Assembly: GCA_963843375.1 (NCBI GenBank)
Contig: CAWJKT010000019.1
Span: 1-36,853 of the forward strand
Reading direction: 5' to 3'
From: an uncultured Pseudomonadota bacterium
GTDB taxonomy: Bacteria; Oederibacteriota; Muellerivitia; Muellerivitales; Muellerivitaceae
Length of the DNA stretch: 36,853 nucleotides
Shown here: positions 1 to 36,853 of the stretch, piece after piece
How positions within the stretch are numbered: the stretch's first letter is position 1
Layout: the number at the start of each line of letters is the position of its first letter
Notes under the pieces: model-generated
Database searches by the model: none
Told to the model about the DNA's origin: nothing
Seen by the model: the letters and a program-made list of their open reading frames with translations, nothing else
Made by a program: the position numbers and the translations under genes

Positions 1-1179
1 CTCCAACTTGTGGAAACCGTATTTGCGCTTGATGGCGTCCACACTCTTGAAAAGAGCTTCTTTTTTCTTGCTGCTCATCTCCGGAAACAACCACTGGGAT
101 TCTTCCTCCCCCTTCTCGAACTTAGAAAGGGACACTCCCAAAAGCCTTATCTTGCGTTTGCGGACGTGGGATTCCTGAAACAATTCGTACGCAGTTTTCA
201 TGACCATCGCATCGTCGCTGGTCTCGGGAATGGTTTTGGCTCGGGTGATGGTTTGAAAATCGTCATAGCGAAGTTTCAAAGTGATGGTGCGAGCCCTCTT
301 GCCGATGCGCCTTAGGCGATAACAGCCCTTTTCCGAAAGCCACGCCAAGGTCTGGTGAATTTGTTGAAGGTCCTCCGTGTCTTTCTCGAAGGTCGTCTCA
401 TGCCCCACACTTTTGGCGTTATGAAATGGATGCACCTCCGTATCGCCCATTCCCCTGGCCGCTTCGTAAAGCCATTCTCCCGCCGAGGACCCGAATGATT
501 TCTGGAGCTTGGCGAGCGGGATAGAAAGGATATCCCCGATTCGGCGGATGCGCATTTCCTTCAGCCGTGGCTGGGTCTTTTCCCCCGCCCCATGGAGTCG
601 TTCGATCGGCAGGGGCGCCAGGAATTTTTGTTCACCACCTTCCGGCACCACAACCACGCCCGTATTCTCGACCACTTTTTTGCCCAGCATAGCGGGATCC
701 GGTTTCACCGTTTTACCCGCGATCTTCGCCACATACTTGTTTGAGGCAACAGCGACCGTGCAAGAAAGTTTCGTTCTTTCGAAGACCGAATCCCTTACCC
801 TGCGGGCCATAGCCCAAAGGTCGTTTCCGTAAAGAGCCTCACAACCGGTGAAGTCCAAATAGAACTCGTCGATGGAGGCATACTCCACCACAGGGGCGAT
901 ACGCCGGAGGAGCACATAGACCTTGCGTGAATATTTCGAATAAAGTTTATGGTGGCCCGGAACGAACAAGGCTTTGGGGCAAAGTTTCTCGGCGGTTAAA
1001 AGCGGCATGCCCGACTTGATACCGTATTTTCGGGCCTCGTAGGAAGCCGAGGAAACTACCCCACGCTCCCCCCTGTTCCCCCCGACGACAACCGGCTTTC
1101 CGTTTAAGGCGGGGTCCATCAGCCTCTCGCAGGAGACAAAAAAGGAGTTCATATCGATATGGGCCAGGGTTCGTTTCAT
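1..1179 (-). CDS. dinB: DNA polymerase IV (Y-family); runs off the left edge, absent from the ORF track
   Basis: Manual translation from ATG 1179: MKRTLAHIDMNSFFVSCERLMDPALNGKPVVVGG..RGVVSSASYEARKYGIKSGMP, later YASIDEFYLD. Same frame at the edge reads ..FKSVDAIKRKYGFHKLE. Confidence 0.95.
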   Translation of the reverse strand, partial: MKRTLAHIDMNSFFVSCERLMDPALNGKPVVVGGNRGERGVVSSASYEARKYGIKSGMPLLTAEKLCPKALFVPGHHKLYSKYSRKVYVLLRRIAPVVEYASIDEFYLDFTGCEALYGNDLWAMARRVRDSVFERTKLSCTVAVASNKYVAKIAGKTVKPDPAMLGKKVVENTGVVVVPEGGEQKFLAPLPIERLHGAGEKTQPRLKEMRIRRIGDILSIPLAKLQKSFGSSAGEWLYEAARGMGDTEVHPFHNAKSVGHETTFEKDTEDLQQIHQTLAWLSEKGCYRLRRIGKRARTITLKLRYDDFQTITRAKTIPETSDDAMVMKTAYELFQESHVRKRKIRLLGVSLSKFEKGEEESQWLFPEMSSKKKEALFKSVDAIKRKYGFHKLE

Positions 1180-1180
1180 G

Positions 1181-1217
1181 GTATACTATAGTATACTTTT
1201 AGCTACCCACGTTTCAA
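1181..1217 (-). promoter_or_regulatory. sigma70-like promoter (TTGAAA-N16-TATACT) overlapped by a perfect 16-bp palindrome, candidate repressor operator
   Basis: -35 at 1217-1212, -10 at 1195-1190. Palindrome GTATACTATAGTATAC at 1181-1196, 1 nt from the dinB ATG. Confidence 0.65.
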
Positions 1218-1248
1218 TCCCGGTTTTCCATTTATAAACGCCGGTTCC

Positions 1249-2913
1249 TCATGATCTCATCAAAATGAACTTATCCCTTTTCACCACGCTTCCATTGCGT
1301 TGAACCACGTAGAAATAAATGCCCGCAGCCACGAGCGACCCCTGGAGATTGAGTCCGTTCCAATCATATTCCCCGTTGGGGACCGTAACTTTTTGCACCA
1401 GTTCCCCCGACAGGGTAAAAAGTGAAATGGTGTCATTAGGTTGAAGGCAGCCTATTTTGAAGAACCCTCCCAATGCGGTTTTAGGATTGTAAGGAACGGG
1501 CCAGGCGTGAATTTCACAAACAGGCGTTGGGCTGGGCGTAATGGTGGGACTGGGAGTCGGGGTTAGAGTTGGAAGACTGGAAAAGACCATGCCTGCGGGA
1601 TAGCCGTAAGCGTCACGCACGTTAAATCCATAGGATTCGGCACCAAAAGGCCGGGGTCCAGAAAGCTGGTGAAGCCCGGTTCCGATGGTGACCTGGGCGC
1701 TGGAGTAACCGCTTGTTCCCACGGCCGTGAAACTTCCTGCTGGAATAGCCGTTCCATCCAGTAAAACGGCCCCCACCGCTGAATTGGGCGCTGCCACGTT
1801 CAGAAAATTGTAGACGAACCCCGTGGAAGGGGCGACGGTCTGGAAGGCGGTTCCGTAATTCGAAATGGGCGGCACAGTAATTTCACTGGGGTCCGCCATT
1901 GCCACCCCGCCATAAGTGGCTTCATCGTAGGAATGGCTGTTGGAATATTGCATGACCATGATGGGGGCTGTCGCCGTGATGTAGGAAGCCGTGGACAACA
2001 TTTGTTCGTAAAATCCGCCCTGGTTCAGGGTGGCCACAGCCAAACCATTGACACTGACCACTGTTCCATTGGTGGCGCAAAGATATCGGAAGGTGTCCGA
2101 ACTTCTCCCCGCCAGAGGTACGGTGATGAAAGCCGTCCCCCAGGTGGAAAGCGGCAGTTCCTGTTCCAATAACATGTTACAGGTAATGTAACTGACCGGA
2201 ACGTCAGCGCAGGCATTGGCGCCGAACAGGGCCACGGAATTGTTTGCCGTCACCTGGGTGCCTGTCAGGTCATTGGTGAGAATATTAGCCTGGAGCTGGT
2301 AGACCTGCCCATGGTTAAGAGCCACCGTATAAGGAACCCCTGCGGCGTGGGAACCCACCGCGATGGCTGGCGTGATGGTCACGCTGGTGGAATCTTCCCC
2401 CGCCACTACGGCGAATTCACTAGAACCAACGGCCGTCGCGGCCCCGTCATTCACGTCCGCCGTATAGCTGGCCACCCAGTAGTCCGTGCCAATGGCTCCC
2501 ACCGGCAAGGCCAAGTAACCGTCAGTGGTGTATTGTTCGTATTCCAGGCCGAAAATGGAAATATTATTGTCGGAAGTGACCTGGATACCCAGGTTCTGCA
2601 CCCCATCCATCGTGGTCAGCATTGCCCCCGAAGGCACCACCAGAGTCACGGCCGAACCGGCGGCGACGGAGAAGGGCGCGGAATAGGAAAGACCCGGAAC
2701 CGAGACGAGCCCCGTTGCGTTGGTTTGGGAAACGATGAAAAGATCCAGCGTCTGAGAACTTACGAGATATTGGGTGGGAAAGGTCAGCCAAAATTCGGTG
2801 CCCTGACTGGAAACAGGTCCGGCGAAAGAGACTTGCGGAAACATCAAAACCGCCCAAGCCCCCCAACTAATAAAAAAAATTGGGAAATAAAATCTCAACC
2901 GCATAGTTTCCAC
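1249..2913 (-). CDS. Secreted IgGFc-binding-protein N-terminal-domain protein with Pro/Thr linker and FlgD/T9SS-CTD-like C-terminal domain
   Basis: Signal peptide; GTEFWLTFP, TDGYLALPVGAIGTDYWVASY, EQELPLSTWG motifs; TPTPSPT linker; terminal WPVPYNP..WNGLNLQG..AAGIYFYVV. Confidence 0.8.
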   Translation of the reverse strand: METMRLRFYFPIFFISWGAWAVLMFPQVSFAGPVSSQGTEFWLTFPTQYLVSSQTLDLFIVSQTNATGLVSVPGLSYSAPFSVAAGSAVTLVVPSGAMLTTMDGVQNLGIQVTSDNNISIFGLEYEQYTTDGYLALPVGAIGTDYWVASYTADVNDGAATAVGSSEFAVVAGEDSTSVTITPAIAVGSHAAGVPYTVALNHGQVYQLQANILTNDLTGTQVTANNSVALFGANACADVPVSYITCNMLLEQELPLSTWGTAFITVPLAGRSSDTFRYLCATNGTVVSVNGLAVATLNQGGFYEQMLSTASYITATAPIMVMQYSNSHSYDEATYGGVAMADPSEITVPPISNYGTAFQTVAPSTGFVYNFLNVAAPNSAVGAVLLDGTAIPAGSFTAVGTSGYSSAQVTIGTGLHQLSGPRPFGAESYGFNVRDAYGYPAGMVFSSLPTLTPTPSPTITPSPTPVCEIHAWPVPYNPKTALGGFFKIGCLQPNDTISLFTLSGELVQKVTVPNGEYDWNGLNLQGSLVAAGIYFYVVQRNGSVVKRDKFILMRS

Positions 2914-2938
2914 TTCAAGGCCTCTCGGCCCACGGCTT

Positions 2939-5407
2939 TTATTCTCCCAGTGTCAGTTCGACCCGTACCGTCTTCTTGTCTGTCGCGATGGGGATCAGAT
3001 TCCCGCTTACCGTTTGCCCGTCCACCTTAAGGGATTTAACGCCTCGACAGACGCCTTTAGGATTGGAAACATGGACCTGGTATTCCACTCCCCGATAATA
3101 CCGGGTAACATTAAATTTTTTCCATCCCTTCGGGACACAAGGGTCGATCCGGAGTCCATTGAAATCCGGCTTCACGCCCAATAGCCCTTGTGAAACCGTG
3201 AGGAAAGTCCATGCGGCGGTTCCGGTCAGCCATGAATTCTTGGCCTCGCCTGGGGTGGCTGCGTCACGGCCCGCGATCATTTGGGCATAAACGTAAGGTT
3301 CACTGCGGTAGATTTCAATCTGTTCTTCTTTGGCTGAGGGGCAGATGGAGAGGTAATATTCCAAGGCCCGGTCCCCTTCGCCTAACAGACACCAGCCCAG
3401 GTTGATCCAAGTGTTGTTGTGGCAGAAAATTCCCGCGTTTTCCTTGTACCCCGGTGGATAGCTGGTCACCTCGCCCAATTCCAGGTGATAAGTGCTGTAA
3501 GCCGGCTGCTGGAGGATTACTCCATTTGGGGTGTAGAGGTGCTGATGCACGCTTTCCAGGGCTTGCCGGGCCCGGCCGTTATCTTTGCCTGCCCCGCCCA
3601 ATACGCACCAGCCCTGACTCTCGATGAATATTTTCCCCTCCTCGCAAACCTTGGATCCCACCGGTTTGCCCTTGGCATCATAAGCTCGGGTGTACCATTC
3701 CCCATCCCAAGCCTGCTCCTCGACTGCTTTCAACATGCCGTCGTAGGCCTTCTGCATGCGGCCCTGATCCTGGGGCTTCTTCAAATACTCATAAAGCGAG
3801 CCCATCTCGCGGGAGGCGTAAAGGAAAAGGCCGGCGATCATGACGGATTCAGCCTTGGAGCCCTTCACATCGCCCGCCGTCTGAAAGGATTCGTTGGGTT
3901 CGGTGGAAAAGCAATTCAGGTTCAGGCAGTCGTTCCAATCCGCGTGGCCAATCAGCGGAAGGCCTCGGTCGCCCCGGTTCTTGAGGGTATAGGCGATGCT
4001 TGTTTCCAAGTGGTGCAGAAGGTTCTCTTGAGATCCCGGCTTGTCGGGGTAACCCACCGGCGCATCCAGGATGGAGGTGTCTCCCGTTTCCTTGATATAA
4101 GAGCAAGTGGAAAGAATGAGCCACAAATGGTCATCGTAGAAATCCCCTCCGATCTCGGCGTTACCCTTCTTGGTCAAGGGCTGGTACTGGTGATAGCAGG
4201 TACCATCGGAAAGCTGCGTTCCGGCGATGTCCAATATCCTTTGGCGCGCCCTTTCGGGAATCAGGTGAACGAAACCCAGCAAGTCCTGGTTGGAATCCCG
4301 GAAGCCCATGCCCCGGCCAATCCCGGTTTCATAGAGGCTGGCCGAGCGGGACAAATTGAAGGTGGCCATACATTGGTATTGGTTCCAGGTATTGAGCATA
4401 CGCTGGGCGTGGGGGTCGGGACATTCAACCTGGAACTTGGACAAGAGCCCCTGCCACATAGCGTTGATGGACTGGAAAGCCCCGTCCACCGCGCCGGGTT
4501 TACAATACTTGGCCAGCAGGTCCCGGCCTTTGGTTTTATTCATCACGGGGAGGCTGCTCTTGGTTCCCTCGACGGGTTTGTCGAATTTAGGCAAGTCCCC
4601 CTGTTCGACATAGGCCAGAATGAAAGAAAAGGTTTCCAATGCTCCAGGTGCCAGTTTCAGGTGAAGCTCATGGGACCCGATGGGATTCCAGCCGTGGGCG
4701 ATAGTTTTTTTGGACTTCCCCGCGAAAGGTACGGCCGCCTCATGAAGGCCGTTATGGACTCCCACAAAAGCGTCCCGGGATGTGTCGAACCCCGCCACTT
4801 CTTTGGTGCAGGCGAAAAGCGCGTAATGGCTTCGGCGCTCCCGGTATTCGGTTTTGTGGTAGATGGCGGACCCTTCCACTTCGACTTCCCCGATAGAATA
4901 GGTGCGCTGGTAATTCGTCATGTCGTTCAGCGCCTCAAAGAGGCAGAACTCGACATAGGAAAAAAGTTTCAGATCTTTGGTCGTTTTGCCATGGTTCTTG
5001 ACCGTGGTCTTCCAGATTTCCAGGTTCTCACCCGGTGGTACGAAGAACAGCATCTCCACTTCCACGCCGTCCTTAGCGCCTAAAATTTTGGTGTAGCCCA
5101 GCCCGTGACGGCATTCGTAGCGATCCAATTGAGTCTTCGTGGGCTTCCATCCCGGGTTCCAGACCGTGCCGTTGTCGTTGATATAAAGATAACGGCCTCC
5201 CAAATCCATTGGCGTGTTGTTATAGCGGTAACGGGTCAGGCGGCGCAGCTTCGCGTCCTTCCAAAAGCTGTAACCCCCGGCCGTGTTGGTGCAAAGCCCG
5301 AAGAACTCGTCCTGACCAATATAGTTAAGCCAGGGAAGGGGCGTATCAGGGCGGGTAATCACGTACTCTCGGGCGGGGTCGTCGAAATGGCCGTAAGGAT
5401 TGGTCAC
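2939..5407 (-). CDS. GH94 glycoside phosphorylase, most likely cellobiose phosphorylase
   Basis: YGHFDD..EYVITRPDTPLPWLNY, GRGMGFRDSNQD, HADWNDCLNLNCFS, KENAGIFCHNN, NSWLTGTAAW. Start reassigned to GTG 5407 behind GAGGAG. Confidence 0.93.
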   Translation of the reverse strand: MTNPYGHFDDPAREYVITRPDTPLPWLNYIGQDEFFGLCTNTAGGYSFWKDAKLRRLTRYRYNNTPMDLGGRYLYINDNGTVWNPGWKPTKTQLDRYECRHGLGYTKILGAKDGVEVEMLFFVPPGENLEIWKTTVKNHGKTTKDLKLFSYVEFCLFEALNDMTNYQRTYSIGEVEVEGSAIYHKTEYRERRSHYALFACTKEVAGFDTSRDAFVGVHNGLHEAAVPFAGKSKKTIAHGWNPIGSHELHLKLAPGALETFSFILAYVEQGDLPKFDKPVEGTKSSLPVMNKTKGRDLLAKYCKPGAVDGAFQSINAMWQGLLSKFQVECPDPHAQRMLNTWNQYQCMATFNLSRSASLYETGIGRGMGFRDSNQDLLGFVHLIPERARQRILDIAGTQLSDGTCYHQYQPLTKKGNAEIGGDFYDDHLWLILSTCSYIKETGDTSILDAPVGYPDKPGSQENLLHHLETSIAYTLKNRGDRGLPLIGHADWNDCLNLNCFSTEPNESFQTAGDVKGSKAESVMIAGLFLYASREMGSLYEYLKKPQDQGRMQKAYDGMLKAVEEQAWDGEWYTRAYDAKGKPVGSKVCEEGKIFIESQGWCVLGGAGKDNGRARQALESVHQHLYTPNGVILQQPAYSTYHLELGEVTSYPPGYKENAGIFCHNNTWINLGWCLLGEGDRALEYYLSICPSAKEEQIEIYRSEPYVYAQMIAGRDAATPGEAKNSWLTGTAAWTFLTVSQGLLGVKPDFNGLRIDPCVPKGWKKFNVTRYYRGVEYQVHVSNPKGVCRGVKSLKVDGQTVSGNLIPIATDKKTVRVELTLGE

Positions 5408-5516
5408 AAAAGCTCCTCGGTTCTGAGATTGAGCGAAGAATTTTACTGACAGAAGGGACCCGAAACTACCCAAAAGTAACGGCCAAATTTTCAGAAAAGT
5501 CAGAAAAGAAGGGAAA

Positions 5517-6039
5517 TTAGGTTCGTTTGAATGTCAGCTTGAGGGAATTTTTGGGTGGCGGGCTATTAACTGGCTTTTGAACCTGCGGCTTGGCCGCCTC
5601 GTCGCGCAACCGCTGGTCTTCAAGAGCCCGAAGGGTCTCAAAATCATGTTTGTTGACCGCCGCGAAATGGAGGTCGCCCCGGAAAAGGGGCCTTCGGAGT
5701 CTCCATGAAAGTTTCGGTTTTCTTGACCTTAGCTAAAAGCCGAAGTTTCGCCTGGTGTTTAGCCACGAAAAGTTCCAGTTCAACAATCTCGTTCTTGGAA
5801 AAAACACTTCCGGCAGTGAGGAAAAGTTCTCCATAGTTGGTGTTTTTGTCCAGGACGTAATAAAGATTCTCGTCCCGATAGTTGCTGGGCGGCCGGGGTT
5901 GGCCTTTTTTCTTGCGCGGGGTTTTCTTGACCTTCACGCGGTCGTATTTCACTTCCACCATGGAGACTACCCGGCCCTTGTTGTATTTTTCTAGCCATCC
6001 TGTTTTTTGACTCACAATTCCAGTTCCCTTCAAAGACAT
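5517..6039 (-). CDS. Hypothetical protein, possibly PilZ-like, with an apparent frameshift near 5700
   Basis: ORF 5644-6039 continues, after removing one base near 5700, as LRRPLFRGDLHFAAVNKHDFETLRAL... to TAA 5517. The VELELF..LLAKV..GDLHF pattern resembles a PilZ barrel. Confidence 0.5.
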
Positions 6040-6132
6040 TCAAATGAGCAGTAAGAAGATACCACCAAACGGTTTACCTAACGGTAACTTTCTAAAATCT
6101 TAAATTAAAATTTTACGGTTAAACCGCTAATC

Positions 6133-6758
6133 TTACGAAAATATTTTCGAAAGGCTCGGCAGTACATTTTCCCTCGTCAGCATCCTTATTTTTTCACCCT
6201 TGCCTTCCCATCCCTCCAGGCGCCTTTGATGTTCCTGGATGATCGGCCTCACTGAGCTTTCGGCGAAAACTGCCTTGAGATGAAGGGACAACTGTTCTTC
6301 CGAGGGCCGATTGGCCCCGGTTAAAAGTTTGGCGGCCCCATCCTGGGCGCAGGCGGTGACAAGAAAGGAATTGCCGGTGAAGGAATAAATTTCCAGATTG
6401 CTGATGACCACCTTCCCGCCCTCTTTTCCCTCCACCCAATTGGCCAAAACCAAGGTTGACTTCTGGTCCGGCGCCAAAAAGTACGCGCCCAAAAGAAAAG
6501 CGTGGAAGCGTAGGAGTAATCCCCCAGGCAAACGTAACCTTCTTCCGAAAGTTTTTGGGTAAGCTCGGCCTGCCACTTGGGAGTGAGCTGTTCGGTTAGC
6601 TCCTGGGGAGCCTTGACCAATTGGACGGATATCTTGGCCATCCCGCTAAAAGGATTTTCCGAATCCGTTTTTTTCTTCCCAAATGATTTTTCGGCAAGGA
6701 GGATATAAACCACAACACCAAAAATCAACAGTAGGACAATGACACCACCCAGACCCAT
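6133..6758 (-). CDS. Membrane-anchored hypothetical protein split by a 1-nt frameshift in a T-run near 6476-6480
   Basis: ORF 6321-6758 (N-terminal TM helix) joins ORF 6133-6576 as ..FWARTFLAPDQKS.. if one T is added. Confidence 0.6.
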
Positions 6759-6772
6759 AGGAACCTTTCAAA

Positions 6773-6870
6773 TTAAGTTCTGAGTTCGCGGTTTTGAGTT
6801 TTAAATTTCGGAAGTTCTAAATCCAATTAAAACCTTTAAACATTCGAAACTTGGAATTCAAAACTCAAAA
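6773..6870. repeat. Heptanucleotide-periodic imperfect inverted repeat at the lemA 3' end
   Basis: TTAAGTT CTGAGTT CGCGGTT TTGAGTT TTAAATT (6773-6807). TTTTGAGTTTT (6792-6802) pairs with AAAACTCAAAA (6860-6870). Confidence 0.6.
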
Positions 6871-7428
6871 TTGCACTTTGGGCGCATCCTGGGCCTCGTC
6901 CTTCGCCTTGAAGTAAGAATCCCTCACTTTGAAGCCGCCGATGGAAGCCATCAGGTTGGTCGGAAAGCTTTGCACCTTCGTGTTGTAATCTTGCACCGCT
7001 TCGTTATACCGCTGGCGGGTAACGGCAATTCGGTTTTCGGTACCGGCCAATTCATCCTGGAGTCTCAAGAAACCCTCGTTAGCCTTCAGGTCGGGGTATT
7101 TTTCCACTACCACCATCAATCGTCCCAGAGCGCCTTCCAAATCGTTGGCAGCCTTCACCTGTTCTCCGGAGGTCTTGGCTGCGCCCCATTGGCTTCTTAA
7201 ACGGGTGACTTCCTCCAGTACGTCCGCTTCGTGTTTGGCGTAGCCCTTAACTGTGGCAACCAGGTTTGGAATCAGGTCATACCGGCGCTGGAGGTCGGTT
7301 TGGACATTGGCCCAGGCGCTGTCGATGGCCTGGTTGGACGCGACCAGCCCGTTATAGGACCCCACCAGCGTCAGACAGAAAATGACCGCAAATCCAATTA
7401 TCGCCCACAACCATATTTTGGATGACAT
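6865..7428 (-). CDS. lemA: LemA family protein
   Basis: N-terminal TM, YNGLV, QRRYDLIPNLVATVKGYAKHE, EKYPDLKAN, GTENRIAVTRQRYNEAV. Confidence 0.96.
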   Translation of the reverse strand: MSSKIWLWAIIGFAVIFCLTLVGSYNGLVASNQAIDSAWANVQTDLQRRYDLIPNLVATVKGYAKHEADVLEEVTRLRSQWGAAKTSGEQVKAANDLEGALGRLMVVVEKYPDLKANEGFLRLQDELAGTENRIAVTRQRYNEAVQDYNTKVQSFPTNLMASIGGFKVRDSYFKAKDEAQDAPKVQF

Positions 7429-7434
7429 AGAACC

Positions 7435-7500
7435 CCCAATTTTAAGTTTTTAATTCCCAATTTTAAATTTCGGTTTTTACCCGAATTCAAAAATTAGAAC
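7435..7500. repeat. Second heptad-periodic AT-rich element upstream of lemA
   Basis: CCCAATT TTAAGTT TTTAATT CCCAATT TTAAATT (7435-7469), followed by complementary-type units GAATTCA AAAATTA. Confidence 0.55.
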
Positions 7501-7502
7501 GG

Positions 7503-8084
7503 TTACTTCCCGTACAGCCCCATGATCTGCGTGTAGCCCAGAATGTGATTGGCCATGGCTTTCTGCAACTGGTAACTGGATTCACCCGCGGGTAAATGTA
7601 CCGGCCCGTCCAGGGCCCAAAGCTTGAAGTAATATCGGTGCATGCCGCTGGGAGGACAAGGCCCGTCATAACCGATTTTTTTGAAGTCATTCACCCCCTG
7701 TAGGATCCCCGCCGAGGTTTCCTCGTCCCGCGGAAAGTTCTCCAAAAGCTCGTAGGTATTGCTGGTCGGGTCGATGGGTTTGGCCGGGATATTGTAGATT
7801 ACCCAATGGACCCAGGTTTGGGTGGGGGCGTCCGGATCGTCTACGATAATCGCGAAATCCTTGGTATTGGGCGGAACGCCTTTCCAACTCAATTCCGGAG
7901 AGATATTCTGCCCGTCGCAAGAGGCGTATTTGGCGAGAATCATACCCCCATCCTTAAAAGAGGAACTCTGGAGCCTCAGGGTAGACTTTTTCTTGGCACC
8001 GGCGGCCCAGGCCGTCGGATTCAGAATGAGGACTGCTAACAACAAAACGGCTCCTCTTAAAAAAGCGGGCTTAAATTTGGACAT
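7503..8084 (-). CDS. YbhB/YbcL family PEBP (Raf kinase inhibitor-like) protein, exported
   Basis: Signal peptide ending AWA; DPDAP..WVHWVIYNIP; GYDGPCPPSG.HRYYFKLWALD. Confidence 0.92.
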   Translation of the reverse strand: MSKFKPAFLRGAVLLLAVLILNPTAWAAGAKKKSTLRLQSSSFKDGGMILAKYASCDGQNISPELSWKGVPPNTKDFAIIVDDPDAPTQTWVHWVIYNIPAKPIDPTSNTYELLENFPRDEETSAGILQGVNDFKKIGYDGPCPPSGMHRYYFKLWALDGPVHLPAGESSYQLQKAMANHILGYTQIMGLYGK

Positions 8085-8107
8085 TCGCGCCTCCCTTTCG
8101 AATAGGA

Positions 8108-8807
8108 TTAGTTCACATTATCAATGATAGACTCAATGGCTCCGAGATATTTTTCAAAAGTTCCCAGGACATCAAGGTTTTTGATCTTTTCCCTGTGTTT
8201 CAGGCGGTTCACGATTTCAAAAGGTTCCAGATCAAAAGAGATGTGGTCCTTTAATTTCCGCAGAGCCTCCATCTTCCGCGGTGGCGGGGTGATGCCATAA
8301 AGCCACAGGGCGCTCTTGAAGAGAATAAGGAAAGTGGAAAGGGATTCCACCATGAGTTTTTCCACCATTCCGGGCCGGGCTTCGGTCAACATGAATTGGG
8401 TCCGCAACTGGAGAAGTTTACCTTGAAGTTCGTGCTCCATTTCCATCCGCAGGTGGTCGTGGGAAATGGAAAGGCCCTTCACTGGGTCGGGGCCGAAAAG
8501 AACCTGGTGATTATGTTGGATATCAAGGATCTCAACCGGGAAGACAGTTACGAAATCTTTGAGATGTTCCTGCGTCAAGAATAAAGGTGGAGGATTGCCC
8601 TGTCCCTTCCAGGGGATCGACCGCCTTGGAAAGTCCGAGAAGTTCCTTGGGATAAAGGGGGTGGGTGACCACCAGAAGATTAATATCCGAGTTTTTTCCC
8701 GCGTGGTCCCCGCCAGCCGCTGAGCCATACAAGACTACCGACACTAATTGGCTTCCCAAAAGGGCCTTGAGTTCCTCGGTCATTTTTTCCGCCGTCCAAT
8801 TCGCCAT
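8108..8807 (-). CDS. Nucleotidyltransferase-domain protein, split by an apparent +1 frameshift near 8612-8615
   Basis: LYGSAAGGD..SDINLLVV in ORF 8532-8807 joins ..PWKGQGNPPPLFLT..FPVEILDI in ORF 8108-8728. Confidence 0.8.
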
Positions 8808-9013
8808 AACTTCGCCTCTCTATTCAAAATTAAACAATGCTGACTTCCATGACCCACCATCGCCTGAGTCTCTCCCACCCGATTCTGTCGCCGCCGTCAC
8901 CGTTTGAACCCCCGCCACCGGGACCGCTTTGCTTTCTTAAATAATTTACAAAGAGGGCCAGGGCCAGAAAAAGTCCCGTCAATAAAAAGAGCAAATAATA
9001 GAAGTTTTGCCAT

Positions 9014-9744
9014 CTACCAACCTCCGCTGGCCCCGCCGCCGCCCGACCCGCCCCCGCCGAAACCGCCAAAACCTCCGCCGCCTCCGCCGCCAAATCCCCC
9101 GCCACCCCATCCGCCGCATAAAATCCGCCGCCGCCCCAATAACCTCTCCGACCTCGGGTTAAACTGTTGATAATGAAAATTAGGATAAAAACGAGGATCA
9201 AAAAGATTTGAATCCAACTCAGCCTGCCCGATCCCTCATCCCCTTGGTTTTGAACCTGTGTTTGGCCGCCCGCGTCCGGGGCGATTCGTTGGACGATGGC
9301 CTGGACCGCATTGATCAAGCCTTGGCCATATTGTTGTTGTTTAAAAGAAGGGTAAACTTGCTGCCTCAGGATGTCCCCAGCATCGCCGTCGGTGAGGACG
9401 CCTTCCAACCCATAGCCCACTTCAATCCGTGCCCGGCGATCCTGGATGGCCGCCAGGATCAGAACACCGTTGTCTTTTCCTTTTTTGCCAATACCCCAAG
9501 TCTTGTAAAGCTCCACCGCCGCCGCGTCCACGTCCCCGCCATTGACCGAAGGCACGGTTACTACCGCTATTTCGGAACCGGTCTTTTGTTCCACCTCTTG
9601 CAGGAAGCTTTCCAGCGCCTGGGCCTGGTCAGCCGGAATGACATGGGCGAAATCGTTGACATATCCGACAGGGGCGGGCCATTGGTTGGCGGCAAGAACC
9701 GTTCCGCTGAGCGCCCAGAGAAGAAAGGAGATGAATTTTTTCAT
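9014..9744 (-). CDS. TPM-domain (YgcG-like) protein with TM helix and Gly-rich tail; frameshift near 9117
   Basis: GYVNDFA, EIAVVTV, WGIGKKGKDNGVLIL, RIEVGYGLEG. The typical tail GGFGGFGGGGSGGGGASGGW* lies in another frame (ORF 9014-9217). Confidence 0.9.
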
Positions 9745-9789
9745 AGTTGGAACAGTCTCGAGAGGGTCTTCTTCTGCGAATTTCCAGTG

Positions 9790-10251
9790 TTATTTTTTCT
9801 CGTATTTGCCCATCAATTCCGCCTGCTCCACAATTCGCCTTTGGATAGCCTTTTCAAACTGAGACCTTTTGACGCCTTCCCCTAAATCCAAAATCGTGGT
9901 GAGGGCGTAAATCTTGAAGAAATATCGGTGAATGCCGCTGGGGGGATCCGGCCCTTGGTAGCCGAGGCCGCCGAAATCGTTAATGCCTTGCCGGATTCCG
10001 TTGGGCATGGACTTCATGGGGGGAAATGCTTCCGGAAGCAGGATCACGGTGGGGGGAATATTATAAACCAGCCAATGGGTAAAGTCCCCGCTGGGTGCAT
10101 CAGGGTCAAACACGACCAGAGCGAAGCTTTTAGCGGTGGGAGGCGGATCAAGCCATTCGATCGGCGGGGAGACATTGTCCCCCTCCGCGGTGTAATGGGT
10201 GGGGATATCACCACCCTCCTTAAAAGCCCTGCTGGTAATTCGAAAAGCCAT
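9790..10251 (-). CDS. YbhB/YbcL family PEBP protein, cytoplasmic paralog
   Basis: FDPDAPSGDFTHWLVYNIP, GYQGPDPPSGIHRYFFKIYAL. ATG 10251 follows GAGGG; no signal peptide. Confidence 0.92.
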   Translation of the reverse strand: MAFRITSRAFKEGGDIPTHYTAEGDNVSPPIEWLDPPPTAKSFALVVFDPDAPSGDFTHWLVYNIPPTVILLPEAFPPMKSMPNGIRQGINDFGGLGYQGPDPPSGIHRYFFKIYALTTILDLGEGVKRSQFEKAIQRRIVEQAELMGKYEKK

Positions 10252-10348
10252 TAAACCCTCATCGTTCAAGTTTCACTTATATTAATGCAAACACTTCCTC
10301 ATAGGCTTTTAATGTTTTGGGAATGAAAAAATTCTTCCAAGTATTAGC

Positions 10349-10780
10349 TTATTGTTTTGCCCTCACGCGGGAAGCTACCACCCCCAAGCAAGTGTCCGAA
10401 ACCACCTTGATTCCCGCCTTTTCCAGTTTGGCTTCGGCTACAGGGTGGGTGATGCCATTCTGCAGCCATACGACCTTGGGACGCTTTTCCTCAGGCAAGG
10501 CCAGAATCTCCTCCACTAGGGCGGGAATTACGTCGGGCTTTCGGAAGACATCCAGGATATCCACTTTAACCGGCACGTCTCTAATCGCGACGTATGCCTT
10601 TTCCCCGAGGGACGATTGGATGTGGGGATTCACGGGATAAAGTTTGAGGCCCCTTTCCTTGAGCATGGCGGGAATCTGGTACGCCGCCCGATCCATTTTG
10701 CTTTCGTCCTGCATGCCCTCCACTGCGACGGTCTTGGCGTTTTTGACGACTTCGATCATTTCGAGTTCGCTGACGTTCAT
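10349..10780 (-). CDS. CoA-binding protein (YccU-like)
   Basis: KTVAVEG, YPVNP, VDILDVFRKP, VWLQNGITHP..AGIKVVSDTCL. ATG 10780 follows GAGGGGG. Confidence 0.85.
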   Translation of the reverse strand: MNVSELEMIEVVKNAKTVAVEGMQDESKMDRAAYQIPAMLKERGLKLYPVNPHIQSSLGEKAYVAIRDVPVKVDILDVFRKPDVIPALVEEILALPEEKRPKVVWLQNGITHPVAEAKLEKAGIKVVSDTCLGVVASRVRAKQ

Positions 10781-11148
10781 GGTCCCCCTCATAGACAAGA
10801 TAGTTTCAATAATAGGTAAAGGCCGGTGGTGAAAACAACCTGTCCGCTAAAACTTTAGTGGGAGGGATAGCCCCGGATGCGGGGTTGGGATACAGATACG
10901 CCTTTTTGGGGAAAACTCCAGCCCAGCCCTTTTATTCCCTCTAAATATTGTACTTTGTTACAGGAAATCATTTGGAAAATAGGAGCGAAAACAGGAAATA
11001 AGAATCCCCCATAGCCGGGGTAATTTTAAACCTGCGGGGATGGCAGCTGAGGAAGGTTTATTAATTTTGACCGCCGAGACGTGGCTTAATTTCGCATGAA
11101 CAAAAAAATCAGAATTTTTGTTCTTTACCCCGGGGCGTAAGGTGGGTT

Positions 11149-11422
11149 TCAAAACCCCTGCGCAAAAGCCGGAAATCCTCCCCCCAGTTCAATAAACAAA
11201 AAGTTCAAATTGGTAATTGAATGGGTGTCGGCCCCCTCGGCGATGAATTTCAGCCGGGCTCCAAGGTCATCAAGTTAAGTAAGCTTTTACCGTTTGCGCT
11301 GAGGAGCCTTTTCATAAGGCGATATCGCTTTTGAAACGGGAGAGTTTGTAAACCATTTCGGCTGCGGCCTGCAAGTGAAGGCCCAAATGATTCTTGACCA
11401 CAATGGTTTTATGAATAATCAC
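11149..11422 (-). pseudogene. HPr-family phosphocarrier pseudogene
   Basis: From GTG 11422 (after GGGAGG): MIIHKTIVVKNHLGLHLQAAAEMVYKLSRFKSDIAL*. Second frame: SANGKSLLNLMTL. Third frame: GARLKFIAEGADT. His15-like and Ser46-like motifs appear in order. Confidence 0.8.
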
Positions 11423-11576
11423 GTCCGACCTCCCAATATGGAAATACTAAGAATGACCCTAACCCCGGCCCTGGAAAACCTTTATCCAGCGAATATCCCC
11501 GCCCGTCCCGGGCAAGGTGTAAGATGGTAATCTAAATTTTTACTCCATCATTCACGCTTGCGGAAGGAATCAAACG

Positions 11577-11864
11577 ATGAGTTATCGCGGTGACGTCATC
11601 AATGCAATTGAAGGAAGGGCCAAATGCGGCGTGGTTTACGTTCATACCCAACCTGTGCGGATTGTCCTGGATGGAAGGGTTCTCTTTCGCGGAAAAGTGG
11701 AAGTGTTCGACTTGAAGGGCCATCCTTTCGCCAAAAGGGCCTTCGGGTGGGCCATTAAACGCAAGGACAAGAAAACTCAATATGTCACGGTCATCGGTAT
11801 CCCCCCATTGGATACCCCCCTCATGGCCGCTAAAGCCTATTTAGCGAACCAAAAAAAATATTGA
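11577..11864 (+). CDS. Small hypothetical protein (95 aa)
   Basis: AAGGA RBS; protein-like sequence GKVEVFDLKGHPFAKRAFGW..IPPLDTP. No function assignable. Confidence 0.7.
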   Translation: MSYRGDVINAIEGRAKCGVVYVHTQPVRIVLDGRVLFRGKVEVFDLKGHPFAKRAFGWAIKRKDKKTQYVTVIGIPPLDTPLMAAKAYLANQKKY

Positions 11865-11977
11865 GAGTTGTATTCGCCCCAGCCTGAATGGTACAAACGC
11901 TAAAATAACATCTTCCAGTTTTTCAAAAGGGGTTCATCCAATTGTTTTTTAGCGATGGGTTCCTGAGCATTCCATTA

Positions 11978-12143
11978 AAGTTTTCGTTTCCCTGAAAAAA
12001 TATCCCCCACCGGTTATAAAAGAAGCGCCTGAAAATCTCGAGAAATGCGACCAAGATAATCCTACCCGGGATCAGATAAATTGCCGCAGGGCCCAGTTGG
12101 GCTTCGAGAAGTTTCCACTGCTTCCCCAAAAAATAGCCCAACA
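11978..12143 (-). pseudogene. 3'-terminal dedA fragment, direct repeat of 17301-17467
   Basis: LGYFLGKQWKLLEA.LGP..IYLI matches the C-terminus of DedA 17283-17933. 44 bp are identical (12100-12143 and 17424-17467). Confidence 0.85.
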
Positions 12144-12265
12144 ACAGGTGGCGTGCAAAGTGGTAGAAACCGCTATATTAGCAACCCCATGGATTGCCGA
12201 CGGACGCCATAGGCCCATGAGTCGGTCATAGAAGCCTCCTGTCGTGCACAGCCAAAAACCTTTTT

Positions 12266-13894
12266 TTACTCTTTCACCTGATCCAACAGTTTGTAGGACT
12301 TGAGTTTCCGGTAGAGCGTTGCAACACCCATTCCCATCAAATCTGCAGCCTTTCTCCGGTTACCTTTGGTTTTTTCCAGTGCGCCCAAAATGCAATCCTT
12401 CTCTACGTCCCTTAAAAATCGGGGTACCCCTTTATCGGAAACCAGGGTTGCCACTTGGCGCACCTCAGGGGGAAGGTCTTCCAGGTCAACGCGGTTCGTC
12501 CTAGCCACCGCGACCGCTCGTTCCATTGCGTTTGCAAGTTCCCGGACGTTGCCGGGCCAAGAGTAACCCAGCAGTTGGTCCAACGTTGGGGTGGTCAATC
12601 CGTCTATGGGCTTTTTCATCTGGATTGAAGCTTCCGCCAAAAGCATCCGGGCGAGAGGAAGGATGTCCTCCCGACGGTTACGCAGGGGCGGAACGACTAG
12701 TTCAACGACATTCAGTCGGTAATAAAGGTCCTCCCGGAACCTTTTTTCCGTCACTTCGGCCTTTAGATTCTTGTTGGTCGCGCTGAGGATGCGCACGTTG
12801 ACCGCCCGGGTTTTGTTCTCGCCAACGCGCCGTACTTCCTTCTCCTGCAGAGCCCGAAGAAGTTTCACCTGCATGGGAAGATTGATTTCACCAACCTCAT
12901 CCAGGAAAAGCGTCCCGCCGTTGGCCGCCTCGAAAAGCCCCGGGCGGTCCACCGTTGCTCCGGTGAAGGAACCGCGGGCGTGGCCGAAAAGTTCGCTTTC
13001 CAGCAGGGTCTCGGTGATAGCCCCACAGTTCACCGCAATGAAGGGTCCCGCCGAACGAGGGGAATGATCGTGTACGAAACGCGCTACCCGTTCCTTTCCT
13101 GTACCGCTTTCGCCCGTAATCAATATCGTGGAATCGATCGCGGCGATGGTCTTGGCCAGTTCCATCAATTTGCGCATCTCGGGGCTTCGCGCCATGAGGT
13201 CCGACGGGTCTTCCTCAATCTTGGCGATAACCGCCAACTTTCGTGTTCTTTCCTGCAATTCGCTTTCGGTGCGCTTTAGTTTGGTAGTCACGTCCCTCAA
13301 GGCTTCGTCTATCCCGGCTCGCTTGAAAACCGCCAATTCACCGTCCGCCTCCTCGCCCCATTCTTCCTCGCTTTTGATCATCACGTGGCAGGCCGTATCC
13401 CCCTTTCCCATGCACTTGTCCTCCAGCGCGTACATTTTCTTGTCCAAGGAGAAACTCAGGTAACCGCTGATGAACCCGCAAAGGTCCCAGCAAACGGGCT
13501 TGTCCGAGCGGCCGTTCAAAAGGAGATGCTGCTCGGCTTCATAGGAAACCCGCCAGTTTCCACCCTCCGGGCCGAAAGCCTCGGGGTGGTTGGGGTCCAG
13601 CATACAAAGTCCCTGGAGGGCCAGTATCCGTGCCCCGGCCCTTCGCCAGTCCTCTTCACTATCCCATTTAAACTTGGATTTCAGGGCGGTAGCCATGCGC
13701 CTCCCGTGGATATAGCCGAAGCGGCTGAGGATGCCCCTGGCCGTCCTTTCGCCGAGGCTGTCGATCAATTCCTTTCGATGAAGACCGTGAGATACGGTAT
13801 CGCAGATCATGGCTCTCTCGCCGGCAAAGCGAACCTCTCCTTTCTTGGGATTTAATTCTAAAAGTTCTTTTAAGTCGAGGTCTTCTACTCGCAT
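12266..13894 (-). CDS. sigma54-dependent enhancer-binding protein, XylR_N/V4R-AAA+-Fis HTH architecture
   Basis: XylR_N/V4R-like N-terminus (PVCW..CGFISGY, EDKCMGKGDTAC), GESGTGKE, ESELFGH.RGSFTGA, FLDEVGE, FREDLYYRLNV, WPGNVREL, C-terminal ATLYRKLK. Confidence 0.95.
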   Translation of the reverse strand: MRVEDLDLKELLELNPKKGEVRFAGERAMICDTVSHGLHRKELIDSLGERTARGILSRFGYIHGRRMATALKSKFKWDSEEDWRRAGARILALQGLCMLDPNHPEAFGPEGGNWRVSYEAEQHLLLNGRSDKPVCWDLCGFISGYLSFSLDKKMYALEDKCMGKGDTACHVMIKSEEEWGEEADGELAVFKRAGIDEALRDVTTKLKRTESELQERTRKLAVIAKIEEDPSDLMARSPEMRKLMELAKTIAAIDSTILITGESGTGKERVARFVHDHSPRSAGPFIAVNCGAITETLLESELFGHARGSFTGATVDRPGLFEAANGGTLFLDEVGEINLPMQVKLLRALQEKEVRRVGENKTRAVNVRILSATNKNLKAEVTEKRFREDLYYRLNVVELVVPPLRNRREDILPLARMLLAEASIQMKKPIDGLTTPTLDQLLGYSWPGNVRELANAMERAVAVARTNRVDLEDLPPEVRQVATLVSDKGVPRFLRDVEKDCILGALEKTKGNRRKAADLMGMGVATLYRKLKSYKLLDQVKE

Positions 13895-14598
13895 AAATGG
13901 CTCCTTTCAGGGATCATTGGCGATGATTGCATTCGAATAAATTGGTTGGATTTACTAGCCGTCAAATAGGCCTAGATTTTTATGCGGATCTTTTAATCTC
14001 CCGCAATTATTTATTTAATTGATCGTGATTTGAAAAGACCGAGTGGGTTGAACCAAATTGAGACTTAAAACTTGGTACGAATTCCATAAAGACATTCACC
14101 GGGGCCGGGATCAGGGGAACGAAGCCGCCCGATCCATATGATCATACGCTTTTTTGTTCGCCTAAAACTAGAGTATGGATTTAATTCCCCCTTTACTTTC
14201 CGAGCGGTCTCTCAATTCGATAGGTCCTTCCCTGCCTTCATGAAATTTCCCCCACTGGTGGTGGAGGCCCGATGGACAGGACAATAAAGGATAGCCCTGC
14301 AATTTTTTTCGGTCTTCCTGCGAACTTTTTTCATGAAAAACTGAAATTAATGGAAAACAACGGGCTTGTTTGAGCCCTTTCCAACTGCGACATACTTTTT
14401 TAAGCCCCATCGCTTTTATAATATCGATCTTTGGCTCAAAATGTTAAAGACGGTCGAAAAGCGTGCCTGACACTTTTTTTATTCACTTTATCCCGTCCTG
14501 GGTTCCCGGCATGGTCAACTAAAAGCCCCGAAGTTATCTAGCCAGCTTCACCTTCCACGACTCATCTGTGGTTTTGGTCTTGATCGTCCTTCGTTCCG

Positions 14599-15699
14599 TT
14601 ATTTCACGATGACTTCAAAAAGTACCCTCATGTTGGCTTTCGCCGCCGTAGAGTAATGATTTTTCGGGGCGGCTTCGAACATCGCCGGTCTTGTCTCGCC
14701 GTATCCGATCGTAGAAAGCCGGTCCTTTGAAGCAATCCCTTCCTTGACCAGGTATTCCTCAACGGCTTTCGCCCTTCTCACGCTCAATGCTTGGTTGTAT
14801 TCCTCCGTGCCCGCCGCGGAGGTGTATCCTGCGATGCGGATATGCGCCCTTGGATTGTTTTCCAGGATCTGGATGGTTCTTTTGATGACCGCTTTCGCGC
14901 GCTCCGAAAGGGCTGACTTATCGTAATTGAAATGCACGTCCTCGAAAGCGAGGACGACCGTCTTCTCCTCGACGGGCGGATTACCCGCGATAGCGGTTAT
15001 CCTCTCCTCGACTTTCGGCTCCTCCGCCACATAGATGACTTCCGTGGAGACGACCTTGGCCGCTTCCTTTTTCCCCGGTTCCCCGCCAAAAGCGAAAACT
15101 AACCCGAAAGTAGCGTTGATATTTTGATAATAATTCTTTAGCAACGCCGATTCATAAAAGGTTTCGGTAACCATGTTGTCTCTGGCGTCGATCCTCAGCG
15201 CGAAATTATCCGAGAGCCAGAATTTCGCTCCCAGGCCCAGGTCGAAAGTGGACATATCCCTGGTGGCGATGGAGGGGGTGTAGCTTACGCCGCCGAAACC
15301 ACCGAGAACGAAAAGGGTGAAATCGTCAGCCGGAATGAGATTGAAGACGGCATCAAGTGAGTAAAAATACAAGGACACCTGATCGATGGGGTAGCGATAT
15401 TGCCCTTCCTGGTCTCCGGTGAGCGTCTCATCGTAGACGCTGGTATTGGCGAATTCCATGGTGGTTTCCAGTCCAAAAATCCGGGTAAAGTTGTAGCTGA
15501 TCCGGCCGCCATAGAGCAAGGTGTTGTTCAGGTTTTGGGACGGCTCGAAAAAATTATAACCCAGGAACGGGTTTAACTCGACGCTTCCCCCATTGACGCC
15601 TGAGCGGGCGGAGAGGGGAAGGAAAAGCAAAAAAGCGAACAACACCCAATTCATTATTTTTATTGCAGAGGCTTTCGAAAATATTTTTTTCATCCACAT
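14599..15699 (-). CDS. OmpA family protein (outer-membrane beta-barrel plus peptidoglycan-binding domain)
   Basis: Signal peptide, barrel strands, VHFNYDKSAL, IAGYT, YNQALSVRRAKAV, GYGETRP. Confidence 0.92.
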   Translation of the reverse strand: MWMKKIFSKASAIKIMNWVLFAFLLFLPLSARSGVNGGSVELNPFLGYNFFEPSQNLNNTLLYGGRISYNFTRIFGLETTMEFANTSVYDETLTGDQEGQYRYPIDQVSLYFYSLDAVFNLIPADDFTLFVLGGFGGVSYTPSIATRDMSTFDLGLGAKFWLSDNFALRIDARDNMVTETFYESALLKNYYQNINATFGLVFAFGGEPGKKEAAKVVSTEVIYVAEEPKVEERITAIAGNPPVEEKTVVLAFEDVHFNYDKSALSERAKAVIKRTIQILENNPRAHIRIAGYTSAAGTEEYNQALSVRRAKAVEEYLVKEGIASKDRLSTIGYGETRPAMFEAAPKNHYSTAAKANMRVLFEVIVK

Positions 15700-15719
15700 C
15701 CCCTTTTACCCACCCCGCC

Positions 15720-16769
15720 TTAAGGTTGGGTGATGGCGTTCTGTTCCAAGGTGACATCGGTTTGGGAGAACAGTCTCCCGGACACCGATGCGCCCGTCAC
15801 GAGGGTGATGTCCTTGTAATCCAGGATTACACCCTCAAAATAGGCGTTCGACCCGATCGCCGTAGTATCCGCAACCGTCCAGGTGACGTTCTGGGCCAGC
15901 CCGCCGTTTTCCATGATGATCGACACGCCGGAGGCCAAGGTAAGGGTGCCGCCAACTTGGAATATCCAAGTGGCGGTCGAATCGCCTAGCGCGTCGAGAT
16001 AGAGATTCGTCGTTATGTCGACCGCGCTGGCCCATTCGTATTTGCCCCGGGTCAGGGTGAGCCCGCTGAGGGTTCCACCATCCAGTCCTGTGACGCAATT
16101 CGCCTGCCCATTAGCGTTCGTGTAAGCGGTATCCATGTCGGCGATGGCGGTATTGATGGCGGTGGTGGCCTGAACAAAACAGGAGGGACCCGTGGGATCG
16201 ATCTCGTATATGGTTCCGTTCACCTCGGCGCAGGTTATCCCGATCTCGGTGCCTGTACCGGAGTTCGCGACATTGCCGGTGACCGCCGAAGAAGGGACAT
16301 CGGTGATTCCCGTTTCCGCCAGGATCACATAATTTCCGGCCGTACCCAAGTTGACAGCCGCAGGATTGGCACAGGCCGCAACGGGTGTAATGGTACCGCT
16401 GGGCGTGGTCGTGGGCGTACCCGTGGGGGTGGCCGATGGCGAGTTTGTTGGCGTTTCCGTTAGGATGGGTGAAATCGTGCCGGTTGGCGTCATTGTGGGG
16501 GTGCCTGTTGACGTTTGCGACGGGGTGGCCGAAAAGGTGCTTGTTGGGGTTTTTGAGGCGATGGCCGAAGGCGTGACTGTTGGCGTCCTCGTGGAGGTGG
16601 AGGTTATTGCGGGCGTGGTCGTCAATGTTTCTGCCGCCATGGGACCCGTGACACCCTTATTCCAGGTTCCGCAGCCGGCCGTGATGAAAATGACCGGGCT
16701 TACCGACAAGAACAATGTCATTAGAAACTTCTTGTTCACGATCAAAAACTTCTTTGTCCTTGAAAACAT
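15720..16769 (-). CDS. Ice-binding family (DUF3494) lipoprotein with Thr/Pro-rich stalk
   Basis: Lipobox TAGC, long TPT/S linker, VNLGTAGNYVILA, DMDTAYTNA, WIFQVGGTLT, EGVIL..ITLVTGASVSGRLFSQTDVTL. Confidence 0.9.
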   Translation of the reverse strand: MFSRTKKFLIVNKKFLMTLFLSVSPVIFITAGCGTWNKGVTGPMAAETLTTTPAITSTSTRTPTVTPSAIASKTPTSTFSATPSQTSTGTPTMTPTGTISPILTETPTNSPSATPTGTPTTTPSGTITPVAACANPAAVNLGTAGNYVILAETGITDVPSSAVTGNVANSGTGTEIGITCAEVNGTIYEIDPTGPSCFVQATTAINTAIADMDTAYTNANGQANCVTGLDGGTLSGLTLTRGKYEWASAVDITTNLYLDALGDSTATWIFQVGGTLTLASGVSIIMENGGLAQNVTWTVADTTAIGSNAYFEGVILDYKDITLVTGASVSGRLFSQTDVTLEQNAITQP

Positions 16770-16874
16770 GATCTCTCTTTTCTTTCGTAAGCTGATGGTT
16801 CGCCGGGTAGCCGCCCCTTAAGGGCGTTCCTGTTTGAAAACCACAACCTGCAATGGTCAATGGAGTTAATAGAA

Positions 16875-16890
16875 AGCAAATACTGTGCCC
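16875..16890 (-). promoter_or_regulatory. sigma54 -24/-12 promoter for ice-binding protein/OmpA
   Basis: GGGCACAGTATTTGCT, exact GG-N10-GC spacing, 106 nt before the ATG. Confidence 0.8.
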
Positions 16891-17282
16891 TTCCGGAAAC
16901 CCCATTTTTCTCGGTTTTCGCGGCATCTCCCCTATCAAAATGAAAAGAAGAAAAGATCAGTCTGATTGAGTTTTGTTTGACGATAATTCCGAGCCTTTTT
17001 CTTTATCGTCCGAAAACCCCTATCAAATTGATCCCGCAGGACAAAAACGGGGAACTTTCAAATTCAGAATTATTTTTCGCGGGAAATGGTCCAGCCTTAT
17101 CTTCACACACCGGAGATCTTCAATATTATTCGTGACTGTTCACAAACATATAAAAAACCATTTTTGGACTTTTTCGGTATCTTGTTAAAACCTGGTCATC
17201 CAAAAACTTAACGAGGAGAAGGATTGAACAGTTGGAGTAATCGATATTTTTTGTCCACGACGGAGACCAGTCGTGGACGGGA

Positions 17283-17933
17283 TTATTTTAAACGTGTCCC
17301 AAGTTTTCGTTTCCAGGAAAAAAATCTCCCCGAACGGTTATAAAAGAAACGCCTGGAAATCTCGAGGAGTGCGGCCAAAACTATCCCACCCAGGATCAGA
17401 TAAATCGTACCGGGACCCAACCAGGCTTCGAGAAGTTTCCACTGCTTCCCCAAAAAATAGCCCAACAGGATAAACCCGACGACGTAAACCACCGACCCTG
17501 TGAAGTTGTAAAAAAGAAAGATACCCCACCGCATTTTAGCCATCCCAGCCAAAAGATTGGGTATGAGGGAGGGAAGCAGGGGGATGAACCGCGCGATAAA
17601 AACCGCCTTAGCCCCGGAACGTTTGAAAAAATGCTTCATCCACTCGAACTTTTGGGGGGTGAGATGCAACCAGTTGATTTTTTTCAGATGGCTGTGACCC
17701 AATCGCCTTCCCAGCCAAAAGGCAACCACTCCTCCCAAGAAACAAGCGCCGGTTCCAGCCGCGATGGAATTCCCCAAGGAAATCCCTTCCTTCCCCAGAA
17801 TGAATCCAGTGCCAAAAAGAAAGGGTTCTCCCGGAAAAGGAAAACCAATGCTGTTCAAAAAAGTGACGATGAAGACAAGCCTGTATCCATAATGAGGAAG
17901 ATGCGGGAATAAAGAACGCAGCCAGTGGATCAT
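17283..17933 (-). CDS. DedA family membrane protein
   Basis: IGFPFPGE, FWLGRRLG, GAKAVFIARFIP, LAGMAKMRWGIFLFYN. Confidence 0.92.
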   Translation of the reverse strand: MIHWLRSLFPHLPHYGYRLVFIVTFLNSIGFPFPGEPFLFGTGFILGKEGISLGNSIAAGTGACFLGGVVAFWLGRRLGHSHLKKINWLHLTPQKFEWMKHFFKRSGAKAVFIARFIPLLPSLIPNLLAGMAKMRWGIFLFYNFTGSVVYVVGFILLGYFLGKQWKLLEAWLGPGTIYLILGGIVLAALLEISRRFFYNRSGRFFSWKRKLGTRLK

Positions 17934-18044
17934 CGCGACGGCTCTTTCGAGCCGAAAGTCACCGCCGAAGAGTCAAGTTGCCCGCTATGGGCTCCCTGGT
18001 GATGGCGGGGTTTTTGAAGAAGGGCCGAGAAAGAATCCAAGTTT

Positions 18045-18945
18045 TTAACCAGCGTCCTGAAACTTCTTTTGCAGCAGAGTAGTGGTAACCATGCTCAAGA
18101 GGCAGTAACTCATAAAGAAATAGAACCCAAGAAACAGGTCGGCCTGGGTGGATTTGTTGGCTCGGACAGCGAAATTGGACAGAAGGATCGCCGCCACGAA
18201 AACGTCGGCCATGGACCATTTGCTGATGGAATGCAGGAAATTGGAGATTTTCATTTTTTTGGATAAGGACGAGCATTCAAGGACGAAGATGGTCAAACCC
18301 GCTTTGGTAATGGGGATGAGGATGCTGAAAACCGTAAGGCAGGCGCCTATCAGCCAATAACCTTTTAAGTATAATTCGGTAATAACGCCCAGGACGCTTC
18401 TGATCTCATAATGCAAAACAAAATGAGGAAACATTGGGGTTTCGGGACTGACGATAATCACCATTGCGGGCGCGACGACCCCGATCACCAAAGAAAAGAC
18501 GGAGATAATGGTGAGAGCGAAAAGTGAATCGAACCTAGCTTTGTTGCCGAAAACGGCCGTTAAGAAGAAATAAAGAAGACTGATCAACAATAAAAGCAAC
18601 GACCAAAAACGCGTGCCTGGCTGACTCGTCCTGGGCCTTTTGAATTAAACCCGGAATGGTATCCAACGCCTCCTGGGCATCTTTCCGCGGAGGAATTTGA
18701 AATTGCTGATTAATGGAAGGTTCGAAAAAGCGTTTGATCAAAGGCCCAAGAAAATGATGTTTCGCGGAAATTTCCTTCCAAACCGCCGTCTCTTTGATGG
18801 CGCCGTTATTTTGAAAATTGTTGGCGATGTAGGTCTTTTTCAAATATTGGACTTCGACGTTGGTGTGCCGGATGGTCTGATAAACTGGTATCCCCGCTGA
18901 AAATAAATAGGCTAACGCCATCCAAAGATGGAGATACCTCTTCAT
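18045..18945 (-). CDS. PqiA-domain (paraquat-inducible A) membrane protein, frameshift in a T-run near 18605-18609
   Basis: RSVLGVI, FSILIPITK, SKWSMADVFVAAILL. ORF 18535-18999 (start 18945) joins 18045-18599 if one T is removed. Confidence 0.8.
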
Positions 18946-19110
18946 AAACTCTCGCCTTTCATGCCAGTTCCACCGTCCATTTTGATTGCCGGCTTCCACC
19001 CACCTGTTCTTCCCCGTCGCTATCGATTTTCTTACATTAACCTTAGCTAAGTTCGGAAGCCAGGGAGACGCTAATGGGAATAAGGCTCACGAGGTTCCCA
19101 AACCTCCCGG

Positions 19111-19638
19111 TCAAACCGCAGCTTTGGCCGGGAGGGGATTGAAGTTCATGAATTTGTTCACTTCCGCTTCCAACATCATGTTATTGGATTTGAGTTCTTT
19201 GTTGTTGCTTTGGAGTTGGTCAATCATCTTTCGCATGTCTTCCGAATGCCGATAGAGATCGATCAAAATGGACACCTTTGCCCGCAGCACCGATGGGCTG
19301 AAGGGCTTCAGCAGATAGTCGATCCCCCCCACATCGTAGGCCCGAATCTTATCCTTCTCGCTCTCCTGAGCCGCCGTTAAAAAAATGATGGGTGTCTTGC
19401 GGTGAATGTCGCACTGGCTGATCGCGATCGCCGTTTCAAAACCGTCCATCTCAGGCATCCGCACGTCCAATAGAATGACAGCAAAATCCTCGCGGGTGAA
19501 TTTTTCCAGGGCCTCTCTTCCCGAACGCGCCATCACCAAGTTGAGGTTCATGACTTCCAACACGGCCTCCAAGACCATCAAGTTGGCGGGCTTGTCATCC
19601 ACTAAAAGAAGATTGACGGGTGTTTCTTTTTGGATCAT
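19111..19638 (-). CDS. Response regulator receiver protein with C-terminal coiled coil
   Basis: LLVDDKPANL, LLDVRMPEMDGFE, PIIFLTA, DYLLKPF. Confidence 0.93.
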   Translation of the reverse strand: MIQKETPVNLLLVDDKPANLMVLEAVLEVMNLNLVMARSGREALEKFTREDFAVILLDVRMPEMDGFETAIAISQCDIHRKTPIIFLTAAQESEKDKIRAYDVGGIDYLLKPFSPSVLRAKVSILIDLYRHSEDMRKMIDQLQSNNKELKSNNMMLEAEVNKFMNFNPLPAKAAV

Positions 19639-19726
19639 GACTGGTCTCCTTTGAATTCAAGGGGTAAGGCGATCGGGGATGGAGTTAAGGCTGGCGTCCC
19701 GCTTGGGGCTGTGGAATCGGAGAAGA

Positions 19727-20083
19727 TCACTTGTTGAATTTCCCCCTTAACTTCAAGTTTAGGCTTTTAAGTTCTTCGATGTTACATTTGATTTGGTCGA
19801 TCAGTTTTCGCGTTTCTTCGACAAGTTGAGGAAGGGTCACGTGACAACGGGGATTGCGCCCGAGTATGGTGACCGCGGTTTCAACAACTTCCATCTTCAT
19901 TAATCCGCACGTGCTTGCGGGTGATGGCAAAACCCTCGCACATGAAACGGCGTAAGGTTTCTTCGCCAGAACACCTATTCAGCATTTTTAGACCCCTGCT
20001 TTCCAAAAAGACTTCAAGGTCCGATCGATGGGCGGGTCTGTCGTCTGCCAAAAGAATGTTCGAGGTTTTTTTATTTATTTCAT
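19727..20083 (-). pseudogene. Decayed tandem paralog of the adjacent receiver protein
   Basis: Fragments NILLADDRPAH..SGEETLRRFMCEGFAI / METAVTI-like / RKLIDQIKCNIEELKS align with 19111-19638. Early stop, frameshift and internal deletion. Confidence 0.7.
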
Positions 20084-20414
20084 GGCCTGTCTCCTATATG
20101 TTCAACGGGGATGGCCTTAGGCCCCCTGTAGCCCGGGATATTCTTTAAATCTTGAAACTTTCCAAGGTTTTAGCCCTCAACCGTCCGCGTCTTTCGGGGA
20201 ATGATCGAGGGCTTCCCTTCAACGAAAAATTAAGATCAGTACAACGATCAATATCACAAGTCCTATTCCGCCTCCAATATACATAACGCCTCCTTTTACT
20301 TTTTCAACCTACTCTTGTTTCCAAACACCCGCACTTCGCGGACCTGGTTAAAATCTTTTTCGGAAGGGTATTGATCATTCTCTTCTTTTTTAGCCGGGCA
20401 TCGGATAAATCTTT

Positions 20415-21593
20415 TTAACCGCCAACCCCCGCGGGAGCCATCATTTCCAACACGGCTCTATTTTCATCATGCCGCACGAATCTGCCGATATGAGCGGTGT
20501 GTTTCAAAGGCTCGGAGGATCCCCGGATGGACAGGGTCACTTCATTGGCTTCCGGATTGGGTATGTTAAACTCCTTGGCCGCCCAGGCCAGGATCTTCCG
20601 AACCGTGGTCGAGGGCGAGAAGTGGGTTTGATGCTCATGGCCATTGAAATGGACCACCACCCCAATCTTTTTCTGCGTGTGAACGTGATGGATCTTATGG
20701 CGAGGGTGTTTTGCCTCCACCCGGTGATTCGGATTTAAGGGAATATCTTCGTTTTCCAAAAAAAGGTGAGCTTCAGTCGCGGGAAAATTTCCGATCTGAG
20801 CCACGGAGACGATGATTTCCTGGAAGGTGGCCCCGGGTTTAATCGCTACCTTGACCATCCCGGCCAATCCGGCACCTTCTACCAAAATTTCTTCCTGAGC
20901 CAATAAGGCAGCTTGCGCCTTGGCCGCTTCAGCCGCCAATTGGGCCTCTTTCGCCAAACGCTCTTGATCCGCTAATCGAACTGTTTTGGCAGTGGCTTCC
21001 TCGGTCCATTTGGCATCGTTTCCTAAAATCACTTCATCAGTCAAAAGGGCCCATTGCGCCGAATTCTCTTCCTCATTCGATCCGGCCGCTTTTGCGGCCG
21101 CTTCTTCACGAGCCAATTTGGCGCTGTTGGCTAAAGTCGTTTTATCCCTTTGGTAACGGGCTCGAACCATCTGCGCCAACAGGAGAAGCAGAAGAAGCCA
21201 GAGAAGGAGCCAGGGCCAGCCATACGTGCCCCCCATAAAACTTTGGGGAAAATGGGCCGCCACTGGAGGCAATGGCTGGGAAATGGCTGGGGGCGCCGCC
21301 ACCGACGCCGCTAAAACCACCGGGAGGGCCTGAACGGCGGTCCAACCGGCGGAATGGGAAGCGATTGAGGGTTTTTCGGTTGCCTTATCAGCCGGTGGAG
21401 CGGCCGAGGCGGCTGGAACGACCTCGTTGGTTTCCGGTGCCGCAGTCGGCTCAGGATTGAGGACCGATTCGGGCGCCTTTGAACTCCGGATGTCGCTGCC
21501 AACGCAGGAGGTAAAAAACAAAGCACAAGAGCCAAGAAGAAAAACAATAAGGATGGAAGAAAAGGGATGTTTCAAGAGCGCCTCCTCAGACAT
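20415..21593 (-). CDS. Membrane-anchored tandem ubiquitin-like protein (lipoprotein signal, Pro/Ala linker, TM, coiled coil, BilA-like Ubl ending VGG)
   Basis: FFTSC lipobox-like motif (Cys30), WPWLLLWLLLLLLL TM. The last ~160 aa align along their length with 24102-24608 and end PAGVGG*. Confidence 0.85.
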   Translation of the reverse strand: MSEEALLKHPFSSILIVFLLGSCALFFTSCVGSDIRSSKAPESVLNPEPTAAPETNEVVPAASAAPPADKATEKPSIASHSAGWTAVQALPVVLAASVAAPPAISQPLPPVAAHFPQSFMGGTYGWPWLLLWLLLLLLLAQMVRARYQRDKTTLANSAKLAREEAAAKAAGSNEEENSAQWALLTDEVILGNDAKWTEEATAKTVRLADQERLAKEAQLAAEAAKAQAALLAQEEILVEGAGLAGMVKVAIKPGATFQEIIVSVAQIGNFPATEAHLFLENEDIPLNPNHRVEAKHPRHKIHHVHTQKKIGVVVHFNGHEHQTHFSPSTTVRKILAWAAKEFNIPNPEANEVTLSIRGSSEPLKHTAHIGRFVRHDENRAVLEMMAPAGVGG

Positions 21594-21676
21594 TGCGGTG
21601 GGTTCTTGCGGAGAGCGCCTTATGATCGGTCGCCCCCCACAGAACCATCGAGAGAATCATTTCTTAAGCTTTTAAA

Positions 21677-21692
21677 AGCAAGGGACGTGCCA
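21677..21692 (-). promoter_or_regulatory. sigma54 -24/-12 promoter of the membrane Ubl gene
   Basis: TGGCACGTCCCTTGCT, a perfect match to TGGCAC-N5-TTGC. Confidence 0.9.
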
Positions 21693-21800
21693 TTGTCCGG
21701 GAACCTCTTTCTATACCTTCAAAACGATTTCTTCAAAATAGCGACTATCAATAAAATAATTAATTATCAAAGTGGGAGACCGTGAGTTTGTTTGAGGTCA

Positions 21801-23141
21801 TCACCACGTCATTGATTCCGAATAGCCCAAGTTTTTCACTTTTAACGACTTATCGAAGTGGGTTCGGATTTCGGGAAATTCCATCGTTGAGCCGGTCAGG
21901 GTCCGAAAGGGCGGTTCCAGCGAGGCCAACCGAATCGCTTGGGTGATCACCAACGTGCTGGTGAAGACACTCACGAAGGGAACCGCCACGTTCGCCCCGG
22001 CGATTTCGGCAATCCCGCACTCCTCCTCGGGGTACTTTCGCGCCTCCTCCCGGTAGGAACGGAGGGCCTTATTCGCCTCAATTCTTTGGTTTTCCCCCGC
22101 CCCGTCATCCTTTAGGATGTCCTCGGGCCTGAAGTTTTCGTCAAAAACATTCACCCGGTAAAGATGGTAGCTGTCGGCCCTGTTCCCCAGTCCCGCGTCG
22201 ATCACATAATCGAAATTGGCTTTTCCCAGAAGTCTGCGGGTCGCTGCGTTATCCAGCCCTGAGAGGACCATTGAAGGCTCGAAATTCCTGCGCCGGGTGT
22301 TTTCGTCGAAAGGCCGGTCGTTGCGGGTCACCTTAAAGCCCATACGGAGGGCCCAGTCCTCCATGATTTTGCTTTTGCGCGCGCCCACGTCGTCATGCCC
22401 TGTCAGGACAGAAGTTCCGCAATTGGAAGGCTGAACAAAGTCGAAATCCTGGAGCAAAAGCTCGACCTCTTGGGGTTCCTTGAACGGAAGCAATCCCAGG
22501 GTCCAAAGATAGGCTTGGCCCAAATTCCCCAGGCCCAAGGCCCAAAGAGATTTGGGCAGGTAAACTTGTTTCTTCTCGGGGTTAGAATTTTGAACCGGAT
22601 CCCAGATGGAAACAGTGGAGGATTTCCGTCCGGCCCTGGGATCTCCCAAGGCGCGTTTAAAGGCTTCCGAAACCGCCAGGGACCCCGCTGCGATGCCCGC
22701 CAGGACGTTGGAACCGACTCCTAATGGCTGGCTATCATCGATAGGACGAAGACCGACTTTCCATCCGTCCCACCAGGGTTTTACCGACCAGCCCGTCCAA
22801 CCAGTTTGTGAATAGCCAATCACGATCGAGTAATCGGCCTTCACAGCCTTCTTGGCACCCAACGCGGCCGCGGCTTCCCCCACCGTTTGGTGGGGAGGCA
22901 AAGAAAGAATCAGTTTTTCGTGGACCGCTCCAGTCAGGCAAACGCCTCCCCGGAAACTGCGCACCCCTGTCACCACCGCGGTCAAGGCGGCGGCCTGAGC
23001 GGCGGGCTGGGCCGAATCCGACACGCTCAAGTGCACTTCAAGAGTTAATTGGTTGAAAAATACTTGGCCTTCCTCCAGGCCGCCCAAGCCGCTTTCCGGG
23101 TAAAGTTTGAGAAGCCGGGTCGTTTCAGGGTCGATATTCAT
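21801..23141 (-). CDS. bilD: E1-like (ThiF/HesA-family) activating enzyme, BilD-like
   Basis: GLGNLG, QDFD..SN, GLDN..TRR, DAGLG, candidate catalytic ECG..AG..VAVPFVS (Cys codon 22017-22019), extra N-terminal domain. Start ATG 23141 abuts the JAB stop. Confidence 0.88.
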   Translation of the reverse strand: MNIDPETTRLLKLYPESGLGGLEEGQVFFNQLTLEVHLSVSDSAQPAAQAAALTAVVTGVRSFRGGVCLTGAVHEKLILSLPPHQTVGEAAAALGAKKAVKADYSIVIGYSQTGWTGWSVKPWWDGWKVGLRPIDDSQPLGVGSNVLAGIAAGSLAVSEAFKRALGDPRAGRKSSTVSIWDPVQNSNPEKKQVYLPKSLWALGLGNLGQAYLWTLGLLPFKEPQEVELLLQDFDFVQPSNCGTSVLTGHDDVGARKSKIMEDWALRMGFKVTRNDRPFDENTRRRNFEPSMVLSGLDNAATRRLLGKANFDYVIDAGLGNRADSYHLYRVNVFDENFRPEDILKDDGAGENQRIEANKALRSYREEARKYPEEECGIAEIAGANVAVPFVSVFTSTLVITQAIRLASLEPPFRTLTGSTMEFPEIRTHFDKSLKVKNLGYSESMTW

Positions 23142-23142
23142 G

Positions 23143-23658
23143 TTAGGAGGGGTCCAATCGGAAATAGCGGGGACCTTCCAGTGAATGGTCGGTCCAATGG
23201 TGGTTGCCCTGGTACTCATAGAGACCGATGTGTCCGGGTAGAACGTTGTTGAGAGCGTAATGGGAAAGGATGACCGCCAAGTGCCCCGCCAGGGGCATCA
23301 TGGGATGTTCCCGATCGGACGGGCTTTGCCCGAAACCAAGGGCATGCACATGAACGTCCGCGACAACTTCCAAACCCTCGTCCCGGCATATGTTCCAAAG
23401 CGATCCATATTGGCCACCGTCGAATTCCACGATTCCTCTGTCAAAACAGTGTGGGTCTAAGTCGTCGTAATAGACGAACCGGAGGATTCGCCGGGTTTTC
23501 GCTTCCTTTTTGCCGAGCAAGAATGCCCCGCTCTCCCGGGCGTTCCCTGTACGGCGCTGAAGTTCGCGGGCTCCCCTATCCCAAAGGCTTTTCGCGCAAG
23601 CCAACCCGGGGGAAGATTCAGCGATTTTCGGATGGAATGTGGCGGTTGAGCCGTTCAT
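23143..23658 (-). CDS. bilC: JAB/JAMM metalloprotease (deubiquitinase-like), BilC-like
   Basis: RESGAFLLG and DVHVH..QSPSD (E..HxH..SxxD). ATG 23658 follows GGAGG and overlaps the E2 end. Confidence 0.9.
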   Translation of the reverse strand: MNGSTATFHPKIAESSPGLACAKSLWDRGARELQRRTGNARESGAFLLGKKEAKTRRILRFVYYDDLDPHCFDRGIVEFDGGQYGSLWNICRDEGLEVVADVHVHALGFGQSPSDREHPMMPLAGHLAVILSHYALNNVLPGHIGLYEYQGNHHWTDHSLEGPRYFRLDPS

Positions 23659-24100
23659 AAATGTCCTCCAACACAAAAGTTAAATCCCGGTCGGGGCGCC
23701 AAGCCAAATAAGGATGTTTGTTTTGGGCGTCTAAGTGCGGACCCGCTTCTTTTTCCCATGGTCGGTAAACGTGGCTTTCCTGCCAGGGCTTGAAGGGATC
23801 GAACATTTCCCGGGTTCCGTCGGAATTTTTTTTTCGAGGCCTGTTTTCTTCCCGGATTTCCCTGTCCGAATCCATCTCCCAAAGCTGGCAGGAGGGCGCC
23901 TGTCCTGGGTAGCGGTTCAAGCCGAACTTGAACCGGAACCAGATGGGAGTTCCATTGCCTTCGCCAGCATTTACCAGTATGAATAAAATGGGAAATTCGA
24001 AGGACTGGAGTCGCCAAAAACCCCTGCGGATTCCGGCTCGGAACGCAACGGAGTCCAAATCCCGTTCCACCCAATCCAGAGCAGGGTCCTGGATCGGCAT
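23618..24100 (-). CDS. bilB: E2-like conjugating-fold protein, BilB-like
   Basis: Lies between Ubl and JAB; FRAG..RG.W, YPGQAP (E2 YPxxPP-like), HP..AW.P..LTFVLEDIYERLN. Confidence 0.75.
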   Translation of the reverse strand: MPIQDPALDWVERDLDSVAFRAGIRRGFWRLQSFEFPILFILVNAGEGNGTPIWFRFKFGLNRYPGQAPSCQLWEMDSDREIREENRPRKKNSDGTREMFDPFKPWQESHVYRPWEKEAGPHLDAQNKHPYLAWRPDRDLTFVLEDIYERLNRHIPSENR

Positions 24101-24101
24101 T

Positions 24102-24608
24102 TTACCCGTTCACTTTCGCAGGGGTAATCACGTCCAACTCCAATGTGTGGCGGTCATGCGCCACGAAACGGCCGATATGGGCGTTTCCGCTCAAAGGAAC
24201 GGAGGAGCCGTGAAGGGCCAGGTATAATTCCGTCGCATCCTGCTCGGGAATGTTGAACTCATGATTCGCCCAGCCCATGACTTTCTTGACGGTGGCCGCA
24301 GGCGAGAAATGCATTTTGTGTTCCTGGCCGTTGAAGAACACCCCCACATTGATTTCCTTCTGCGTGTGGACGTGATGGACCTTGTGGCGCGGGTGCTTCG
24401 CTTCCAGGACATGGGTTGGGTTCAGGGGAACCGCTTCGTTTTCCAAAAAGAGGTAAGCTTTTTCCGGGGAAAAGTTCCCGGCCCGGGCCACGGCCACGAT
24501 GATTTCCTGCAGCTTGGCTCCGGTTTTCACTTTCACTTCGATCACCTCGGTCATTCCGGGACCTTCCACTAAAATCACTTCATCCAACTCCGTCGTTTCG
24601 TTTCGCAT
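24102..24608 (-). CDS. bilA: Tandem ubiquitin-like (ISG15-like) protein, BilA-like, ending KVNG
   Basis: First gene of the Ubl-E2-JAB-E1 operon; FSPAATVKKVMGWA, HIGRFV, C-terminal Gly. ATG 24608 after AAGGA, downstream of a sigma54 promoter. Confidence 0.85.
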   Translation of the reverse strand: MRNETTELDEVILVEGPGMTEVIEVKVKTGAKLQEIIVAVARAGNFSPEKAYLFLENEAVPLNPTHVLEAKHPRHKVHHVHTQKEINVGVFFNGQEHKMHFSPAATVKKVMGWANHEFNIPEQDATELYLALHGSSVPLSGNAHIGRFVAHDRHTLELDVITPAKVNG

Positions 24609-24659
24609 GAGGGTTCCTTCTTTCTCTAAATCTAAAATGATGGACAAGAGCAAGGTTAA

Positions 24660-24675
24660 AGCAACTATCGTGCCC
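24660..24675 (-). promoter_or_regulatory. sigma54 -24/-12 promoter of the Ubl-E2-JAB-E1 operon
   Basis: GGGCACGATAGTTGCT, GG-N10-GC. Confidence 0.85.
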
Positions 24676-24907
24676 CACCCCGCCCGGAAGGAACGGCGCC
24701 GAAATCACTGGCAGGCGAAGGAAAATCTTTTTTCGGGGTTCAAAAAAGGAAGCCTGAGGGCGGAAGTGGCAAAATGATTCGAGGGACTATCAATTTGATT
24801 TCAACGGAGTCATTACCTTCTCCGGAGGACGTCTCAAAAAATTCCTATAGGATTTTTCTGGCGACTTGTTCAAACTCGCAACTGCCGACTAGTTTAAAAT
24901 CCGTTTT

Positions 24908-25135
24908 TCATTGCCCCGTGTGGGGCGGAGGTGAAACCTGCTTCGCCCCCCACTTGGCGGTTCCGCTGACCTCTCGGACAGGCTTGGTCCTCTTAGGATG
25001 GCGGCCGAAGGTATGACCCTTTTCGTGTAATCGAATCCACTCGGCCTTTCCATTTTCCTGGCCGGACTGCGCCGGGACCATGGTCCCCGCCGTAGCCGTG
25101 AAGAGGATGACCGCAGCTAAAAGTATTTTTTTCAT
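24908..25135 (-). CDS. Small secreted hypothetical protein (75 aa)
   Basis: AAGGAG RBS; MKKILLAAVILFTATAG signal peptide; basic tail. Confidence 0.65.
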   Translation of the reverse strand: MKKILLAAVILFTATAGTMVPAQSGQENGKAEWIRLHEKGHTFGRHPKRTKPVREVSGTAKWGAKQVSPPPHTGQ

Positions 25136-25226
25136 GGTCCTAACTCCTTATGTTGGGTTTGGGGTAACTTCCCGCTCCCTTGCTTCTTGGCCTGCCTTGC
25201 CAACGATCCCCCCGATTGGATCAATT

Positions 25227-26366
25227 CTAATCGGTCACGACGCAACCCGCGTTATCGAGCTCCATGATTTCAACTGGCACGTCCGGGTTCGTCAGGGGGT
25301 TACCTGGAACGTAGATTTCGCATTGGTGAGTCCCCAACCCCGAATTATTCACCAAGGATTGCAAATCTTGAATTTGGTTTGCGTCCAGATCCAATTCCGA
25401 CAGATTCGGCAACCCGGACAGGGCGGCGATGTTGATGACCTGGTTGGTGGTGACCTCCAGGAAAACCAATTTCGTCAATCCGGACAACGCCGTTAGGTCG
25501 TTAATCGCGTTGAACGAAATGTCTAGGTTTATCAAATTCGTCAACCCAGAAAGAGCAGCGATATTGCTGATTTGGTTGCCCGAGATGTCCAAGGCGTTTA
25601 ATTGTGTCATTCCGGTCAGGCCCGTGATATCGCTGATTTGGTTGTTACCGATTGAAAACGAATAAATACCTGTCAGGGCGGCTAGATCGGGCAAGGTCGT
25701 GATCTGGTTATAATCAAGTTGCAGGGAGGTGAGGGCGGTGAGATTTGTCACCGGCGACAGGTCGCTGACCTGCCCCGTAAAGATGCTCAGCGAGAGCAGC
25801 TGCGTCATCCTGGACAAAGCCGTGATGTCGCTAAAGGGGTTGTCATCAAGTATCAAGCTGTTCAATTGTGTCAATCCGGCTAGATCGGTGATATCACCGA
25901 TCTGGTTTATACCGAGATCCAAAACCTTTAAACCAGTGAGACCGGAAATGGACCCGGGGTTGGTGATTTTGTTTCCCGACAGGTTCAGGCCAGTCATGCT
26001 AGTGCAATATTCCAGGCCCGTCAGGTCAACGATGTTGTCGGAAATGGCGGTCAAGTTGACGAGGGTGGCCATATCACACGAGGTGATAGTGTCCGAGGCG
26101 CTTGAAATGATCCCGTTACTGATCAATACGCTTTGAACTGCGGCCAATAGGTTGGGGTCAGGGATATTCACCACCCCCGAAGGACAAGTAACGGTGGGTG
26201 TCGCGGAGTTATTGCCCGTCGGGGTTGGCGAACGAGGAGGGGTTGAAACCGGAATATTGTTTGGCGCCGCGGCGCCTGTTGGGCTGACGATTTGGGAAGG
26301 GCAACCGATGGATAATAATGCGATTCCAATTAAAAGGGAAAAAACCCCTGCGATTCGAAGTTTCAT
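25227..26366 (-). CDS. Internalin-like leucine-rich-repeat lipoprotein
   Basis: Lipobox SIGC, PT linker, IPDPNL cap, about 11 22-aa LxxLxLxxNQIxDLxxL repeats. Confidence 0.92.
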   Translation of the reverse strand: MKLRIAGVFSLLIGIALLSIGCPSQIVSPTGAAAPNNIPVSTPPRSPTPTGNNSATPTVTCPSGVVNIPDPNLLAAVQSVLISNGIISSASDTITSCDMATLVNLTAISDNIVDLTGLEYCTSMTGLNLSGNKITNPGSISGLTGLKVLDLGINQIGDITDLAGLTQLNSLILDDNPFSDITALSRMTQLLSLSIFTGQVSDLSPVTNLTALTSLQLDYNQITTLPDLAALTGIYSFSIGNNQISDITGLTGMTQLNALDISGNQISNIAALSGLTNLINLDISFNAINDLTALSGLTKLVFLEVTTNQVINIAALSGLPNLSELDLDANQIQDLQSLVNNSGLGTHQCEIYVPGNPLTNPDVPVEIMELDNAGCVVTD

Positions 26367-27011
26367 TGTGAGGCCTCCAACGGAATTTAAAACTCTTGGC
26401 CAAACAATGTCTGGGAAAATGTTTTAGTTTAAAGACCTTAGGCGCTCCCACGGATTATAGATATAGGTAAAAAAAATTAAACGACTGAAAACCCAAAAGT
26501 GAAATAATAAAAAATAATTCTCGATCGTGGGTCGTCGAATTATCAATGTGATTCAAATTTGTTTTTGAATCACGGGGTCAACCCCGCCTCGATTAAAAAA
26601 TCTACGTTTCACTTTTGGCTAAAGGCGTGCTTGAGAAGCGAATAAAAGCTATCGGGTTGTCCATTCCGAGTCTCCGCGACGCTTTTAAAACGATTCCAGG
26701 CTGCGCGAATACATAAAAGGCTTCACGGCCCGGACAAGGTTTTTCTCTTCGGTTTACTCCATTGCGTTCTTTGCCCGACTATCAATTCGAGAGACATTTT
26801 CGTGGGGCGTTTAAAAAACGAAATAGTTCCGAATATTCGAATTTATTTTTCCAATCAAAAGTATAATTAAAGGATCAAGTGGTTTTTTCTCGGATCGATG
26901 TCCTCGGAAAATGTCTCTCCGGAGTTCGCGCCAAAATTTTTTCCCATTTGTTCAACCGAATCGGGCCCGCGTTTCACCGAACCCAAAAACGCTCTAACGG
27001 AGGCGAAAGTA

Positions 27012-27770
27012 ATGATGATCGTTCGAAAGTCGGAAGAGCGCCGCCACATTGAGAAAATGGGCCATAAAACCTGGATTACCTTCGACTGGGAAAATAAGTC
27101 CGACCCCCTTCAAAACGGCTTCGGTCTGCTCAAAATACTTAACGAAGAAATACTTTCCCCGGGCACCGGATTCGTGCTTCACACCCATAAGGATATGGTG
27201 ATCATCACCTATCTTGGCGAAGGCGTGATCATCTATAAAGGCCCCTTGGAAGACGCTGATTTATTGTGGGCCAAGGAATTCCACCAGGCCAACGTCACTC
27301 CCGACAGTGAACAATATGCGTTTAATGTCTCAAAAACCGAGGATGCCCATATCTTCCAAAGCGGGTTTGCCCCCCGCGAGGGTTTTTTGAAGTCGGATGG
27401 GGTCAAAAAACTCTTTACCCACGCTGAGCGTCAGGGAATTTTAAAACTGATCGCTTCTCCAGACGGAAGGGAGGGGTCGCTTCCCATACAGCAAGACGCC
27501 CAAATGTACTCCGCCTTCATTCACAAAGGAAATCACATGGTTCATCCGCTTGCGCATGGCCGAAGCGCCTGGCTTCATGTGGTAAGGGGTGAAATTCTAA
27601 TGAACGATTTCAACTTTCAATCAGGGGATGGAGTAGGTTTATCCGACGAGATTTCCATTCCCTTTACGGCCCAAATGCCCACCGAAATCCTTCTCTTTGA
27701 TCTCGCAGAAACGGTAAGCCCCAAAATGGGGATGGAGCCGCAAAAAGAAACGGTTCTTTCCCAAAAATGA
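27012..27770 (+). CDS. Pirin-like bicupin (YhhW/YhaK family), degenerate metal site
   Basis: GFGLLKILNEE..PGTGF.LHTHKDM, LIASPDGREGSLPIQQDA, GRSAWLHVVRG, EILLFDL. Start 27012 after GGAGG. Confidence 0.85.
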   Translation: MMIVRKSEERRHIEKMGHKTWITFDWENKSDPLQNGFGLLKILNEEILSPGTGFVLHTHKDMVIITYLGEGVIIYKGPLEDADLLWAKEFHQANVTPDSEQYAFNVSKTEDAHIFQSGFAPREGFLKSDGVKKLFTHAERQGILKLIASPDGREGSLPIQQDAQMYSAFIHKGNHMVHPLAHGRSAWLHVVRGEILMNDFNFQSGDGVGLSDEISIPFTAQMPTEILLFDLAETVSPKMGMEPQKETVLSQK

Positions 27771-28921
27771 GCTTCCAATTGGTTAGACAAATGGGAGCGG
27801 GGGTCCAGGGCCGTGTTGTTTTTCTGATTCTCCTGTTTCTTGGGGTGTCGGGATGTGGAACCGTTCCACCGCGCCATGAAGAGACTACGGTTCCTGATGG
27901 CGGCGGCGCCCTTCCAACACCTAATGCGCAGGCAAATGAAACCGTACTGCCTCCACCGGCCAGAACCTTTCCACCCGTTAAACCCGCTATGGTTCGCCTG
28001 CCGGTCGTGGTGATCTTTCCCCAAGGAGGCGGAGTCTTTCAACATATCGCCAACCTAATCAAAGGCGGGATCAAGCAAGCGGCACAGAAAACGGTTTTGA
28101 AATCCCGCATGAGGTCACTCTGGGCGAAGATGGAGTCGCCCATCCGCATGGACAACAACCTCTGGCTTTTAATCCGGCCAACCTCTTTGAGCGTCGGGAA
28201 GATGAGGACCGACCTGAAGCTACCCTCGACCCTTCACGCAGTTTTGGAAATGACCGCTTCGCCCGAAATCCTTTTCGGGCCCATGCCTTTAACCACCCCG
28301 GTGGAAATGCCCCCTCTTCAACCCTTCCAGCCTGGGCCGGGTATCTTTCAAGCGATGACTAATACCCACATCAATTATGAGGATGCCAACCGTTATTTTC
28401 GGGACCCCCGCATGGGTATTATCGGCAAAGTCCTGCCCGGCACGGGGGAGCGAAAGCTGACCATCGAAGGTATCCGGCTTTCCGGGTCGGGCGGCAAGGT
28501 GGTCGTCGAAGTAAAACTGCACTACAATCCTCTGATTGTTAATTTGACTGGCAATCCGGCGGACTTGACCCTTTATCTTCGGGGCACTCCCCGTTATCTT
28601 TTGAAACAGCGGGTGTTTGATTTGCCGGACCTGGAATACGACATCAAGTCCAACGATTTGATCCTTCAAGTCGCCGATTTTATTTTCAAATCGGATTTTA
28701 AGGACCAATTGCGCCGAATTGCCGTGGTCCCCGTCGGCTTAAAGATGGACATCCTCAAGGATAAAATGAGTAAAAAATTAAACCGGGCTTTGGACCGTTA
28801 TATCCATGTCCGGACCCAGGTGAATTCTTTCGAGGTATTGGACGGCTATGCGGACAACGAGGGGATTGAAGTGCGGGTGACCCTCAAGGGAACCGCAACC
28901 CTTGAAGTGATCTGGATGTAA
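27767..28921 (+). CDS. Putative lipoprotein, DUF4403-like
   Basis: Lipobox VSGC; beta-rich; clear paralog of 28960-30051. DUF4403 resemblance (LYLRGTP.Y..DLEYDIKS) is from recall only. Confidence 0.65.
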   Translation: MSFQLVRQMGAGVQGRVVFLILLFLGVSGCGTVPPRHEETTVPDGGGALPTPNAQANETVLPPPARTFPPVKPAMVRLPVVVIFPQGGGVFQHIANLIKGGIKQAAQKTVLKSRMRSLWAKMESPIRMDNNLWLLIRPTSLSVGKMRTDLKLPSTLHAVLEMTASPEILFGPMPLTTPVEMPPLQPFQPGPGIFQAMTNTHINYEDANRYFRDPRMGIIGKVLPGTGERKLTIEGIRLSGSGGKVVVEVKLHYNPLIVNLTGNPADLTLYLRGTPRYLLKQRVFDLPDLEYDIKSNDLILQVADFIFKSDFKDQLRRIAVVPVGLKMDILKDKMSKKLNRALDRYIHVRTQVNSFEVLDGYADNEGIEVRVTLKGTATLEVIWM

Positions 28922-28959
28922 AGAAAAACTTGGACGTGAAAAGCCAGCTCGATTTCCCC

Positions 28960-30051
28960 TTAATCCCATTTCACCTGCATGGTCGCGGCTCCCCTGATGG
29001 AAATCCTCGCTTCAATCCCATCGTTGTCGGCGAATCCGTCCAGCATTTTCAAGGAATTTACCTGGGTGCTGAGGCTGATATTGTGGCTCAAGGACTTGTT
29101 TAAAACGACATTCAATCTGGCTTTAAGGGAGTCCATTTTAGGGCCGACGGGGATTCGGGTGAACTTGCGCAGTTGATTTTTTAAATCCGAATCAAGAATC
29201 CAACGGGCGATTTTAACCATTAAATCATTGGACTTGATGTCGAAGTCCAGGTCCGGAAAATCAAACGCCCGTTGCTTGGAAAGAAACCGGGGCGTGCCCC
29301 CGAGGTAAAGAGTCATTCGGGCGGGCTTGCCGGTCAAATTGACGATCAAGGGATTGTAGTGCAGTTTCACTTCAACGATTACTTTTCCGCCTGAACCGTA
29401 TAGCCTGATCCCTTCGAGGGTGAGCTTTCGGTTTCCCGTACCCGGCAAAACCATACCGATCAGTTTCAGCCGTGGATCTTGTAAAAATCGATCGGCCTCT
29501 TCATAGGTAATGCGGGTATTGCTCATCGCTTGAAATATGCCCGGCCCCTGCTGAAAAGTCCGAAGCAGAGGCATGGCAACGGGAGAGATCAAGGGTTTGG
29601 GCCCGAAGAGGATCTCGGGCGAGGCGGTCATTTCCAAAACCACATGGGTCGTCGACGCCATTTTGAGGTCGGTTCTTATCTTTCCGATACTCATGGTTTC
29701 GGGCCGGACTAAAAGCCAAATTCCCTTATCCAAGAAAACAGGCGCCTCCATATCCGCCCAAAGGCCCTTCAGCTTGGACTTCAAAACAATCCCCTGCGCC
29801 AATTGTTTGATTCCGCCTTTGAAAAGATTGGCGATATTTTGGACGACACCGCCGCCACTGGGAAAGGTAATGACCACCGGCAGGCGAACCATGGAAGATT
29901 TTACCGGTGGAAAACTTGTCACTGGAGCCGGCAGTACCGTCACCTCGTGGATCGGGAGGGTGCTGCATCCCGCAGCCAAGAAAGGCGCGAGGATCAGAAA
30001 AAGGAAGGTCCTCCTTATCCGATTCAAGGGGCGCGGAGTAGTGGTGTTCAT
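28960..30051 (-). CDS. Putative lipoprotein, DUF4403-like, convergent paralog
   Basis: Lipobox AAGC; shares MVRLPVV, LEMTASPEILFGP, EVKLHYNPLIVNLTG with 27767-28921. ATG 30051 lies just after the NHL stop. Confidence 0.7.
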   Translation of the reverse strand: MNTTTPRPLNRIRRTFLFLILAPFLAAGCSTLPIHEVTVLPAPVTSFPPVKSSMVRLPVVITFPSGGGVVQNIANLFKGGIKQLAQGIVLKSKLKGLWADMEAPVFLDKGIWLLVRPETMSIGKIRTDLKMASTTHVVLEMTASPEILFGPKPLISPVAMPLLRTFQQGPGIFQAMSNTRITYEEADRFLQDPRLKLIGMVLPGTGNRKLTLEGIRLYGSGGKVIVEVKLHYNPLIVNLTGKPARMTLYLGGTPRFLSKQRAFDFPDLDFDIKSNDLMVKIARWILDSDLKNQLRKFTRIPVGPKMDSLKARLNVVLNKSLSHNISLSTQVNSLKMLDGFADNDGIEARISIRGAATMQVKWD

Positions 30052-30055
30052 TGGG

Positions 30056-31156
30056 TCAACGGATGGGATAGCCGTTCCCGTCATAAGGGGAAGGGCTTTC
30101 GGGAGTGGGGGTGGGATCATTCGGAAACCGGGGCGGAGCGGCGGCCACGGGCCGGATGCGTACCACCCAGTTGTTGGTGATATCTGTCAAGTAAATCCGG
30201 CTGAACCGGTCGCTAGTGATTCCGTGGAACCGTGGGCTGTTTTTCAATCCTGCCCAACGACGCCCTGCCTTCCACCGCCCCAGATACTCAAACTCGTCGT
30301 CGTCGCCATTATAAAAATCCACGTGATCTCCGTCAGCGATGGCGACTAGGCGAGTCGGAGTAATGGTGGCCCCGGCGGGTTCCTTGAATTGGTAAGGACC
30401 CTCGCCGTACCAGCCTTGTTGGGTGACAGGAACGGCGCGGTTGTCGAAAACCTCGAACCGGAAATTCCCCGTGTCGGCGATGATTCCTTGGTCGATATGG
30501 TTAACCGCCATTCCCATGGGATTATTGAATAGGTAATCGGCGTTTCCAAAGGAACCCCAAACGAAATGAAACTCACCCATGGGGCTGAATATTTGGACCC
30601 GGGAATTTCCCGAATCCAAAACCCAAATATTCCCGAAATGGTCCTTGGCGATGGTACGGGGCATGTTAAATTCACCGTTGCCTGTACCCTGGCTTCCCCA
30701 AGTCGTCACCGCCATTCCATTCGCGTCCAACACCACTACCCGGTGGTTGAGGGTATCCCCCACGTAAATTTGACCCGAGGGGTGGATGAGGATTCCACTG
30801 GGCTGGTTGAACTCGGGAGGGTCTTTCCAATCGGCCTTATCCCCGAAGGTTCCAATGGTTTTGAAGGTTTTACCGTCTGGAACCCAAACGACGATCCGGT
30901 TGTTTCCCGTGTCGGCAATATAAAGCGTGCCGTCGGGAGCGATTGATAGGGCTTCGGGATCCTTCAGACGGAGGATATCGGTTCCATCCGCGCGCCAAAT
31001 CTTGTCCAAAACATAAAAAGTGTTATTTTTAGGGGCGGGTGTTGTTATGAGAGTAATTGGGGGGGTGCCGGAGGAGTTCTGTGCTCCGTACAAGTCGGGT
31101 GTTAAGAAAATGGCCGCCATCAAAAAAAACCGCCGGAAATAATTATATCGAACCAT
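30056..31156 (-). CDS. Secreted NHL-repeat beta-propeller protein
   Basis: Repeats LYIADTGNNRI, IYVGDTLNHRV, IWVLDSGNSRVQ, IIADTGNFR. Confidence 0.92.
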   Translation of the reverse strand: MVRYNYFRRFFLMAAIFLTPDLYGAQNSSGTPPITLITTPAPKNNTFYVLDKIWRADGTDILRLKDPEALSIAPDGTLYIADTGNNRIVVWVPDGKTFKTIGTFGDKADWKDPPEFNQPSGILIHPSGQIYVGDTLNHRVVVLDANGMAVTTWGSQGTGNGEFNMPRTIAKDHFGNIWVLDSGNSRVQIFSPMGEFHFVWGSFGNADYLFNNPMGMAVNHIDQGIIADTGNFRFEVFDNRAVPVTQQGWYGEGPYQFKEPAGATITPTRLVAIADGDHVDFYNGDDDEFEYLGRWKAGRRWAGLKNSPRFHGITSDRFSRIYLTDITNNWVVRIRPVAAAPPRFPNDPTPTPESPSPYDGNGYPIR

Positions 31157-31204
31157 TTCAAAAACCTCTTTTAACCTCGGTCAATTGGCTTTCGATGTAT
31201 GGAC

Positions 31205-32440
31205 CTAATCCGTATCAGCGGTTTCGTAATGGAAAGGATGGCCTTGGTCGTCGAATATGTCGTAGGACCCGTCGCTTAATCTCAGGACTATTTGCTGAGG
31301 CCGGCCGTTGTTTGGGTCCGAAAATAGGACGCTAGTGACGCCCGAAGCCATATAGACCGGATTAAACGATGGTGGATTCGCTGTATCGGTCAAGTAGGCG
31401 TCCCCATCGCTTTGGACGATATTCACCGACCTATTTCCGTCCGGACTGTTATAAGCCAGTTCGCTGGACTGTTTTGGACCCGTCACAATCACTTGGTCGT
31501 CTGCGGAATTGGCGGGGATGTAGCCGTCATTGTTATAAACGTAAAGCTCGCCCACGTGATAGGGATCCTGCCACCACCAATAATTGTCGTTATAAAAATC
31601 CCAGCGGTTAAAACCGGTGTCATACCACCACCAACGGCCGTTATAATTGCGGGTCCAAAAAAACTGGTCGCTCATGTACCAGCCGTACCATTGAAATCCG
31701 GAATTGTCGATATAGTGGGCATAAGCGTAGTCAAAGCCGCTTCCCGAGTGCCAATAAACATGGTTCCGTTGGGTTTCATCGGCGCCTTCCCGGTTGATTT
31801 GCCGCATATAGTCCGGACGGCTGATAACGGCCATCTGATTGCGCACCACCGGGCTGTTAAACTCCCGGGGGGAAACCAAGGTTCCCTTGAAGGCTTCGCC
31901 TTGAGGGCCTGATTGGGGAAAATTGACGGTCGAATGGGCTCGGTCCGAAGAAACAATCTCGGAACGATCCGTAATATAGTTGGGTTCGGATTTCACGCCT
32001 ATTTTCAGTAATTTCTTGCGGATATAACCTTGCGTGTATGGATGATGATGGATGACGTTGGCCATCCGCATGCCAGAAGCTTGGTTCATACCGGGTTGCC
32101 GATCGGCCTGGGCTTCTAAAAGGGGTTGTTGAAAGGTTTGTGGCAATGTTTCTTGACGGCCCTGGGATGACTGATTCAAATGAATTTGACCTTCAGAGTG
32201 GCTCCAATGGGTTTGGCCGTAAGAAGGGTAGTTTTCCGAGTGGAAAGTGCCGACATCACCATAATGATTCATGTGAATCACCACCGAGTGTCCGGCTGAC
32301 CGGCTTGCGTGTCCGCTCGAGGATGAACGGCCCACACCGCCGCCCCGTGCACCCTCTCCTCTGCCAGGGCCTGTGGCTGCATAAACTGCCACACCGAGGA
32401 AAAAAATCGCCGTCCAACATAAAACCATGGTTCGTTTCAT
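31205..32440 (-). CDS. Secreted hypothetical protein with Gly/Ser/His-rich N-region and Trp/Tyr-rich core
   Basis: Signal peptide ending VYA; 411-aa ORF; QWYGWY..RWWWYD..YWWWQDP. Confidence 0.8.
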   Translation of the reverse strand: MKRTMVLCWTAIFFLGVAVYAATGPGRGEGARGGGVGRSSSSGHASRSAGHSVVIHMNHYGDVGTFHSENYPSYGQTHWSHSEGQIHLNQSSQGRQETLPQTFQQPLLEAQADRQPGMNQASGMRMANVIHHHPYTQGYIRKKLLKIGVKSEPNYITDRSEIVSSDRAHSTVNFPQSGPQGEAFKGTLVSPREFNSPVVRNQMAVISRPDYMRQINREGADETQRNHVYWHSGSGFDYAYAHYIDNSGFQWYGWYMSDQFFWTRNYNGRWWWYDTGFNRWDFYNDNYWWWQDPYHVGELYVYNNDGYIPANSADDQVIVTGPKQSSELAYNSPDGNRSVNIVQSDGDAYLTDTANPPSFNPVYMASGVTSVLFSDPNNGRPQQIVLRLSDGSYDIFDDQGHPFHYETADTD

Positions 32441-32487
32441 AGCGCTCGATTTTGAAAAATTTTTTGATGACCCATGGGTGGAAGTAA

Positions 32488-32503
32488 AGCAAGAAGTGAG
32501 CCC
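32488..32503 (-). promoter_or_regulatory. sigma54 -24/-12 promoter
   Basis: GGGCTCACTTCTTGCT, GG-N10-GC, 48 nt before ATG 32440. Confidence 0.7.
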
Positions 32504-32540
32504 GTAAAACCTTGGGGTATCCCGCCCTTCGCCAACCTTG

Positions 32541-32579
32541 GGACGATCAAAACAATAGCCCCTTCTCGTTTTGATATTC
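32541..32579. repeat. Upstream regulatory repeat, copy 1 (copy 2 at 33491-33530)
   Basis: GGACGATCAAAACAATAGCCC (21 bp identical), then TCTCGTTTTGATATTC versus TCTCATCTTGATATTC. Confidence 0.85.
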
Positions 32580-32635
32580 GGGCCTCTTCAAGGCCCAGGT
32601 GGTGTCTGTATCCATTGCCGGGACGAACCTCGTGA

Positions 32636-32673
32636 AAATAAAAACCCCGCTCTTCCAAAGGAAGGCGGGGTTG
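32636..32673 (-). terminator. Rho-independent terminator after the beta-barrel gene
   Basis: Minus strand AACCCCGCCTTCC-TTT-GGAAGAGCGGGGTT followed by a T-rich tract. Confidence 0.8.
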
Positions 32674-32693
32674 ACGGCTTGTTAAGTTTCAGC

Positions 32694-33380
32694 TTACAAC
32701 AGGAAACTCAGGCCTATTTGGATAGGGATCGAAATAATCGGGCTATCCGGCGTAGTGCCGTTAAGAGGAATAATGTTTTCGCCGCCCGCTCCCGTAGTGG
32801 AAGCAAAATCCAAGTCCAATTTGGCTTGGGCGAAAAGATTGAAGTCCTGAGCGACGTTGAAAGCGACGCCGATACCCGGATCCAACTCGAAATTTGTCCA
32901 GCTTTGGCTGGTGGAGAAAGGGTTTTGAGCGGAGTAATCAAAAGCCACACCGGCGCCTAAAACCACATAGGGCGTCACCGAACCACCAATAAAGTTATAT
33001 TGGGCCACTAATTCCAGGGGAATATGGTTAAGCCCTCCTACTCCTCCCCAAGCTCTGTTGGTAGCTGGGGTGGACCAGGTATCCAGACCGCTCTCCAAGC
33101 CCAAAGTGAAATCCCTCGTAAAAGCGTAGCCGATCATGCCCTCAAGGCTTAATCCAGCTGTCGTGTTTGAAGACAAACCATCGCTGGTCGGAATCGACAT
33201 CCCGCCCTGAGCCTGAACGACCCACTTTCCGCTATCCAAGTTGCTGGTGGTCGTGGTGCTGGATACTGTACTGCTAGAAGTCGTGCTGCTGGATGTCGTA
33301 CTTCCGGATTGATCCTCGGCGGCGAGCAAACTAGAAACCGTAAGCATTAATCCCACAGCCAAAGCTAAAGTCTTTCTCAT
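32694..33380 (-). CDS. Outer-membrane beta-barrel protein
   Basis: Signal peptide, Ser/Thr linker, IPLELVAQYNF..VTPYVVLGAGVAF, terminal PIQIGLSFLL strand. Confidence 0.85.
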   Translation of the reverse strand: MRKTLALAVGLMLTVSSLLAAEDQSGSTTSSSTTSSSTVSSTTTTSNLDSGKWVVQAQGGMSIPTSDGLSSNTTAGLSLEGMIGYAFTRDFTLGLESGLDTWSTPATNRAWGGVGGLNHIPLELVAQYNFIGGSVTPYVVLGAGVAFDYSAQNPFSTSQSWTNFELDPGIGVAFNVAQDFNLFAQAKLDLDFASTTGAGGENIIPLNGTTPDSPIISIPIQIGLSFLL

Positions 33381-33437
33381 TCTTTATCTCCTAAAAATTT
33401 TATTTCTTGTTCCCTCGGTGGGATCAGAAGAAGGTAA

Positions 33438-33453
33438 AGCAAGAACCGGGCCG
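33438..33453 (-). promoter_or_regulatory. sigma54 -24/-12 promoter
   Basis: CGGCCCGGTTCTTGCT, GG-N10-GC; shares TTCTTGCTTTAC with the 32488 promoter. Confidence 0.72.
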
Positions 33454-33490
33454 ATAAAGCCAATGTTAATTCCTTCCTCCGTCGCCGTCA

Positions 33491-33530
33491 GGACGATCAA
33501 AACAATAGCCCTATTCTCATCTTGATATTC
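33491..33530. repeat. Upstream regulatory repeat, copy 2
   Basis: Matches 32541-32579 and lies the same distance (38 nt) from its -24/-12 element. Confidence 0.85.
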
Positions 33531-33566
33531 AAGCCCTTCCAAAAGGACCGGAAAAAATTCAATTCT

Positions 33567-34100
33567 TCACACATAAGGCTGGCTCCATTTTTTGTCCCTG
33601 AAATGATGGCTGGGACAGATGTACTTGAACAGGTCATAAACCCGGTGGGCTTTCGTTTCCCAATCTTGGTCCCTGGTTCTGTCTTGCGAGAAGGCATAAC
33701 CGAAGATGGCGCTAAAATAATCCTCCGTTGCCTTTTCCCTTTGTTCGTTGGTTTCCCAGGCCTGGCGGATTTTCAACAACTCCCCCATATTCAGCCAATA
33801 ACCGCCGCACTCTGGACACTCATTCACCGTCACTTCCCTTTTCACGCTGAAAAAATGGCTCATCATGAAAATGCGATCGGCGCAGTGCGGGCAATGAAGG
33901 ATCCGGTTGATATCGGCCGGCACCACACCCTTTTTTTGAAGGTGCGCCAGAATTTCGCCGTCATACTCTTCAGGTTTGTCGATTTTTCCCATTTGAAAGT
34001 GATTCACCCAGAGGCCTCCACAACCGTCCTGACAGGCCTGCACATGAATGCTTCCGGTTTTAACATCAACAAGCATTTGACTACAAGCGGGGCATTTCAT
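33567..34100 (-). CDS. Double zinc-ribbon (zf-TFIIB-like) protein
   Basis: MKCPAC..CQDGCGGLW and CPHC..ECPECGGYWLNMGEL. Confidence 0.85.
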   Translation of the reverse strand: MKCPACSQMLVDVKTGSIHVQACQDGCGGLWVNHFQMGKIDKPEEYDGEILAHLQKKGVVPADINRILHCPHCADRIFMMSHFFSVKREVTVNECPECGGYWLNMGELLKIRQAWETNEQREKATEDYFSAIFGYAFSQDRTRDQDWETKAHRVYDLFKYICPSHHFRDKKWSQPYV

Positions 34101-34194
34101 ATCGTTTCCTTTCTGTTGATAAATTAGATTCTAACTTTTTTCAAATTTCTCTTTCCAACCATTTTTCCCAAGTCAAAAACCATCGAGGCCCCGC

Positions 34195-35214
34195 TCAGTC
34201 GGGGGTTTTCCATTCGTAAATCCTGTAGCCGTCGCTTTTAGCCACACCCTCGAACAGATTTCCCTTTCGGTCCACGAAAAGGGCATGGTCATGAGCCACT
34301 CCTAAGTTTTTGTCCGGAACTATGAGGTCGACGAGGGCATATTTTTTTTGGACTGAATCCTCTACGAAAACCGAATCGATGAAATCGCTGTTGCTCTTAT
34401 AACAGACGACTTGGTAATAGATTTTCCCAACTCTTTCGGCCAGGGGGGCCGTACCTTCGACGAAAGGTTGACCCATTAAGAAAAACTTCGCGTCCTTTTC
34501 CACCCGCGGATTGCCCTTGGCATCGTGTGTGACCCGGCTTTCGGCCCGGAAAACCGGAAGGACCTTTACATGGCCGTTCCAACGCGTCGGGCTAAAGGCG
34601 ACTGCCGCGAAGTTCTCAAAAAAACCATCCTTCACCCCTGAGCCGAGGTTGTCCAATAAGGAGTAGGTTCCGTCGTCATGGATGGCATAAATGCCACCGT
34701 TTTCCAGATAATAATCCGAATGGGGTTCGACTGGGTCCACTTCCTCTTTCTCACTTTTCACCTTTCCATTAGCCTGAAGGACCACTAGGCGGGCTCCGGG
34801 CTTGGACCGCAGTTCGAAGTTGTCCTTTTCCCTTTGTTCCAAAAGACTTTCCATGCGCTCCAACAGCAAAACTCTACCATCGCCTAGAGCCTCCATGGCC
34901 GCGAAGCCATAGAAATTCCTCAGCTTATCCAAAGGAGAGACTGTTTGAAGATAATGTCCATTGGAAGAGTAAAGGCCGAAGTCCAAGTCCGATTCGAGCC
35001 AATAACGGCCACGGTTATCCACCACCATCCACTCGACTCCTCCCGTGGAAACACCGGGATGAGAACCCTTGCACCAGGGGAGGGTTGCCAGCCTTTGGGG
35101 TTTGGAAAAAGACAAGGCTTCGGCCCGGACGGGGAAAAGGCCCAAGGCCATCCCGCTTAAAGCCAGACAGAAGGCGGTCCAAACAATAGGAAGGAGACGA
35201 GCGTGGTTAGGCAT
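34195..35214 (-). CDS. Secreted hypothetical protein
   Basis: 339-aa ORF with signal peptide ending AEA; overlaps the RND stop by 8 nt. Confidence 0.75.
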   Translation of the reverse strand: MPNHARLLPIVWTAFCLALSGMALGLFPVRAEALSFSKPQRLATLPWCKGSHPGVSTGGVEWMVVDNRGRYWLESDLDFGLYSSNGHYLQTVSPLDKLRNFYGFAAMEALGDGRVLLLERMESLLEQREKDNFELRSKPGARLVVLQANGKVKSEKEEVDPVEPHSDYYLENGGIYAIHDDGTYSLLDNLGSGVKDGFFENFAAVAFSPTRWNGHVKVLPVFRAESRVTHDAKGNPRVEKDAKFFLMGQPFVEGTAPLAERVGKIYYQVVCYKSNSDFIDSVFVEDSVQKKYALVDLIVPDKNLGVAHDHALFVDRKGNLFEGVAKSDGYRIYEWKTPD

Positions 35215-36853
35215 GTTGCTTCCTCAAACTGGCCCCGGAATGCTTGATCCCCGAATTACGGGGGTCGGCCTCCAAGTTGCCCTCAGAGTCGGTCTTGAAC
35301 TGGAATTCGTCCAGCCGCTCCCAACCCGACATGATGCTGTAGGCGCAAGGCACCACTACAAGGGTAAGGAGGGTGGAAAAGATGATTCCGCCGATGACGG
35401 CCACCGACATGGGCTGGCGCAGTTCCGAGCCGGGCCCCAGGGCCATGGCCGCCGGGAGGGCGCCTGCTACGGTAGCAAAGGAGGTCATCAGGATCGGCCG
35501 TAAACGCATGGGGCAGGCGTAAAGCAGCGAGTCCGTGAGGGTCTTTCCCTTTTCCCGTGCTTGGTTGGTGAAAGCCACGATCATGATGGCGTTTTTCTTG
35601 ACTAGGCCCAGTAACAGGATGAGCCCAATCAGGCTGTACATGTTCAGGGATTGGTTGAAAAGCCACAAGGCGACGAAAGCACCGGTGATAGAAAAGGGTA
35701 GCGCCAACAGGACGACCCAGGGCTGGAGGAAACTGTTGAACTGGGTGGCCAGGACCATGTAGGCCACGATGACCCCCAGTGCCATGGTGAGCATCAGTTG
35801 GATATTCGTCTGGGAACCAGCCTGGGAGGTGCCCGTCAAACCCGCGTTGTACCCTACGGGCAGGACAGCCTTCGCAATTTTCATGGCCTCATCCAGGGCT
35901 TCCTGCCCGGTAGCCTTCGTGGAGGCATTAGCCAGGAAGTAGATGGCCCTCATGCGGTTGTCCCGAGTGATCTGCTGGAGGGCGGGTGCCTGCGTGATGG
36001 TGGTCACATCCGCTATAGCGACCAATTCGCCGCGGTTGTTTCGTGTGTAGACCTTCTTCAGGTCGTCCGGTTTCAGTCGCTGATCTTGCGGCATTCGGAT
36101 GAAAATGTCATTGTCATGGCCCGACTCATGGTAATAAACCGACTCGAAAGTGTAGCCGCCGATCAGGACGCCGAGAACAGTTCCCAAATCCGCAATATTC
36201 ACCCCTCTCTCAGCGGCCTTGAACCTGTCGGGAACCACCTGGATTTCAGGCAGGCCGGACAGGTAATTGTTGTTTACGTCAGCCAGCAGGGGGCTAGCCT
36301 TCATTTGCTTTTCGATCTGCTCCGAATAGCCCGCCAGTTTGTCCCAATCCGGCCCGGTCACGATGAATTCCACATCATAACCCTTCCCCGTCGACAGGCC
36401 GCGCTTGGAAAGGTCCACCAGGAAGACCTGAAGGTCGGGGGAAACCTTTGTAAGCGCCTTACGGCAGACCTCCATGAATTCCGCCTGGGTCAGCCGCGGC
36501 TTTTTAAAATGATCAAAAAGGCTGATGAGGAAACCCAGGGGCCCGGAGGGATGGAATTTTTCCGCCCAGGTGGCTACCGGCCTTTTCCCCGGGTCCTTCA
36601 TTGTGGTGAACAGCAAGGCTGTATTGGAGGATGTGGCCCCAAAACCCCCGATGGCCGCGTAGAGGTTTTGGATTTCCCCCCGCCCCTTGAGAAGGGCTTC
36701 GCATTGCTTGACGACTCCGTCGGTTCGGAAAATGGAATAATCCACCGGAAGCTGCAGATTGATCATGAAAACGCTCTGATCCGTGGAGGGCACCATTTCC
36801 TTCTTGATGATCAAAGCCAAAAACATGGACCCCGTGAAAATCACCATGACGAT
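35207..36853 (-). CDS. RND efflux permease (AcrB/AcrD/AcrF family), C-terminal part, truncated at the right edge
   Basis: YMVLATQFNSFLQP, GLVKKNAIMIV, RLRPILMTS, PMSVAVIGGIIFSTLLTLVVVP. Confidence 0.96.
   Translation of the reverse strand: MVMVIFTGSMFLALIIKKEMVPSTDQSVFMINLQLPVDYSIFRTDGVVKQCEALLKGRGEIQNLYAAIGGFGATSSNTALLFTTMKDPGKRPVATWAEKFHPSGPLGFLISLFDHFKKPRLTQAEFMEVCRKALTKVSPDLQVFLVDLSKRGLSTGKGYDVEFIVTGPDWDKLAGYSEQIEKQMKASPLLADVNNNYLSGLPEIQVVPDRFKAAERGVNIADLGTVLGVLIGGYTFESVYYHESGHDNDIFIRMPQDQRLKPDDLKKVYTRNNRGELVAIADVTTITQAPALQQITRDNRMRAIYFLANASTKATGQEALDEAMKIAKAVLPVGYNAGLTGTSQAGSQTNIQLMLTMALGVIVAYMVLATQFNSFLQPWVVLLALPFSITGAFVALWLFNQSLNMYSLIGLILLLGLVKKNAIMIVAFTNQAREKGKTLTDSLLYACPMRLRPILMTSFATVAGALPAAMALGPGSELRQPMSVAVIGGIIFSTLLTLVVVPCAYSIMSGWERLDEFQFKTDSEGNLEADPRNSGIKHSGASLRKQHA

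Follow-up and report, generated by a model that had tools for sequence, protein, structure and literature searches.

A predicted membrane-anchored BilA paralogue beside a Type I BilABCD operon

The tBilA gene and the neighbouring Bil operon

The window, that is, the whole stretch of 36,853 nucleotides analysed here, carried a complete Type I BilABCD gene set, with the genes for the ubiquitin-like protein (Ubl), E2, JAB peptidase and E1 contiguous on the minus strand. A second BilA-related gene, tBilA, was found on the strand of BilB, BilC and BilD, with these three genes intact directly upstream. The genes and the parts of tBilA were located as follows:

20415..21593, minus strand: tBilA, the complete ORF (392 aa counted from ATG) of the membrane-tethered paralogue of BilA, C-terminus ...MAPAGVGG
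20418..20897, minus strand: tandem beta-grasp (ISG15-like) BilA domain with Gly-Gly end, residues 233-392
20898..21164, minus strand: predicted cytoplasmic helical Ala/Glu/Lys linker, residues 144-232
21165..21218, minus strand: TM helix WPWLLLWLLLLLLLAQMV, followed by RARYQRDK, residues 126-143, pLDDT >90
21219..21503, minus strand: predicted periplasmic disordered stretch rich in Pro/Ala/Ser/Thr, residues 31-125
21504..21593, minus strand: lipoprotein-type signal peptide with lipobox FFTSC, its Cys being Cys30 from ATG and Cys24 from TTG
21801..23141, minus strand: BilD (E1), 446 aa from Met27 of a 472-aa ORF, PADLOC BilD 1.4e-119
23143..23676, minus strand: BilC (JAB/JAMM peptidase), PADLOC BilC 2.1e-61, weak Pfam Prok-JAB match
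23618..24100, minus strand: BilB (E2-like, DUF7665), PADLOC BilB 2.4e-35, Pfam DUF7665 6e-18
24102..24608, minus strand: soluble BilA (sBilA), 168 aa, C-terminus PAKVNG, PADLOC BilA 4.2e-34

A preliminary description of this DNA had placed a Bil-like operon next to the ORF, and the PADLOC matches to BilD, BilC and BilB bear this out. The window's own BilD product was entered in the protein collection at 446 aa, and its nucleotide-binding motif GLGNLGQ and Cys375 were invariant in 65 homologues; the representative P0018 was identical to the 168-aa soluble BilA. The genes from BilA to BilD abut or overlap, whereas BilD and tBilA are separated by a gap (207 bp in the window, ~700 bp in locus L003 and ~150 bp in locus L013), so tBilA may be a transcription unit of its own, separate from BilABCD. 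A scan of positions 19900-25100 yielded 2 promoter-like sites where 2.5 were expected and 4 terminator-like sites where 9.1 were expected, none of them informative for the gap.

In tBilA, the motif GGAGG lies 5 nt ahead of a TTG at codon 7 of the ORF. The same arrangement, GGAGG, a spacer, TTG, GTG or ATG and then AAA, was present at the tBilA start in all seven loci judged (the window, L003, L013, L011, L012, L005 and L023; L004, its slice being off register, was left out). Because this arrangement recurs, the true start is probably the TTG at 21575, which would give a 386-aa product (MKHPFSS...) with a normal positive n-region of the signal and the lipobox cysteine at position 24.

The preliminary description read tBilA as one ORF, and Logan contigs from three sequencing runs (X2, X3 and X4) matched it without differences. 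Over positions 20300-21057, which include the junction between anchor and Ubl domain, the contigs of all three contained 0 other letters and 0 gaps, and no differences were seen at the T7 run at 20762-20768; positions 20998-21700 and 21070-21508 were covered by X2 and X4 contigs. The comparison was made at contig level with a depth of only ~5, at which rare variants at the T7 run could escape. Runs X1 and X2 are possibly the source sample itself; X1 gave no contigs on the stretch, a negative that can be false. The protein collection also held P0012, a 285-aa frameshifted version of the window's tBilA reading ...HLFWKTKIFP, as could result from the loss of a single T from the T7 run.

Domain architecture and predicted topology

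tBilA is a paralogue of BilA. Its residues 233-392 aligned without gaps to the soluble BilA ORF (24102-24653), with 92 of 160 positions identical (58%; BLASTP, E 2e-65), and the PADLOC BilA profile covered residues 235-383 at 2.6e-33, close to the value for the soluble copy. A BilA profile also matched polyubiquitin chains in the PDB. The AF2 model of this part consists of two beta-grasp units with pLDDT mostly >90, for which the top Foldseek matches were linear di-ubiquitin, ISG15 and FAT10 (probability 1.00). Both BilA copies of the window gave only sub-threshold TUG-UBL1 matches in Pfam, searched in a copy without the BilA family PF27055, which the protein collection lists. Three prediction runs for a complex of BilD and the tBilA Ubl domain, from alignments of 65 and 80 rows respectively, scored 0.44, 0.02 and 0.00 (mark: 0.32) and speak neither for nor against binding.

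The N-terminal part has the features of a lipoprotein: a positive n-region (MKH), a hydrophobic core and then FFTSC with Cys24. Ser29 and Cys30 (ATG numbering) were near-invariant across 10 aligned long tBilA homologues. A lipobox pattern of the PROSITE PS51257 type matched 19 of the 19 tethered-family rows tested, although in seven rows, including that of the window, the matched segment stops short of the conserved cysteine, at an earlier one (Cys15-21). From these features, Cys24/Cys30 of tBilA is predicted to be lipidated, probably in the manner of a lipoprotein. Residues 31-125 consist of 16% Pro, 21% Ala and 17% Ser plus Thr, and most of residues 26-122 had pLDDT <50 in the AF2 model. Helices were modelled for residues 125-170 and 177-231. 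The linker of the tBilA homologues is 160-378 aa long and strongly basic in most; seven of ten had 9-12% Lys and a net charge of +26 to +46. The window linker, only 90 aa long, is not basic: its 13 K/R are outnumbered by 15 D/E.

Around the TM helix of the window, the 15 residues before it contain 0 charged residues and the 15 after it 4 K/R against 1 D/E. All 10 members examined showed such a positive-inside bias, a rule of thumb for topology, with 0-2 K/R in the 15 aa before the helix and 3-6 after it. The organism encodes an OmpA-type beta-barrel protein and therefore has a periplasm. tBilA is accordingly predicted to be bitopic in the inner membrane, with its Ubl domain facing the cytoplasm. 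A periplasmic Ubl domain was considered and rejected, because of the positive charge bias downstream of the TM helix and because E1, E2 and JAB are cytoplasmic.

Taken with the domain matches, these results agree with the preliminary description, which had read the ORF as a lipobox-like signal at Cys30, a Pro/Ala linker, a strongly hydrophobic TM segment at ~21165-21220, an Ala/Glu/Lys coiled coil, a Ubl kept in the cytoplasm by basic residues after the TM, and a ~160-aa region colinear with the soluble Ubl and ending in Gly-Gly (PAGVGG before the stop). The conserved cysteine becomes Cys24 if the TTG start is used.

When residues 1-165 of P0008 were searched against a collection of 5.8 billion proteins, considering candidates of 322-1026 aa, the anchor module was recovered in only two other BilA-fused proteins. 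A stand-alone paralogue of the module was found, within the same length range, only in the window's own genome, and the lipobox pattern gave no match in it.

The tethered family and its C-terminal glycine

Members of the tethered family were found only within a single family of candidate division FCPU426, and they go back to a single duplication of the soluble BilA of this lineage. Their architecture was found in at least 12 diverged homologues and on five independent long contigs. The preliminary description had suggested looking for TM-Ubl fusions beside bilD homologues, and these were found: the order sBilA-BilB-BilC-BilD-tBilA recurred in loci L003, L004 and L013 and in the fragments L014 and L017. 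P0135, a 210-aa protein with a hydrophobic N-terminal extension, was also considered as a TM-anchored BilA and rejected; its extension is probably a mis-called start because the internal Met39 aligns with canonical BilA starts. Bil genes were patchily distributed, occurring in 6 of 99 genomes of the phylum and being absent from the 99%-complete genome of the same genus, which fits an accessory defence system. The clade with tBilA is small and uncultured.

Across 80 BilA sequences, no column but that of the terminal Gly was invariant, with Gly in 79 of 79 canonical representatives, and the terminal Gly of the window's tBilA aligns with it. In the tethered family, a terminal or near-terminal Gly was present in only 4 of 20 distinct C-termini and missing from 16. 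The residue before Gly was N, Q or E in 77 of the 79 canonical sequences, whereas the four tBilAs that bear Gly have G, I, M and V there; the window's GVGG, with G before the final Gly, departs from the canonical tail V-[N/Q/E]-G, and at position -4 it has Gly, where 41 of 79 canonical sequences have Arg. The C-termini were distributed as follows:

Gly-bearing and operon-linked: window, GVGG; L003, RVIG; L013, RVIVGK
Gly-bearing: P0009
Gly-less: P0001/2, TKVTV; P0003/4/5, NPTRV; P0016/17, PARV; L012, KVKIVD; P0010, VMTKV; P0011, FLTKN
Further Gly-less: P0014, P0015, P0019, P0020, P0022, P0037 and P0073

Overhangs of 1-8 aa past the Gly occurred in 18 of 79 canonical BilA sequences, by comparison with which the one-residue overhang of L013 appears normal; in the account of a Type II system in the Chambers preprint, the JAB peptidase trims such overhangs. 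The tBilA gene of L011 ends AGG GTA TAG GGG TAA, with a nonsense codon just ahead of the surviving Gly codon and the old stop.

Every operon-linked tBilA with a visible C-terminus (window, L003 and L013) kept the Gly. Neither L011 nor L012 had BilB, BilC or BilD between sBilA and tBilA, and L011 had none within 8 kb on either side; no BilBCD was found near the orphan tBilAs L005, L015, L016, L018 and L023, and the genome holding L005 contained no real BilD (best match E 1.6e-4). Among loci of known context, which leaves out P0009, P0010, P0011, P0017, P0019 and P0020, the Gly was thus missing wherever BilBCD was missing. In the tree, retention of Gly together with the operon was seen in only two lineages independent of each other, one being the window and the other the clade of L003, L013 and P0009, and Gly-less forms fell into at least four subclades, so the loss of Gly recurred. 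The tBilAs of the window and L003 are separated by a saturated dS of 1.56 and are 59% identical in the Ubl domain, with the Gly and the position of the stop kept in both.

Gly-less tBilAs from loci or genomes lacking BilBCD had undamaged ORFs of 258-680 aa. Ubl-domain dN/dS was 0.19 (L011 against L012) and 0.04 (L005 against L018), and for the N-terminal part, the linker and the Ubl alike dN/dS stayed <1 in every comparison that allowed an estimate of dS. The Gly-less copies are under purifying selection, and the tethered family therefore also has a role independent of conjugation; the window's tBilA, too, could have this role alone.

Possible roles of tBilA

The operon of the window resembles described Type I BilABCD anti-phage systems, such as that of Collimonas sp. 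OK412 (10.1101/2023.09.04.556158), in its tandem beta-grasp Ubl with a C-terminal Gly and its BilB, BilC and BilD. BilA as known so far is soluble, ~160 aa long and present once per operon, whereas the window has a second copy, which differs in ~230 extra N-terminal residues (signal with lipobox, periplasmic stretch, TM helix and helical linker), in its place behind a gap after BilD, and in having G and not N, Q or E before the Gly. Type II Bil/Bub Ubls (Gong et al., PMC11601603; Chambers preprint) likewise carry N-terminal extensions, including coiled-coil-like ones, and leave the conjugation end free; those extensions are soluble and the Ubl is the operon's only one, unlike tBilA, which is a second and membrane-anchored Ubl. 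In the main text of PMC11601603, N-terminal coiled-coil, N/G-rich and DUF1508 domains are described as occurring naturally on Bil/Bub Ubls, Type I Bil Ubls are set aside as uniformly two-domain, and the words 'transmembrane' and 'membrane' have 0 occurrences. HA-tagged BilA served for immunoprecipitation (Hor et al., 10.1101/2023.09.04.556158). Bil/Bub Ubls thus tolerate N-terminal additions.

On balance, and with moderate confidence, we favour the reading that the window's tBilA is a Ubl that is anchored in the inner membrane, can be conjugated and has the adjoining E1, E2 and JAB at its service. The lipoprotein-type signal would export the N-terminus, ~95 disordered Pro/Ala-rich residues would remain in the periplasm, and the single TM helix would bring the chain back into the cytoplasm, where ~90 helical residues would hold the tandem beta-grasp off the membrane with its C-terminal Gly-Gly free. 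As for soluble BilA, BilD would adenylate the Gly and BilB would transfer it to lysines of target proteins. The conjugates would be fixed to the inner membrane, because the modifier itself is anchored, until BilC cleaved them, and the Bil system would have two arms, a diffusible tag (BilA) and a membrane trap (tBilA). That E1 and E2 link the Gly-Gly covalently to phage or host proteins, and so fix these to the membrane until JAB releases them, alongside diffusible BilA, is a more tentative proposal, which we hold possible without thinking it probable. Under it, the lipidated Pro-rich periplasmic part may couple the trap to envelope events such as phage entry, and in sister lineages that lost the enzymes tBilA would have ceased to be a modifier and become a Ubl-domain protein that is not conjugated. 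This would be a bacterial case of a transition of Ubls that is known from eukaryotes.

The main competitor, which we rate as less likely than not, is that tBilA is a non-conjugated integral-membrane Ubl-domain protein that binds partners non-covalently, perhaps to dock them at the membrane or to act as their scaffold. Its position beside BilABCD would be a relic of the BilA duplication, and the Gly-Gly of the window would be ancestral and not yet lost, or would only dock E1/E2 without transfer. The absence of Gly from 16 of 20 distinct family C-termini, its recurrent loss in at least four subclades, the persistence of Gly-less intact ORFs without BilBCD (Ubl dN/dS 0.04-0.19), the relaxed residue before the Gly in all Gly-bearing tBilAs and the intergenic gap after BilD all agree with this. 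On the other hand, the Gly and the exact stop were kept in two dS-saturated lineages, which is unlikely if they were unselected, and Gly loss goes with BilBCD loss wherever the context is known. The orphans, moreover, have no E1/E2 to dock, and a pure recruiter role therefore cannot be the function shared by the family.

The docking version would resemble the eukaryotic MUB proteins, which bind and regulate E2s, and there is a precedent in prenylated MUBs that inhibit E2~Ub formation (PMC4996978). MUB/UBL3, as portrayed in PMC4996978 and PMC10511055, is likewise a membrane-fixed ubiquitin fold that meets the ubiquitylation machinery, and offers a good analogue for the Gly-less tBilAs and for a scaffold. 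The MUB anchor is a C-terminal prenylation in those accounts, so the MUB C-terminus is not conjugatable, whereas tBilA is predicted to be anchored by an N-terminal TM helix and a probably lipidated Cys, with its C-terminus free; the window's tBilA has no CAAX prenylation site, its C-terminus GVGG lacking Cys. The resemblance is functional only, there being no sequence relationship between MUB and tBilA beyond the fold.

It is improbable, in our judgement, that tBilA acts within the Bil pathway itself, as its regulator or acceptor, and not as a modifier of foreign proteins. As a sink, it would be charged by E1/E2 and keep the enzymes busy or localised; as an acceptor, its Lys-rich linker or Ubl would take soluble BilA and build anchored chains. 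One enzyme set for two Ubl paralogues and the long, very basic linker of most homologues would suit this, and the JAB peptidase could undo such marks, as the published accounts describe for Bil. The short window linker, with more D/E than K/R, argues against it, since a Lys-rich acceptor is therefore not conserved, and the Gly-less orphans would be left unexplained. Finally, the idea that an assembly error or an indel produced the fusion, or that an unrelated membrane gene and a BilA gene were wrongly called as one ORF, has next to no chance and is effectively refuted, despite the frameshifted P0012 and the low depth, by the recurrence of the architecture in diverged homologues and by the contigs of three runs, which agree with the gene across both the junction and the T7 run, and dN/dS <1 in all three parts of the protein also speaks against it.

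Should the window's tBilA be the conjugatable anchored Ubl that we favour, it may be set beside Atg8/LC3, which becomes membrane-bound by conjugating its own C-terminal Gly to a lipid. Atg8/LC3 is likewise a Ubl covalently associated with the membrane that recruits cargo there, whereas tBilA would already sit in the membrane when made and would pass its Gly to proteins as targets. Among bacteria, ISG15-type antiviral tagging has its clearest counterpart in the Bil systems, and to our knowledge the Ubls described for them so far are soluble only; the preliminary description had known of no membrane-anchored BilA paralogue, and none was found in the literature searched. An integral-membrane modifier would, if true, mean covalent relocalisation of targets to the membrane and not mere decoration. 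The family also offers a natural experiment within one small group, in which the Gly was kept beside E1, E2 and JAB and lost without the enzymes. The Gly-less copies keep their fold under selection, a point of relevance to the interconversion of Ubl modifiers and Ubl domains that are not conjugated.

The Bil operon and the anatomy of tBilA

The membrane-tethered BilA paralogue (tBilA) is encoded on the same strand as four Bil genes that lie directly upstream and mutually abut or overlap:

24102-24608, minus strand: sBilA, the soluble BilA, 168 aa, ending PAKVNG (PADLOC BilA, 4.2e-34)
23618-24100, minus strand: BilB, E2 (PADLOC, 2.4e-35; Pfam DUF7665, 6e-18)
23143-23676, minus strand: BilC, JAB peptidase (PADLOC, 2.1e-61)
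21801-23141, minus strand: BilD, E1, 446 aa (PADLOC, 1.4e-119)
20415..21593, minus strand: tBilA, a single ORF of 392 aa, ending MAPAGVGG*

The locus shares with BilABCD systems all four profiles and the two-domain Ubl, and on this basis it is classified as a member of that family. The PADLOC Bil models are presumably derived from Type I, Collimonas-like systems. Homologues, and the 446-aa length of the window's own product in the protein collection, place the BilD start at Met27 of a 472-aa ORF (23141), which makes BilD adjoin BilC without overlap; the mechanical 472-aa ORF (21801-23219) would run 77 nt into BilC. The GLGNLGQ motif and Cys375 of BilD were invariant in an alignment of 65 homologues and, together with the four PADLOC matches, indicate that the enzyme set (BilBCD) beside tBilA looks intact. 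The gap between BilD and tBilA was 207 bp, and sBilA and tBilA were the only two BilA matches in the genome (80% complete, 32 contigs).

Many envelope proteins are encoded around the operon, including convergent DUF4403 paralogues with lipoprotein-like N-termini (27767-28921, plus strand; 28960-30120, minus strand) and, near them, an LRR lipoprotein (25227-26366), an NHL-repeat protein and an ice-binding-like lipoprotein (15720-16769). Apart from the Bil genes, this neighbourhood contains no recognisable defence gene.

tBilA residues 233-392 aligned with sBilA without gaps (92/160 identical, E 2e-65), and residues 235-383 matched the PADLOC BilA profile (2.6e-33). An AlphaFold2 model from a 50-row alignment (mean pLDDT 75) predicted two beta-grasp units at residues 233-385, mostly with pLDDT >90, and helices at 125-170 and 177-231, while the majority of residues 26-122 scored <50. 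Foldseek matched the model to linear di-ubiquitin, ISG15, FAT10 and the OASL tandem Ubl in the PDB (probability 1.00), and a BilA profile including the tBilA Ubl domain matched polyubiquitin chains at the sequence level. The transmembrane (TM) helix WPWLLLWLLLLLLLAQMV spans residues 126-143; its 15-residue flanks were uncharged before and carried 4 K/R after, a bias present in 10/10 family members analysed (0-2 K/R before, 3-6 after). The features reported in the preliminary description, namely the ORF, its beta-grasp region colinear with sBilA, the single TM followed by basic residues and the neighbouring E1, E2 and JAB genes, were all borne out.

The N-terminus consists of a hydrophobic core and the lipobox FFTSC. 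Counted from the ATG start the n-region is acidic, and a TTG at codon 7 is preceded by GGAGG with a spacing of 5 nt. The same GGAGG-spacer-start-AAA arrangement was seen in the seven loci examined (the window, L003, L013, L011, L012, L005 and L023; the slice of L004 was off register and outside the count). On this evidence the likely start of tBilA is the TTG at 21575 (MKH...), which places the lipobox Cys at position 24, matching the homologues. A periplasm is expected in this organism, since the window encodes an OmpA-type beta-barrel protein. We infer a topology in which the cell exports and probably lipidates the N-terminus, about 95 disordered residues are periplasmic, and a single helix recrosses the membrane to leave the linker and Ubl domain in the cytoplasm.

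The tethered family and its origin

A word-index search with the Ubl part yielded 11 long homologues (proteins of 215-686 aa allowed), and HMMER against 1.84 billion representatives yielded 293 BilA relatives (E up to 0.001). Among the best 150 of the 293, at least 14 were long-form tethered proteins (P0002, P0007, P0008, P0011, P0012, P0014, P0015, P0016, P0017, P0019, P0020, P0022, P0037 and P0073), four of them fragments or N-terminally cut; the remainder were ~160-aa proteins or unrelated fusions. Other architectures were also noted: P0013 (274 aa) is a BilA-BilB fusion (Pfam PF27055 and PF24702), and P0117 (2224 aa) carries nine BilA-like stretches.

Family members share an MK(R/H) start, a hydrophobic core, an [F/I][T/S/A]SC lipobox, the consensus AGNxVKNPQPPVTVL after the Cys, 82-105 residues rich in Pro, Ala, Ser, Thr and Val, a W(P/L)WLLLL helix followed by basic residues, and a helical linker of 90 to 378 aa preceding the BilA domain. 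The linker net charge was +26 to +46 in 7/10 members and neutral in the window protein. A third beta-grasp unit sets apart one subgroup (P0001, P0002, P0014, L005), and P0022 and P0073 keep a single one. In the orphan tBilAs of L005 (8004-9323), L015, L016 and L018, the extra unit is a copy of the second.

In a maximum-likelihood tree of 32 Ubl domains, the tethered domains formed one clade (support 88/99; the long-branch outgroup row P0034 floats inside it and is unreliable) adjoining the sBilAs of this lineage, with other BilAs beyond a branch of 1.15 changes per site. This placement points to a single duplication of a local BilA. The N-terminal 165 residues of P0008 retrieved BilA-fused proteins only (322-1026 aa proteins covered). 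An HMM of the anchor part matched a stand-alone 178-aa protein (E 4e-13) encoded by the genome that contains the window (contig C11, L027 6650-7186, minus strand). Like the tBilA anchor, this protein combines a lipobox (FLPAC), a sequence motif (KAPETVLNPEE), a stretch rich in Pro and Thr, and a W-rich TM helix with a basic flank; it lacks both a Ubl domain and a Pfam match. It could have donated the anchor module, and its presence is consistent with tBilA having arisen when BilA was fused to a protein of this kind. A tyrosine-integrase-like gene adjoins it.

BilA was present in 6/99 species-representative genomes of the window's phylum, all six in one family, and absent from a congeneric genome of 99% completeness. 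This patchy occurrence marks the Bil locus as accessory, as a defence system would be, without proving defence. One relative locus was assigned to candidate division FCPU426. A different, canonical sBilA lies at a contig end beside an XRE-like and ImmA-like pair in genome G064 (L022, 1474-1800), so the window's family carries ordinary Bil systems too.

The terminal glycine, gene context and selection

The conjugation Gly was the sole invariant column among canonical BilAs (79/79 representatives), 61 of which end at it and 18 of which extend 1-8 aa beyond it. The available part of the Hor et al. preprint gives a matching picture, with a fully conserved Gly, defence abolished by G163L and overhangs of 2-9 aa in 12 homologues; in that of Chambers et al., overhangs are trimmed by the JAB peptidase in a Type II system. 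The tethered family kept the Gly in 4/20 distinct C-termini.

C-terminal ends and gene context of tethered BilAs
Window tBilA: GVGG; BilBCD adjacent
L003/P0008: RVIG; BilBCD adjacent
L013: RVIVGK; BilBCD adjacent
P0009: RVMG
L011: NPTRV; sBilA then tBilA, BilBCD cleanly absent
L012: KVKIVD; sBilA then tBilA, BilBCD cleanly absent
L005, L015, L016: TKVTV; orphan after a GH94-like gene
L018: cut by contig end; orphan after a GH94-like gene
L023 (one beta-grasp domain): ARMRV; orphan after the same GH94-like gene

A search for TM-Ubl fusions beside bilD homologues was successful: the order sBilA-BilB-BilC-BilD-tBilA recurred in L003, L004 and L013 and in fragments L014 and L017, and the operon-linked tBilAs kept the Gly wherever the C-terminus was visible. 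The genome of L005 (89% complete) had no BilD, only a 20-bit generic ThiF-fold match; the large GH94-like gene upstream and the tBilA of L005 are separated by two inserted Fic-domain genes. The sBilA of L011 is degenerate (158 aa, internal deletion, end KMKP, no terminal Gly), and its tBilA ends AGG GTA TAG GGG TAA (8457-8489), a nonsense codon having taken the last two residues while the Gly codon and old stop survive behind TAG. Gly-less forms fell in at least four subclades of the Ubl-domain tree, and the Gly was thus lost repeatedly. The last ~20 residues of the L012 tBilA (416-2458), HDKHSLELDVITPPKVKIVD, resemble the sBilA tail of the sister locus L011, HDKHSLELDVITPAKMKP, unlike other tBilA tails, which suggests gene conversion between the paralogues.

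Pairwise Nei-Gojobori dN/dS for the Ubl domain was 0.19 between L011 and L012 (both Gly-less, without BilBCD), 0.04 between the orphans L005 and L018, and 0.18 (window vs L003) and 0.20 (L003 vs L013) for operon-linked pairs; soluble BilAs gave 0.12-0.20. The N-terminal and linker parts gave 0.19-0.57 in pairs with estimable dS, two near-identical pairs carrying too few changes for a value and two linker comparisons yielding no estimate. With values this low, the Gly-less copies are no pseudogenes in decay, and by this measure their Ubl domain has a selectable function needing neither E1/E2 nor a reactive Gly. The window and L003 tBilAs share the Gly and stop position despite saturated synonymous sites (dS 1.56), which is suggestive of the Gly being under selection in the presence of the enzymes, in two independent lineages.

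Proposed conjugation at the membrane and its alternatives

We lean towards tBilA being, in this locus, a second substrate of BilD and BilB. In this reading the two enzymes would activate its GG end and attach it to lysines of target proteins, and a tether of ~90 helical residues would keep the conjugates fixed to the inner membrane until BilC reversed the link. The available text of PMC11601603 describes Bil/Bub Ubls with natural N-terminal extensions, and that of Hor et al. a working HA-tagged BilA, so the BilA N-terminus can carry cargo. The preliminary description had proposed such anchoring; the GG end and adjacent E1, E2 and JAB genes were there as it stated, but most tethered relatives lack the Gly. 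Against conjugation, the residue before the Gly is N, Q or E in 77/79 canonical BilAs and G, I, M or V in the four Gly-bearing tBilAs, position -4 is Arg in 41/79 and Gly in the window protein, and tBilA is set 150-700 bp from BilD in every locus.

These points also bear on the main alternative, a non-conjugated membrane Ubl-domain protein, which we regard as possible though rather unlikely here. It is what the tethered family became elsewhere, and it would resemble the eukaryotic MUB proteins, ubiquitin-fold proteins that bind E2s at membranes in the available part of PMC4996978. A role for tBilA as regulator or acceptor of the Bil pathway is improbable.

An artefactual fusion is hardly credible. 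Contigs of sequencing runs X2, X3 and X4, used rather than raw reads for the continuity check, covered 20300-21057 without differences or gaps, through the linker/Ubl junction and a T7 run (20762-20768), and those of X2 and X4 also covered most of the 5' half; depth was ~5, X1 contributed none, and X1/X2 may be the source sample. More decisive than this cover is the conservation of the architecture among many diverged proteins. On the other side, the collection holds P0012 (285 aa, two members), a frameshifted form of tBilA itself that reads ...HLFWKTKIFP, as expected from one T fewer in the T7 run (coding strand). Such a deletion would remove most of the Ubl domain, and the variant could be a sequencing error or true slippage.

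The preliminary description knew of no membrane-anchored BilA paralogue, and the texts searched described none. "Transmembrane" and "membrane" do not occur in the main text of PMC11601603; in the available parts of the two 2023 preprints (Hor et al., Chambers et al.) the former is absent and the latter refers to blotting only; the Bub preprint mentions membranes for BubE only; a 2026 review describes BilA as soluble only; and whole-word literature searches on BilA, BilD and transmembrane returned no further tethered BilA. The preprints' supplementary catalogues, outside this scope, could list one uncommented. The tethered family is limited to a small uncultured clade and is known here from sequence and predicted structure; a tethered BilA is nevertheless of real interest for the field of bacterial ubiquitination.

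Follow-up and report, generated by a model that had tools for sequence, protein, structure and literature searches.

A five-gene Bil-type locus with an E2 lacking the catalytic cysteine and apparent sigma-54 promoters in an uncultured bacterium

Nothing in bacteria parallels ISG15/ubiquitin immunity more clearly than the Bil systems. The stretch of DNA studied here (the window; 36,853 nucleotides) carries an operon of this type behind an apparent sigma-54 promoter, raising the question of whether it still serves in defense against phages or, as an earlier note on this DNA proposed, has been repurposed for envelope or stress physiology. Our reading, to which the sequence evidence leads us to assign a probability of roughly 55%, is that the locus is a five-gene Bil variant, most likely still anti-phage, in which sigma-54 has taken over transcription from the CapH/CapP regulation seen in the wider clade.

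Classification with PADLOC matched all four Type I BilABCD profile models to the operon, with E-values from 4.2e-34 to 1.4e-119, and its genes, coded on the minus strand between 24608 and 21801, overlap or abut (Table 1), just as the earlier note had described in reporting four tightly coupled genes in BilABCD order. This order of Ubl, E2, JAB, and E1 is identical in every fetched locus that has all four genes. In the available text of the reports on the Type I BilABCD system of Collimonas sp. OK412 (Millman et al. 2022, 10.1101/2022.05.11.491447; Hör et al. 2023, 10.1101/2023.09.04.556158), the window operon finds its likeness in gene order, a two-domain BilA ending in Gly, the E1 loop and cysteine, and a JAMM peptidase. 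Hallmarks of Type I systems are protection against phages, conjugation to a phage tail protein, and a place among other defense genes. What the window operon adds to the Collimonas system is a membrane-anchored BilA paralogue, sigma-54-type promoters, and surroundings free of defense genes.

Table 1. Positions of the genes and putative regulatory sites discussed in the text
Feature	Position	Strand	Description
bilA	24102..24608	-	168-aa double ubiquitin-like protein (by sequence) ending ...VNG; PADLOC BilA 4.2e-34
bilB	23618..24100	-	E2-fold protein; Pfam DUF7665 6e-18; PADLOC BilB 2.4e-35
bilC	23143..23658	-	JAB/JAMM peptidase, intact E...HxH...S..D motif; likely start; PADLOC BilC 2.1e-61
bilD	21801..23141	-	446-aa E1, nucleotide loop GLGNLG and Cys375; PADLOC BilD 1.4e-119
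Fifth gene ("bilA2")	20415..21593	-	392 aa; PADLOC BilA 2.6e-33 on residues 235-383
P1, sigma-54-type -24/-12 site GGGCACGATAGTTGCT	24660-24675	-	52 nt before bilA ATG; inferred transcription start ~24649
P2, perfect sigma-54-type site TGGCACGTCCCTTGCT	21677..21692	-	84 nt before fifth-gene ATG; inferred transcription start ~21666
Upstream element ATCAAATTGATAG, palindromic core	24787..24799	-	starts 124 nt upstream of P1 site start; candidate XylR-type enhancer-binding protein site
Second conserved block GAATCATTTTGCCAC of P1 upstream cassette	24766..24780	-	non-palindromic; (nearly) invariant in the window, L002, L006, and the G000 C11 copy
Half-site ATTGATAGTC	21743..21752	-	starts 60 nt upstream of P2 site start; 10-mer in common with P1 upstream element
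Candidate co-regulated promoter	16875..17032	-	element ATCAATTTGATAG (17020-17032), half-site TTTTGATAGGGG, sigma-54-like GGGCACAGTATTTGCT (16875-16890)
XylR_N-V4R-AAA+-HTH enhancer-binding protein gene	12266..13894	-	Pfam; candidate activator of P1 and P2

Judged by sequence, BilA keeps its C-terminal Gly, and both the JAMM site and the cysteine of the E1 are preserved. The BilC residues E48, H109, H111, S118, and D121 fall in columns that are at least 95% conserved (77 homologues), as do the BilD loop G203-L-G-N-L-G208 and Cys375 (83 homologues), so this part of an earlier claim of intact motifs stands. The E1 residues named for Collimonas are G219 and C385 (10.1101/2022.05.11.491447, 10.1101/2023.09.04.556158; available text), and alignment and context suggest that Cys375 is the equivalent of C385. 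BilA appears to have two ubiquitin-like domains, judging from its 58% identity over 159 aa, reaching the C-terminal Gly, to the region of the fifth protein for which the model shows a double beta-grasp. As for gene starts, a TTG at 24653 was rejected for bilA because it lies upstream of the predicted transcription start, so that the gene probably starts at ATG 24608. The bilC ORF opens at TTG 23676, although ATG 23658 is the likely start; in relatives L004 and L006 a shorter 173-aa bilC ORF begins at a Met aligned with that ATG. A 446-aa form of BilD is on record.

It is at BilB that the claim of intact motifs fails, which calls the assumption of a standard E1-E2 cascade into question. In the alignment, Trp115 shares a column with Cys113 of Collimonas rhizosphaerae BilB (Y-I-P-C-D-R). 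The sole cysteine of the window protein, Cys71, falls in a column that is not conserved. Across the Trp-type clade, none of the conserved BilB columns holds Cys, Ser, Thr, or Lys. The active-site-adjacent histidine, His122, is kept. Foldseek searches with an AF2 model (pLDDT 80) returned as best matches 8tz0 and 8tyz (chains of the Type II E1-E2-Ubl complex) and then eukaryotic E2s, at a probability of ~1.0 but with weak E-values of 3e-3 or more. The model suggests an E2/UBC fold without the catalytic cysteine, and it is UEV-like in that sense, with no homology to eukaryotic UEVs claimed. UEV proteins (Mms2/Uev1, Tsg101) have an E2 fold without a nucleophile and serve as adaptors or binding modules that need an active E2 partner, whereas the window operon encodes no such partner. 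Ubl conjugation by E1 alone, independent of any E2, is carried out by archaeal SAMP/UbaA.

Sequence comparison places the operon in a deep, Cys-less sister clade of the studied Bil systems: The BilD tree has a 100%-supported split, with the window protein (30% identical to Collimonas rhizosphaerae BilD) on a Trp-type side that holds 36 of the 74 BilD rows and spans many phyla. In the Type I Collimonas system, according to the available text, the E2 substitution C113A abolishes defense (10.1101/2022.05.11.491447, 10.1101/2023.09.04.556158), and the window has Trp in place of this essential residue. The characterized Collimonas mechanism thus cannot simply be transferred to a Cys-less E2. Further, with the cysteine lacking in 77 of 129 alignable BilB-family representatives, the accepted E1-to-E2-to-target scheme cannot describe most of the family. 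The available text on the Type II BilABCD (CEHH/6C) system of Ensifer aridi TW10, whose Ubl is a single beta-grasp and whose catalytic residue is Cys138, states that Types I and II both strongly conserve the Cys together with one His, and describes CapH/CapP regulation of a subset of Type II operons (Chambers et al. 2023, 10.1101/2023.09.26.559546). That high conservation of the Cys fails for the Trp-type clade, in which the His is kept. The window resembles this system in gene order, in His122, and in the CapH/CapP found with its Trp-type relatives, but its double Ubl and an E2 that retains only the His and lacks the Cys rule out Type II (CEHH/6C) membership.

The fifth gene sets this locus further apart. 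Hydropathy and an AF2 model predict that its product opens with a lipoprotein-type signal, runs through a Pro/Ala-rich linker into a transmembrane helix, and continues as a coiled coil to a BilA-like double beta-grasp that ends in ...GVGG. No membrane-anchored Ubl architecture was found in the Bil and Bub literature searched. Bil/Bub Ubls with N-terminal extensions, among them coiled coils, to which a part in oligomerization is ascribed, have been described (Gong et al. 2024, PMC11601603); in the available text of that report, in which the words “membrane” and “transmembrane” do not appear, each is soluble and the sole Ubl of its operon, whereas the window has a second, separately promoted Ubl equipped with both a transmembrane helix and a lipoprotein signal.

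At the sequence level there is good support for control by sigma-54 together with an enhancer-binding protein. The site that the earlier note placed before bilA is present at the right position with one mismatch, at -26, to TGGCACGNNNNTTGCW, and P2 before the fifth gene is the only other match in the window with at most one mismatch (0.17 expected; 2 of 100 shuffles reached 2). Across the 4.05-Mb genome there are 29 such sites, 11 of them in the 14% that is non-coding, including both Bil sites. One-mismatch sites occur at about the chance rate (25 seen, ~30 expected by our estimate), so the case for P1 rests on position and conservation: Its core, GG-N10-GC plus TTGCT.TAA, is invariant in four copies of a promoter-plus-upstream-element cassette kept before bilA, and the flanks have diverged. 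P2 is perfect in all six close-clade loci (the window, L002, L003, L005, L006, and L007, representing ~5 lineages), and these are the only perfect matches in the 1.97 Mb scanned; the surrounding sequence has diverged and carries insertions. The promoter core is absent from ~70 distant Bil loci. The genome has an intact rpoN (509 aa; PF00309, PF04963, and PF04552) and 13 PF00158 matches, nine of them at E 1e-42 or better (9-10 strong activator matches). Among the papers searched, none linked sigma-54 to Bil or any other Ubl system.

A candidate activator is encoded in the window itself. Its XylR-type gene is one of three paralogues, 72-85% identical to those on C9 and C4 and with nearly the same HTH. 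The 13-mer ATCAAWTTGATAG occurs three times in the 4.05-Mb genome (~0.24 expected): One copy is upstream of P1, another precedes a further sigma-54-like promoter, and the third lies ~130 nt ahead of the gene for a paralogous activator. The looser pattern ATCAWWTTGATAG has six genome sites against ~0.5 expected. In the related genome G001 the element again precedes an activator gene as well as the Bil cassette (four sites, compared with none in a reversed control), and a TTGAT-rich sequence related to ATTGATAGTC is conserved at the same place in six loci. The earlier note had seen paired palindromes upstream of bilA; the one at 24788-24800 is truly palindromic (ATCAAATTGAT), whereas 24767-24779 is a conserved but non-palindromic block (AATCATTTTGCCA). 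The element could instead be an IHF-type or other site, and the copy before the activator gene could serve another purpose. In psp/PspF and rtc/RtcR, a stress operon is tightly induced on a signal through a -24/-12 promoter and an activator site upstream of it, such sites being expected about 50-150 nt upstream; the activator candidates here differ in carrying XylR_N-V4R sensor domains.

Several other explanations must be weighed against these observations. Because the E2 has lost its catalytic cysteine, with Trp115 standing where the residue is essential in Collimonas, the operon might be a decaying, inactive Bil remnant. We find this scarcely credible, given that the Trp form makes up one whole side of a 100%-supported branch across many phyla, that all four genes are intact, that 40 BilB columns are at least 85% conserved within the Trp-type clade, and that His122 is kept in 120 of the 129 representatives even though 77 of them lack the Cys. 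Likewise, the sigma-54 matches could be non-functional, with the operon read from ordinary promoters or by read-through from upstream. Consensus scans are crude, one-mismatch matches are no more frequent genome-wide than chance would give, and an upstream LRR lipoprotein gene lies on the same strand. However, two of only 29 sites in the 4.05-Mb genome fall within one 3-kb locus, both are non-coding with the right distance and orientation, their cores are conserved while flanks diverge and gain insertions, and no sigma-70-like site was found on that strand, all of which makes this explanation very improbable. A different question concerns the anchored paralogue, which could be no conjugatable tag at all: As a decoy, brake, or docking site, it would hold BilD, BilC, or BilB at the membrane and in this way set the place or the time at which free BilA is used. 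In favor of such a role are its 58% identity to BilA and the substantial non-covalent E1-Ubl interface given in the available text of Hör et al. (10.1101/2023.09.04.556158). The 14 proteins of its family range from 392 to 679 aa with coiled coils of widely variable length, suiting a spacer or scaffold, and a terminal x-Gly is present in only four of 13 aligned members; four have ...RV as their last residues, and further members terminate in TV, NA, TKN, or TKV. With so few Gly ends, conjugation of the anchored Ubl cannot be the general function of the family. But the window copy ends in Gly-Gly, three relatives have an x-Gly ending or a Gly near the end, and some database proteins may be truncated gene calls, so we regard the decoy or docking role as possible but doubtful.

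The last alternative bears directly on the opening question: that the system is no longer anti-phage and instead modifies or organizes host envelope or stress proteins within a sigma-54 regulon. Promoters of this type with the same upstream element are found before the ice-binding-like and OmpA-like genes (Pfam) downstream of 16875..17032 and, on C11, before a gene for a 266-aa secreted protein; a site pair also precedes a 365-aa ORF on C11 whose product matches a 377-aa protein of L006. In L002 and L006, P1 is separated from bilA by secreted-protein and lipoprotein genes, all seemingly in one transcription unit. The extra Ubl is predicted to be membrane-anchored, its lipidated end spanning the periplasm. 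Also in favor, none of the 30 neighboring window ORFs is a defense gene by PADLOC (i.e., none within ~12-20 kb) or an integrase or transposase by Pfam, and the earlier note was right on this point. The apparent co-regulation of the cassette with secreted and envelope proteins would fit a non-defense role equally well. On the other side, a survey of homologous neighborhoods found the sigma-54 sites kept in the close clade only: Distant Trp-type members without the motif are embedded in defense contexts, with capP matches adjoining bilA in 12 of the 17 further loci of the Trp type and with PD-T4-7, DrmD, Drt9, AbiE, HmaA, and PD-Lambda-2 nearby (PADLOC, covering 150 of 272 neighbor ORFs). The module is also patchy: Among 30 further genomes from the same family, BilD was found in three, and it was not found in a 99%-complete genome of the same genus. 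The flanking genes of the window are unlike those of L002 and L006. Such sporadic occurrence in differing genomic places is more in keeping with accessory immunity than with core envelope physiology. No result suggests a host target. We consider the proposed envelope or stress repurposing unlikely; from the defense context of distant members and the patchy distribution, defense remains the more likely role.

For the preferred reading, of an anti-phage variant that has become part of an envelope-linked sigma-54 regulon, we propose that one of the three paralogous XylR_N-V4R activators, triggered by a signal that is possibly small-molecule or envelope in nature, would bind ATCAAWTTGATAG and open sigma-54 RNA polymerase at P1 and P2. 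BilA would be adenylated by BilD and then held as a thioester at Cys375. BilB may act as a non-catalytic E2-variant adaptor, and since it has no nucleophile, transfer would proceed directly from E1 to target, with the tag trimmed or removed by BilC. The fifth protein would hold another Ubl module at the inner membrane, on its cytoplasmic side. This anchored Ubl may either recruit the enzymes or, in cases such as the window copy with its Gly end, be linked to targets and tether them to the membrane. A membrane-tethered Ubl system without an E2 thioester can be imagined in full, in which a XylR-type sigma-54 activator senses the signal and the E1 links free BilA and/or the Gly-Gly end of the anchored paralogue to incoming phage or envelope proteins, pinning the targets covalently to the inner membrane. 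We think this outcome improbable; if true, pinning by a lipidated, anchored Ubl would give bacteria their own form of membrane-tethered Ubl conjugation, comparable to Atg8 lipidation but reached from the opposite direction.

The locus is part of a large clade whose E2 is without the cysteine needed by the studied system, and its membrane-anchored Ubl paralogue points to the inner membrane as the site of action. Regulation of Bil systems appears to be modular, the same enzyme core being under CapH/CapP in most of the clade and under a sigma-54 activator here. The locus thereby offers a concrete, testable case of an immune-type operon that may answer to an envelope or small-molecule signal instead of DNA damage.

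Models of BilA, BilB, BilC and BilD in PADLOC matched the four genes that the earlier note had taken for a Ubl-E2-JAB-E1 operon, and the operon is upheld; a fifth gene on the same strand encodes a second protein with a BilA match (see table). The four Bil ORFs adjoin or overlap on one strand, and Pfam gave their products weak or generic names only (TUG-UBL1, DUF7665, Prok-JAB and ThiF). The form of BilD found in the database has 446 aa, which places the start of bilD at 23141. When aligned with homologues from 80 fetched loci, the JAMM residues of BilC, the nucleotide loop and Cys375 of BilD, and the terminal BilA residue, Gly168, were each at least 95% conserved. The earlier note had described the JAMM motif, the E1 GxGxxG and a candidate catalytic Cys as intact; this is true of the JAMM motif and of the BilD loop and Cys375, but BilB has Trp in place of its catalytic Cys.

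Features of the Bil locus and of the related promoter in the window and its genome
Feature	Position	Strand	Remark
bilA ORF	24653/24608-24102	minus	PADLOC BilA, 4.2e-34
bilB ORF	24100-23618	minus	PADLOC BilB, 2.4e-35
bilC ORF	23676/23658-23143	minus	PADLOC BilC, 2.1e-61
bilD ORF	23219/23141-21801	minus	PADLOC BilD, 1.4e-119
Fifth ORF, 392 aa	21593-20415	minus	PADLOC BilA, 2.6e-33 over residues 235-383
P1, sigma-54-type site before bilA	24660-24675	minus	TGGCACGNNNNTTGCW match with 1 mismatch; site of the earlier note
P2, sigma-54-type site before fifth gene	21677-21692	minus	Perfect TGGCACGNNNNTTGCW match, 84 nt before the fifth-gene ATG
ATCAAWTTGATAG, copy 1			Starts 124 nt upstream of the P1 site start
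ATCAAWTTGATAG, copy 2			Starts 142 nt upstream of sigma-54-like GGGCACAGTATTTGCT, 16875-16890
ATCAAWTTGATAG, copy 3			Contig C9, ~130 nt ahead of a paralogous activator gene (counted to its ATG)
Ice-binding-like gene	16769-15720	minus	Just upstream of activator gene 13894-12266
OmpA-like gene	15699-14599	minus	Just upstream of activator gene 13894-12266

Close relatives of the locus, with BilD proteins 82-86% identical to that of the window, come from metagenome contigs (L002-L005) and MAGs (L006 and L007). In L003, a 62-aa ORF (1698-1886) directly after bilD and before the P2 site contains a diverged copy of the last ~35 BilD residues, a short tandem duplication of the bilD 3' end. Elsewhere in the sample, loci L029 and L030 have identical BilD proteins and identical phmmer scores for BilA, BilB and BilC, although their MAGs, apparently from one sampling project, are labeled Opitutia and Methylocystaceae, a pattern that suggests either recent transfer or a binning error.

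The E2 protein departs from the described systems. A preprint by Hör et al. reports that C113A in the Collimonas E2 abolishes defense (10.1101/2023.09.04.556158), and one by Chambers et al. describes the E2 Cys and one His as highly conserved across Types I and II (10.1101/2023.09.26.559546). Cys113 of Collimonas rhizosphaerae BilB (L073) lies within Y-I-P-C-D-R; in a gapless alignment the window BilB reads V-Y-R-P-W-E-K in this region, between invariant Tyr112, Pro114 and His122. Thus, where those E2 proteins have the catalytic Cys, the window BilB has Trp and retains only the His. By these results the gene set is a homologue of Bil that cannot use the E2 thioester step in its published form. 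This substitution is widespread: across 75 BilB proteins from the fetched loci, the catalytic column holds Trp in 37 (Trp-type), Cys in 36 (Cys-type), and Ala or Val in two, and in a quick maximum-likelihood tree built from 74 BilD sequences a branch supported at 100% separates the 36 Trp-type rows from all others. No Cys, Ser, Thr or Lys is conserved across the Trp-type group, five of whose BilB ORFs in the sample contain no Cys at all. Cys71 is unlikely to be a relocated catalytic residue, as this position is Cys in 7/75 BilB proteins and mostly Ala or Val. A profile search of 1.84 billion representatives returned 489 BilB-family proteins. Among the best 150 of these, 129 align at the motif, with Cys (52), Trp (21), Phe (14) and Tyr (14) in the catalytic column, followed by Val, Leu, Met and Ile (6 each) and Thr, His, Gly and a gap (1 each); His122 is kept in 120 of the 129. 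The E2 fold itself appears to be retained: the best fold matches of the BilB model (pLDDT 80) are the E2 chains of a bacterial E1-E2-Ubl complex and then eukaryotic E2s, with weak E-values, and by sequence the BilB profile matched no solved structure at E 1 or better. Several family members between P0256 and P0405 measure ~300-350 aa and carry the BilB domain in their C-terminal half (for example, P0291, P0303, P0304 and P0310); they may be fusions with an N-terminal part, perhaps a Ubl.

The fifth protein is a BilA paralogue with a predicted membrane anchor. Its Ubl part is 58% identical to BilA up to the final residue, and hydropathy defines hydrophobic segments at ~9-32 and 125-143, the second followed by R-A-R-Y-Q-R-D-K. 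In the AlphaFold2 model (mean pLDDT 66.9), a signal helix, a disordered stretch (27-122) and long helices (125-188 and 195-230) precede two confident beta-grasp domains (234-305 and 310-385). We infer a topology in which the N-terminus is lipidated and external and the Ubl is cytoplasmic. A search of 5.8 billion proteins, restricted to lengths of 215-686 aa, yielded a family of 14 proteins sharing a lipobox-like T/S-S-C-A, a Pro-rich stretch, W-P-W-L-L-L-L and the BilA module, with heptad-like repeats rich in Lys, Arg, Ala and His and very variable in length; three members lack a coiled coil and contain three beta-grasp units. The window protein ends in Gly-Gly, and an x-Gly ending or a near-end Gly is kept in only 4/13 rows of the family alignment. 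Among loci long enough to show a second BilA ORF, one is present only in the window, L002 and L006. A membrane-anchored Ubl is mentioned neither in the texts of Hör et al., Chambers et al. and Gong et al. (2024; PMC11601603) nor in the results of further literature searches; the supplementary tables of the preprints might list such proteins.

The apparent sigma-54 promoter that the earlier note had seen before bilA was recovered at P1, and its core is conserved among relatives; a second, perfect site, P2, lies inside the 207-nt gap separating bilD from the fifth gene. Allowing up to one mismatch, TGGCACGNNNNTTGCW occurs twice in the window against 0.17 expected, a count reached in 2/100 shuffles. 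The whole genome of 4.05 Mb holds four perfect and 25 one-mismatch sites, of which 11/29, including both Bil sites, are non-coding, with ~14% of the genome non-coding by a crude gene call. Because one-mismatch sites are about as frequent genome-wide as chance predicts, P1 is weak taken alone, and the case for this predicted promoter is made by where it lies and by its conservation. At the usual spacing, the predicted transcription starts are ~24649 for P1 and ~21666 for P2; a start near 24649 would exclude the TTG at 24653 from the transcript and make the ATG at 24608 the start of bilA. A crude scan for sigma-70-like sites gave none on the minus strand and two on the plus strand, no more than chance would give. 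Terminator-like sites were seen neither in the gap from bilD to P2 nor downstream of the fifth gene, and Rfam gave no match at E 0.1 or better on 19500-26500. The genome has an intact rpoN. A literature search combining sigma-54 with anti-phage terms found nothing relevant.

To assess conservation, we scanned 85 stretches (1.97 Mb, both strands counted), keeping GG and GC invariant and tolerating up to two mismatches, and exactly six perfect sites were found, each after bilD (the window, L002, L003, L005, L006 and L007). L005 and L006 are almost identical, so these sites represent about five lineages. The intergenic DNA around the invariant core is diverged, with insertions of up to ~650 nt; the ~650-nt insertion between bilD and P2 in L005 and L006 contains an 86-aa ORF on the opposite strand and leaves the promoter core unchanged. 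The P1 region is also kept in L002 and L006, as GGGCATGATCCTTGCT plus an upstream block; in these two loci it is separated from bilA by a small ORF and by the genes of a 266-aa secreted protein and a small lipoprotein. A further P1-type cassette stands on contig C11 of the window's own genome (L095), before a homologue of the 266-aa secreted protein, and in the four-way cassette alignment the upstream block and GGGCA.GAT..TTGCT.TAA stand out as two conserved islands, the DNA around them being diverged. Across 76 loci with a BilA match, only the window (one mismatch) and L071 (two mismatches) have a sigma-54-type site in the 400 nt preceding the BilA domain. G010, a genome of the same family with a 50% identical BilD, has no fifth gene and no sigma-54 site in the 2.4 kb from bilD to the contig end.

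Both window promoters share the 10-mer ATTGATAGTC, found by eye and pattern search; a search for direct and inverted repeats in 20300-25300 gave weak families only. The longer ATCAAWTTGATAG has exactly three copies in the genome against ~0.24 expected, and the looser ATCAWWTTGATAG has six sites against ~0.5, two of them forming the pair before the C11 cluster. In G001, a related genome, the element precedes an activator gene and the Bil cassette (four sites, against none for a reversed control pattern). This upstream element, ATCAAATTGATAG, is a candidate binding site for a XylR-type activator. The genome encodes three XylR_N-V4R-AAA+-HTH paralogues (window 12266-13894, C9 and C4), which share 72-85% identity and a nearly identical recognition helix, and at least one of them would drive P1 and P2. 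The ATCAA-rich element might instead be an IHF site; its sequences do not match the IHF consensus WATCAANNNNTTR exactly. Within the window, the GGGCACAGTATTTGCT site with the shared upstream palindrome and a proximal half-site (16875-17032, minus strand) precedes the ice-binding-like and OmpA-like genes, and looks like the promoter of a second member of the putative P1/P2 regulon. A third window copy of ATTGATAGTC (26777-26786, minus strand) is located between the LRR lipoprotein and pirin-like genes, with no sigma-54-like site in the following 300 nt. In L095 (C11:378300-382600), the ATCAWWTTGATAG pair is on opposite strands, 20 nt apart and ~350 nt before the gene for a 365-aa protein; the cluster may encode envelope or secreted proteins and be subject to P1/P2-type control. 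The element-bearing activator gene on C9 (L086, C9:31000-39000) adjoins genes for a phage-type integrase (182-1291) and an addiction-module antidote (2216-2554), and may thus sit at the edge of a mobile element.

In the 30 other window ORFs, Pfam detected a Y-family polymerase, GH94 phosphorylase, LemA, PEBP, TPM, the XylR-type sigma-54 activator, OmpA-like, ice-binding-like, VTT and PqiA proteins, a response regulator, LRR lipoprotein, pirin, DUF4403, NHL and an RND pump. As the earlier note had stated, no other defense gene is nearby: PADLOC found none among these 30 ORFs, its only matches being generic (the AAA+ part of the activator with RtcR/PspF models, OmpA with ZorB). Unlike the window, Trp-type loci of the wider clade have defense neighbors. 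PADLOC, applied to 150/272 neighbor ORFs in 17/30 Trp-type loci, gave CapP matches next to bilA at 12 of these 17 loci, frequently accompanied by CapH and an SbcB-like exonuclease, and detected PD-T4-7, DrmD, Drt9, AbiE, HmaA and PD-Lambda-2 in the vicinity. By local phmmer, CapP-like ORFs occur in 18/37 Trp-type versus 0/36 Cys-type loci, and in none of the window, L002, L004, L006 and L007. Many Trp-type loci carry beside bilA a divergent unit of a CapH-like HTH, a short CapP-like peptidase and a ~470-aa SbcB/DEDDh-type exonuclease, recognized by PADLOC in L009, L031 and L044 and by size and position in L016, L020, L030, L037, L041, L045, L048 and L068; the exonuclease gene is not known to belong to the CapH/CapP pair. 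That pair is described in a 2022 preprint as a DNA-damage-responsive regulator of immune operons, and its absence from the window and close relatives suggests that this sub-clade swapped CapH/CapP control for sigma-54 promoters. Among the operons tested by Millman et al. (2022; 10.1101/2022.05.11.491447) were those of Paraburkholderia, Cupriavidus and Thiomonas, and all three Paraburkholderia loci in our sample (L017, L033 and L034) are Trp-type.

GC content across the Bil locus is unremarkable. BilD was found in 3/30 other genomes of the same family, whereas the 99%-complete congeneric genome and 30 genomes from other families of the phylum gave no BilD; the genes flanking Bil differ between the window and L002/L006. 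This patchy distribution, together with the differing flanks, fits an accessory, mobile module. The original observation is real, and richer than first described. On the best reading of these sequence comparisons, the locus would be a sigma-54/activator-controlled, five-gene variant of a Bil clade whose E2 lacks the catalytic Cys. An envelope or stress role, in our judgment an unlikely one, is the main rival to defense, and defense is the likelier role, with a probability of roughly 0.55.

Follow-up and report, generated by a model that had tools for sequence, protein, structure and literature searches.

In chemical terms, ubiquitin-type conjugation has been defined by the relay of a modifier as a thioester from an E1 to an E2, and Bil systems have been presented as a bacterial, ancestor-like form of such conjugation in which the E2 Cys is described as highly conserved. 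A locus in the window examined here (the whole stretch of 36,853 nucleotides that was analyzed, from an uncultured Pseudomonadota bacterium) raises the question of how a system of this kind may work when its E2-fold protein carries a Trp in the position of that Cys. A first-pass annotation had suspected that the usual catalytic Cys is absent from this E2-like protein, which is indeed the case: Trp115 occupies the Cys column, and the only Cys of the protein, C71, is not equivalent to it. The protein appears to belong to a sizeable, selected set of Bil operons in which the E1 Cys is intact and a hydrophobic residue stands in for the E2 Cys, implying either that a non-covalent catalytic or targeting role of the E2 fold suffices for conjugation or that a new nucleophile is used. 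In the literature searched, no paper on a Type I BilB lacking the Cys was found, and a tested operon of this type may be contained in the supplementary tables of Millman et al. (2022).

The Bil operon and its E2-fold protein

Four adjacent ORFs on the minus strand, contiguous or overlapping in the ORF list, follow the order Ubl, E2, JAB, and E1 and match the PADLOC profiles of all four Bil proteins. By these profiles the locus holds the full gene set of a Type I Bil operon (BilA-BilB-BilC-BilD); no obvious defence island was seen around it. Its features are as follows:

24102..24653, minus strand: BilA, ubiquitin-like protein (Ubl), 183-aa ORF from a TTG (PADLOC BilA, 4.2e-34)
23618..24100, minus strand: BilB-type E2-fold protein, 160 aa, Pfam DUF7665 (PF24702, 6.1e-18; PADLOC BilB, 2.4e-35)
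23888..23890, minus strand: BilB codon 71, TGC, the only Cys; strand beta4, unconserved (Cys in 7/121)
23774-23776, minus strand: BilB Ser109, AGC
23765..23767, minus strand: BilB codon 112, Tyr, 101/101 in the family alignment; candidate alternative nucleophile or structural residue
23756..23758, minus strand: BilB codon 115, TGG (Trp), in the catalytic Cys column (Y-x-P-C-D-R) of the family alignment
23735..23737, minus strand: BilB codon 122, His, 96/101 in the family alignment; corresponds to the His found alongside the catalytic Cys in Bil E2s (Chambers et al. preprint)
23143..23676, minus strand: BilC, JAB/JAMM peptidase, 177-aa ORF (PADLOC BilC, 2.1e-61)
21801..23219, minus strand: BilD, E1, 472-aa ORF, start uncertain (PADLOC BilD, 1.4e-119; ThiF, 1.4e-07)
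22017-22019, minus strand: BilD Cys401 codon (Cys401-Gly402 invariant in 43/43 aligned BilD proteins)
20415..21593, minus strand: fifth gene, membrane-anchored BilA paralogue, 392 aa (PADLOC BilA, 2.6e-33, residues 235-383)

The TTG start of BilA is uncertain and the real start may be later; residues 27-183 correspond to positions 6-162 of the 162 positions of the PADLOC profile, the translation ends in AKVNG with the Gly immediately before the stop codon, and this stop lies 1 nt before the ATG of BilB. BilC probably starts at an ATG 18 nt downstream (MNGST...); an HVH...SPSD motif (JAMM) can be read in its translation, and its match to Pfam Prok-JAB (0.0049) was under the cut-off. BilD has a glycine-rich, putatively adenylating loop (G229/G231/G234) that is likewise invariant in 43/43 proteins. 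The earlier impression of an intact E1 and JAB agrees with the invariance of Cys401-Gly402 in BilD and with the BilC profile match.

The first-pass annotation had read BilB correctly, both in placing its sole Cys directly after YPGQAP (residues 64-69) and in locating Trp115 within HVYRPWEK. It had also placed the active Cys of this family in a YxPCDR motif, and this is supported by the presence of Cys in the corresponding column in 24/121 family members and by L062, a 161-aa BilB of the Cys type encoded in a Burkholderiales genome, whose motif Cys has index 113, in agreement with C113, the catalytic Cys of Collimonas BilB according to the Hor et al. preprint. An AF2 model of BilB adopted a UBC fold (pLDDT 92.2), with residues 70-74 forming a strand. 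The best fold match of this model was 8tz0_C, the crystallized type II Bil E2 (Z 12.3, rmsd 3.4 over 133 residues); canonical E2s were matched with Z of 10-11.6 and the Tsg101 UEV domain (3obs) with Z of 9.8. A PDB sequence search returned nothing relevant for either BilB or the family profile. BilB is confidently predicted to have an E2/UBC fold, and its catalytic column is devoid of Cys.

Trp115 as a genuine feature

Trp115 is not a product of chance or error. An error in sequencing or assembly would require little, as a single base separates TGG from TGC or TGT; however, this possibility, like that of a pseudogene in decay, is negligible, given that codon 115 is TGG in four orthologues (the window gene, L003, L038, and L004), that Trp is present in 23/23 members of the clade to which the protein belongs, that the contigs from two studies are concordant, and that the BilB frame is unbroken with a dN/dS of about 0.1. 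The contigs in question, from runs X1 (possibly the source sample) and X4, covered codon 115 and showed 0 different letters (assembled contigs at a depth of about 4-5, not raw reads), and Trp was also found at this position in 5/5 relatives of 40-80% identity. Compared with L003 and L038, the dN/dS of BilB was 0.10-0.13, values that are approximate because dS exceeds 1, and those of BilA and BilC were equally low. The operon is under purifying selection.

Distribution and evolution of the Cys column

The family was examined using 121 aligned DUF7665 members, of which 101 representatives were retained in alignment A2. The Y-x-P-C-D-R column contained Cys in 22 of these 101 representatives, and the remaining residues were Trp (31, which may be an over-count because the census was seeded from a Trp-type query), Tyr (14), Phe (11), Val (7), Ile (5), Met (3), Leu (2), Thr (2), Ser (2), Pro (1), and His (1). 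Most of the family thus has a bulky hydrophobic residue in this column. Ala, Gly, and Arg were absent among the 101, indicating that a bulky hydrophobic side chain has been selected at column 115 and that the position has not merely decayed. When whole-genome samples were searched with family profiles and the seed genomes were left out, four Cys versus three Trp proteins were obtained; a homologue search with A2 returned 15 proteins and is unfit as a census.

No replacement Cys column has been gained by the 79 non-Cys members of A2, 19 of which have no Cys anywhere in the protein. The commonest other Cys column (column 61) is occupied in 17/79 of them and was counted as equally common in the Cys group (8/22). 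A conserved Ser, Thr, or Lys column was also not found in the family alignments. Other parts of the site are largely shared by the two groups: Tyr112 and His122 are present at the same level in both, Asp/Glu116 and Arg117 are as conserved in Cys-less as in Cys-bearing members, and Trp134 is also kept. Trp125 is found in 22/22 members of the Cys group versus 65/79 of the non-Cys group, and the subclade of the window protein has Lys, Gln, or His in place of Arg117 and Ala in place of Trp125.

Phylogenetic analysis placed the window BilB in a clade (SH-aLRT 100) whose 23 members all have Trp. Outside this clade, column 115 appeared to switch often: at least 16 changes between Cys and non-Cys are needed by parsimony on this tree, which came from a quick search and has 56/98 poorly supported inner branches, and well-supported branches make at least four of them unavoidable. 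Among sister pairs with support, Cys/Phe and Cys/Val differences occur at column 115. The Cys-less column is a family-wide state and not an oddity of the window gene, a point that was overlooked in the first-pass annotation. That it is both common and conserved across the family suggests either protein tagging by an undescribed route or some other function.

Conservation of the operon and partner genes

The 43 BilD proteins in which Cys401-Gly402 is invariant come from W-, Y/F-, and C-type operons, and the C-terminus of BilA in the relatives is either Gly or Asn-Gly with a short tail. The order BilA-B-C-D was observed up to the contig ends in 38 W-type genome loci and 14 Y/F-type metagenome loci, which are unusable for counting residue types because the search patterns fix the residue. 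W-type loci were detected in cultured Paraburkholderia, Novosphingobium, Mesorhizobium, Rhizobium, Acidithiobacillus, and Noviherbaspirillum, among others; a search for related loci with the single protein P0011 found none. Only one DUF7665 gene was present in the window's own genome and in each of five other W-type genomes. The window's genome is 80% complete; searches of it for the E2 families Metal_CEHH, Prok-E2_E, Prok-E2_B, and UQ_con (PF14455, PF14462, PF00179, and PF14461) gave no match, so that no second E2 was revealed among these families and DUF7665.

Possible mechanisms of conjugation without the E2 Cys

An E2 fold with Trp at the Cys column, together with an intact E1 and JAB, makes non-canonical chemistry or a pseudo-E2 adaptor a live question, and this part of the earlier interpretation stands. 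The best explanation appears to be a functional Type I Bil operon in which BilB, as a UEV-like cofactor or receptor for the target, forms no thioester and the target is modified straight from the E1 thioester, a tentative reading for which belief and doubt are almost balanced, with doubt slightly ahead. BilD would adenylate the C-terminal Gly of BilA and take BilA onto Cys401 as a thioester, and BilB would dock on BilD in the manner of an E2. BilB would not accept the Ubl and would instead be a cofactor resembling a UEV or an E3, and the receptor of the target; it is proposed that the acceptor lysine and the tail of the Ubl are held in its conserved pocket (Tyr112, Pro114, the aromatic residue at 115, Asp/Glu116, His122, and Trp134), which would allow direct discharge of the E1 thioester onto the target. 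BilC may trim or recycle the conjugates, and in the window's clade this E1 may have a second substrate in the membrane-anchored BilA paralogue. A complex prediction for BilD and BilB (score 0.00, no interface) speaks neither for nor against docking.

The relaxation near the site in Cys-less members, seen at Trp125 and, in the subclade, at Arg117, counts for the non-thioester reading. A Ubl~E2 thioester went undetected even in the Cys-bearing Collimonas system, according to the Hor et al. preprint. On the other hand, the C113A mutation of Collimonas BilB abolishes defence in the same preprint, and in the Chambers et al. preprint the C138A mutation of type II BilB abolishes conjugates, both of which count against it. 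The presumed equivalence of Trp115 and Cys138 itself rests on the within-family motif and the published numbering, because the hhalign comparison of A2 with two type II BilB sequences was weak (probability 42%, N-terminal half only); a forced long alignment, of low confidence, set Tyr112 opposite Cys138.

A broader claim is that most Type I Bil systems, the window operon included, may dispense with the E2 thioester step, with BilB, an E2 fold that has an aromatic or aliphatic residue instead of Cys, acting as an E3-like activator and target receptor and E1~Ubl being discharged straight onto a target lysine; here doubt somewhat outweighs belief. If it holds, the nucleophile would have been lost or swapped at least four times (about 16 by parsimony) in one family with the rest of the pocket kept, and whether Cys113 of Collimonas BilB is a real thioester carrier would be open to doubt.

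The main rival explanation is that BilB is still a covalent carrier and uses a non-Cys nucleophile, either Tyr112 (forming a Ubl~Tyr oxyester) or His122 (forming an acyl-imidazole). The equal conservation of Tyr112, Asp/Glu116, Arg117, and His122 in proteins without the Cys fits a site that is still catalytic, including one with another nucleophile, and the forced hhalign alignment, despite its low confidence, would favour Tyr112; in addition, Ser or Thr occurs at column 115 in 4/101 representatives. Bub pathways offer a model, as the Bub preprint describes oxyesters on both enzymes, Ubl~Tyr for the E1 and Ubl~Ser for the E2. Nevertheless, Cys-bearing members keep Tyr112 and His122 no less strictly, so that the conservation of these two residues needs no nucleophilic role, and the Bub E1 is also Cys-less, whereas the Cys-Gly of BilD is invariant. 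A hand-off from thioester to oxyester would be thermodynamically possible but unprecedented in the BilB family, and this explanation is considered unlikely.

It is less plausible still, and on the whole improbable, that Cys-less Bil systems no longer conjugate BilA via BilB, which would have become a regulator or inhibitor of BilD or have been repurposed (e.g., for E1-only chemistry or as a decoy). The missing canonical nucleophile, the further changes at Arg117 and Trp125 in the window's subclade, the lack of an obvious defence island at the window, and the unusual membrane-anchored BilA paralogue in its clade would all be compatible with such a change. However, the four genes are retained in order in the 38 and 14 loci as far as the contigs extend, dN/dS is low, and the E1 Cys, the C-terminal Gly of the Ubl, and the JAB motif are all kept; the whole E2 pocket is also conserved, which a regulator would not require.

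Two other parts of the earlier interpretation did not survive. A relocated catalytic Cys, with Cys71 accepting the Ubl, would be favoured by C71 being the only Cys and being kept in the five closest relatives as well as in P0007 and P0032, but the idea was rejected as very improbable: column 71 contains Ala 42, Gly 32, Val 21, Ser 9, Cys 7, Ile 6, and Phe 4 (n = 121), C71 lies in strand beta4, its hhalign partner is Val77 of type II BilB, 61 residues before Cys138, and the same Trp clade has wholly Cys-less members (e.g., P0008, P0010, P0011, P0013, P0014, and P0019). Scarcely any weight can be given to Ser109 or the adjacent residue 110 as an oxyester nucleophile of the kind found in Bub E2s, and Ser109 was rejected; it does lie six residues ahead of Trp115, and many members of the Trp clade have Thr at 110 (T-V-Y-R-P-W), but column 109 is variable (Ser 14, Asp 13, Gly 12, Arg 12, gap 10, Asn 10, Glu 9, Pro 9, others 32; n = 121), as is column 110 (Ala 40, Gly 15, Thr 14, Cys 13, His 12, Ser 6, others 21; n = 121), and the window BilB has His at 110; at 109, Gly or Ser is found in the relatives closest to it.

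Comparison with known systems

The studied Type I BilABCD operon (bacterial ISG15-like) is that of Collimonas sp. OK412 (preprints of Millman et al. 2022 and Hor et al. 2023). The window operon agrees with it in all four families and in their order, its BilB belongs to the same Pfam family as the Cys-type proteins with the Y-x-P-C-D-R motif, and the Cys-Gly of the E1, the C-terminal Gly of the Ubl, the JAB motif, and the companion His (His122) are shared. It differs in having Trp in place of Cys113 with no other conserved Cys, Lys in place of Arg117, Ala in place of Trp125, and the extra BilA paralogue 3' of BilD. Type I BilA proteins have two beta-grasp domains and a reactive C-terminal Gly, and the window BilA was judged by its profile match and terminal Gly. 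Type I systems protect against phages via conjugation of BilA to phage proteins; Millman et al. tested five operons, and defence has been demonstrated with BilB proteins from Caulobacter, Cupriavidus, Paraburkholderia, and Thiomonas. In the Chambers et al. preprint, the catalytic Cys of BilB is described as highly conserved in Type I as well as in Type II.

Type II BilABCD (Ensifer aridi TW10, PDB 8TYZ/8TZ0) provides the best structural match to the window BilB and has the same operon logic; however, its BilB belongs to another sequence family (Pfam Metal_CEHH). It has Cys138 and His151, and mutational and disulfide evidence in the Chambers et al. preprint identifies Cys138 as the E2 nucleophile.

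Bub (bacterial ubiquitination-like, 6E/DUF6527) pathways also have an E2 fold without a catalytic Cys in a working pathway. The Bub preprint describes an invariant Ser at the E2 catalytic position, beside His and Asp or Lys and His, and an E1 that has no Cys and uses a Tyr (Y370 of BubCD, Ubl~Tyr oxyester). In contrast, column 115 in the present family is mainly Trp, Tyr, Phe, Val, or Ile in the Cys-less members, and the peptidase is a JAB instead of the DUF6527 serine protease of Bub. With Ser or Thr rare at column 115 and the E1 Cys present in 43/43 BilD proteins, the family does not fit a Bub-type oxyester E2.

UEV proteins (Mms2/Uev1a and the Tsg101 UEV domain) have a UBC fold without an active Cys and work in ubiquitin transfer or binding. 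BilB resembles them in this respect, but no sequence relationship with them is detectable. Mms2/Uev1a require a Cys-bearing partner E2, Ubc13. Ubl conjugation by an E1 only, with no E2 thioester, is found in the archaeal SAMP/UbaA and the Thermus TtuB/TtuC systems. To our knowledge, these systems have no E2-fold protein at all, whereas here an E2-fold gene is kept under strong purifying selection. The present findings bear on the evolution of UEV-like proteins and of E3-independent targeting, and they can be put to a direct test, since cultured, non-pathogenic soil bacteria carry operons of the W type; cultured W-type sources include Paraburkholderia sediminicola LMG 24238, Novosphingobium aquimarinum, and Noviherbaspirillum malthae.

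In the membrane-anchored BilA paralogue, a lipoprotein-like signal and a stretch rich in Pro and Ala are followed by a TM helix and a charged segment of low complexity, after which comes a BilA-like region that ends in GVGG, and a paralogue is also located 3' of BilD in L068 and L038.

The Bil Operon

Five minus-strand genes in the same direction occupy 24653-20415 of the window; the first four overlap or are closely spaced, and a gap of 207 nt precedes the fifth:

24102-24653 (-), BilA ubiquitin-like protein (PADLOC BilA, 4.2e-34), C-terminal end ...KVNG at the stop
23618-24100 (-), BilB, 160 aa (PADLOC BilB, 2.4e-35; Pfam DUF7665, PF24702, 6.1e-18)
23143-23676 (-), BilC JAB peptidase (PADLOC BilC, 2.1e-61)
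21801-23219 (-), BilD E1, 472 aa (PADLOC BilD, 1.4e-119; Pfam ThiF)
20415-21593 (-), another ubiquitin-like protein, membrane-anchored (PADLOC BilA, 2.6e-33)

NCBIfam profiles gave no useful match for the operon. Gene order and protein families mark it as a Type I Bil operon, a type that the Millman and Hor preprints describe as a 'bacterial ISG15-like' defence system. Its BilB, however, departs from the defining E2 feature, the catalytic Cys. No obvious defence-island setting was seen in the window (1-36853), where neighbouring genes encode an LRR lipoprotein, a response regulator, pirin-like and OmpA-like proteins, a GH94 phosphorylase, a sigma-54 activator and an AcrB-type pump. Beside an NHL-repeat gene lie two DUF4403 paralogues of ~385 aa, convergent and alike in sequence (27767-28921, +; 28960-30120, -), which have no relation to the BilB finding.

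The Catalytic Position of BilB

Translation and codon positions bore out the first-pass annotation that the sole Cys of BilB is C71 (TGC, 23888-23890), directly after YPGQAP, and that HVYRPWEK has Trp115 (TGG, 23756-23758) in place of the Cys of a YxPCDR motif. A HMMER search of the full library with BilB yielded 143 relatives, and MAFFT alignment of 121 stored relatives (120-190 aa) revealed the DUF7665 motif (L/V)-Y-x-P-[C/...]-D-R ... H ... W, in which the Trp115 column holds W34, C24, Y14, F14, V7, I6, gap 6, M4 and 12 others. In the Cys-type BilB of a Burkholderiales genome (L062, 161-aa ORF, YLPCDR), the column Cys has index 113, the number given in the Hor et al. preprint for the predicted active-site Cys of BilB from Collimonas sp. 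OK412 (Type I BilABCD), whose C113A substitution led to loss of defence. The Chambers et al. preprint reports strong conservation of the catalytic Cys and an adjacent His in BilB of both types, and shows that type II BilB needs Cys138 for conjugation.

The type II reference was L066, near-identical to the crystallised BilB (8tyz_C, E 2.8e-112, same numbering). The DUF7665 and type II profiles aligned with some confidence over the N-terminal half only (probability 42%), pairing window Y64...P69 with type II Y70...P75 and C71 with Val77, so C71 is not the counterpart of Cys138; the correspondence of C71 to a characterised catalytic Cys, raised earlier, was not found. Forced longer alignments, in which Tyr112 falls opposite Cys138, were unreliable, so the placement of Trp115 at the probable catalytic-Cys position is based on the within-family motif and published numbering, with no superposition.

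A confident AlphaFold2 model of BilB (pLDDT 92.2) was built from 101 family sequences. Foldseek ranked the E2 chain from the type II Bil E1-E2-Ubl crystal structure first (8tz0_C/D, 8tyz_C), ahead of Rad6/UBE2A and further E2s; TM-scores went up to 0.67, and every E-value was weaker than 1e-3. VIA-align gave Z 12.3 against 8tz0_C (rmsd 3.4, 133 residues), Z 10-11.6 against many canonical E2s, and Z 9.8 against the UEV domain of Tsg101, a Cys-less E2 variant. As strand beta4 of the model spans residues 70-74, C71 lies within it.

Trp115 is neither an error nor the mark of a dying gene. Trp fills this column in all five relatives of 40-80% identity. The window and three orthologous genes share TGG at codon 115, and contigs from runs of two studies (contigs, not reads; depth ~4-5) span it with 0 differences, showing TGG instead of the TGC that the first-pass annotation had considered; a sequencing error here is hardly credible. 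The dN/dS of BilB against loci L003 and L038 was 0.10-0.13, approximate because dS exceeds 1, and thus as low as the values of BilA (0.12-0.14) and BilC (0.17-0.19).

Distribution Across the Family

After 20 of the 121 rows were dropped by eye (fragments or gaps at the motif), 101 members remained, all of which match PF24702. Their column 115 holds W31, C22, Y14, F11, V7, I5, M3, L2, T2, S2, P1 and H1. Ala, Gly and Arg were absent among the 101, even though a single base change turns a Cys codon into one for Gly or Arg, as it does for Ser; bulky hydrophobic residues are therefore preferred. The pocket is conserved alike in Cys and non-Cys groups (Tyr112 and Trp134 101/101, His122 96/101, Arg117 91/101, Asp/Glu116), and no Cys, Ser, Thr or Lys of BilB is conserved.

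An IQ-TREE quick tree, made with column 115 removed from a sample seeded from a Trp-type query, had limited resolution, with 56 of its 98 inner branches open. It placed the window BilB in a clade of 23 representatives (SH-aLRT 100), all with Trp; outside this clade the residues are intermixed. At least 39 changes in all must be assumed at column 115 (shuffled mean 62). For Cys versus non-Cys the number is 16 (shuffled mean 20.1), of which at least 4 are forced by well-supported branches alone. Supported sister pairs with unlike residues include C/F at 96, C/V at 98 and Y/W at 95. In whole-genome samples, family profiles matched 5 of 401 Burkholderiales-order and 4 of 401 alphaproteobacterial genomes; without the two seed genomes, these comprise 4 Cys-type and 3 Trp-type. 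On the aligned sequences, absence of the Cys at column 115 is a family-wide state, and the feature is widespread, under selection and directly testable.

The window subclade carries a 5-residue insert, KKNSD (residues 90-94). Among the 101 members, none of the 22 with Cys has it, and 72-74 of the 79 without Cys lack it too. Four of 101 members have Ser (P0073, P0129) or Thr (P0047, P0125) at column 115, and could be Bub-like oxyester E2s within the Bil family. Longer DUF7665 proteins of 310-373 aa (P0042, P0088, P0100, P0112, P0127, P0134, P0146), with which a 308-aa open frame of L070 was grouped, have the domain C-terminal with ~165-190 extra residues ahead, and C or F at column 115 in those checked; possibly these are fusions of BilA and BilB comparable to BubAB.

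Machinery of Cys-less Operons

The pattern TVYRPWDR, which fixes Trp by construction, identified 38 genome loci in Proteobacteria, Acidobacteriota, Binatia and Spirochaetia, cultured isolates among these, and ALYAP[YF]DRV identified 14 metagenome loci. All show Bil gene matches in BilA-B-C-D order within each contig's extent. In Cys-less operons BilA terminates in Gly, or in N-G with 1-6 further residues. The E1 had been called intact, and indeed none of 43 aligned full-length BilD proteins, drawn from W-, Y/F- and C-type operons, departs from Cys401-Gly402 or from the glycine-rich loop; the alignment leaves out truncated copies and two near-duplicates. Only one DUF7665 gene occurs in the window's own genome (80% complete) and in each of five other W-type genomes, and Metal_CEHH, Prok-E2_E, Prok-E2_B and UQ_con had no match in the former; thus no candidate partner E2 was seen in these searches.

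BLAST clustering puts a divergent Exonuclease I-like gene (RNase_T + Exonuc_X-T_C) upstream of the operon in 21 of the 38 W-type loci; phmmer gives 13. An XRE-family HTH gene is present in 13-16 loci. Examples of these neighbours are L005 1552-2964 (-) and L008 806-1195 (-). Neither is present in the window.

Possible Roles of Cys-less BilB

The simplest reading, plausible though held tentatively, is that BilB no longer carries Ubl and acts as cofactor and receptor in the manner of a UEV or an E3, given that the E1 looks thioester-competent, the Ubl Gly is free, the E2 fold is under selection, and a bulky hydrophobic residue sits at the Cys position of a protein in which neither Cys nor Ser, Thr or Lys is conserved. 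BilB would dock on BilD, its conserved pocket would position the Ubl tail and target lysine, and the E1 thioester would be discharged directly on the target. In line with this, Trp125 is less conserved in non-Cys (65/79) than in Cys members (22/22), the window subclade has Lys/Gln/His for near-invariant Arg117 and Ala for Trp125, and, in the Hor et al. preprint, a Ubl~E2 thioester was never detected even in Collimonas. Against it, the Cys is required where present (Collimonas, type II), and pocket conservation would equally suit another nucleophile. Eukaryotic UEVs have a partner E2, of which none was seen for the window BilB in the profile searches above. In the preprint text available on Bil systems, no description of a Cys-less Type I BilB was found.

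In the main rival reading, which we consider doubtful, that other nucleophile is Tyr112, as an oxyester, or His122, as acyl-His. Tyr112 is invariant, and the Bub preprint offers a precedent in which E1 acts via Tyr and E2 via Ser; but Cys members conserve the two residues to the same degree, and the Bub E1 has lost its Cys too. Bub further differs in its invariant E2 Ser and DUF6527 protease. A non-conjugating or regulatory role would account for the absence of a nucleophile but is hard to square with every operon part being kept, and seems distinctly unlikely. Of what was first proposed, non-canonical chemistry and a pseudo-E2 role are still plausible, the latter tentatively favoured. Two specific options can practically be dismissed: relocation to Cys71, since C71 is paired with type II Val77, its column is Cys in 7 of 79 non-Cys members, and 19 of 79 have no Cys anywhere, and Ser109 (AGC), since no Ser is conserved. 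The commonest other Cys column, 61, was called equally common in both groups (17/79 non-Cys, 8/22 Cys).

The Membrane-Anchored BilA Paralogue

A BilA paralogue 3' of BilD was found in the window (20415-21593, -) and in close relatives of its locus (L068, 6160-7938; L038, 3120-4543); none was detected in L069 or the other 37 W-type loci. In it, a lipoprotein-like signal and a Pro/Ala-rich stretch are followed by a single TM helix (WPWLLLWLLLLLLLA), by a charged segment of low complexity, which in L068 has long A/E/K/L/R repeats, and by a C-terminal region that resembles BilA and has Gly as its last residue (GVGG in the window, ARVIG in L068). The paralogue could serve the BilD E1 as a Ubl substrate tethered to the membrane.
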